Shown: positions 1 through 14,001 of the stretch, in pieces
Layout: each line of letters starts with the position of its first letter
How positions within the stretch are numbered: the first letter of the stretch is position 1
Assembly: GCA_902803795.1 (NCBI GenBank)
Contig: CADCRC010000024.1
Span: forward strand, 1-14,001
DNA from: an uncultured Erysipelotrichaceae bacterium
GTDB lineage: Bacteria; Bacillota_I; Bacilli_A; RF39; UBA660
DNA: 14,001 nt
Direction of reading: 5' to 3'
Position numbers and translations under genes: made by a program
The notes under the pieces: generated by a model
Database searches by the model: none
Told to the model about the DNA's origin: nothing
The model's input: the letters and a program-made list of their open reading frames with translations, nothing else

Positions 1-75
1 TTAAACCAATATATTGAAGAAGGAAAATTAGGGAAATCCTCTGGGGAAGGTTTTTATAAATACGACAAATCATAA
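1..75 (+). CDS. 3' end (partial) of a 3-hydroxyacyl-CoA / 3-hydroxybutyryl-CoA dehydrogenase gene
   Basis: Frame 1 reads LNQYIEEGKLGKSSGEGFYKYDKS* and ends at TAA 73-75. The GKK(S/T)GxGFYxY tail is characteristic of the Hbd/FadB C-terminal domain. The gene is truncated by the window start. Confidence 0.5.
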   Translation, partial: LNQYIEEGKLGKSSGEGFYKYDKS

Positions 76-193
76 TCATTTGCAAATATCAAAAAGTATG
101 TTATATTTTATTTAGCAATTGAGTCAATCTCAATTCATAGATTTTGCCCATTTTTCGCAAACACGTTAAATCGAGGCCCTACATTGAATATTC

Positions 194-220
194 ATCGAGC
201 TTTTATAGTTCGATTTTTTT
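194..220 (+). terminator. Rho-independent terminator candidate downstream of the hbd-like gene
   Basis: Stem atcgagc (194-200) pairs with gttcgat (208-214); there is one G-U wobble. The loop is ttttata and the T-run TTTTTTT lies at 214-220. It sits inside a locally GC-richer island (cgaggccct) in an otherwise AT-rich spacer. Confidence 0.4.
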
Positions 221-291
221 GTTAAATTTATATTTTAAAATATTAAAAACTTTCTATATTAAGTTTTTTAATTAAAACTACATAAAACTAA

Positions 292-1506
292 ATGACATTT
301 TTTAAGAAATTTGATACAATAAAAATGGTGATTAAAATGTTGAAGTTTAATTTTGACAAAGATGTAGATATAGAAAGTAATTTATCTAGAAAAGATTATA
401 TTATAAACAAATTTAATACATGTGAAATGATAGGATGGAATAATCCAATAGAAGATGAAATAGTAGAAGATATACTAAAGACATCTAAAAAAATAAAAAA
501 GAATTCAGAATGTTTAGTTGTATTAGGTATAGGTGGATCATATTTAGGAAGTAAAAGTCTTAATGAATTATTTAAATCATATTACACAAGTAATTATGAA
601 ATTGTATACTTAGGTAATACTTTATCAACTGATTATATTAATGAAACATTAGATTATTTAAAAGACAAAGATTTCACATTAAATGTTATATCAAAAAGTG
701 GGTCAACATTAGAAATAAAATTATTATTTGATATAATGATTAAGTATATGAAAAACAAATATAAAAAAGAAGAATTAAAAGATAGAATAATTATAACAAC
801 ATCACCAAATTCCAAACTTCATGAAATGGCAAAAGAAAATAGTTATAAAACTTTTTTTATACCAAATAATATTGGAGGAAGATTTTCTTTAATAACACCA
901 GCTCATTTATTACCACTATCATTAAATATAGATATAAAAGAATTGATTCGTGGTTATAATGATGGAAAAAAATATAAAAATCAAGCATATAAATATGCAT
1001 GTATTAGAAATAAACTCTTCTTAGAAAATAAATATATTGAAAATTTTTGCTTTTATAATGACAAATTCATATATTTTGGAGAGTTTTTAAAACAATTATT
1101 TGCAGAAACAGAAGGGAAAGATAGTACAGGTGTTTTCCCAATCTATTCTATATATACTAGAGACCTACACTCAATAGGGCAATTTATACAAGAAGGGAAC
1201 AAAATAATATTTGAAACAACAATACAAGTTGATTATAAAACAAAATATAAATATAAAGACTCAACAATAAATGAAATTAATGATAAAATAAATCAATCAG
1301 TAATAAAAGCACATAAAAATGGTAATGTATACCAAAATGTTATAATATTAAGTAAATTAAACGAATATAACATAGGAGAATTAGTATATTTCTTTATGTT
1401 ATCTGTTAGTTATTCAGCCCTAACATTTGGTGTTAATCCATTTAATCAAGATGGAGTAGAGGAATATAAAAAAATATCTAAAGAAAAACTAGAAAAAATA
1501 ATATAG
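292..1506 (+). CDS. pgi: Glucose-6-phosphate isomerase (Bacillus-type PGI)
   Basis: ORF of 404 aa. It carries the PGI signature LVVLGIGGSYLGSKSL and a C-terminus (GVNPFNQDGVEEYKK) typical of Firmicutes Pgi. An in-frame TAA at 289-291 rules out an N-terminal extension. It is somewhat shorter than the usual ~450 aa. Confidence 0.88.
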   Translation: MTFFKKFDTIKMVIKMLKFNFDKDVDIESNLSRKDYIINKFNTCEMIGWNNPIEDEIVEDILKTSKKIKKNSECLVVLGIGGSYLGSKSLNELFKSYYTSNYEIVYLGNTLSTDYINETLDYLKDKDFTLNVISKSGSTLEIKLLFDIMIKYMKNKYKKEELKDRIIITTSPNSKLHEMAKENSYKTFFIPNNIGGRFSLITPAHLLPLSLNIDIKELIRGYNDGKKYKNQAYKYACIRNKLFLENKYIENFCFYNDKFIYFGEFLKQLFAETEGKDSTGVFPIYSIYTRDLHSIGQFIQEGNKIIFETTIQVDYKTKYKYKDSTINEINDKINQSVIKAHKNGNVYQNVIILSKLNEYNIGELVYFFMLSVSYSALTFGVNPFNQDGVEEYKKISKEKLEKII

Positions 1507-1522
1507 AAAGACAAGTGATTAC

Positions 1523-2242
1523 ATGATAAAGTCATTTTTTTGCAATTTTGACATATGCTTATTAGATAATGAAGATTCTATATCAATAAGAAAAATGCTA
1601 GAAATAGACAAATTAAAACAAAAAAACATTGAATTATTAGTAGAATCTAATTGTGAAATAAAAAACATATTAAGTTATAATAATGATTTTCCATTTTTAA
1701 ATTATATTTTCTTTTATGATGGAACAATTTTATATGACGTAAATCATGATAAAATAATAGAAGCATACAACATAGGAATAAATTCAATAAAAAAAATATT
1801 AAAAGTATTTAGTAATGATATATGTATATATACAAAAAATGATAAATATCATATGAAAAAAGAAAACATTGATGAAAACTATATAAGTAACTATAAAGAT
1901 GATATATATAAAATAGATATAAAATATAAAAACAAAAAAGATATAGATTTAAATAAATTAAAAGATATAAAAAATATAAAATATAAAATAAATGATAATA
2001 TATTAGAAATTACCAGTGATAAATCTAATAATATAAAATTATTAAATAAATATTGTAAATTAAAAAATATAAAAAAAGATGAAATATTTTATGTAGGATT
2101 AAACGATATAGAAATGATAAAAAAATTAGATAGTACATATTCTATAAAATGTAATAAAAAAGAATTAAAAAGTAATACATGCAAGACATTTAATGATATA
2201 ATAGAAGCAATAAATTACATAATAGAAAAACATAAATTATAA
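1523..2242 (+). CDS. HAD-superfamily (Cof-like, subfamily IIB) hydrolase homolog with degenerate catalytic motifs
   Basis: 239 aa. The N-terminus FFCNFDICLLDNEDSI resembles HAD motif I (hhhDxDGTLL), but the second Asp and the GT are replaced. The C-terminal YVGLNDIEMIKKLD resembles motif IV (GDGxNDxxM) with the GD lost. It starts 16 bp after pgi. Confidence 0.5.
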   Translation: MIKSFFCNFDICLLDNEDSISIRKMLEIDKLKQKNIELLVESNCEIKNILSYNNDFPFLNYIFFYDGTILYDVNHDKIIEAYNIGINSIKKILKVFSNDICIYTKNDKYHMKKENIDENYISNYKDDIYKIDIKYKNKKDIDLNKLKDIKNIKYKINDNILEITSDKSNNIKLLNKYCKLKNIKKDEIFYVGLNDIEMIKKLDSTYSIKCNKKELKSNTCKTFNDIIEAINYIIEKHKL

Positions 2243-2270
2243 ATAATATTATAAAAAGGAGTTGTAAAAA

Positions 2271-3500
2271 ATGAAAAAAAGAATAATACTACTAACTATT
2301 TTAATGACATTGTTAATACCAAAAATAGTAAATGGAAAAGAGTTAACATTAGAACAAATAAAAAATAATTATATAGAAATAAAATATAATGAATGTCTCG
2401 AAACAAAGCAATATCATGAAAGTATTGGAAAAGAATTTAATTCAGATTGTAATAAAAAAAATAATATAACAATAACTAATAATAAATTAGTAATAGTAGA
2501 ACAAGCAAAATTAAATAATGAAATGCAAAAAATAAAAATTACATATAGTTTAAATAAAAATATTTTATCAACAACATTTGAAGGAAATAACCCATTTTTT
2601 AGATTTTGTGATTTTAAAAAATTATTTATGGCAACACAACTTCTTCAAGGATATAGTGAAGATGAAATAAATATAATTTTACATAGTGAAAATATTGATG
2701 ATTATACTATTGAGAAAAATGGCTTTGAAATAAAAACAATAGGTACAAACGAGAATATGACTGGAGGATATGGAAAAATTGATATTTCAAAGAAAATTAA
2801 TATAGGAGATAAAAAAGAAAATACTGGAATATCAAAAAAAGATATAGAAAACTATAATGGAATTGACAGTCTAAAATCAGAATCAGAAAAAGATAATTTA
2901 GACATAGTTATAAATGGAGTAGCTATTTACAAAAGTTATAAAAATGGTAAATATATTTTATCAATAGGAGAACAAAACAAGTTAACAGATGCTTCATATA
3001 AAACATTAAAAGTAGTTAACTCAATCATATTTGATGAAGATAAAAGAGCAAATAAATATTTAGAAAAATACTATCCTAAAATTGGTGAAGATAAAAATTT
3101 TATAGGATATGAAATTGATATAAACCCAACTAATGAAAATCATTATTATAACCTATTTCCAGATTTTAAATTTATTGAAATAAGAATAGACAAAGCTAGA
3201 GCAAAAGAACAATTTTATAAAGTAAATGATAAAAAAGATAATCAAATTGGTAATTTTATACAAAAAAACAAATATATTTTTGTAGTAATAACAATATTAG
3301 TAGTAATAATATTAGGCATATTTATTCTATCAAAACTTGCAAAGAAAGATGCGTTTAAAGCAAATATTCAATCATCAAAAACAAACAAACCAACCATAGA
3401 AAACCAACAAATAAATAATCAAAATTATATACAAAAAACATCTATTGAGCAACCTAAACCAAACAATGAAACCAATCAAAATTTAAATAACAACAATTAA
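2271..3500 (+). CDS. Hypothetical cell-surface protein (Sec signal peptide plus C-terminal transmembrane anchor)
   Basis: 409 aa. The N-terminus MKKRIILLTILMTLLIPKIVNG is a typical signal peptide. A C-terminal hydrophobic helix (IFVVITILVVIILGIFILSKL) is followed by a K-rich stop-transfer sequence and an N/Q-rich low-complexity tail. A strong SD (aaaggag) lies 8 nt upstream. I recognised no domain. Confidence 0.7.
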   Translation: MKKRIILLTILMTLLIPKIVNGKELTLEQIKNNYIEIKYNECLETKQYHESIGKEFNSDCNKKNNITITNNKLVIVEQAKLNNEMQKIKITYSLNKNILSTTFEGNNPFFRFCDFKKLFMATQLLQGYSEDEINIILHSENIDDYTIEKNGFEIKTIGTNENMTGGYGKIDISKKINIGDKKENTGISKKDIENYNGIDSLKSESEKDNLDIVINGVAIYKSYKNGKYILSIGEQNKLTDASYKTLKVVNSIIFDEDKRANKYLEKYYPKIGEDKNFIGYEIDINPTNENHYYNLFPDFKFIEIRIDKARAKEQFYKVNDKKDNQIGNFIQKNKYIFVVITILVVIILGIFILSKLAKKDAFKANIQSSKTNKPTIENQQINNQNYIQKTSIEQPKPNNETNQNLNNNN

Positions 3501-3533
3501 ACAGAACTGTAAGATATGTTTAAAAAACAAAAG

Positions 3534-3580
3534 AAGAACTATTATAGAATTTAGAATCAATTATAATAGTTCTTTTAATT
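3534..3580 (+). terminator. Rho-independent terminator after the surface-protein gene
   Basis: A perfect 13-bp inverted repeat, aagaactattata (3534-3546) with tataatagttctt (3562-3574), encloses a 15-nt loop and is followed by a T-rich stretch (tttaatt). Confidence 0.5.
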
Positions 3581-3638
3581 ATATATAAAATCTTTTATTT
3601 TATCTTAATTTATAATATACTAATATTAGGTGATTAAA

Positions 3639-3962
3639 ATGAAATATATAGAAATAAAAACGAATATAGATGATTTAAATAAAGCAAAAATTATATCAAA
3701 TAGATTACTAGAAAAACATTTGATAGCCTCGTCAAATATAATTCAAGTAGAAAGCATTTATAACAGGAATAACAAACAACAAGAATATAAAGAATATATG
3801 ATAATAATGAAAACAACAATATATTTATACAAAAAAATAGAAGAAGAAATACTTAATTTACATACATATGAACTACCAGAAATATCATATCATGAAATAA
3901 CAGGACATGAAAAATATTTAAAATGGATAGATGATGAAACTAAACAAATAAAGGAGATTTAA
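3639..3962 (+). CDS. cutA: Divalent-cation tolerance protein CutA
   Basis: The protein MKYIEIKTNID...ASSNIIQVESIYNRNNK...LHTYELPEISYHEITGHEKYLKWI matches the CutA1 fold motifs (SIYxW/R, HPYE(V/L)PEI, YLxWl). The ATG at 3639 is preceded by the SD aggtga with 5 nt spacing. The ORF track's GTG at 3630 is less likely. Confidence 0.8.
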   Translation: MKYIEIKTNIDDLNKAKIISNRLLEKHLIASSNIIQVESIYNRNNKQQEYKEYMIIMKTTIYLYKKIEEEILNLHTYELPEISYHEITGHEKYLKWIDDETKQIKEI

Positions 3963-3965
3963 TAA

Positions 3966-5192
3966 ATGGAATTTTTAGAAATAGCAGAAAAAGAATATGA
4001 AAAATATTGGAATCAATCAAAATATAAAACATTTTTATCATCACCTAAAATAGGTAAACTAAGAAAACTAGAAGGATGGGATTATAAATTTGTAGGTGTT
4101 AAGGAAGAAAAAAAACTTCTTGTAGGAGCCCTTATTGTATTTAGAAAAACACATTTTAATAAAAAAGAATATTATATGCCAAGAGGACCACTACTGGATT
4201 TCAATGATATAAAATTAGTAGAATTCTTTTTTTATAATTTAAAAGATTATATTAAGAAAAATAATGGTTATAAATTAAGAATAGATCCATATATAATTAA
4301 TAAACAAAGAGATATAGATGGAAATATAGTAGAAGATGGAATAGACAATACTAAAATCAAAGAAGAATTATTTAAAATAGGATTTAAACAAATAGAAGAA
4401 GATAAAATGGAACAAGTAGGATGGATGTTTTGCCTAGATTTAAAAAACAAAACAAAAGACGAGATATTTAAAGAAATGTATCCTAGTTGTAGAAATACAA
4501 TAAGAAAAGCAGAAAAAATAGGAATTAACATCAACGAAATAGAATACAAAGAATTAGATAAATTTCAAGATATAATGGAAGAAACATCAAAAAGAAAAGG
4601 ATTTTCAAATAGAAAAATATCATATTACCAAAATATGTATAATTTATTTCATAAAGATAATGAAATTAAGTTCTTTATTAGTACACTTAATCTAACTAAA
4701 TATATAGAAAGACTAAACCAAGATATAAAAGAAAGACAAGATAAACTAGAAAGCTTAGGTAATGCAAAATACAATGATGGTCAGAAAAAAAATCTAAATC
4801 AAGAAATAGAATCAATTAATAAGAGAATAGAAGAAGCAAAAAAAATAAAAAAGGAAACAAACAAAGAAACAATAACATTATCAGGCTCAATGTTTATGTT
4901 AATAAAACCTGAAATAATATATTTATCTAGCGGAAATTATGAAGAATTTATGAAGTTTAATGCTCAATATTTAATTCAATGGGAACTTATAAAATATGGA
5001 ATAGAAAATGGATTTGATAGACATAACTTTTATGGAATTCCAGCAAACATAAATGAACATCCAAAGGATTATGGAATATATGAATTTAAAAGAGGATTTA
5101 ATGGATATGTAGAAGAATTAATAGGTGAATATGAGATGCCAATTAGCGGATATTATAATATTGAAAAAATAATTAGAAAGGTAAGGAATTAA
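3966..5192 (+). CDS. FemAB-family peptidoglycan interpeptide-bridge aminoacyltransferase (FemX/MurM-like)
   Basis: 408 aa. The N-terminal half aligns by eye with S. aureus FemA (WNQS..., GWDYKFVGVK, ALIVF, YYMPRGPLLDFND..LVEFFF..LKDYIKKNNGYKLRIDPYI). A coiled-coil insertion (res ~245-300) is typical of FemA/FemX. It starts 3 nt after cutA. Confidence 0.85.
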   Translation: MEFLEIAEKEYEKYWNQSKYKTFLSSPKIGKLRKLEGWDYKFVGVKEEKKLLVGALIVFRKTHFNKKEYYMPRGPLLDFNDIKLVEFFFYNLKDYIKKNNGYKLRIDPYIINKQRDIDGNIVEDGIDNTKIKEELFKIGFKQIEEDKMEQVGWMFCLDLKNKTKDEIFKEMYPSCRNTIRKAEKIGININEIEYKELDKFQDIMEETSKRKGFSNRKISYYQNMYNLFHKDNEIKFFISTLNLTKYIERLNQDIKERQDKLESLGNAKYNDGQKKNLNQEIESINKRIEEAKKIKKETNKETITLSGSMFMLIKPEIIYLSSGNYEEFMKFNAQYLIQWELIKYGIENGFDRHNFYGIPANINEHPKDYGIYEFKRGFNGYVEELIGEYEMPISGYYNIEKIIRKVRN

Positions 5193-5193
5193 T

Positions 5194-5757
5194 ATGTATG
5201 ATTATATAGAAGGAACAATTAAAAGTCTTAAATCAAATTCAATAGTACTAGATAACAATGGAATTGGTTACTTAATATTTGTAGCTAATCCATATTACTA
5301 TGAACAAGGTAAAAAATATAAAGTATATGTATTTCAGCAACTAAGAGAAGATGAAAATAGTTTATATGGATTTAGTTCATCAAGCGATAAAGATTTTTTT
5401 CTAAAATTGATATCAGTAAAAGGATTAGGTCCAAAAATGACAATGCCACTATTTGCTACAGGACAAACTCAAAATATAATGGACGCAATTGAAAGAGAAA
5501 ATATTTTATATTTAATGAAATTTCCAAAAATAGGACAAAAACTAGCTAAACAAATTGTATTAGATTTAAAAGGAAAACTTGAAACAATAGGAGTTGGAAC
5601 AAGTGACGATGAAATGCAAACACAAAAAGAACTTGAAAGCGTACTTATAGGTTTAGGATACAAAGAAAAAGATATTATACCAGTTATTGCTAAAGTAAAT
5701 ACAAGTCTTAAAATAGAAGATCAAGTAAAAGATGCATTAAAATTAATGTTAAGATAA
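5194..5757 (+). CDS. ruvA: Holliday junction branch-migration complex subunit RuvA
   Basis: 187 aa. MYDYIEGTI...NGIGYLIF...LYGFSSSSDKDFFLKLISVKGLGPKMTMPLF...LMKFPKIGQKLAKQIVLDLKGKL shows the OB domain, the HhH pair and the C-terminal RuvB-binding domain of RuvA. It starts 1 nt after the femX-like stop. Confidence 0.9.
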   Translation: MYDYIEGTIKSLKSNSIVLDNNGIGYLIFVANPYYYEQGKKYKVYVFQQLREDENSLYGFSSSSDKDFFLKLISVKGLGPKMTMPLFATGQTQNIMDAIERENILYLMKFPKIGQKLAKQIVLDLKGKLETIGVGTSDDEMQTQKELESVLIGLGYKEKDIIPVIAKVNTSLKIEDQVKDALKLMLR

Positions 5758-5791
5758 AAAAGATGTATTTACACATTAATTACATCTTTTA
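5758..5791. terminator. Bidirectional rho-independent terminator between convergent ruvA and nifU-like genes
   Basis: Perfect 10-bp arms, aaaagatgta (5758-5767) and tacatctttt (5781-5790), enclose a 13-nt loop. An A-tract lies on one side and a T-tract on the other, so it can terminate both strands. The 3' arm overlaps the last codons of the nifU-like ORF. Confidence 0.5.
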
Positions 5792-6017
5792 TCTCAGGAA
5801 TTTCATTTAAAAACAATTCTTTTATTCCATCATTTAAAGTAAAATCAATTAAACTACAATTCTGACATGCACCAGTAAGTCTAATATATAAAATGTTATC
5901 TTCGTATTTAACAAATTCAACATTACCACCATCATTAATTAAAAATGGTCTTATTTTATCTAAAACAGTATGTATTTTAACTATAATATCTTCTTCCATA
6001 AAATCACCAAAATACAT
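5769..6017 (-). CDS. NifU-like (Nfu-type) Fe-S cluster assembly domain protein
   Basis: 82 aa. ...IRPFLINDGGNVEFVKYEDNILYIRLTGACQNCSLIDFTL... is the Nfu/NifU C-terminal domain signature (GGDVEL..., GAC.GC). The true start may be the second ATG (minus-strand codon at 5997-5999, MEEDIIVK), which has a GGTGA SD 4 nt upstream. That would give 76 aa. Confidence 0.8.
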   Translation of the reverse strand: MYFGDFMEEDIIVKIHTVLDKIRPFLINDGGNVEFVKYEDNILYIRLTGACQNCSLIDFTLNDGIKELFLNEIPEIKDVINV

Positions 6018-6122
6018 TATATCATTTTATGAGAATTAATCAAATCAAATAATTGATAAAATTTATAAATATATTTACAAAAAAATAATTTATGATAAAA
6101 TTAATAATAGAGGTGGATATGG

Positions 6123-7109
6123 ATGCAGTCGATATTAACTTATGGCAGTTATTTTGGAGTAAATATGTACCAAATAAACTTTATATATGACTCAAAAGAA
6201 TATGATATAGACAGAGAAAACACATATAGAGTATTTAAAAACTATATTATTCCAAAATATGGTATGAATTCACAAAGACAAGAACTTCATAAAGAAGTAA
6301 TACAACCATACCTCGTAGATAAAAAAGGTAATATTATTAATACACAAAACTATTATAATAGTGGAATAATAGGAGGATGTAATATACCTGAAGATATTCT
6401 ATACAAGTTTATAAAAGAACTAATAGATGATTATAATATACCAATTACAATTGTTGGCACAAGATACTATATATATGATAACAAAGCAATAGATAAAAGT
6501 GTTAGTTATTTAAGAATAAAAGCTAATTTATACGAAGAAGAAGAATTATATAAATTAGAATTTATATATTCAACAATTAGACAACAAGATTATATAAATA
6601 AAAGAATAAAAGAGATTAAATATAATAATATTAAAACAAATATTAAAAATAATGTAGTAGAAAGTATTGAATTTGATAAGAAAAATGATAAAATACTAAA
6701 TGAGTTAGTAAAAGTAGATGGAATCATAATAAATAATGGAGGTATAATTATGAAGGAAAAAAATATTTTCGAAGGAGCACCAGTTATTTCTGCAGACAAT
6801 GAAAAAGAAATAAAAGTAGAAAAAGAAGAAAAAAACAATTATAAAAATCTTACAACAGAAAAATTAAAAGAATTATCAAGTGAAGAATTAAAAAAATTAT
6901 CACAAGATATAGCAAACAAATTAGAAGAAAAGAGAAAACAATTAAAAGATATAAAAGGACGTGTAGTTGTATCTGAACAAGAATTAGAAAATTTAAGTAA
7001 TGATTTTGAAAGAAAGCTTAGAGAAGATATAATGAAAACAAATGAAAAAATAGAAAAAGCAAAAGAAGAAAAAGAAGCACTTGATGTAGCAATAGGAATA
7101 AGGAAATAA
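6123..7109 (+). CDS. Hypothetical cytoplasmic protein with a C-terminal K/E-rich coiled coil
   Basis: 328 aa. An SD aggtgg lies 5 nt upstream. The N-terminal ~210 aa is a Tyr/Ile-rich domain I could not assign. The C-terminal ~100 aa is a charged heptad-like coiled coil (EKLKELSSEELKKLSQDIANKLEEKRKQLKDIKG...). No transmembrane segment. It is followed 3 nt later by the SPFH gene. Confidence 0.7.
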   Translation: MQSILTYGSYFGVNMYQINFIYDSKEYDIDRENTYRVFKNYIIPKYGMNSQRQELHKEVIQPYLVDKKGNIINTQNYYNSGIIGGCNIPEDILYKFIKELIDDYNIPITIVGTRYYIYDNKAIDKSVSYLRIKANLYEEEELYKLEFIYSTIRQQDYINKRIKEIKYNNIKTNIKNNVVESIEFDKKNDKILNELVKVDGIIINNGGIIMKEKNIFEGAPVISADNEKEIKVEKEEKNNYKNLTTEKLKELSSEELKKLSQDIANKLEEKRKQLKDIKGRVVVSEQELENLSNDFERKLREDIMKTNEKIEKAKEEKEALDVAIGIRK

Positions 7110-7112
7110 TAT

Positions 7113-7901
7113 ATGGAATCATTAATAATAGTATTAATTATAATAATTGCTTTTATCTTAATAGGATCAATAAAACAGGTAAATCAATTTGAAAAAGGAA
7201 TATTATTTACATTTGGTAAATATTCTAAAACATTAGATGCAGGATGGCATATAATATTACCAATATTTCAATCACTTATTAAAATAGATGTAAGAACTAG
7301 AGCAGTTGATGTTCCAGAACAAGATGCAATAACAAAAGACAATATTTCAGTAAGAATAAATGCAGTATTATATTATAATGTTTTTGATGCATCTAAAACA
7401 GTACTTGCAGTAGATAATTTCAAATATGCAACAGCACAACTTGCACAAACAACTATGAGAAATGCAGTTGGATCTGTTACATTAGATGAACTTTTGAGTG
7501 AAAGAGAAAAAATATCTAATCAAATATGTCAAATAATTGATAAAGCAACTGATCCATGGGGTATAAAAGTAGAAAATGTTGAATTAAAAGATGTAGCATT
7601 ACCAGAAGAAATGAAAAGAGTTATTGCTAAAGTAGCAGAAGCTGAAAGAGAAAAAGCTGCAGTAATTACTAAAGCAAAAGGTGAAAAAGAAGCAGCAGAT
7701 AATTTAGCAGAAGCATCAAAAATAATGAGTTCTTCACCAGGAGCATTGCATTTAAGAACTTTAGCAACCCTAAATGATTTATCAAGTGATCAATCAAATA
7801 CAATCATTTTTGCTATACCTATTGAAGTATTAGATGCGGTAAAAGGAATTGGAAAAGTAATTGATTCAAAGGTACAACAAACACAAGACAAAAAAGACTA
7901 A
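7113..7901 (+). CDS. SPFH/Band-7 domain protein (stomatin/slipin-like, QmcA-type)
   Basis: 262 aa. It has an N-terminal membrane anchor (LIIVLIIIIAFILIG) and then the SPFH core (VPEQDAITKDNISVRINAVLYYNVFDASKTVLAVDNFKYATAQLAQTTMRNAVGSVTLDELLSEREKIS...DPWGIKVENVELKDV). An A/E-rich coiled coil (RVIAKVAEAEREKAAVITKAKGEKEAA) follows. Confidence 0.9.
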   Translation: MESLIIVLIIIIAFILIGSIKQVNQFEKGILFTFGKYSKTLDAGWHIILPIFQSLIKIDVRTRAVDVPEQDAITKDNISVRINAVLYYNVFDASKTVLAVDNFKYATAQLAQTTMRNAVGSVTLDELLSEREKISNQICQIIDKATDPWGIKVENVELKDVALPEEMKRVIAKVAEAEREKAAVITKAKGEKEAADNLAEASKIMSSSPGALHLRTLATLNDLSSDQSNTIIFAIPIEVLDAVKGIGKVIDSKVQQTQDKKD

Positions 7902-7912
7902 CATAAAAGCGG

Positions 7913-8452
7913 GTGATATACTTGAGGCGCAATAGTCTACTATTAATAATTTTAATTTGTATATTAGTAATAATCTCATTATTTGGACTAATGCAATATG
8001 AAAAAGTAAAAAATGCACAAACAACCATGTCAAGTGAATATTCAAATCTTGAAACAGTTATTAATCAAAGATCTAAATTAACTACTAAATTATCAGAAAT
8101 ATGTGAAAAATATATGATTGATAGAAACAATTTAATTAAAGAATTAGCTTTATCAAGAAAGAACATTGATAAAGCAAAAAATATTAATCAACTATCTGAT
8201 AGTAATAGTAAGATGAATAGAATATTAAAAATGATATATGAAGTATCAATATATTATCCAAATTTAACATCTGACATGTCATATGAAGGTATAAAACATG
8301 AACTTAATGAAGCAAATAAAAGAATAGAAGATGCTATAAAAGATTATAATTCTTCAATTTCAGAATATAATAAATTACTAAATGCATTTCCAACAAGTCT
8401 AATTAAAATTATAGCAAAATATAAAGAAAAAACATATTTTGAAAACAAGTAG
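7913..8452 (+). CDS. lemA: LemA-family membrane protein
   Basis: It has one N-terminal transmembrane helix and then the LemA pattern (YN.LET.INQRS.L...YPNLTSDMSYEGIKHELNEANKRIEDAIKDYNSSISEYNKLLNAFPTSLIKIIAKYKEKTYFE). The track start is the GTG at 7913. The TTG at 7922, preceded by a GGGTGA SD, is an equally plausible start. Confidence 0.8.
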   Translation: MIYLRRNSLLLIILICILVIISLFGLMQYEKVKNAQTTMSSEYSNLETVINQRSKLTTKLSEICEKYMIDRNNLIKELALSRKNIDKAKNINQLSDSNSKMNRILKMIYEVSIYYPNLTSDMSYEGIKHELNEANKRIEDAIKDYNSSISEYNKLLNAFPTSLIKIIAKYKEKTYFENK

Positions 8453-8470
8453 GATAATTCCTACTTTTTA
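8447..8470 (+). terminator. Rho-independent terminator of the SPFH-LemA operon
   Basis: 8-bp stem aagtagga (8447-8454) pairs with tcctactt (8459-8466) around the loop taat, followed by a T5 run. The hairpin overlaps the TAG stop of lemA. Confidence 0.5.
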
Positions 8471-8474
8471 TATT

Positions 8475-8503
8475 TAAAAAGACTATTAGTTTAATAACTA
8501 ATA
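8475..8503 (-). terminator. Rho-independent terminator of the HerA-like ATPase gene (minus strand)
   Basis: 8-bp stem tattagtt (8484-8491) pairs with aactaata (8496-8503) around the loop taat. On the minus strand a T5 run follows (plus-strand aaaaa 8476-8480). It lies 21 nt beyond the stop of the minus-strand ORF. Confidence 0.45.
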
Positions 8504-8523
8504 ATCTTTATTTTATATAACAA

Positions 8524-10461
8524 TTATATTTGAATAAACTTATTTTCGTGTGGAATTACAGTTACATTATTCGAAGTATTTTCAATACTATTATTAGAAT
8601 TATTATTGTTATTTATAGTATTATCATTTGATATAGAAGTATTGCCAATATTAACTGCAACATTTTGATTTTGTATCATATTATTATTTGGTGTAACATT
8701 AGTATTTGATGATCCATTCCATATTTCAAGTACATTACAATTAGATGACCAAGGAGTAGGATTTGGCATTTCCATCCTAACAATTATTGGAATTCTAAAA
8801 GCACCACCAAAACCTAAACAAGTTCCAGATTGTAAAGTTTTTTGTTTTTCAACAATTTCATCTGAAATATTAGGAACCATTTTTCTAATATAATCAACAT
8901 CAACAGGATGATTCATCTTAAAAATTAAGAAATTAGAACACTGAGAAATAACAGTATCTGAAAGTTCTACAGGTCTTTGAGAAATAAGACCTAAAATCAC
9001 ACCATACTTACGTCCTTCTTTAGCAATTCTTTCAAATATATTATAACCAATTAAAAATCTATCAGTATCATTTTGAATATATCTATGAGCTTCTTCAACT
9101 ACAATATGAAATGGGATAGATGCTCTATCTTTTAGTCCTTTAGCAAAATCAAAAACAAGTCTCGAGAATATCTTAGTCATTACTTTAGCAAAATCATCAT
9201 CTACATCATTTAAATTTATATTTACAATTTGATATTTACGAGAATCACGAATTAGTAATGATGATAAATATTGATCTATTGTAACATATTCAGGATATTC
9301 AAAATACTTTGAATTATTACCAACAATTAAAGCATGAAGTCTAACTCTTATAGTAACCGCATCACCATAAGTTGTTTGATTTCTAAGCCATCCTTCAGAT
9401 ATTAAAGTAAAGTTTAAAGCCTTTTCTAAAGTAGCTAAATCATAATATACATTTTCTTGTGGTTCATAATTATCATATTCTTTTTTTATAAAAGATGAAA
9501 CATATTCAGTTAATAATACACTTTCACTAAATTGTCCTGCATTATCAATTAAAAAACAATCTCTAAACTTTCTTGTATAACCAATACCTTGTACTGGTGC
9601 TTCTAAATTAAACTGTGGAGTAGAACAGCTTGCTATAATAGAAAATATTTCATTTCTTTTATTAGGAGAAGTTTCATTAGTAAATAATATTGTCATTATA
9701 GCACTTGCAATTATATGATTTTTAAATTTATTAGCATCAACATCTTTTTGTGAAAATATTAAAGCAAGTTTTCTCATTCTTTCGATGATTGGAAGTTGTG
9801 AATGAGTAGTACATTGTAATAATAAAGCAAGATCTTGTACATTTAATAAATATATAGGTAATCTTAATCTTTCACCAATACCATCTGTTTCATTAGTAGT
9901 AAGATATCTATAATTAAAGTTTTTATTAATCTCATTCAAATTACTGAAAGCATTATAATACTCACCAGAAGAATCAAACAAAAGAATGTTAGATTTATAT
10001 GGATACAATCTTTCATCATGAAACATATTTTGAAATATTCTTGTAACACCACAAGATTTACCAGAACCTGAATTACCAAAGATTGCAAAATGATTCGAAA
10101 AAAAGTTATTAACTTCTAAATATACAGTTGTATCATTATAAAAAGGTGATAAACCAAGTTTCATAAATCCTGTTTTATCTTCACCTGTAATTAAAGGAAT
10201 TTCCTCTTTAGAAATAAGTCTTATTTTTGCATCTAAATTAGGCTTTCTAATTGTACCACCAATTAATTTTCCATCTTTTATTTCACCTAAAAATCTAGCA
10301 GTAACTCTATCACCATCTAAGTTATCAACCTCACCAAGAACTTTTTTATCCGCATCTTCAAAAATTAAATGAAGATTCATAACATTAGTAGTTAAGTTAT
10401 CTGGATCTTTTAATTTTATATCAGCAGTCTTATCACTAATAAAAAGAATTCTATCAAACAT
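8524..10461 (-). CDS. HerA-like / FtsK-HerA superfamily P-loop ATPase (DUF87-type) with an Asn-rich C-terminal tail
   Basis: 645 aa. The N-terminal ~120 aa is a HAS-barrel-like beta region (VLGEVDNLDGDRVTARFLGEI...GGTIRKPNLDAKIRLIS). Walker A is AIFGNSGSGKS. Walker B is the DEAH type (FHIVVEEAHRY). A sensor/Arg-finger region matches HerA (ILGLISQRPVELSDTVISQCSNFLIFKMNHPVD). The last ~90 aa are N/S/T low complexity. On the minus strand, the SD agagagg lies 10 nt upstream of the ATG. Confidence 0.8.
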   Translation of the reverse strand: MFDRILFISDKTADIKLKDPDNLTTNVMNLHLIFEDADKKVLGEVDNLDGDRVTARFLGEIKDGKLIGGTIRKPNLDAKIRLISKEEIPLITGEDKTGFMKLGLSPFYNDTTVYLEVNNFFSNHFAIFGNSGSGKSCGVTRIFQNMFHDERLYPYKSNILLFDSSGEYYNAFSNLNEINKNFNYRYLTTNETDGIGERLRLPIYLLNVQDLALLLQCTTHSQLPIIERMRKLALIFSQKDVDANKFKNHIIASAIMTILFTNETSPNKRNEIFSIIASCSTPQFNLEAPVQGIGYTRKFRDCFLIDNAGQFSESVLLTEYVSSFIKKEYDNYEPQENVYYDLATLEKALNFTLISEGWLRNQTTYGDAVTIRVRLHALIVGNNSKYFEYPEYVTIDQYLSSLLIRDSRKYQIVNINLNDVDDDFAKVMTKIFSRLVFDFAKGLKDRASIPFHIVVEEAHRYIQNDTDRFLIGYNIFERIAKEGRKYGVILGLISQRPVELSDTVISQCSNFLIFKMNHPVDVDYIRKMVPNISDEIVEKQKTLQSGTCLGFGGAFRIPIIVRMEMPNPTPWSSNCNVLEIWNGSSNTNVTPNNNMIQNQNVAVNIGNTSISNDNTINNNNNSNNSIENTSNNVTVIPHENKFIQI

Positions 10462-10490
10462 ATATAATCAACCTCTCTATTCTAATTATA

Positions 10491-10518
10491 AATTATACAT
10501 GATTTTCGACATTTTACA
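10491..10518 (-). promoter_or_regulatory. Near-consensus sigma-A promoter for the HerA-like gene
   Basis: The minus strand reads TTGTAA (plus 10518..10513), then a 16-nt spacer, then TATAAT (plus 10496..10491). The predicted TSS is ~20 nt upstream of the ATG at 10461. Confidence 0.45.
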
Positions 10519-10555
10519 AGTAATCAAAAAAAAATAAAGAAAAAAAAATGAAAAT

Positions 10556-10564
10556 ATGATAAAA
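10556..10564 (+). promoter_or_regulatory. Possible extended -10 element (TGaTAAAAT) for the divergent effector operon
   Basis: A TGnTAAAAT match sits ~30 nt upstream of the gene-A SD (ggtg at 10587-10590). No good -35 is present. The surrounding sequence is poly-A tracts, so this call is weak. Confidence 0.25.
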
Positions 10565-10597
10565 TAAAAAAAAGATTAATAGAAAGATGGTGTTAAA

Positions 10598-12157
10598 ATG
10601 GCAGGGAAAGTAACTATAATATATGATGCAATAGAAAAATCTATAACAAAACTTGATTCTGCATCTACAGAAGCAACTAATACTAATGCAAAAATAGATG
10701 ATATTATATCAGATTTATCATCACTTGGAAGTAATCACGATAATTGTTTTGCATTAACAATTGCGTCATTAGAAGAATATTCAAGTTTTATTAAAAAAAT
10801 ATGTGGAGAATTAGATGCTACAAAGTCTTTAGCAAGTACTGCAGTAAGTTCATTAAAAGAAGCTGAACAAAATGGATCAAATAATCTAGATAGTTTAAGA
10901 ACAGCATTAGTTCTATTAGGTATGGCAGAAACTTCAGTTAATGCTTTAGATTTTAAAAACTTAAATTCATATAGTACTATGGATGAATATGAAAAATCAG
11001 ATAATAAAGCTGATATATCAAGATATCAAGAATACTATAACAATTCAGGTGCAGTATTAACAGATATAATAAATAGTGCAATAGTAGATAGAATGTTAAA
11101 TAAAAATTCAGATGGATCATATAGTGTAATGACAACAGAGCAAATGAAACAATATCTAGAGGATATAACAAAAGCAAAAATATATGATAAAATTAGAAGT
11201 GGAATAGATGAACCAGGAGGACCATATGGTGGAGGCGGAGGCTCATCAGGTGGAGGCTCATCTTCAAGTGGAGGTGGAAATTCATCAAATAATCAAAATG
11301 GACAAAACGAATCTCCAGCAGCAACACCATCACAACAAGCAACTCAAGCTGTCCAAACACCACAAGAACAGCCAACATCTTCAAATTCTTCTTCACCTTC
11401 CGCAGCCTCTATACCACAACTTAGTCAAACACCAAAATTGTCAACTCCAACTTTATCATCTACAATTTCACCATTGACAAAAAAAGATACTATAACAAAA
11501 AAAGATAGTTCTTCAGATGATAAAATAAGTACATTAGATACAGATAAAATACCTGCTGCAACATCAACAATAAGTCCATTATATTCAGCAGTTACAAATG
11601 TTCCTGCAGCAAGTTCATTAATTGGAGCTACAAATGCAGCATTACCAAATATAACTACAAATAAAGAATCTGGAACATCAAGAATTAATAGTACACCAGT
11701 TACAACTAAACCAACAGTAGAAGAAATAAACAGAGTAGTAACAGAAAAAAGTAATAATATTACACCTAAAAAAGCTGATATTGCAAAAGACTTAGGAAAA
11801 ATTTCTGAAGATGCAATAAAAACACCAACTATTGAAGAAAAGCCAGAAATAATACCGGAAGATTATCTAAATAATGAAGATCAAATAACAATATTAGATA
11901 AAGCTAAGACAAATTTAGGAGGATTTGCGGCAAAGAAGACAACAGTTGAACAAGACAATGATGACAATTTTGGAAAAGCAGCAATTGGTATCGCTTTAGG
12001 AGCTGGTGCAGTAGCTGCAGGAGTAGGTGCCAAAATATATATGGATAAGAAAAAAGAAGAAACTACAACCGAAGAACAAAATAATGAAAATAATATAAAT
12101 GATGAAAGTAATTCAAGTAGTGAAATTTCATTAATTGATGAACCACTAGATATATAG
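10598..12157 (+). CDS. Tail-anchored membrane protein: N-terminal helical (LXG/WXG-like) domain, Gly/Ser linker, long Ser/Thr/Pro-rich disordered region, one C-terminal transmembrane helix and an acidic tail
   Basis: 519 aa. Residues 1-~200 are predicted helical (MAGKVTIIYDAIEKSITKLD...KIDDIISDLSSLG...). GGPYGGGGGSSGGGSSSSGGGNSS is a flexible linker. About 200 aa rich in S/T/P/Q is mucin-like. The only hydrophobic helix is near the C-terminus (AAIGIALGAGAVAAGVGAKIYM), followed by a D/E/N-rich tail. There is no signal peptide. Confidence 0.75.
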   Translation: MAGKVTIIYDAIEKSITKLDSASTEATNTNAKIDDIISDLSSLGSNHDNCFALTIASLEEYSSFIKKICGELDATKSLASTAVSSLKEAEQNGSNNLDSLRTALVLLGMAETSVNALDFKNLNSYSTMDEYEKSDNKADISRYQEYYNNSGAVLTDIINSAIVDRMLNKNSDGSYSVMTTEQMKQYLEDITKAKIYDKIRSGIDEPGGPYGGGGGSSGGGSSSSGGGNSSNNQNGQNESPAATPSQQATQAVQTPQEQPTSSNSSSPSAASIPQLSQTPKLSTPTLSSTISPLTKKDTITKKDSSSDDKISTLDTDKIPAATSTISPLYSAVTNVPAASSLIGATNAALPNITTNKESGTSRINSTPVTTKPTVEEINRVVTEKSNNITPKKADIAKDLGKISEDAIKTPTIEEKPEIIPEDYLNNEDQITILDKAKTNLGGFAAKKTTVEQDNDDNFGKAAIGIALGAGAVAAGVGAKIYMDKKKEETTTEEQNNENNINDESNSSSEISLIDEPLDI

Positions 12158-12166
12158 GAGGAAACT

Positions 12167-13822
12167 ATGGAAGTAGTAGATATTACATGGAATCCTAATG
12201 AAGAAATAAATTTTTTAGATGAAAACAACTTTGATGATTATGCTTCATATTTAGATACTATAAAAAATCAACTTGAGGATCAAGAATCTATTATAGATGA
12301 TGAACTTAATATTGGAGGATTAAATGCAGCATCATTAAATTTTGATGGCTTTTCTCCTCTATGTGAAATGGGAATGAGTATAAAAAACAATTTAAGAATG
12401 GCAATAGAAGCATTAAATGAATTAAAAAGTATGGCAAAAGATGACATGTTATATCATATGACAAATGAATGGGGTAAACATTATCAAGAAGCATATTATC
12501 ATTTGGAAGAACTAAGAGAAACATATAATAATCATTCAAATGACGATTCTAATAAAAACCAGGCATATCAAGAATATGAAGATTACAAAGATATATATGA
12601 AAGCATAAAATCTAAATATGAATCTTTAGCTGGTCAAGGAAGTGCTTCAAATGCTTTAAATATTAATTTTGTTGAAGCAAGCAAACAAAGTATTGGAAGG
12701 GAAATTATAGGAAGTGTTTCTATACCAAGCGATGTAAGACAAGGTAATTATACTGTTACAACTTTTGATACATTTAAATGGTCACATAGTGCAACAGGAC
12801 AAGGACAAATATATGATTTATGGGTTTCACAAGGAAAACCTACAAGAAATGGTCTTGCATACGTTAATGTATGTGGAGAAGATAGATATCTAATAGCTAC
12901 AACTACAGCATTAGGAAAAACTGGAGATATGGTAGATTTAGATCTTAAAAATGGACAAACACTAAAATGTTTAATAACAGATATTAAAAATCCAAATGAT
13001 TCAAATTATTCAAAATATGGTCATACTCTAACAGATGGAAGCATTAATGTACTTGAATTTGAAGTAACAAAAGAAGCATTTGATTCTCATGGACGACAAA
13101 ATCCATCTACTTCAGTTTATAATCTTGAATGGGATTCAACAAGTCCTGTAACAACAGTAAATAGTCGTGGAAGTATATTTAAAAATGGAGATATAAATAC
13201 ATTTGCAGATGATATTAATTCAAGTGGTGGATCAGGAAGAACTACAAATAAAACATATTCAAATCTAAATGGAATTAGAACAAGTAATTCTGCACCAAAA
13301 ACAACAAATATTGTATATACTAGTAAAAATAATAATAGTCAAAATATTAACGATGGAGTATCATTTCAACCAACAGGCAATGCACAAAAAGATGCAATAG
13401 CATGGGGAAAATCAATTGCAGAAGATAATAGATATGGTTATAAATGGGGTGGAGGACACAATGGCGATGATGGCTCTGGAGGTTATAATTGTTCAGGACT
13501 AATATGTAATGCATATATTAATGCTGGAATACTTCCAAAAGGAAAAGTTATCCAATCAGCTCAGATGCCATCACAATTACCAAAATATGGATTTGAATAT
13601 GTGGGTAATGCGTCAAAAAGTTATGAAGGATTGCAACCTGGAGATATTCTAGTAAAACCAGGATCTCACGTAGAAATGTATGTTGGAAACGGGAAAGTAT
13701 TAGGCGCAAGAGGAGATTATGACAAATCACCGGGTGATTCTAGTGGTGGAGAAATAAGTGTAAGAAAATATGGCAATAGCAATTGGAATGGATATCTAAT
13801 ATACAGATATACTGGAAATTAA
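12167..13822 (+). CDS. Leaderless multidomain peptidoglycan hydrolase: LXG/WXG-like helical N-domain, putative 3D/DPBB-like beta domain and C-terminal NlpC/P60 (papain-like) peptidase
   Basis: 551 aa. The SD aggagg overlaps the stop of the upstream gene, which suggests translational coupling. The N-terminal ~170 aa is helical (MEVVDITWNPNEEINFLDE...ELNIGGL...HMTNEWGKHYQEAYYHLEEL). Residues ~190-330 (RYLIATTTALGKTGDMVDLDLKNGQTLKCLITDIK...GHTLTDGSINVLEFEV) resemble 3D/RlpA-like barrels, but this is a weak call. The C-terminal YKWGGGHNGDDGSGGYNCSGLICNAYINAGILPKG...PGDILVKPGSHVEMYVGNGKVLGARGD is a clear NlpC/P60 Cys...His core. Confidence 0.8.
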   Translation: MEVVDITWNPNEEINFLDENNFDDYASYLDTIKNQLEDQESIIDDELNIGGLNAASLNFDGFSPLCEMGMSIKNNLRMAIEALNELKSMAKDDMLYHMTNEWGKHYQEAYYHLEELRETYNNHSNDDSNKNQAYQEYEDYKDIYESIKSKYESLAGQGSASNALNINFVEASKQSIGREIIGSVSIPSDVRQGNYTVTTFDTFKWSHSATGQGQIYDLWVSQGKPTRNGLAYVNVCGEDRYLIATTTALGKTGDMVDLDLKNGQTLKCLITDIKNPNDSNYSKYGHTLTDGSINVLEFEVTKEAFDSHGRQNPSTSVYNLEWDSTSPVTTVNSRGSIFKNGDINTFADDINSSGGSGRTTNKTYSNLNGIRTSNSAPKTTNIVYTSKNNNSQNINDGVSFQPTGNAQKDAIAWGKSIAEDNRYGYKWGGGHNGDDGSGGYNCSGLICNAYINAGILPKGKVIQSAQMPSQLPKYGFEYVGNASKSYEGLQPGDILVKPGSHVEMYVGNGKVLGARGDYDKSPGDSSGGEISVRKYGNSNWNGYLIYRYTGN

Positions 13823-13843
13823 TATAAATAAGGGAGGAAAAAA

Positions 13844-14001
13844 ATGGAAGTCGCAAGTATAACATATAATGATGGTGAAGAACCAGCATTTCTAAAAAAA
13901 TCAGATTATGATTCATTTTTAGAATCCTTAGATTCAGTATCTAAAACCTTGGAAGAGCAATCAGAAACAATAAATGAGGAATTACATAATGGTGGATTAA
14001 A
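13844..14001 (+). CDS. 5' end (partial) of a third paralog sharing the N-terminal LXG/WXG-like domain
   Basis: The SD agggagg lies 6 nt upstream of the ATG at 13844. The 52 visible codons, MEVASITYNDGEEPAFLKKSDYDSFLESLDSVSKTLEEQSETINEELHNGGL, align colinearly (~40% identity) with the N-terminus of the 12167 gene. The ORF runs off the window end. Confidence 0.7.
   Translation, partial: MEVASITYNDGEEPAFLKKSDYDSFLESLDSVSKTLEEQSETINEELHNGGL

Follow-up and report, generated by a model that had tools for sequence, protein, structure and literature searches.

A core herA gene beside a rare operon for bifunctional peptidoglycan hydrolases in an uncultured Erysipelotrichaceae bacterium

Peptidoglycan hydrolases that join a coiled-coil head to an NlpC/P60 domain are represented by CwlO, RipC and PcsB. 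Division hydrolases of the CwlO/PcsB type carry signal peptides and have FtsEX partners, while hydrolases of the CwlT type combine a lysozyme with an NlpC/P60 domain. In Firmicutes, divIVA and ileS form the end of the dcw cluster. Among ATPases, Iyer et al. in 2004 are said to have grouped HerA with EssC and VirB4 in one superfamily. The stretch of DNA analysed here (the window, 14,001 nucleotides) brings a HerA-clade ATPase next to an operon of three genes, termed B, C and D. Proteins C and D recall the head-plus-NlpC/P60 design of CwlO, RipC and PcsB, and D has the same domain pair as the CwlT-type enzymes.

The operon genes are tightly packed and are transcribed away from herA, starting 136 bp from it (Table 1). 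All of the genes that a sequence-only reading had described as a divergent operon beside a P-loop ATPase are present at 8524-14001, and the window does stop within D, where the contig itself ends. The spacer between herA and B contains promoter-like hexamers on both strands, at a frequency not above that of shuffled sequence, which makes them suggestive only as candidate promoters. The hairpin between the convergent lemA and herA genes is the sole terminator-like site in 7800-14001, where about one is expected by chance. Families for EssC, WXG100, EssB, VirD4, relaxase and VirB6 are undetectable in the window, as had been stated.

Table 1. Positions of genes, domains and sites in the window
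Feature	Position	Strand	Description
Terminator-like hairpin	8447-8466	+	Between convergent lemA and herA
herA	8524-10461	-	645-aa P-loop ATPase, HerA clade (FtsK-HerA superfamily)
HerA C-terminal tail, aa 586-645	8527-8706	-	Low-complexity, Asn-rich; alignment A1
HerA Walker B, aa 454-459	9085-9102	-	VVEEAH; read from sequence, invariant in alignment A1
HerA Walker A, aa 129-136	10054-10077	-	GNSGSGKS; read from sequence, invariant in alignment A1
herA/B intergenic region	10462-10597		136 bp, AT-rich, between divergent genes
B	10598-12157	+	519 aa; first gene of the operon divergent from herA
B head, aa 1-205	10598-11212	+	AlphaFold2 model, low confidence (pLDDT 53)
B transmembrane helix, aa 461-481 of 519	11978-12040	+	Hydropathy; only hydrophobic segment
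B acidic tail	12041-12154	+	After transmembrane helix and juxtamembrane motif
C	12167-13822	+	551 aa; second gene of the B-C-D operon
C head, aa 1-178	12167-12700	+	AlphaFold2 model; alignment A5
domX, aa 181-340 of C	12707-13186	+	Unannotated, beta-rich; no Pfam match
C NlpC/P60 endopeptidase domain	13379-13819	+	Cys in NCSGL (aa 441-445), His in SHVEMY (aa 500-505)
D	13844-14001 (contig end)	+	First 52 codons of a C paralogue

The composition of the window is uniform. GC at the third codon position (GC3) is 0.07-0.14 for every gene, and the values for herA (0.088), B (0.079) and C (0.098) are level with those of the other window genes; B and C have a higher total GC because of their amino-acid composition. 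There are no tRNA genes, Rfam matches, flanking repeats or integrase in the window. These observations, and the clade-wide presence of herA as a core gene, do not bear out an accessory-island boundary proposed at 8450-8520. The gene herA is not part of an island, and the idea of the whole block as an accessory island finds no support.

The ATPase matches Pfam DUF87/HerA (1.1e-18), the PADLOC HerA family PDLC04102 (3e-108) and several NCBIfam HerA models (5e-52 to 1e-26), all of the latter far under their equivalog cut-offs. The match to HerA_antiphage_2 (5e-52), for example, scores 177 bits against a cut-off of 850. The nearest PDB structures are HerA proteins of HerA-DUF4297 systems (1e-47), and the closest characterised relatives are DNA-directed HerA ATPases. 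No transmembrane segment was found in the protein, nor any FHA domain by Pfam. In an alignment of 12 HerA sequences (A1; mean column identity 69% overall), a core of about 585 residues is largely invariant and stops near residue 585, and the tail that follows is hypervariable across orthologues, in which it spans 60-200 aa and terminates in a short conserved SPL[VI]xITP-like motif. The protein is a soluble hexameric HerA-clade translocase. Family membership and conservation suggest that it most likely uses ATP to translocate along or unwind nucleic acid during chromosome maintenance or segregation, with DNA as the presumed substrate.

Among uncultured low-GC Bacilli of the gut, at least 247 species have a HerA orthologue with 70-82% identity, and the protein database holds more than 8000 HerA clusters, the best 120 of which are 74-82% identical. 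At all 84 other herA loci examined (80 species), the gene order is ftsY-ylxM-herA-ffh. The usual home of herA is thus inside the signal-recognition-particle (SRP) operon, and the gene belongs to the vertically transmitted core of the clade. The window HerA branches deep within the clade. In none of the 84 loci did tblastn and HMM searches of all ORFs find a relative of B, C or D, or a domX- or WXG-like ORF, within 10 kb of herA. The synteny comparison therefore turned out largely against a shared block, and herA probably does not belong functionally to the neighbouring operon.

Protein C consists of a head, the domX domain and an NlpC/P60 domain, and has no signal peptide. AlphaFold2 predicts three long helices in the head (H19-57, H62-122 and H127-155), and alignment A5 reveals the motifs GGLNA...NF[DN]GF, at the first turn, and NEWGK. 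The head family has 41 representatives in 1.84 billion proteins and is N-terminal in every one. Its members lack signal peptides, and their cargo, which acts extracellularly, includes NlpC/P60, glucosaminidase, Phage_lysozyme2 and beta-lactamase2 domains. No Pfam or NCBIfam model matches the head, including LXG (PF04740) and WXG100; no sequence relationship to these two is detectable even by profile comparison, and the predicted fold amounts to no more than a generic helical hairpin. The heads had been described as LXG-like, and by sequence they are not LXG domains but an undescribed N-terminal family. The broader proposal of wall hydrolases with secretion-substrate-like, non-Sec N-terminal heads holds for both C and D.

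The domX domain is common to P0123-P0133 and to more than 60 further proteins encoded at 51 metagenome loci. Foldseek returned only weak matches, to kiwellin and expansin (E about 0.02, not statistically significant). It is probably a double-psi beta-barrel domain that cleaves glycan strands. The visible 52 residues of D are 42% identical to C (E 5e-12), and full-length D was recovered as P0122, a protein of 524 aa that starts with the same 52 residues and is 41% identical to C. The further paralogue that had been noted after C thus exists. It has a C-type head, a phage-tail-type lysozyme (PF18013, 4.8e-35; phi29 gp13 lysozyme 3csr, 3.9e-05) and an NlpC/P60 domain (1.4e-09). C and D, which have in common a helical head of about 175 residues, are bifunctional peptidoglycan hydrolases, the glycan-cleaving activity of domX being probable.

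Protein B belongs to an undescribed family, with no match in Pfam, NCBIfam or PADLOC. Its helical head leads into a linker rich in Gly, Ser, Thr and Pro, after which come one transmembrane helix and then an acidic tail, and the single hydrophobic segment bears out its earlier description as a C-terminally anchored membrane protein. AlphaFold2 predicts a helix-turn-helix (H5-43, H49-92) and then further helices in the head, with an invariant G44-x-N46-H47 turn. The juxtamembrane motif K-[IM]-Y-[ML]-D-K-K is present too in the homologues B86, B144 and B147. It has been proposed that B, C and D have one common head, which is true for C and D; the B head is of another family, since BLASTP finds no similarity between B and C/D (best E 0.14, in low-complexity sequence) and profile-profile comparison gives a probability of 0.2-3%. 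For the B head, profile comparison gives a weak hint of WXG100-type heads, with a probability of 21-23% and an E-value of about 1e-3. Lysines cluster just C-terminal to the transmembrane helix, which suggests an N-out/C-in topology.

Pairs of a B gene and a C-head gene are found in four lineages (the window, L086/L091, L144/L147 and L145), which makes them a real but rare module. B is the conserved partner of C-head proteins in this module; its head is a helical hairpin, and its membrane anchor lies at the C-terminal end. The B head of L086 is 40% identical to that of the window. In L086/L091, the co-directional order is herA-sepF-divIVA-B-C-ileS, and the HerA is 42.5% identical to that of the window, with which this lineage also has pgi-cof in common. 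In L147, the order is dltA-dltC-B-C-pfkA, and there is no HerA in the 10 kb examined on each side. Co-occurrence of ATPase and effectors, proposed as a test of a joint system, is therefore seen in L086/L091 and absent from L147 and from the 84 herA loci.

Other C-head genes lie next to WXG100 genes. In both L145 and L146, a C-head gene comes straight after two small WXG100 genes of about 98 aa; the order is WXG100-WXG100-C-head in L145 and 98-aa gene, WXG100, C-head in L146. Some domX homologues have heads that match Pfam WXG100 (P0125, at 1.1e-05, P0132 and P0133), and in the 51 metagenome loci domX homologues adjoin WXG100-like genes of about 100 aa. In a control profile comparison, the heads of domX homologues matched small WXG100 proteins with 97% probability. 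The type VII core genes EssC, EssB, EsaA and YukD were found neither in the window nor in the roughly 560 kb examined around loci of related effectors. Because C-head genes follow WXG100 pairs and relatives of the middle domain of C bear WXG100-type heads, the best reading is that C and D are exported in type VII style, by machinery encoded at another locus.

Taken together, it is on balance probable that the locus holds two neighbouring units and not one machine: the core gene herA, and a rare B-C-D cell-envelope module whose products would leave the cell by a type-VII-style route encoded elsewhere. The closest competitor, which is unlikely, is a cell-division module in which HerA is a soluble FtsK/SftA-like septal DNA translocase and B, C and D form a membrane-tethered complex that splits septal peptidoglycan. 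A common role in division would account for their proximity, and HerA would neither export nor directly activate the hydrolases. Consistent with this, herA in L086/L091 lies 36 bp upstream of sepF-divIVA, with B-C between divIVA and ileS, and L108 likewise ends in C-head, C-head, ileS. In B. subtilis, SftA, a soluble homologue of FtsK, is brought to the Z-ring by SepF (PMC9320952). The HerA core, disordered linker and short conserved C-terminal motif form a layout that may be typical of terminal-peptide docking, C and D are not separated by an immunity-like gene, and the likeness of their architecture to CwlO, RipC and PcsB, with an NCBIfam match to RipC at 0.0016, fits as well. However, herA adjoins SRP genes and not division genes in the 84 loci, the window has no sepF or divIVA, B-C of L147 sits among dlt and pfk genes, and the signal peptide and FtsEX of the CwlO/PcsB type are both absent here. 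The export of C and D is also left unexplained.

Considerably less probable is the view, close to the original one, that a compact exporter independent of EssC has HerA as its cytoplasmic motor, B as its membrane adaptor, and C and D as both substrates and wall openers. It draws on the adjacency of herA and B-C, divergent in the window and co-directional in L086/L091 despite the low HerA identity, on the lack of an EssC-like ORF around the related effector loci, on the position of crown-group herA between the protein-targeting genes ftsY/ylxM and ffh, and on the reported superfamily with EssC and VirB4. The 84 loci without B, C, D, domX or WXG-like ORFs, and the B-C pair of L147 without HerA, speak against it, as do the extreme rarity of the C-head and B families compared to a HerA that is ubiquitous in its clade, the lack of a membrane segment or FHA domain, and the action of characterised HerA relatives on DNA. 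A functional link is weak, since the genes are adjacent in one other distant lineage and not in that of L147. Pure coincidence explains the L086-type adjacency less well than shared ancestry or function, and inherited gene order explains it at least as well as function because of the common pgi-cof and the deep branching of the window HerA. One secretion machine of HerA and B-C-D, with HerA as the motor of the operon, is thus not supported.

Very improbable, and close to refuted, is anti-phage defence by a SIR2-HerA or DUF4297-HerA type of ATPase with its neighbours as effectors, to which the top family matches and solved structures of HerA point: no SIR2, DUF4297 or nuclease partner adjoins herA in the window or the 84 loci, the NCBIfam score is far from its cut-off, B, C and D have no PADLOC match, and defence genes are patchily distributed, quite unlike this syntenic core gene. 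Equally improbable is a prophage or integrative conjugative element remnant, with tail-associated lysins or CwlT/Tn916-Orf14-type hydrolases that have no cellular export role; the domains of D and a weak match of C to a PHROG of unknown function would suit it, but phage and conjugation genes are otherwise missing, as are an integrase, a tRNA and flanking repeats, GC3 is that of host genes, chromosomal housekeeping genes flank the module in three other lineages, and the head family is linked to WXG100 and not phage genes.

Under the reading of two neighbouring units, the C/D head would most likely direct its protein, in the manner of an LXG domain, to a type-VII-style export route whose genes lie elsewhere in the genome. 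B may associate with the heads of C and D in export, or may hold the hydrolases at the cell surface. Once exported, C would cut peptidoglycan with its putative glycan-cleaving domX and its NlpC/P60 endopeptidase, and D with its phage-tail-type lysozyme and NlpC/P60 endopeptidase. No immunity-type gene was seen between C and D or beside them, and in other lineages the neighbours of the module are division and wall genes; the hydrolases are therefore slightly more likely to remodel the wall of their own cell than to attack competitors.

The stretch is a very AT-rich chromosome fragment (total GC 0.16–0.33), in which ordinary genes are followed by the ATPase gene herA and by a divergent operon of three genes termed B, C and D. 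The 14,001 bp of the window make up the whole of the public contig, and a second assembly of the same region ends inside C. The full length of D was recovered as P0122, whose first 52 residues are identical to those of D in the window. An exact look-up of the C sequence gave no match, and a scan of the genome collection with C alone gave no relative.

Coordinates of features in the window and of related loci
Feature	Position	Strand	Description
pgi, Cof-type hydrolase, cutA, femAB, ruvA, nifU, SPFH protein, lemA	left part of window		ordinary genes
ORF	2271–3500		409 aa; signal-like N-terminus, C-terminal membrane helix; no Pfam or NCBIfam family
ORF	6123–7109		328 aa; Lys/Glu-rich helical C-terminus, directly upstream of SPFH-lemA; no Pfam or NCBIfam family
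herA	8524–10461	minus	645-aa ORF
Asn-rich tail of HerA	8527–8706	minus	60 residues, C-terminus
B	10598–12157	plus	519 aa; 136-bp gap from herA
C	12167–13822	plus	551 aa; B ends 9 bp upstream
domX of C	12707–13186	plus	middle domain
NlpC/P60 of C	13379–13819	plus	endopeptidase domain
D	from 13844	plus	starts 21 bp after C; runs off the window end
SRP-operon setting of herA	L002:8240–13713		ftsY-(109-aa gene)-ylxM-herA-ffh
sepF-divIVA setting of herA	L086:5565–11695; L091:901–7078		pgi-cof-PP2C-herA-sepF-divIVA-B-C-ileS
Tandem C-head paralogues	L108:1–3095		followed by ileS
WXG-head/domX clusters	L103:5475–7175; L119:1069–2769; L128:1104–2804		downstream of a flippase gene

C consists of a helical head (aa 1–178), a beta-rich unannotated middle domain (aa 181–340), termed domX, and an NlpC/P60 endopeptidase. 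In the structural model the head is made of three long helices, N58-F59-D60-G61 forming the first turn, and a fold search with the C model returns only generic helical hairpins for this part. D has a head and an NlpC/P60 domain as in C, but its middle domain is instead a phage-tail-type lysozyme; in P0122 this domain matches PF18013 at 4.8e-35 and phi29 gp13, and the peptidase matches PF00877 at 1.4e-09. The NlpC/P60 domains of both proteins score above the Pfam cut-off, carry the catalytic Cys and His and have a papain-like fold. The C and D heads are clear homologues of each other, and the N-terminus of D is an acidic helical head rather than a Sec or lipoprotein signal. At another locus (L108), two tandem proteins with this head carry a glucosaminidase-like middle domain and domX, respectively. 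Together with the comparison of C and D, this tandem pair shows that the family retains the head and the peptidase and exchanges the predicted glycan-cleaving domain between them.

The domX domain is about 160 aa long and features the conserved motifs GYTVTGYD, NGIAV.NV, DRYL.A, C.IAD.K, YGH, NVLEFEV and WGLEWDS. It is found in more than 60 proteins of gut and rumen metagenomes (L093–L143), almost always after a WXG100-like or ‘FMG’-type helical head and beside WXG100-like genes of about 100 aa. A fold search gives weak, non-significant matches to double-psi beta-barrels (kiwellin and expansin; E ~0.02), and domX is probably a glycan-cleaving domain. The heads of three domX homologues (P0125, P0132 and P0133) match Pfam WXG100, and in 51 metagenome loci domX homologues adjoin the ~100-aa WXG100-like genes. 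Three clusters of WXG-type heads with domX (L103, L119 and L128) have a flippase gene of MurJ/Polysacc_synt type at most ~7 kb upstream, directly adjacent only in L103; these clusters also hold conserved unannotated genes of ~92, 295, 370, 320 and 136 aa and no recognisable type VII core component.

An exhaustive profile search with the C head yields 41 representatives. In all but one (P0156) of the 41 proteins listed, the match begins no later than about residue 50, and their N-termini bear no evident resemblance to signal peptides. The recognisable cargo comprises NlpC/P60, glucosaminidase, phage lysozyme and beta-lactamase2 domains, all of which are types that act outside the cytoplasm. One member (among P0139–P0177) has the Beta-lactamase2 domain in place of a wall hydrolase, and many members of 150–210 aa are the head alone. 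The LXG family (PF04740) gives no match in C at E up to 0.1 or in D (P0122) and P0123 at E up to 0.05, and is absent from the 25 most frequent of the 60 Pfam families recorded for 39 members of the head family. No Pfam WXG100 match is found for C or D, nor in the families listed for the 39 further members, and no NCBIfam model matches B or C. Profile–profile comparison of the C head with WXG100-type heads is negative; in a positive control, the same comparison joined WXG-type heads to small WXG100 proteins with 97% probability.

B has a different architecture, with a helical head (aa 1–205), a low-complexity linker of 250 residues, a membrane helix (aa 461–481) and an acidic tail. A conserved Lys cluster after the membrane helix suggests that the long N-terminal part would lie outside the cell. 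The model of the B head is a helical hairpin at low confidence (pLDDT 53). It had been proposed, on the sequence-only reading, that all proteins of the operon share one head; this holds for C and D, but the B head shows no similarity to either by BLASTP or profile comparison. It also has no match to the Pfam WXG100 family, and hhalign against WXG100-type heads gives no more than a weak hint, at probabilities of 21–38% (E 3e-4 to 1e-3) over only 23–47 columns. B-family genes are found alongside C-head genes in the lineage of the window and in three others (L086/L091, L144/L147 and L145). Given this recurrence, the pair of B and C-head protein is a real, conserved module.

The surroundings of the C-head genes suggest a connection with type VII secretion. 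In one locus (L145), two WXG100 genes are followed by those for a C-head protein and a B-like protein, and in another (L146) a 98-aa gene and a WXG100 gene precede the C-head gene; in the window, the position directly upstream of C is held by B. The arrangement in L145 and L146 is the classic one of type VIIb LXG loci. The C-head proteins are thus secretion-substrate-like by context and not by sequence. The proposal that the operon encodes non-Sec, type-VII-style substrates is supported by the signal-less N-terminal heads, the extracytoplasmic cargo and the WXG100 context; an export route of this style is predicted for C and D, and probably also serves B.

That no canonical type VIIb or type IV component occurs in the window is confirmed by Pfam. 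The window contains no EssC/YukB-type FtsK-SpoIIIE ATPase with FHA and membrane segments, and no Pfam match to an EsxA-type WXG100 protein, EssB, EsaA or YukD. Of the genes of Gram-positive type IV systems, VirB4, VirD4, relaxase and VirB6-like proteins are not found in it outside sub-threshold matches of HerA. Pfam scans of large or conserved ORFs show no type VII core component near the related effector clusters, and in ~560 kb around these loci there is neither a type VII core gene nor a multi-P-loop ORF of at least 1000 aa. WXG100 genes occur in the related loci L145, L146 and L087 only.

Among the closest known systems are the LXG polymorphic toxins, type VIIb secretion substrates of Bacillota, with their WXG100/Lap partner genes. 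The likenesses include a long helical domain at the start of a protein that lacks a Sec signal, a C-terminal enzymatic cargo that varies and acts outside the cytoplasm, a gene placed directly after two WXG100 genes of ~98 aa (L145, L146), and tandem paralogues with one cargo domain swapped (C and D; L108). However, the heads do not match PF04740 or PF06013 in sequence, and the turn motif of the C head is GGL...NF[DN]GF rather than LxG or WxG. Moreover, where LXG proteins have small, soluble helical partners, the window has the 519-aa membrane-anchored B; no gene of immunity type is visible, and no EssC locus is seen at the examined loci.

Two further groups of wall hydrolases resemble C and D in part. 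Like CwlT (Tn916 Orf14) and EssH, the type VIIb hydrolase of S. aureus (PMC13059805), both proteins combine a cut of the glycan strand with a cut of the peptide stem, through a lysozyme-type domain and NlpC/P60 in D and, as predicted, through domX and NlpC/P60 in C; that they open the wall so that some other process can take place is plausible for them as well. D has the Phage_lysozyme2-type muramidase and NlpC/P60 of a CwlT-type enzyme but lacks its Sec or lipoprotein signal and the conjugation genes. CwlT and EssH carry a Sec signal or a membrane anchor and belong to conjugation or type VII loci, whereas C and D have the helical head and stand among chromosomal housekeeping genes. In CwlO, RipC and PcsB, too, a helical or coiled-coil N-terminal part precedes a wall hydrolase of the cysteine-peptidase type, and there is a weak match to the RipC model and a structural match to CwlO. 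Those proteins, however, have signal peptides and depend on FtsEX, while in the window ftsEX is absent, the helical region is unrelated in sequence and there is an additional, predicted glycan-cleaving domain.

HerA, encoded beside this operon, matches Pfam DUF87 (PF01935) with E 1.1e-18 and a score of 68.6 bits, where the cut-off is 23.2, PADLOC HerA at 3e-108, and NCBIfam HerA models down to 5e-52, far under every equivalog cut-off. Its Walker A (GNSGSGKS, aa 129–136) and Walker B (VVEEAH, aa 454–459) motifs are both intact, and no hydrophobic segment is found in it. It aligns to solved HerA hexamers in two long stretches, at about aa 54–221 and aa 411–586, of which the latter, in the conserved C-terminal ATPase half, is alignable to 9c1m and 8xau. 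Weak matches to the FtsK/VirD4-type Pfam families AAA_10 and TrwB_AAD_bind stay under the curated cut-offs. Family membership and closest structures point to a putative DNA-directed hexameric motor.

Orthologues of HerA share a largely invariant core of ~585 aa; over the entire alignment of 12 sequences (A1) the mean column identity is 69%. In these sequences the core is followed by a low-complexity hypervariable tail of 60–200 aa, often with an acidic DDD...PAGG stretch, that closes with a short conserved motif resembling SPL[VI]xITP[ED]. The terminal motif resembles a docking peptide carried by a flexible linker, and the combination of conserved core, hypervariable linker and terminal motif would fit a HerA docked by its tail, a lead only. 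One homologue (P0023) has a 39-residue internal tandem duplication in the conserved core (A1 columns 220–258), which is probably an artefact of assembly or gene calling.

Clusters matching HerA in a database search number more than 8000, and the top 120 are 74–82% identical to it. In a scan of one genome per species, an orthologue 70–82% identical is found in 247 species, and the named records among them all belong to uncultured Bacilli from gut or rumen, of the ‘Mycoplasma sp. CAG:877’ or ‘Candidatus Faecimonas’ type. Eighty species loci (L006–L085) and four metagenome contigs (L002–L005) were examined in addition to the window. In all 84, herA is part of the SRP operon, which runs ftsY-(109-aa gene)-ylxM-herA-ffh, and the window is the only exception in this set. 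HerA is a single-copy core gene whose position within the SRP operon is strikingly fixed in a large uncultured gut lineage; no explanation of this placement was found, and no description of it in the literature searched.

Searches of these 84 loci by tblastn and profile HMMs against all ORFs found no ORF resembling B, C, D, domX or WXG proteins in flanks of up to 10 kb on each side. HerA is kept ~75% identical in hundreds of species for which no relative of B or the C head was found, either near herA (10-kb flanks) or among the few such relatives that protein databases contain. HerA is absent from a locus with the order dltA-dltC-B-C-pfkA (L147, 10 kb on each side) and from the 51 domX loci. 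The proposed role of HerA as the motor of B, C and D export is therefore not borne out, the predicted co-occurrence of ATPase and effector array being seen in 0 of the 84 other loci, and it is concluded that export of B, C and D cannot be the conserved function of HerA.

The second setting of herA is found in a distant lineage (L086/L091), in which HerA is 42.5% and PGI 49% identical to the window proteins. There, herA lies 36 bp upstream of sepF-divIVA, the genes herA-sepF-divIVA-B-C are co-directional with short gaps, and B-C separates divIVA from ileS where the division and cell-wall gene cluster ends. HerA and SftA/FtsK belong to the same ASCE P-loop superfamily. Like SftA, the window HerA is soluble, and in this second lineage its gene stands directly upstream of sepF; however, it falls in the HerA clade and not in the FtsK clade. 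In B. subtilis, SepF recruits the soluble FtsK homologue SftA (PMC9320952), and the adjacency of herA to sepF-divIVA is suggestive by analogy, recalling such recruitment.

The pgi-cof genes are common to the window and L086 and lie on the same side. In a simple neighbour-joining tree, the window HerA nests inside the SRP-operon clade and branches deep in it; it is sister to all SRP-operon forms in 35 of 200 bootstrap replicates and falls outside the pair in 88% of quartets. On these two figures, an independent juxtaposition of herA with B-C in the window and in L086 was dropped. One ancestral arrangement kept in two lineages accounts for the adjacency with no need of a functional link. A lineage-specific coupling of HerA with B-C-D may nevertheless exist. 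It is very improbable that, in these low-GC gut Bacilli with small genomes, the core HerA powers an export route independent of EssC for helical-hairpin proteins (WXG100-like, C-head and B-head), wall hydrolases among them; such a route would be a new class of protein secretion system with a HerA motor in place of an FtsK-type one. Finally, the solved structures closest to HerA are HerA subunits from anti-phage complexes with DUF4297, and it shares the HerA/DUF87 core and Walker motifs with anti-phage HerA and archaeal HerA-NurA. However, HerA is not part of a known defence system such as SIR2-HerA or DUF4297-HerA, as it has no SIR2, DUF4297 (Cap4-like nuclease) or other effector or nuclease partner, with lemA and B as neighbours in the window and ylxM and ffh in the 84 other loci. 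It also differs from such systems in scoring under the NCBIfam anti-phage equivalog cut-offs (177 bits against 850; 149 bits against 800), in its long low-complexity tail, and in being a syntenic single-copy core gene with a constant place in the SRP operon across at least 80 species and present in 247 species loci, a distribution neither patchy nor island-like.

GC at the third codon position (GC3) is 0.07–0.14 in every gene of the window, and that of 8524–14001 is no different from the remaining genes. The extra GC of B and C is confined to codon positions 1 and 2 and reflects their Gly/Ser/Ala/Thr/Pro-rich composition. The window contains no tRNA, Rfam element or flanking repeat, and the Rfam scan gives no riboswitch upstream of the hydrolase operon. 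Since GC3 is uniform, such elements are absent and herA is a core gene, the island boundary that had been placed at 8450–8520 is unsupported. Nor does the whole block 8524–14001 behave as an accessory or genomic island, as among its genes only B-C-D is phylogenetically rare; the accessory part, if there is any, begins after herA.

This stretch should be labelled neither a secretion island nor a defence locus. The placement of herA in the SRP operon is a separate and unexpected observation, and its function is worth testing. The B-C-D operon reveals an undescribed family of N-terminal heads (~41 sequence clusters) carried by signal-less peptidoglycan hydrolases and one beta-lactamase-like protein. 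What is new is this head family, its conserved membrane-anchored partner family, and domX, unannotated and probably glycan-cleaving. The finding raises the question of which ATPase would drive such export in genomes where EssC has so far not been seen. If the WXG100 link reflects type-VII-style export, the targeting and cargo repertoire of type VII secretion would extend to bifunctional wall hydrolases in little-studied gut Bacilli.

Follow-up and report, generated by a model that had tools for sequence, protein, structure and literature searches.

LXG effectors of type VII secretion systems are encoded together with Lap/WXG100-like targeting partners, as described for TelA with LapA3 and LapA4 in Streptococcus intermedius (PMC5555719, bioRxiv 10.1101/2023.07.21.550046). 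TelE of Streptococcus gallolyticus is a 514-aa LXG effector whose residues 458-480 form a glycine zipper (PMC10434224), and DUF4176 proteins were described as T7SSb-specific chaperones of LXG toxins that bind to their disordered middle regions (PMC12478183). In Staphylococcus aureus, the CHAP-domain wall hydrolase EssH serves the T7SSb (PMC13059805, PMC10765036). Wall-degrading type VII effectors of mycobacteria include the GH183 arabinanase EatA and predicted NlpC/P60 toxins, and the genes of EatA-type effectors are accompanied by one or two for Lap-like partners (PMC13444075). We analysed a stretch of 14,001 nt from an uncultured Erysipelotrichaceae bacterium (GCA_902803795.1 CADCRC010000024.1:1-14001), which we call the window. 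The host is, in our view, an uncultured, low-GC member of the Bacilli from the gut. At the end of the window lie three genes, A, B and C (Table 1), and we consider it rather likely that this array is a type VII (T7SSb-like) substrate cluster exporting wall hydrolases.

Table 1. Features of the A/B/C array, with nucleotide positions counted from the first letter of the window.
Feature	Position	Strand	Residues	Description
Gene A	10598..12157	+	519 aa	ORF
A N-domain	10598..11212	+	aa 1-205	helical; 42-43% identity to L001, L006 orthologs
A linker	11213..11962	+	aa 206-455	low-complexity, predicted disordered
A membrane helix	11981..12037	+	aa 462-480	AIGIALGAGAVAAGVGAKI; Gly/Ala-rich, followed by KKK
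A acidic tail	12038-12154	+		with KKK at its start
Shine-Dalgarno of gene B	12156..12161	+		AGGAGG; overlaps the stop codon of gene A
Gene B	12167..13822	+	551 aa	ORF
B head domain	12167..12691	+	aa 1-175	helical N-terminal family
B middle domain	12722..13201	+	aa 186-345	conserved, unnamed
B NlpC/P60 (C40) peptidase domain	13439..13711	+	aa 425-515	Pfam PF00877, PF25309
Shine-Dalgarno of gene C	13832..13837	+		GGGAGG
Gene C	13844..14001	+	first 52 codons	gene cut by the contig end

The spacing of the genes fits a single operon, as an earlier note on this DNA had proposed: 9 nt separate A from B and 21 nt separate B from C, both downstream genes have a Shine-Dalgarno sequence, and no terminator-like site was found across 10300-14001. 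Contig L091 of the same strain overlaps window positions 13472-14001 at 99.8% identity and contains full-length C (P0002, 524 aa), the first 52 residues of which are identical to those of C in the window. On the same contig a fourth paralog (D), beginning MEVASITYNVDD, starts 29 nt past the stop of C. The best explanation is that A, B, C and at least one paralog past the contig end form one operon, and jointly with T7SSb-like export we hold this to be fairly probable. The array is surrounded by the housekeeping genes PGI, FemAB, RuvA, SPFH and LemA, and a gene for a HerA-type ATPase is the divergent neighbour of A. No small gene, and in particular no immunity-like one, lies between B and C, in agreement with the earlier reading.

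The N-termini of B and C align colinearly, as had been noted before, and without gaps (22/52 residues identical; BLASTP E = 7e-13 with composition adjustment); with full-length C, the similarity spans about 175 residues. An exhaustive HMMER search for this head gave 41 cluster representatives at E <= 1e-3. In all 40 representatives that were fetched and aligned the head is N-terminal, starting at residue 1-19, while the 41st, P0050 (match at 618-731), was excluded from the alignment. Residues I6, F16, G51-L52, G61, P64, H97 and E101 are nearly invariant, and the conserved loop reads GGL-x2-(A/S)LN-x2-G-x2-PL. With 33 sequences, AlphaFold predicted three long helices (19-48, 64-122 and 127-155) at a pLDDT of 95.2. 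No relative of the head was found in Pfam, NCBIfam or the PDB. Judged by its sequences, the head is a real, previously undescribed domain family that is absent from Pfam.

The earlier description of the head as LXG/WXG100-like holds in part. The head is helical and N-terminal, it has the elongated all-helical predicted fold of LXG domains, and its relatives have T7SSb-type neighbours; however, 0/33 aligned heads matched Pfam LXG (PF04740) or WXG100 at E <= 1, DUF3130 and DUF3958 gave no match to the family at the same threshold, and the NCBIfam WXG100 model gave nothing above noise. The L-x-G motif that had been read into the head does not correspond to any conserved Leu-x-Gly column of the alignment, where G51-L52, G61 and P64 stand out instead. 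In a Foldseek search, 8 of the 50 matches listed are T7SS substrates (PPE41, TelA-LXG/Lap, EsxOP and PE8-PPE15), each of them insignificant alone.

A constant head with variable C-terminal domains, proposed for the array itself, is found at the level of the family, but in the window it comes down to one swapped middle module in two paralogs. Across the family, recognisable tails are NlpC/P60 in five members, glucosaminidase in two, phage-tail lysozyme in two, and a beta-lactamase-like domain and Amidase_5 in one each. Other tails are Gly/Ala-rich and hydrophobic, and many are without a recognised domain. From these domain matches, the tails of the family vary and the identifiable ones are predicted to be wall-directed. 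Some of the tails joined to the head are not hydrolases, and in WXG100/DUF4176 cassettes the head forms a protein by itself.

B and C are paralogs, predicted to be leaderless, bifunctional peptidoglycan hydrolases. The assignment of B as a cell-wall hydrolase in the earlier note is borne out by the predicted peptidase domain, which scores above the Pfam cut-offs for both PF00877 (30.7 bits, cut-off 23) and PF25309 ELLD (32.2 bits, cut-off 27). An alignment with PDB 8er5 places NCSGL and HVEMY of B opposite CSGL and HV-IY, which are conserved in that chain, and we take these B segments to hold the catalytic Cys and His of the NlpC/P60 family. In C (P0002), the head is followed by a phage-tail lysozyme (residues 184-324 match PF18013 positions 2-140 of 140, E = 4.8e-35) and by NlpC/P60 (PF00877, E = 1.4e-9). 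The view that the three C-termini of the array are unrelated was not upheld, as B and C share head and C-terminal NlpC/P60 and differ solely in the middle module. C also exists as a strain variant that forms a mosaic with B. Orthologs of B with 38-41% identity are P0003, P0004, P0022 and a 563-aa ORF of L090.

The middle domain of B has a mean column identity of 59% in an alignment of 10 sequences and no match in Pfam or the PDB. It co-occurs with CHAP and phage-tail-lysozyme domains in P0015 and P0016, and in tblastn residues 238-544 of B, which cover it partly, match an Eggerthella phage tail lysin. Among 2.9 million viral contigs, neither the head nor the middle domain has a relative. The middle domain may be a wall-directed, more precisely a glycan-directed module. 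It is found behind several distinct leaderless helical heads. These heads are WXG100-like in P0005, P0012 and P0013 (PF06013, 26.1, 19.7 and 19.5 bits), whereas P0006 has a further helical head, and two WXG100-type genes come before the P0006 gene in L002. A Sec signal peptide had not been seen in the array before, and we likewise found no hydrophobic N-terminal segment in A or B by a crude test, the best 19-residue Kyte-Doolittle windows in the first 60 residues reaching 0.56 in A and 0.42 in B.

The leaderless product of gene A consists of a helical N-domain, a disordered linker, a single membrane helix and an acidic tail, and has no match in Pfam or NCBIfam. The common N-terminal domain claimed for the tandem array exists in B and C, whereas A has a helical N-domain of its own. 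That A bears a weaker version of the B/C motif was rejected, since BLASTP of A against B gave a best E of 0.14, in low-complexity sequence only, and profile-profile comparison a probability of 0.1%. At E <= 1, gene A did not match Pfam LXG, DUF3130 or DUF3958, nor did its residues 1-211 match PF06013 (WXG100). The N-domain has a conserved turn, G-x-N-H-D-x-C-F (L-G-S-N-H-D-N-C-F in gene A itself), at the position held by W-x-G in WXG100 proteins. The single-sequence AlphaFold model has a hairpin (H2-43/H48-91) of low confidence, with a pLDDT of 46, and pLDDT is below 50 from residue 173 on. The description of A as mucin-like and tail-anchored proved apt: the linker is rich in S, T, P and G (S 14%, T 13%, P 8%, A 8%, G 8%), and the membrane helix is the sole strongly hydrophobic 19-mer of the protein (KD 1.71). 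L001, L006, L007 and the 625-aa protein of L092 all share the conserved helix motif AG.AAAGAAGVGAKI(Y/M)(L/M)D(K/H)(K/R).

In L001, L006 and L007, the gene immediately before the B ortholog encodes an A ortholog that has this layout. The profile of the A N-domain also matches the gene after P0030 in L009 (E = 2e-6) and, weakly, the 625/644-aa proteins of L092 and L096. Not counting near-duplicates, an A-type gene is adjacent to a B-type head in five loci. The A-B adjacency recurs in the window, L001/L006, L007 and L009 and, in analogous form, in L092/L096. The flanking genes of the relatives are housekeeping genes (divIVA, ileS, pfkA), with ileS or pfkA after B; in L001 and L006, divIVA and ileS flank the A-B pair, and HerA is found two genes upstream. 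Small WXG100-type genes lie upstream of the relatives in L008, L009, L092, L096 and L098; in the window, where no such gene was found, A precedes B instead. The order is WXG100 (26.7 bits), WXG100 (34.0 bits, cut-off 27.3) and P0028 in L008; a WXG-like gene, WXG100, P0030 and an A-like gene in L009; and WXG100, P0026 and a 125-aa protein in L098. L092/L093 and L096/L097 have two weak, sub-threshold WXG100-like genes (17.9 and 21.5 bits), a head-only protein, the 625/644-aa analog of A and DUF4176. We saw no core secretion gene (essC, esaA, essB, esxA) in the window, nor in any of the related loci that were fetched. No immunity-like gene was found by A, B or C in the window, L091, L001, L006, L007, L092 and L096, and the 125-aa protein of L098 is the sole immunity candidate among the loci examined.

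Like the TelA-type LXG cassettes, the relatives have small WXG100-type genes immediately upstream and are located away from a core secretion locus. Unlike them, the head is without detectable sequence relation to PF04740 and its loop differs from L-x-G, the window has the large membrane-anchored A where the small partner genes sit, and the cargo consists of paired peptidoglycan hydrolase modules with no immunity gene. CwlT of ICEBs1 is a bifunctional muramidase and NlpC/P60 hydrolase of conjugation; it has a signal peptide or lipoprotein signal for export, and its gene belongs to a conjugation operon. Gene C resembles it in combining a lysozyme-type module with a following NlpC/P60, but B and C are without a hydrophobic N-terminus and are flanked by housekeeping, not conjugation genes. 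EssH, which carries a Sec signal peptide, acts as an accessory factor and not as a substrate; it shares with the present enzymes a functional tie to a type VII system, as we propose it, but here the substrate-type head sits on the hydrolases themselves. Gene A is nearly as long as TelE, and its Gly-rich helix likewise lies some 40 residues before the C-terminus. It differs from TelE in lacking both an LXG match and an immunity gene, be it of TipE type (DUF5085) or for a multi-pass membrane protein. Its linker is mucin-like, and after the helix come clustered lysines and an acidic tail, a pattern typical of membrane anchors. The long disordered middle of A is like that of DUF4176/Ltc-dependent effectors (PMC12478183), and DUF4176 follows the A analogs of L092/L096, but the window has no DUF4176 gene. 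EatA-type effectors also combine a wall-degrading enzyme with a helical T7SS-type head, but belong to the T7SSa of Actinomycetota, have a PE/PPE-like head and come with the immunity protein EatI (PMC13444075).

Export by a T7SSb-like system is favoured by the wall-active domains without a leader, by the head as a true family with a predicted three-helix fold and variable, wall-directed tails, and by its occurrence elsewhere in T7SSb-type cassettes with WXG100 and DUF4176 neighbours. The B-type middle domain behind WXG100-like heads, the recurrent A-B adjacency and the Foldseek matches to T7SS substrates point in the same direction. It is weakened by the lack of LXG, WXG100, DUF3130 or DUF3958 matches in the head family and in A, of core T7SS genes in the loci and a small WXG100-type gene in the window, and of an immunity-like gene after A, B and C and in L001, L006 and L007. 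The head would act as an LXG domain or its helical partner does, that is, as a helical bundle read by the secretion machine. Since the two head types are adjacent in five loci, the heads of A and of B/C/D may pair, and A may take the position of the WXG100 partner gene in the hydrolase-bearing loci. After export, the hydrolases would cut peptidoglycan, either in the wall of the producer (turnover, cell separation) or in that of a competitor (antagonism). The missing immunity gene and the divIVA-ileS position in one lineage make us lean towards the producer's own wall. A polymorphic toxin reading is unproven because neither an immunity gene nor a core T7SS gene is present in the window or the related loci, and a role in turnover of the own wall is just as conceivable.

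The array might instead encode a housekeeping autolysin complex exported independently of type VII secretion, in which A is anchor and stalk and holds B, C and D at the own wall. Export would then use another leaderless mechanism, possibly tied to the neighbouring HerA-type ATPase. The absence of an immunity gene and of T7SS core genes from the loci examined would fit, as would the A-B pair kept at about 40% identity across lineages, its place near divIVA, ileS and HerA in L001/L006, and HerA as the divergent neighbour of A in the window. We nevertheless regard this as unlikely, because other proteins with the head are encoded beside WXG100 genes and a DUF4176 gene. Moreover, the HerA ortholog of 80 related genomes has ftsY and ffh as its neighbours, and neither an A- nor a B-type gene occurs within 10 kb of it, and the ATPase beside P0028 in L008 is of a different family (HerA_C, E = 3e-188). 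To our knowledge, there is no precedent for HerA-driven protein export, which also counts against the HerA link. Quite unlikely, too, is a strictly antibacterial polymorphic toxin cassette, with A as a TelE-like pore-former and B, C and D as wall-degrading toxins against competitors. A and TelE are alike in overall layout, including the Gly/Ala helix at 462-480, modules are swapped in the tandem paralogs, the strain variant of C is mosaic, tails vary across the family, and most T7SSb effectors are antibacterial (PMC10765036). However, TelE requires TipE (PMC10434224), while A, B and C have no immunity gene beside them, be it in the window or in L001, L006, L007, L092 or L096. In addition, A has no LXG match, and its long S/T/P-rich linker and post-helix lysines are more in keeping with a membrane anchor bearing an exposed stalk than with a toxin.

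That the array is left over from a mobile element, either from a phage (tail lysin or tape-measure fragment) or from conjugation (a CwlT-type wall hydrolase), appears very improbable. The module order of C, its PHROG matches, which include tape-measure and tail proteins, and the Eggerthella lysin match of B would agree with such an origin. Against it stand the housekeeping flanks in the window and in the relatives, the absence of phage, relaxase, VirB4 and VirD4 genes, and the lack of viral relatives of head and middle domain; the single weak plasmid match is limited to the peptidase part, and hydropathy, as a crude test, gave no signal peptide or lipobox in B and C. We give even less credit to the head being a coiled-coil regulatory domain as in CwlO, PcsB and RipC, by which a hydrolase is coupled to FtsEX outside the membrane. 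Those proteins bear Sec signal peptides, which B and C lack by the same crude test. B does combine a helical N-terminal region with a C-terminal NlpC/P60, and matches the NCBIfam RipC model weakly (17.9 bits, cut-off 425), but this match is restricted to the catalytic domain, ftsEX is absent from the window, and the head also occurs on non-hydrolase tails and by itself in WXG100/DUF4176 cassettes.

Overall, the T7SSb-like reading is the one we prefer, and the array most likely extends the known theme of T7SSb effectors in that the hydrolases themselves bear the substrate-type head. A bolder idea, which we put forward as improbable, is that B, C and D bind through their heads to that of A and that the type VII machine exports one composite particle. 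In it, a membrane protein with a glycine zipper would travel together with several peptidoglycan cutters of two enzymes each. In a still bolder variant, the lineage would be without EssC and the adjacent HerA-type ATPase would be the motor of this export. If true, the composite particle would be a built-in wall-breaching module and would explain how T7SSb effectors pass through the thick Gram-positive wall, be it the target's or the producer's own.

We found that the tandem array at the end of the window and the common head of genes B and C are real. The earlier note had described three open reading frames with 9-nt and 21-nt spacers and two strong Shine-Dalgarno sites, which matches the sequence, and no terminator-like site was found in 10300-14001. 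A promoter scan of the locus gave counts at chance level and is uninformative. The N-termini of B and C are colinear, as had been proposed, their first 52 residues aligning without gaps at 42% identity (BLASTP with composition correction, E = 7e-13). A hydrophobic N-terminus is absent from A and from B, in agreement with the suggested lack of a leader. A weaker copy of the B/C motif in gene A was not recovered: the best BLASTP match had E = 0.14 and lay in low-complexity sequence, and profile-profile comparison gave a probability of 0.1% with shallow alignments of 3-4 sequences. The window has a G+C content of 22-32% and seems to be a complete contig, the product of B being recorded on a contig of 14,001 bases. 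Its set of housekeeping genes, which comprises PGI, RuvA, a FemAB-family protein and an SPFH-LemA pair, is that of a Bacillota member with a cell wall.

Gene C is cut by the contig end, and its remainder was found in a search with B. This returned P0002, a protein that starts with the same 52 residues as gene C in the window and whose contig, L091, overlaps window positions 13472-14001 with 1 mismatch in 530 bases; owing to this near-perfect overlap, L091 continues the window locus. The full-length product of gene C has 524 residues and consists of the common head, a phage-tail lysozyme domain (PF18013, E = 4.8e-35) and NlpC/P60. In L091 (1-2013), a fourth gene, starting MEVASITYNVDD, begins 29 bases past the stop of C. 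Eight near-identical assemblies of the strain group all stop at 10.7-14.15 kb, with the break point inside gene C. The assembly graph was probably broken by the tandem paralogs. A direct-repeat search of 10400-14001 found only short repeats of 18-30 nt, mostly in two copies, and no extended DNA repeat common to B and C. For assembly, the practical point is that every public assembly of this strain group breaks at the same spot, in tandem paralogs.

The heads of B and C share about 50% identity, counted from the alignment, while the region from the linker through NlpC/P60 is clearly more similar, at an estimated 60-65%, and the middle modules are unrelated. In P0080, a strain variant of C, residues ~108-150 resemble B rather than C (ACNHLEELKEIYNNLSDDDS...), a sign that the tandem paralogs may have exchanged sequence by gene conversion or recombination. 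A relative sequenced on a JGI contig (L090) shows the same tandem habit, with a paralog that combines glucosaminidase and NlpC/P60 followed by a B ortholog. The cargo at the window locus consists of paralogous predicted two-enzyme wall hydrolases in which the middle module is swapped, and a conserved membrane-anchored partner, gene A, precedes them.

The head belongs to a new family, absent from Pfam and NCBIfam. A first genome scan with B's own peptides gave no match, and a word-indexed search with a 33-sequence head profile returned only 5 proteins. When 1.84 billion representatives were searched exhaustively with HMMER and a four-sequence profile, 41 proteins passed E <= 1e-3. The start of the domain falls at residue 1-19 in 40 of these; the 41st, P0050, is matched at 618-731 and was excluded from the head alignment. 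Positions I6, F16, G51-L52, G61, P64, H97 and E101 are near-invariant. AlphaFold, given the 33-sequence alignment, predicts with high confidence (pLDDT 95.2, pTM 0.82) three long helices at 19-48, 64-122 and 127-155, the first two joined by a conserved loop. The LXG/WXG100 likeness seen in the earlier note does not extend to Pfam membership, since none of the 33 heads matches LXG or WXG100 at E <= 1; by sequence, the head is not a detectable member of either family. For these 33 heads no Pfam partner family of type VII secretion was listed except for weak YwqH-like matches (best E = 0.058), NCBIfam gave nothing above noise, and the PDB gave no relative in profile searches, whether with the head, with the B middle domain or with the A head. 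Where a tail could be recognised, it carries NlpC/P60, ELLD, phage-tail lysozyme, glucosaminidase, a beta-lactamase-family domain or Amidase_5. Many others have no recognisable domain, and in P0026 and P0031 the head is joined straight to a long Ala/Gly/Pro-rich hydrophobic tail.

In its position, class of fold, variable tails and neighbouring genes, the head resembles a type VIIb targeting domain, and it appears to serve as one. Several members of the family are encoded beside WXG100-type genes (see the table). Among the loci seen, L098 is the closest to a classical effector-immunity layout. In the cassettes of L092/L093 and L096/L097, which are bordered by housekeeping genes, a DUF4176 gene is present; DUF4176 proteins are chaperones specific to LXG toxins of the T7SSb and bind their disordered middle region (PMC12478183). 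The two small genes of these cassettes stay under the WXG100 threshold, with 17.9 and 21.5 bits in L092. In the 625-aa protein the middle is disordered, the membrane helix, VAGVAAAGAAGVGAKIMLDHR, is nearly identical to those of A and its orthologs, and the head weakly matches an A-head profile (domain E = 6.6e-6, ten-sequence set). Core type VII genes, essC among them, were found neither in the window nor in the fetched loci; the window also lacks a small WXG100 gene, and A, B and C are not followed by an immunity-like gene.

Features and gene orders in the window and in loci of related genomes
Locus	Position	Strand	Feature or gene order	Remarks
Window	2271-3500		conserved 409-aa protein without family assignment	signal peptide, C-terminal membrane helix, N/Q-rich tail
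Window	6123-7109		conserved 328-aa protein without family assignment	charged coiled-coil C-terminus; just upstream of SPFH-LemA pair
Window	8524-10461	-	HerA/DUF87 ATPase, 645 aa	Asn-rich tail; divergent neighbour of gene A
L001, L006			HerA, sepF, divIVA, A, B, ileS
L007			A, B, pfkA
L002	1500-2420	-	unnamed gene	upstream of WXG100 pair and P0006; no Pfam match on record
L002	3121-4071		unnamed gene	upstream of WXG100 pair and P0006; no Pfam match on record
L008			WXG100, WXG100, P0028	second WXG100: 34.0 bits, cut-off 27.3
L009			WXG-like, WXG100, head-only protein (191 aa), gene matching A-head profile	A-head match: E = 2e-6
L092/L093, L096/L097			two small weak WXG100-like genes, head-only protein (177 aa), 625/644-aa protein, DUF4176 gene
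L098	618-1688 (P0026)		WXG100, P0026, 125-aa soluble protein
L013	8235-13755		HerA between genes read as ftsY and ffh
L066	4303-7221		three extra genes between HerA and ffh	subset of related genomes; none type VII-like

The hydrolase cargo also travels with other type VII-style heads. The B middle domain, for which no Pfam or PDB relative was found, lies behind WXG100-like heads in the related proteins P0005, P0012 and P0013, and behind another helical head in P0006, which is preceded by two WXG100-type genes in its locus, L002. A third setting is multi-domain wall hydrolases that also hold CHAP and lysozyme domains. The products of the two unnamed L002 genes are a 306-aa protein bearing a glycine-rich, kinase-like loop and a 316-aa secreted protein of Cys-containing repeats (GCTDK.A.NYN.KANKDDGSC).

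In L001, L006 and L007, the gene directly before a B ortholog is an ortholog of A with the same layout. The two head types adjoin in five loci, none of them near-duplicates of each other. In the hydrolase-bearing loci, A holds the position that a WXG100 pair holds elsewhere, and a single-sequence AlphaFold model of its head shows a hairpin in the first 91 residues, at low confidence (pLDDT 46, unusable for a fold search). On account of this position and the hairpin, we infer that the A head may partner B-type heads. Profile-profile comparison of the A head with WXG-type heads gave a probability of 17% over 22 columns, from shallow alignments of 3-4 sequences, and a word-indexed search with the A profile returned only 2 proteins. 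A lysine cluster behind the helix, together with the S/T/P-rich linker, would place the large N-terminal region of A outside the membrane, which in turn would require a non-Sec route.

The HerA/DUF87 ATPase beside gene A was considered as a dedicated motor. It lies within ~1.1 kb of A in both lineages with a visible A-B context (the window and L001/L006), two small genes upstream of A in the latter. At least 278 species-level genomes from uncultured gut Bacilli encode a protein 70-82% identical to it; their labels include Mycoplasma sp. CAG:877, Clostridium sp. CAG:451, Candidatus Onthousia (placed by NCBI in Bacilli incertae sedis) and Candidatus Faecimonas. None of 80 related genomes has an A-type or B-type gene within 10 kb of HerA; most of these loci show a ~340-aa gene, HerA and a ~435-aa gene in a row, the arrangement of L013, in which HerA is flanked by ftsY and ffh. 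Moreover, the ATPase beside P0028 belongs to a different family, HerA_C. The motor was therefore set aside, and the linkage of HerA to A is treated as unexplained and not counted as part of the system. The extra genes of L066 encode proteins of 412 aa (with a C-terminal membrane helix), 312 aa (methionyl-tRNA formyltransferase-like by eye) and 247 aa (a membrane protein). A phage or plasmid origin was likewise rejected, since the head and the middle domain have no viral-contig relatives and the catalytic part is only weakly matched in phage or plasmid records.

Type VIIb secretion is known mainly for toxins with an LXG head. If the head described here truly has a targeting role, the known type VII substrates of gut Bacillota would come to include cargo that acts on the cell wall. 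The wall that is cut may be that of the producer or that of its neighbours. Reviews have pointed out that attacker factors must help toxins to cross the prey wall and that no such factor is known (PMC10765036, PMC5555719). Wall hydrolases of substrate type, encoded beside a membrane-inserting partner, are an obvious candidate for such wall breaching. Enzymes that act on the wall of the producer would mean that a type VII-like route serves routine autolysins.

Follow-up and report, generated by a model that had tools for sequence, protein, structure and literature searches.

Gene A is a 519-aa ATG open reading frame on the forward strand of the window, by which we mean the whole 14,001-nt stretch of DNA analysed here. 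Its product begins with a WXG100-like helical hairpin and is encoded, in every locus found, next to a gene with the type of head that is present in its downstream neighbour, gene B. The reading that we favour, and hold tentatively, is that A may be a type-VII-style helical partner (WXG100/Lap-like) of the adjacent LXG-like wall hydrolases, equipped with a membrane-active module of its own. The genes and signals concerned are as follows.

8524-10461, reverse strand: divergent HerA-family (DUF87) ATPase gene, the neighbour of A, its functional link to A-B not being established
10462-10597, forward strand: AT-rich intergenic region of 136 bp that separates gene A from the divergent HerA-like ATPase gene
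10598-12157, forward strand: gene A, whose 519-aa product has no match in Pfam, NCBIfam, PHROGs or PADLOC
12156-12161, forward strand: Shine-Dalgarno sequence AGGAGG of gene B, overlapping the gene A stop codon
12167-13822, forward strand: gene B, 551 aa in three parts, with no signal peptide
13838-14001, forward strand: first part of gene C, whose counterpart is P0002 (524 aa)

The overlap between the stop codon of A and the Shine-Dalgarno sequence of B has a geometry that would suit translational coupling, and no terminator-like site was found downstream of A. These two observations indicate an A-B-C operon headed by A, as proposed in a preliminary description of this DNA. The region at 10462-10597 presumably holds the operon promoter and the ribosome-binding site of A; because promoter-like hexamers within it were no more frequent than in shuffled sequence, we claim no specific promoter.

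The A family is rare, with seven matches among 1.84 billion representative proteins and about ten loci, every one of them on a low-GC metagenomic contig. The window is RF39-like on the evidence of its ATPase. L001 encodes a protein with 99% identity to A, and proteins with 40% identity are found on L002 and L003; nine full-length members make up the alignment used below. Scanning the contigs of 185,579 species representatives with an A-family pattern yielded no relative. A word-indexed protein search with the A N-domain and with the family alignment was likewise without a match, but since it also missed the L001, L002 and L003 proteins, the index evidently does not hold the A family. Sequence searches of the PDB with the A head, the A-family profile and the B head gave nothing meaningful, and the family profile resembles no solved chain. 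An origin of A in a phage or a defence system was rejected, given that neither PHROGs nor PADLOC produced a match.

The preliminary description had pictured a modular protein in which a helical N-domain leads through a Gly/Ser run into disordered sequence, followed by a single hydrophobic segment and a tail of acidic character. This architecture was borne out, and its parts are listed here.

10598-10882, forward strand: aa 1-95, WXG100-like helix-turn-helix hairpin (AF2 model, hhalign and column conservation)
10883-11212, forward strand: aa 96-205, the other conserved portion of the N-domain, with LGM..SVNALDF..N and DG.GSY..T..E...Y in the alignments
11213-11293, forward strand: aa 206-232, flexible Gly/Ser-rich run, encoded by a locally GC-rich GGN/TCN tract
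11294-11965, forward strand: aa 233-456, low-complexity linker, presumably disordered (composition and alignment)
11978-12031, forward strand: aa 461-478, marginally hydrophobic Ala/Gly-rich segment (AAIGIALGAGAVAAGVGA) with small-xxx-small spacing
12032-12055, forward strand: aa 479-486, juxtamembrane K-I-Y-M-D-K-K-K, with the invariant A-family consensus K-x-Y-x-D-x-K
12056-12157, forward strand: aa 487-519 and the stop codon, the rest of the acidic C-terminal tail (alignment)

In the AF2 model of the A head, helices at aa 9-44 and 52-91 are joined by a loop at 45-51, the pLDDT of the hairpin is 73-91, and the conserved loop sits at the hairpin tip. Comparison of the head by hhalign with a set of WXG100-type sequences collected in this analysis gave a match of 92% (E 6e-7 over 95 columns), and two subsets of that set gave 87% and 72%, whereas the controls (the reversed sequence and unrelated helical sequences) did not exceed 1.3%. 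This profile comparison, which is one of sequence, suggests that residues 1-95 of A belong to the WXG100 hairpin superfamily. One member of the A family matched PF06013 with an E value of 0.0023, below the gathering score. At the aligned turn, the W-x-G motif is replaced by L43-G44-S45 ([LIV]-[GS]-x throughout the family), and the loop residues H47, C50 and F51 (H-D-x-C-F) are invariant. Near the end of helix 2, F-x-x-x-E is found in eight of the nine family members and L86-K-E-A-E90 in the window protein, E90 being invariant. This F/L86-x-x-x-E90 lies at the position of the Lap1 FxxxD motif, which is needed for LXG export (PMC9600955), and its sequence looks like a type VII export arm. Three features of the window protein speak against the partner reading, namely that it stays below the Pfam thresholds, that its W-x-G is degenerate, and that Leu replaces the family Phe in the export-arm-like motif. 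As for the LXG domain (PF04740), A and six of its family members gave no match to it even at E values up to 10. The model of aa 96-205, with short helices and a beta-hairpin, is of low confidence, and the fold of this part is uncertain.

It had been suggested that A shares its helical head with B and C, on the strength of a common I-D-D-x-x-x-L-x-x-L-G motif. This suggestion did not survive, because neither BLASTP nor a profile-profile comparison shows any similarity between the A and B heads, and we reject a direct homology of the two, which belong to different families. The spacing of the motif differs between A (IDDIISDLSSLG) and B (IDDELNIGGL), and in the predicted models the LG of A lies at the hairpin turn and the GGL of B within helix 1. 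The motif is conserved in neither family, and the resemblance is due to chance.

In every locus found, and these form four divergent groups, A lies beside a gene for a B-type head, with A either first or second, and no B-type head was found in a locus without A. Because the B-type head of L084 bears a different cargo domain, A seems to pair with the head and not with the cargo. In gene B itself, the head (aa 1-175) is long and helical and carries F59-D60-G61 at a predicted hairpin tip; it is followed by a middle domain that is also found on proteins with WXG100- and LXG-type heads, and by a C-terminal NlpC/P60 (ELLD) peptidase (aa 425-515). Gene C (P0002) combines a B-type head with a phage-tail-lysozyme-like domain and NlpC/P60, and it resembles B in having no signal peptide. 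Elsewhere, the cargo domain of B is borne by heads with a true WxG motif, and PF06013 is recorded for P0005. L091 has two small WXG100-like genes directly upstream of an effector with the B-type cargo domain. This arrangement is the Lap-Lap-LXG layout, and gene A takes that upstream position in the window. Since A always adjoins a gene with a B-type head, and B has no export signal, A is probably an export partner or a membrane tether of B.

One locus provides a type VII context. The A homolog of L084 sits among two WXG100 and two DUF4176 genes, with a DUF4176 gene after it, and DUF4176 proteins are chaperones of LXG effectors (PMC12482557). The idea, voiced beforehand, of a non-Sec export route that B and C also use, with A as its adaptor or first substrate, fits this island, the WXG100-like head and the adjacency to the B-type head. 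A role like that of EsaA or EssB, which had also been considered, is pure speculation.

The minimal loci read DivIVA-A-B-IleS and DltC-like-A-B-PFK (L088), and A-B directly follows sepF-divIVA in three loci. One could envision that A has nothing to do with secretion and is a cytoplasmic scaffold anchored at its C-terminus, acting for instance in division or in the envelope, and that the neighbourhood of B is incidental. In Foldseek searches of the PDB, the models of the A and B heads matched generic helical bundles only, at E values of 0.16 or worse; the best match of the A head was to ESCRT-III hairpins, which would suit a scaffold but is not significant (E 0.16), and PPE and EsxA were among the weak matches only, a lack of specificity that counts against the partner reading. 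Against a scaffold, the setting of A-B changes from locus to locus (ATPase and LemA in the window, DltC-like and PFK in L088, the WXG100 island in L084), whereas the pairing with a B-type head is universal among the loci found and the match to the WXG100 profile is specific. We think that the scaffold is highly improbable, and the least credible of the readings weighed here.

The central part of A invites another reading. The Gly/Ser linker and its GC-rich tract were confirmed, the GC content being 0.525 at 11225-11285 (0.51-0.53 over the Gly/Ser run) compared with 0.246 for the window. The S/T/P/Q-rich region that follows does exist; it is, however, shorter than the roughly 200 residues first proposed, with S/T/P/Q making up 53% of about 140 residues (aa 233-372) and aa 373-456 being of mixed charge. 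A might be a wall-spanning stalk, as the preliminary description had considered, anchored in the membrane of the producer, with its head and an O-glycosylated STP region outside, serving as a structural component of export. The length of the linker is kept across the A family (about 180-255 aa) and could span a Gram-positive wall; P416 and P420 within it are invariant. Its composition is not kept: S/T/P/Q amounts to 0.40 of the whole linker in the window protein and 0.29-0.34 in the L002 group, in which Lys, Glu and Asp make up 38-47%. Thus, the linker behaves like disordered spacer sequence of no particular kind, which makes a conserved stalk with O-glycosylation unlikely, and the term mucin-like, applied to A earlier, does not suit the family. 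Glycosyltransferases, whose presence nearby had been raised as a check, were not seen as Pfam families either among the window open reading frames scanned, four of which were covered only through the precomputed families of the near-identical L001, or in the precomputed Pfam list of L001. Furthermore, a part of the apparatus would be expected beside the core machinery, whereas A-B is an isolated pair among housekeeping genes, and the A family is far too rare for a core component. A stalk is, in our view, quite improbable.

The topology of A bears on the same question. No hydrophobic stretch was found at the N-terminus (the Kyte-Doolittle maximum was 0.56 over the first 40 windows), which confirms the predicted lack of a signal peptide. 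Flanking the Ala/Gly segment, Lys and Arg number 3-4 on the C-terminal side and 1-3 on the N-terminal side. This excess weakly favours an orientation with the tail in and the head out, as a stalk would have, so that the cytoplasmic N-terminus assumed by default in the preliminary description is not clearly favoured. There is a single hydrophobic segment, in agreement with the single transmembrane helix proposed, but it is Ala/Gly-rich and weakly hydrophobic: a crude Hessa-scale sum gave about +4.2 kcal/mol for the window protein (+3.4 to +4.5 over the range tested), compared with -2.5 to -6.7 kcal/mol for three ordinary transmembrane helices in the same window. The acidic tail of about 40 residues was confirmed as well, with a net charge of -8 for aa 479-519 (41 aa) or -9 if the boundary is drawn at aa 482-519 (38 aa). 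Counted from K479, the tails of the family are 41-71 aa long with net charges of -8 to -21, and most of the homologs terminate in IQ[SA]PDS.W...Y. Tail-anchored proteins have no signal peptide and a single, sufficiently hydrophobic transmembrane helix no more than about 30 residues from the C-terminus; that name is not supported for A, whose segment is marginal and is followed by 41 residues (41-71 in the family). A sortase-type or other C-terminal sorting signal was rejected too, as LPXTG is absent and the hydrophobic segment does not lie at the very C-terminal end. Neither a signal peptide, nor several transmembrane segments, nor a known enzyme domain, each of which the preliminary description had named as contrary to its view of A, was found in the protein.

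The segment itself raises the possibility that A belongs with TelE, EsxX, TspA and LXG1-CT3 among the type VII effector toxins, and that its small-residue helix, similar to a glycine zipper, would oligomerise and depolarise or permeabilise the membrane of a competitor. The layout and the dimensions are alike. In EsxX (517 aa), the LXG domain covers 1-220 and the zipper 448-479 (PMC12744356), the zipper glycines of TelE lie at 458-480 (PMC10434224), and LXG1-CT3 of S. suis has 513 aa with a toxin domain at 431-513; the segment of the 519-aa A protein occupies 461-478. Its hydrophobicity is too weak for a standard transmembrane helix, as would be expected of a protein that is soluble before secretion. 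Five of its residues (A471, A473, A474, G475 and G477) are invariant in the A family, and each of nine members has 2-4 small-xxx-small triplets. In L084, moreover, the C-terminal module, consisting of the linker, the Ala/Gly segment, K-x-Y-x-D-x-K and the acidic tail, occurs on two heads, that of the A homolog and that of a differently headed protein (L084:6299-7405). This resembles the behaviour of polymorphic toxins; a module on a second head is also expected of polymorphic toxin cargo, and it counts against the partner reading. The DUF4176 gene after the A homolog of L084 is a further point in favour of a toxin.

Several observations weigh in the opposite direction. The published definition of the glycine zipper, (G/A/S)xxxGxxxG or GxxxGxxx(G/S/T), is not matched by nine of the ten sequences tested, including the window protein, whose match ends in Ala, so that only the small-xxx-small spacing is conserved. 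Even a looser pattern that allows Ala at the last position is found only in the window protein and the 368-aa paralog of L084, and in none of the other eight. The central region is of low complexity and its composition is unconstrained, obligate pairing with a B-type head is not a property of the known zipper toxins, and the A-family profile, as noted above, has no counterpart among solved chains. In addition, no candidate immunity gene or Lap gene accompanies A in the window (which offers the divergent ATPase, A, B and C) or in the minimal loci, whereas TelE requires six co-expressed partner or immunity proteins and EsxX is accompanied by ExiAB and ExiCD (PMC12744356). With no immunity gene in the minimal loci, a partner or tether fits better than a membrane toxin that would harm its own producer. 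The toxin, although the main rival of the partner reading, therefore strikes us as unlikely. If it were nonetheless true, A would be a very divergent membrane-depolarising effector, and self-protection would be left unexplained.

A different question is whether type VII secretion is involved at all. Type VII core genes (essC, essB, esaA and yukD) and WXG100 genes were found neither in the window nor within 10 kb in L002, L086 and L088, which counts against the partner reading. A-B might be a self-contained export module that works without type VII, in which the segment of A would act as a holin-like conduit or lesion for B and C and the HerA-type ATPase might assist. That B and C have no signal peptides, that A-B stands alone among housekeeping genes, that no type VII core gene is present in the window or in the neighbouring-locus sequence examined, and that the HerA-like ATPase gene lies 0.2-1 kb from A-B in two different gene arrangements would all suit such a module. 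On the other hand, no ATPase gene is near A-B in L088 and L084. The ATPase occurs in at least 278 related genomes; in 80 related-genome loci it lies in other contexts, with neither A nor B within 10 kb, and for 18 listed loci the gene order is ftsY-ylxM-ATPase-ffh (SRP operon) in 15 and another context in three. The 80 genomes without A or B nearby and the two A-B loci without an ATPase led us to reject the ATPase as an obligatory partner of A-B. Known holins are small and have one to three strongly hydrophobic transmembrane helices, features that A does not possess, and both the WXG100-type head and the context of L084 point to type VII. The self-contained module is thus rather hard to credit. 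More specifically, A-B could be a minimal two-gene secretion module without EssC in reduced genomes, the head of A capturing the hydrolase head, the segment of A forming the conduit and the HerA-type ATPase possibly energising it, and we regard this version as very improbable.

Returning to the partner reading, we propose the following model. The hairpin of A (the first ~95 residues) would pack against the head of B or C, which is long and helical, with A contributing the F/L-x-x-x-E export arm and B the F-x-G tip of a bipartite type VII signal. The spacer of ~250 residues, the Ala/Gly segment, the K-x-Y-x-D-x-K collar and the acidic tail would then bring the complex to the membrane, into which the segment may insert. 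Two topologies can be imagined. If the N-terminus is in, A would be a membrane-tethered cytoplasmic targeting factor; if it is out, A would be co-exported and would tether the hydrolase by a long leash at the cell surface.

Should this be correct, A would combine, in one permanent fusion, a type VII-style targeting partner with a long tether and a membrane-active module, and it would serve cell-wall hydrolases rather than classical toxins, without the help of immunity genes. The Lap/LXG paradigm, established in streptococci and staphylococci, would be widened, and the A-type and B-type heads would be two new families missed by current domain libraries. The present loci raise the question of how signal-less wall hydrolases are exported and positioned in uncultured RF39-like gut bacteria, organisms with small genomes.

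Four kinds of known proteins can be compared with A. Tail-anchored proteins (ElaB/YqjD, TssL-type) are similar to it in having no signal peptide, a soluble helical N-domain and one hydrophobic segment near the C-terminus. They differ in that the segment of A is far less hydrophobic than ordinary transmembrane helices and is followed by 41-71 highly acidic residues, too many for a classical tail anchor, and there is no sequence relationship. With the WXG100 proteins (EsxA/EsxB, PF06013), A has in common the ~95-residue hairpin, the conserved turn, a specific profile-profile match and the WXG100 genes of L084. In A, however, [LIV]-[GS]-x and then the invariant H-D-x-C-F stand in for W-x-G, the Pfam gathering threshold is not reached, and the hairpin accounts for no more than the first fifth of the sequence, A being much the larger protein.

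The T7SSb glycine-zipper toxins TelE (S. gallolyticus), EsxX/TspA (S. aureus) and LXG1-CT3 (S. suis), at about 515 aa, are similar to A in size, in their ~200-aa helical T7-type head, in the Gly/Ala-rich helix ~40-60 residues from the C-terminus, and in the downstream DUF4176 gene present in the locus of one A homolog. A departs from them in its WXG100-like rather than PF04740 LXG head, in its low-complexity centre, in the strongly acidic tail after the K-x-Y-x-D-x-K collar, in not conserving the strict GxxxGxxxG-type motif, and in being without immunity or Lap genes and obligately paired with an LXG-like wall hydrolase.

Closest to the partner reading are Lap1/Lap2 of T7SSb (DUF3130/DUF3958; LapC1/LapD1 of S. 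intermedius, LapX3/LapX4 of S. aureus). The known Lap proteins are soluble, paired and ~100-150 aa long, and we know of no Lap protein in which a linker, a membrane segment and a tail have been described. A, at 519 aa, is a single partner gene instead of two and has in addition a second conserved subdomain, the ~250-aa disordered linker, the membrane segment and the acidic tail; it has no at-threshold Pfam match to DUF3130, DUF3958 or PF06013, and its binding to B is putative. What unites A with Lap1/Lap2 is the WXG100-type hairpin, the conserved aromatic-x-x-x-acidic motif close to where helix 2 ends, which reads FxxxD in Lap1 and F/LxxxE in A and its relatives, and the location directly upstream of an effector with a long helical head and no Sec signal. 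The effectors served by Lap partners carry a hydrophobic-x-G (LxG/FxG) at the hairpin tip, as does B with its F59-D-G61.

The window is very AT-rich (GC 0.246), and gene A and its surroundings comprise the following features (nucleotide positions of the window, amino-acid positions of A):

8524-10461, minus strand, HerA/DUF87 ATPase gene, divergent from and upstream of A
between gene A and the divergent upstream gene, AT-rich spacer of 136 bp
10598-12157, plus strand, gene A ORF, ATG start, 519 aa
12155-12157, TAG stop codon of A, overlapping an AGGAGG site, 5 nt ahead of the ATG of B (12167)
aa 1-205, N-domain
aa 206-232, Gly/Ser run (DNA GC 0.525 at 11225-11285)
aa 233-372, S/T/P/Q-rich stretch, about 140 aa, 53% STPQ
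aa 373-456, mixed-charge stretch
aa 461-478, single hydrophobic segment
from K479, acidic tail, 41 aa, net -8 (with alternative boundaries, aa 482-519, 38 aa, net -9)

As the preliminary description had proposed, A is the first gene of its operon (A-B-C), a conclusion drawn from the divergent upstream neighbour, the overlap of the A stop codon with the Shine-Dalgarno site of B, and the absence of terminator-like sites across 10300-14001. The protein was also correctly said to have no signal peptide, as it lacks an N-terminal hydrophobic region. All of the segments claimed for it exist, although the S/T/P/Q-rich stretch is shorter than the 200 residues first assigned. The feature is real and the earlier account of it largely correct, apart from three corrections that concern the head, the STP linker and the transmembrane helix.

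Gene A has no match in Pfam, NCBIfam, PHROGs or PADLOC, and among 1.84 billion representative proteins an exhaustive HMMER scan found only seven relatives, three of them full-length. After contig look-ups and one metagenome scan, the family set consisted of nine distinct full-length members and a 99%-identical copy, and its alignment is shallow (9-12 sequences). Near-identical and 40%-identical A proteins are encoded on contigs among L001-L003 and L084-L089; the failure of a word-indexed protein search to find any family member reflects a gap in the index and is no measure of rarity. All members share a single plan in the alignments: an N-domain of about 200 aa with invariant Y9, D10, H47, C50, F51, K67, E90, L107, N123, A152 and G173; a low-complexity linker of 180-255 aa and a 'TTIP..P' element; an Ala/Gly-rich segment whose end is the invariant A-x-A-A-G-x-G-x-K-x-Y-x-D-x-K; and a 41-71-aa acidic tail (net charge -8 to -21), which in most members has an IQ[SA]PDS.W...Y terminus.

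The composition of the linker is variable, being STPQ-rich in the window protein whereas it is 38-47% Lys/Glu/Asp in the L002 group. The term 'mucin-like' therefore describes the window protein alone and not the A family. The hydrophobic segment is weak throughout the family, at +3.4 to +4.5 kcal/mol on a crude Hessa-scale sum that gave -2.5 to -6.7 kcal/mol for three ordinary transmembrane helices of the same window, and flanking Lys/Arg residues are in slight excess on its C-terminal side (3-4, versus 1-3 N-terminally). Because of these two properties, sequence alone does not clearly favour the N-in topology that had been taken as the default.

The AlphaFold2 model of the A head, built on a six-sequence alignment and of moderate confidence overall, is a helical hairpin (helices 9-44 and 52-91, pLDDT 73-91) with a conserved G-S-N-H-D-N-C loop at its tip, followed by a low-confidence region (97-205). 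A Foldseek search of the PDB with this head was non-specific: the best match was to ESCRT-III (E 0.16), and PPE41, PPE4 and EsxA appeared among the weak matches, nowhere higher. Profile comparison with hhalign was more telling. The query was 12 aligned A-family heads (residues 1-100), and the target was 11 WXG100-type sequences, namely the ~100-aa proteins of L084 and L091, several of which carry PF06013 matches, and the WxG heads of P0005, P0012, P0013 and P0006. The two sets matched at 92% probability (E 6e-7, 95 columns), two disjoint target subsets gave 87% and 72%, and the controls (reversed sequences and four unrelated helical families) gave at most 1.3%. One family member also hit PF06013 itself (E 0.0023), below the gathering score. 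The W-x-G motif aligns to L43-G44-S45 of A (family-wide [LIV]-[GS]-x), and the conserved aromatic that follows it to F51. At the end of helix 2, eight of nine members have F-x-x-x-E, in which E90 is invariant and the window protein has L86; the FxxxD motif of Lap1, which occupies the same position, is needed for LXG toxin export (PMC9600955). In place of the canonical WxG context stands an invariant H-D-x-C-F (aa 47-51, nt 10736-10750), with the His and Cys kept in 9/9 members; this loop could be a metal- or partner-binding site.

A and B had been described as having the same helical head. This is not borne out: BLASTP gave E 0.09, the motif thought to be common to A and the B/C heads differs in spacing and lies on different structural elements, and IDD is conserved in neither family. 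Homology of the two heads was rejected at a profile-profile probability of at most 0.8% (0.2-0.3% with deeper alignments), and the B head is a separate family. Pfam does not recognise it, its profile match to WXG100-type sequences is weak (6%), and its model (pLDDT 81) has three long helices (19-57, 62-121 and 128-155). The invariant F59-D60-G61 in the loop joining helices 1 and 2 is reminiscent of the tip of LXG domains (LxG or FxG), the FxG form being the one reported for EsxX (PMC12744356). B has no signal peptide; its head is followed by a middle domain and then by an NlpC/P60 (ELLD) peptidase. C, the counterpart of P0002, combines a B-type head with a phage-tail-lysozyme-like domain and NlpC/P60. 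In gene B (12167-13822), the middle domain (aa ~180-340; SGYTVTGYD.W...NGIAV.NV.G.DRYL.A...GD..D..L.NG....C.I.D.K...YGH...G..NVLEFEV) has no Pfam match and may resemble a 3D-type lytic transglycosylase or a double-psi beta-barrel. Many signal-less proteins with differing heads (P0005-P0013) share it, some of them with a true WxG motif in the head (P0005 has a PF06013 record). L091 shows the classical Lap-Lap-LXG layout, an effector with this domain being preceded directly by two small WXG100-like genes.

In local HMM searches A adjoined a B-type-head gene in every locus, and every B-type head found sits in an A-containing locus, which indicates that the conserved unit is the pair of heads. A precedes B in the window/L001, L002, L003 and L085-L089; in L084 the B-type gene comes first, and its head bears a different C-terminal domain. 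Outside L084 the pair stands alone amid housekeeping genes, as PP2C-ATPase-SepF-DivIVA-A-B-IleS in L002, L003 and L086 and as DltA-like, DltC-like, A, B, PFK in L088; these four loci contain no Lap, WXG100, DUF4176 or candidate immunity genes. No type VII core genes were seen in the window or in any other sequence examined. Upstream of the L088 cluster are two adjacent ORFs (6199-7975, minus strand) that we take to resemble GT8-type glycosyltransferases; no other A locus showed genes of this kind.

The divergent ATPase has at least 278 relatives in a genome scan. The 80 best loci (L004-L083, 68-82% identical to the window protein) are recorded as uncultured Bacilli, 'Tenericutes', 'Mycoplasma sp. 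CAG:877', Ca. Faecimonas and the like, taken to be an RF39-like gut lineage, and no A or B homolog occurs within 10 kb of the ATPase in any of them (0/80). Gene order was read in 18 of these loci: in 15 the ATPase gene is flanked by ylxM and ffh (ftsY-x-ylxM-ATPase-ffh), which puts a HerA-type ATPase inside the SRP operon, and the context differs in the other three. Relative to that operon it has moved to other contexts in the window (beside LemA) and in L002-type genomes (PP2C-ATPase-SepF-DivIVA). Because it is found near A-B in two different layouts (in the window it is divergent, in the L002 type it sits two genes upstream) and is absent from L088 and L084, we count it as a neighbour with an unproven link to A-B. 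It has an Asn-rich low-complexity C-terminal tail, and the window holds no NurA, Sir2 or DUF4297 partner. Also in the window, a 328-aa protein with a Lys/Glu-rich coiled-coil C-terminus (6123-7109, plus strand) is encoded just ahead of the SPFH/Band-7 and LemA genes, and is present on the near-identical contig L001 too. A 409-aa protein without a family match (2271-3500, plus strand) has an N-terminal signal-like hydrophobic stretch, an Asn/Gln-rich tail and a strongly hydrophobic C-terminal transmembrane helix, YIFVVITILVVIILGIFIL.

L084 is a typical T7SSb effector island, in which a pair of WXG100 genes and the B-type effector are joined by the A homolog, one DUF4176 gene, a further two helical proteins of ~95 aa and another DUF4176 gene. 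Proteins of the DUF4176 family are chaperones, and their genes lie downstream of those for LXG effectors (PMC12482557). A 368-aa protein of this island (6299-7405) joins a different helical head to the C-terminal module of A, that is, a disordered linker, the segment AGVAGVGVAGVGV/SAGVAGVGVAGVGV, K-A-Y-N-D-Y-K and an acidic tail. A 257-aa paralog of its head (4731-5504) ends in a disordered tail and lacks a membrane segment. The module therefore recombines with different heads. The recurrence of the module, together with the size of A and the position of its Ala/Gly helix, which are very similar to those of the TelE/EsxX/LXG1-CT3 class, would suit the main rival reading, namely that A is itself a membrane toxin of the TelE/EsxX/TspA/LXG1-CT3 type. 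We consider this unlikely. Known members of the class are accompanied by several partner and immunity proteins (PMC10434224, PMC12744356), whereas the A-B loci lack them; the A family does not conserve the canonical zipper motif, the centre of A is unconstrained low complexity, and the obligate pairing with a hydrolase head would be left unexplained.

The reading that we prefer, while giving it somewhat less than an even chance, casts A as a WXG100/Lap-like partner, in the style of type VII secretion, for B and C, the LXG-like wall hydrolases. It is suggested by the WXG100-like head with its export-arm-like motif, by the position of A directly upstream of the effector with an overlap that suits translational coupling, and by the strict co-occurrence with a B-type head, whatever its cargo, and the L084 context. 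One could envision two ways in which such a partner would act: A might tether a pre-secretion complex at the cytoplasmic face of the membrane, or it might be exported along with the hydrolase and keep it leashed to the surface. Roles as a stalk, a holin-like protein or a division scaffold find little support. A thus represents a new, very rare protein family that fits the T7SSb WXG100/Lap/LXG framework as an unusual variant, its novelty lying in the joining of the hairpin to a further subdomain, a long disordered spacer and a putative membrane-active module.

Follow-up and report, generated by a model that had tools for sequence, protein, structure and literature searches.

A cell-wall hydrolase without a signal peptide, paired with a conserved membrane-anchored protein, as a candidate type VIIb secretion substrate

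The 14,001-nucleotide stretch of DNA analysed here (the window) encodes a 551-aa protein in which a helical N-terminal A domain is followed by a divergent double-psi beta-barrel (DPBB) domain and an NlpC/P60 core. With modest confidence, and on sequence grounds, this hydrolase is read as a substrate of a T7SSb-type secretion system that would be exported in complex with a second protein, through pairing of its A domain with a helical B domain, and would act on the wall of the producer. The conserved partner that is predicted to supply the B domain, a 519-aa membrane-anchored protein encoded immediately upstream, is the most informative feature of the locus (Table 1).

The open reading frame of the hydrolase has been confirmed as a real gene, and the observation made in the initial annotation, that a wall hydrolase is encoded here without a Sec signal, holds. 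Examination of the translation reveals neither a signal peptide nor a membrane helix, and the sequence offers neither a hydrophobic N-terminus nor an alternative to the start at position 12167, unlike ORF 2271 elsewhere in the window, whose product begins with a classical signal peptide. An exact-sequence look-up of the 551-aa protein gave no matching contig. The partner and hydrolase genes are separated by 9 nt, and the overlap of the Shine-Dalgarno sequence with the stop codon of the partner gene suggests that the two are translationally coupled within one operon. No terminator-like sites were found between positions 10300 and 14001, and the region is not enriched in promoter-like sites relative to shuffled sequence.

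Table 1. Positions of the features of the window that are discussed in the text.
Feature	Position (nt)	Strand	Remarks
HerA/DUF87-type ATPase	8524..10461	-	Divergent neighbour of partner gene
Partner gene	10598..12157	+	519 aa
B domain, helical, N-terminal in partner	10598-11212	+	Residues 1-~205
Partner TM helix, single	11981-12037	+	Residues ~462-480; sole strongly hydrophobic stretch, KD19 1.71
Shine-Dalgarno AGGAGGA	12156..12162	+	Overlaps partner-gene stop codon; 5 nt ahead of hydrolase ATG
A-domain hydrolase ORF	12167..13822	+	551 aa
A domain	12167..12691	+	Residues 1-~175; acidic, all-helical head, three long helices
Middle domain, divergent DPBB	12713..13186	+	Residues ~183-340
NlpC/P60 / ELLD peptidase core	13439..13711	+	Pfam match, residues 425-515
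Catalytic Cys442	13490-13492	+	Alignment to solved NlpC/P60 chains and homolog conservation
Catalytic His501	13667-13669	+	Alignment to solved NlpC/P60 chains and homolog conservation
Start of tandem paralog	13844..14001	+	A domain; interrupted by window end

At the C-terminus, the NlpC/P60 core proposed from the sequence has been borne out by Pfam, where the 551-aa protein scores 30.7 bits against PF00877 (gathering score 23) and 32.2 against ELLD (PF25309, threshold 27). Cys442 and His501 line up with the Cys and His of the solved chains 8er5 and 8idc, and both residues are kept in the homologs P0002-P0005 and in the tail lysin of Eggerthella phage LE1-1. The third polar residue of 8er5, a His, is aligned opposite a Gly of the 551-aa protein; a GD-x-SG-x-E motif further downstream, which is conserved in the family, may supply the third catalytic residue. 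Among close relatives this end of the protein is constant, not polymorphic. A literature search on ELLD returned unrelated papers only.

The middle region had been described as resembling 3D/RlpA-type domains, of which the fold has stood while the family assignment has not. Its predicted model is a double-psi beta-barrel (pLDDT 92), and the LE1-1 tail lysin (QXG83154.1, 390 aa) is homologous across both the DPBB and NlpC/P60 domains (30% identity, E 4e-27), but residues 176-424 match no Pfam family at E<=0.1, 3D (PF06725) and DPBB_1 (PF03330) included, and the middle domains of 12 homologs likewise lack a 3D or DPBB_1 match. Homolog alignments place D254, D272, K274, H286, E297 and E299 among the residues that are invariant in the family, the acidic ones among them (D254, D272, E297 and E299) being candidates for the catalytic Asp used by MltA, RlpA and YuiC, and the fold is common to four gut-phage proteins. 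In paralogs the position of the DPBB is occupied by known glycosidases, Phage_lysozyme2 or Glucosaminidase, and the module is regarded as a candidate glycan-strand-cleaving or glycan-binding unit that is probably glycan-directed. Joined to an NlpC/P60 endopeptidase, it would make the 551-aa protein a bifunctional peptidoglycan hydrolase, an assignment that is somewhat favoured, with the specificities of the two enzymes predicted from their domains. WXG100-like hairpins precede this DPBB domain in other lineages, and in P0005 the domain order is WXG100-like, DPBB, NlpC/P60; such fusions of WXG100-like and DPBB domains are an independent hint of a T7SS route.

The A domain that precedes these modules has an AlphaFold model with a pLDDT of 81 and helices at residues 19-57, 62-122 and 127-155, and its family is marked by the motifs I6, F16-L17, G50-G51-L52, G61, P64-L65, H97 and E101-W102. 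It has no Pfam match; a Foldseek search of the model against the PDB gave non-specific helical matches only (BAR, CdvB and PPE41, best E 0.49), and in profile searches neither the A nor the B domain had a meaningful match among PDB sequences. The family is rare, with only 43 cluster representatives found among 1.84 billion in an exhaustive profile search. A scan of genome contigs with a four-sequence A-domain alignment found nothing. Its cargo, mostly wall-active, includes NlpC/P60, lysozyme2, glucosaminidase, beta-lactamase2, Amidase_5 and domains without a known family. The claim that the neighbouring paralog shares the helical N-domain has been upheld, as the 52 residues of that paralog encoded before the end of the window are identical to the N-terminus of its full-length form P0002 (524 aa), which begins with the same A domain and continues with Phage_lysozyme2 (PF18013, 121 bits) and then NlpC/P60 (PF00877, 38 bits). 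A comparable tandem of A-domain hydrolases is present at another locus (L013).

The partner protein has no match in Pfam or NCBIfam. Behind its B domain lie a low-complexity linker rich in Gly, Ser, Pro and Thr, the transmembrane (TM) helix, and a C-terminal tail that is Lys-rich and then acidic. The Lys-rich stretch behind the helix suggests an N-out orientation, which would require an as yet unexplained export step. Orthologs of the partner, 33-40% identical to the window protein, are encoded directly upstream of an A-domain hydrolase gene at nine related loci (L001, L006, L007, L010, L011, L012, L014, L015 and L019), so that the gene order of B protein followed by A-domain hydrolase is found at 10 loci with the window included. 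Homology between the A and B domains themselves was considered and ruled out by hhalign.

No T7SS gene is present in the 14-kb window; the pointer towards a T7SS in the initial annotation finds its backing in related loci, where A and B genes are linked to essC, DUF4176 and WXG100-like genes. One such example is in the rumen Erysipelotrichaceae-like MAGs RUG13444 and RUG343 (L008/L009), where an A-domain gene heads a cluster that contains essC (TIGR03928, 869 bits, cutoff 778) and also encodes a protein of 96 aa in which a W-x-G motif is present. Each MAG also has the pair of B and A-hydrolase genes, on a different contig (L007 for RUG13444, L006 for RUG343), and the A-domain gene beside essC is a paralog with beta-lactamase-like cargo, not the 551-aa hydrolase. 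EssA, EssB and EsaA were not recognised beside this essC, and the adjacency counts as about one independent observation, the two MAGs being closely related (EssC 89% identical).

Another example is provided by four loci reached from five proteins of a protein search (L021-L024), across which DUF4176 and WXG100-like genes are found. Three of these loci (L022-L024) encode stand-alone A proteins of 160, 196 and 159 aa, each followed by a larger protein, of which two are B-like by hhalign and the third weakly so. In the L022 operon, which belongs to a distant spore-former, A and B proteins alternate beside genes for DUF4176 (94 bits) and small WXG100-like proteins; here a 633-aa protein has a B-like N-terminus with a linker and TM helix (hhalign E 8.8e-6), and a 315-aa protein has a B-like N-terminus joined to NlpC/P60 (hhalign E 1.3e-7). 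According to two reports, DUF4176 proteins are chaperones of T7SSb LXG toxins (PMC12478183, PMC12482557).

In the proposed mechanism, the helical A domain would stand in for a Sec signal and would pair with the B domain of the membrane-anchored partner, an association that is suggested by the conserved gene order. The resulting A:B bundle would be the signal recognised by a type VIIb secretion system, as LXG domains are together with their Lap partners. Once exported, the enzyme could be held near the membrane of the producer by the TM helix and long linker of the partner, where it would cut the producer's own wall in remodelling, cell separation or wall opening. More tentatively, and as a possibility only, an AT-rich Erysipelotrichaceae-like lineage of the gut and rumen may export its own wall-remodelling enzymes and a beta-lactamase-like enzyme via the T7SS in place of Sec, by a two-partner helical A/B signal without sequence relationship to LXG/Lap, in which B would also serve as a membrane tether.

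The genomic setting bears on whether the wall that is cut belongs to the producer or to a neighbour. The locus is housekeeping in type and syntenic across related genomes, with pgi, femAB, ruvA, sepF, divIVA, ileS, alr and pfk as neighbours around the window and related loci, and the hydrolase gene is followed by its paralog in the window, by ileS in L001 and by PFK in L007 and L014. As the initial annotation had stated of the window, no immunity gene is adjacent, and none was seen downstream in more than ten loci. The absence of an immunity gene and the core-genome setting together make remodelling of the producer's own wall more likely than the killing of competitors. The lean of the annotation towards self-directed remodelling is shared, but the enzyme is interpreted here as a secreted, partner-tethered substrate and not as an EssH-like accessory. 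An antibacterial T7SS effector, a peptidoglycan-degrading toxin aimed at competitors against which the producer would be protected by the upstream membrane protein, as an unusual immunity factor, or by its own wall chemistry, is a credible but unlikely alternative. It would account for the varied C-terminal cargo carried by the A domain in the style of polymorphic toxins, for the tandem A-domain paralogs, for the linkage of the family to essC and DUF4176, and for a cassette like that of a phage tail lysin, which acts on walls from outside; mycobacterial wall-degrading T7 toxins with helical N-termini do exist (EatA, PMC13444075), and the absence of an immunity gene is in itself compatible with a toxin role. 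The number of loci that lack a candidate immunity gene downstream, however, together with a syntenic housekeeping locus in place of a variable island and an NlpC/P60 end that does not vary among close relatives, argues against it, as does the conserved helical N-domain of the partner, which elsewhere bears NlpC/P60 and is easier to reconcile with a co-substrate than with an inhibitor.

The remaining explanations dispense with the T7SS. Descent from a prophage or conjugative element, with the enzyme as a leftover or domesticated lysin of tail-lysin or CwlT type that leaves the cell through a holin, on lysis or via the element's machinery, would explain the homology with the LE1-1 tail lysin and the occurrence of the DPBB fold in gut-phage proteins; CwlT carries the same lysozyme and NlpC/P60 Pfam pair as the paralog, and the superfamily of the adjoining DUF87/HerA-type ATPase includes VirB4. 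This origin is improbable, given that the A domain is absent from the phage lysin, that searches of IMG/VR viral contigs and of plasmids found no relatives, and that the Sec-type or lipoprotein-type signal with which CwlT-type proteins begin is missing; a prophage or ICE origin was rejected on gene context, since none of the loci has a phage or conjugation gene within 10 kb. It is highly improbable that the ATPase and the 519-aa membrane protein constitute an undescribed export device. Their divergent adjacency in the window, an ortholog of the ATPase (43% identity) three genes upstream of the B/A pair in L001, the membership of HerA and FtsK/EssC in one ATPase superfamily and a different DUF87 ATPase near the essC cluster in L009 would be in keeping with such a device, but the ATPase is missing near the B/A pair in L006, L007 and L014, its translation has no TM segment, among named families it matches HerA helicases best but scores far below their cutoffs, and the DUF87 protein of L009 is not its ortholog. 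As an export motor it was set aside, being missing beside the B/A pair in most loci. Processing of muropeptides in the cytoplasm during wall recycling, or another intracellular role, would be consistent with a protein that lacks every known kind of export signal, and some NlpC/P60 enzymes act on recycled peptides in the cytoplasm; even so, such a role is very unlikely for a family that is linked to secretion genes, whose partner is membrane-anchored and whose layout of glycosidase and endopeptidase is that of enzymes active on intact sacculi, such as the phage tail lysin and CwlT.

If export by a T7SSb with action on the producer's wall is correct, a T7 substrate with wall-hydrolase activity would be a new answer to how the T7SSb machine and its substrates get across a thick Gram-positive wall, and the T7SSb would then serve as a housekeeping export route for autolysins; if the enzyme is instead aimed at neighbours, it would represent the first peptidoglycan-degrading T7SSb effector class in the searched literature. 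In that literature, no T7 export route for Gram-positive wall hydrolases is documented, and a bifunctional wall hydrolase has no precedent as T7SSb cargo. Three families at the locus (A, B and the DPBB module) have no Pfam or NCBIfam match, and the proposal would add two new families of targeting domains and a new family of DPBB hydrolases. The series of proteins with cargo on either partner could reveal how composite T7 signals are read.

Among known systems, the catalytic part of the protein is like that of the LE1-1 tail lysin, where a DPBB core is likewise followed by NlpC/P60/ELLD with the same conserved Asp, Lys, His and Glu and the same Cys and His; the tail lysin, however, is a virion protein without an A domain, whereas the window gene lies among housekeeping genes. 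RlpA, MltA 3D, YuiC and expansin-type proteins likewise fold into a double-psi beta-barrel that carries acidic residues, and several of them are lytic transglycosylases on peptidoglycan. CwlT and EssH, which had been put forward as precedents, serve poorly as such, since both have Sec-type N-termini. In CwlT (ICEBs1), a glycan-cleaving module is likewise followed by NlpC/P60, and the tandem paralog has PF18013 and PF00877, but CwlT is encoded inside conjugative elements, as the 551-aa protein is not (no conjugation genes, no plasmid match), and the glycan module of the latter is a DPBB and not a lysozyme. EssH of S. aureus is a wall hydrolase functionally tied to the T7SSb, for which it opens the wall, but its signal peptide is of the canonical Sec kind, it is itself no T7 substrate (PMC13059805), and it combines CHAP with a disordered N-domain where the 551-aa protein has NlpC/P60 with a helical one. 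The ESX-4-secreted arabinanase toxin EatA of mycobacteria (PMC13444075) is comparable as an envelope-degrading enzyme with a helical T7 targeting bundle and upstream genes for helical partners; it differs in belonging to a T7SSa of Actinomycetota, in its GH183 cargo and in having a cognate immunity protein, for which there is no counterpart here.

The LXG toxins with their Lap partners, exported by the T7SSb of Bacillota, share with the A/B system a signal-less helical N-domain of about 175 aa whose C-terminal cargo varies, and a second helical protein encoded alongside; essC, DUF4176 (Lcp) and WXG100-like genes occur here in related loci, not in the window. The two systems differ in sequence: models for LXG, Lap (DUF3130/DUF3958) and WXG100 do not recognise the A or B domain, the LXG (PF04740), WXG100 and T7SS signal models find none of 44 A-domain proteins even at E<=1, and among A and B family members the Pfam and NCBIfam searches for LXG, WXG100 and T7SS models gave only weak YwqH-like matches, in two of the 44 A-domain proteins. 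LXG toxins also have a cognate immunity gene, which the hydrolase lacks. While Lap is a small soluble hairpin, the partner described here is a protein of about 500 aa with a linker and TM anchor, and cargo is carried in this system on either the A or the B partner.

The hydrolase begins at the ATG at 12167 in a very AT-rich window (16-33% GC), with an AGGAGGA at 12156-12162 and the TAG stop of the upstream ORF at 12155-12157, and an in-frame stop three codons 5' of this ATG rules out a longer N-terminus. Residues 1-60 include 16 Asp/Glu and a single Lys/Arg, and since the highest 19-residue Kyte-Doolittle mean in the protein is only 0.89, neither a signal peptide nor a membrane helix is present across the 551 aa, which confirms the Sec-independent ORF proposed in the initial annotation. 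Ordinary Sec substrates do exist in the source organism, as the ORF at 2271 begins MKKRIILLTILMTLLIPKIVNG and its product has a classical signal peptide.

Features of the window discussed here
Feature	Coordinates	Strand	Description
Hydrolase ORF	12167..13822	+	551 aa; within a run of same-strand ORFs at the window 3' end
Partner gene	10598..12157	+	519 aa; directly upstream of the hydrolase gene
HerA/DUF87-type P-loop ATPase	8524..10461	-	645 aa; Asn-rich C-terminal tail; divergent from the partner gene
Putative FemAB-type peptidyltransferase	3966..5192		translation read by eye; 7 kb upstream
Sec-signal protein	2271..3500		409 aa; classical signal peptide, C-terminal TM helix, Asn/Gln-rich tail

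At the C-terminus, over residues 425-515, NlpC/P60 scores 30.7 bits in Pfam (gathering score 23), and ELLD, a related Pfam family, reaches 32.2 bits (gathering score 27). The Cys and His motifs from which an NlpC/P60 core had been read align with the catalytic residues of the solved NlpC/P60 structures 8er5 and 8idc, and these residues, Cys442 and His501, are kept in all full-length homologs. The third catalytic residue is not in its usual position, and may instead be provided by a conserved GD-x-SG-x-E motif that comes after.

The middle region had been likened to 3D or DPBB_1 domains, a match that HMM searches did not return, as neither Pfam nor NCBIfam has a model that hits residues ~183-340. 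This predicted double-psi beta-barrel (DPBB) domain is sharply conserved (60% mean column identity, n=12 sequences), and its profile retrieved 81 proteins. In paralogs with the same N-terminal (A) and C-terminal domains, the middle slot is occupied by known glycan hydrolases, namely Phage_lysozyme2 in P0002 (the full-length form of the downstream tandem paralog) and Glucosaminidase in P0099, P0101 and at locus L007. The DPBB core and NlpC/P60 are homologous to an annotated Eggerthella phage LE1-1 tail lysin (30% identity, E 4e-27), and the whole-domain fold also occurs in four uncharacterised gut-phage proteins. The glycan hydrolases in paralogs and the tail-lysin homology point to a wall-lytic role, in which D254, D272, K274, H286, E297 and E299, all invariant, are candidate active-site residues. 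The DPBB domain is also found in proteins with no helical head: P0010 (514 aa) joins it to Peptidase_C39_2, and P0015 (702 aa), with CHAP, Phage_lysozyme2 and a C-terminal DPBB, resembles a lysin of a phage or mobile element.

The A domain (residues 1-~175) is predicted to form three long helices (pLDDT 81). A fold search with this model found nothing specific, and an exhaustive HMM search recovered just 43 of 1.84 billion cluster representatives at E<1e-3. Members share N-terminal motifs (I6, F16-L17, G51-L52, G61, P64, H97, E101) ahead of variable C-termini, which include NlpC/P60, lysozyme2, glucosaminidase, class-A beta-lactamase-like, Amidase_5 and several unknown domains, and many are stand-alone proteins of 160-200 aa. 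LXG and WXG100 models gave not even weak matches among A-family proteins. [quoted passage not shown] It matches no Pfam or NCBIfam family, the A and B domains share no homology, and neither family tested as a member of LXG or Lap by sequence. Partner homologs, with 33-40% identity to the window protein, lie directly 5' of an A-domain hydrolase gene at nine loci (L001, L006, L007, L010, L011, L012, L014, L015, L019), which are all the retrieved loci of this type having upstream sequence. The partner, hydrolase and paralog genes appear to form one operon, because they are spaced by 9 and 21 nt and no terminator-like site lies between the three. GC content is 29-33% in this region (10500..14001) versus 16-25% in the housekeeping genes 5' of it (1..8000), a difference that may come from amino-acid composition, given the Gly/Ser/Pro linker, or from a foreign origin.

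The best named matches of the divergent HerA/DUF87 ATPase are anti-phage HerA helicases, far under their cutoffs. At L001 an ortholog (43% identity) is followed by sepF, divIVA and then the gene pair; because it is conserved near the pair only there, and absent in L006, L007 and L014, the ATPase is probably unrelated. A different DUF87/TrwB-like ATPase in RUG343 (L009 6038..7888, 616 aa), not orthologous to it, lies three genes 5' of an A-domain gene and essC cluster. FemAB-type enzymes, of which the window has a putative example, determine the chemistry of cross-bridges, and those of staphylococci can make cells immune to bacteriolysins.

While no T7SS genes occur within the 14-kb window, such genes accompany the A family in other genomes. 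The rumen MAGs RUG13444 'Erysipelotrichaceae' and RUG343 have the gene pair on L007 and L006, and on a second contig (L008 and L009, respectively) the A-domain/beta-lactamase-like gene heads a cluster encoding EssC (1529 aa; TIGR03928, 869 bits, equivalog cutoff 778) and a 96-aa protein with a W-H-G motif. This adjacency comes from two closely related MAGs, where the A-domain gene is a paralog with different cargo, and no EssA, EssB or EsaA was recognised in the vicinity of essC. In a distant spore-forming lineage (L021-L024), an operon encodes stand-alone A proteins, two small WXG100-like proteins, B-like proteins and a DUF4176 protein (94 bits), a family described as chaperones for T7SSb LXG toxins (PMC12478183, PMC12482557). 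One B-like protein (633 aa) has B, linker, TM and acidic tail (hhalign E 8.8e-6), and another (315 aa) joins B to NlpC/P60 (hhalign E 1.3e-7). The genes run A, B, DUF4176, A, B, and ahead of them come a further A and a protein that is weakly B-like; this alternation, with enzymatic cargo on either partner, is of the sort expected when two proteins act as a complex. In other lineages the DPBB domain is commonly behind a WXG100-like hairpin, as in P0005 (WXG100-like, DPBB, NlpC/P60). The essC cluster, the L021-L024 operon and the WXG100-like DPBB proteins are three lines of evidence that connect the A family to T7SS.

Proteins of ~280 aa with a WXG100-like hairpin and the same DPBB domain (P0017-P0095, loci L002-L005) came to at least 80 clusters in a single search; they have FMGP/FKGP and YKNGD-type motifs in the hairpin, housekeeping contexts and no Pfam match, and at L002 genes for a 294-aa FtsK_SpoIIIE protein and a VWA protein are immediately 5'. 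At L008, two 415-aa proteins are encoded 5' of essC (11344..13954) and a 117-aa ORF 3' of it (18961..19314), none with a family match; the first 117 residues of the former match the latter (56-87% identity), so that the set looks like a further family with a common N-terminal module in full-length and stub copies.

The hydrolase is probably a T7SSb substrate whose targeting domains are unclassified, whose partner is membrane-anchored and whose cargo is a bifunctional wall hydrolase. In the proposed mechanism, the two domains A and B would bundle their helices together in the cytoplasm to make a composite signal for T7SSb, much like LXG domains with their Lap proteins, and the hydrolase would be exported together with its partner or handed over by it. 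A Lys-rich stretch just after the TM helix in the window protein, L001 and L022 suggests that the partner C-terminus is cytoplasmic and the B domain and linker are outside, which would tether the enzyme at the producer surface; the opposite topology, making the partner a tail-anchored cytoplasmic adaptor, is possible. The producer's own wall is a more likely target of the hydrolase than that of a competitor in interbacterial killing, because no immunity-like gene lies 3' of the hydrolase at any locus examined, in agreement with the initial annotation, and the locus keeps its synteny across related genomes, amid housekeeping genes. Each step of this mechanism is inferred, whereas the domain content, the lack of a signal peptide, the conserved gene pair and the linkage to T7SS in other genomes are observed.

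Among known systems, the hydrolase is in its proposed mode of action closest to an LXG/Lap-type T7SSb substrate, yet it does not belong to those families by sequence, and its catalytic cassette is related to a phage tail lysin. CwlT, which possesses an export signal, has the same layout logic, but the hydrolase lacks both this signal and the mobile-element context. EssH is Sec-exported and not a T7 substrate (PMC13059805), whereas the hydrolase has no Sec signal; the earlier reading is partly supported, and stands for a signal-less wall hydrolase with no immunity gene, and not for its EssH/CwlT likeness or 3D/DPBB_1 match. In a polymorphic toxin catalogue, NlpC/P60 toxins appear solely with T6SS, PVC and TcdB-type delivery (PMC3482391), and a 2026 review mentions, for some T7SS loci, only CHAP proteins whose role is unknown (PMC13492133). 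Conceptually, the closest precedent is EatA, a mycobacterial arabinanase toxin secreted by T7SSa, which differs in having an immunity protein (PMC13444075).
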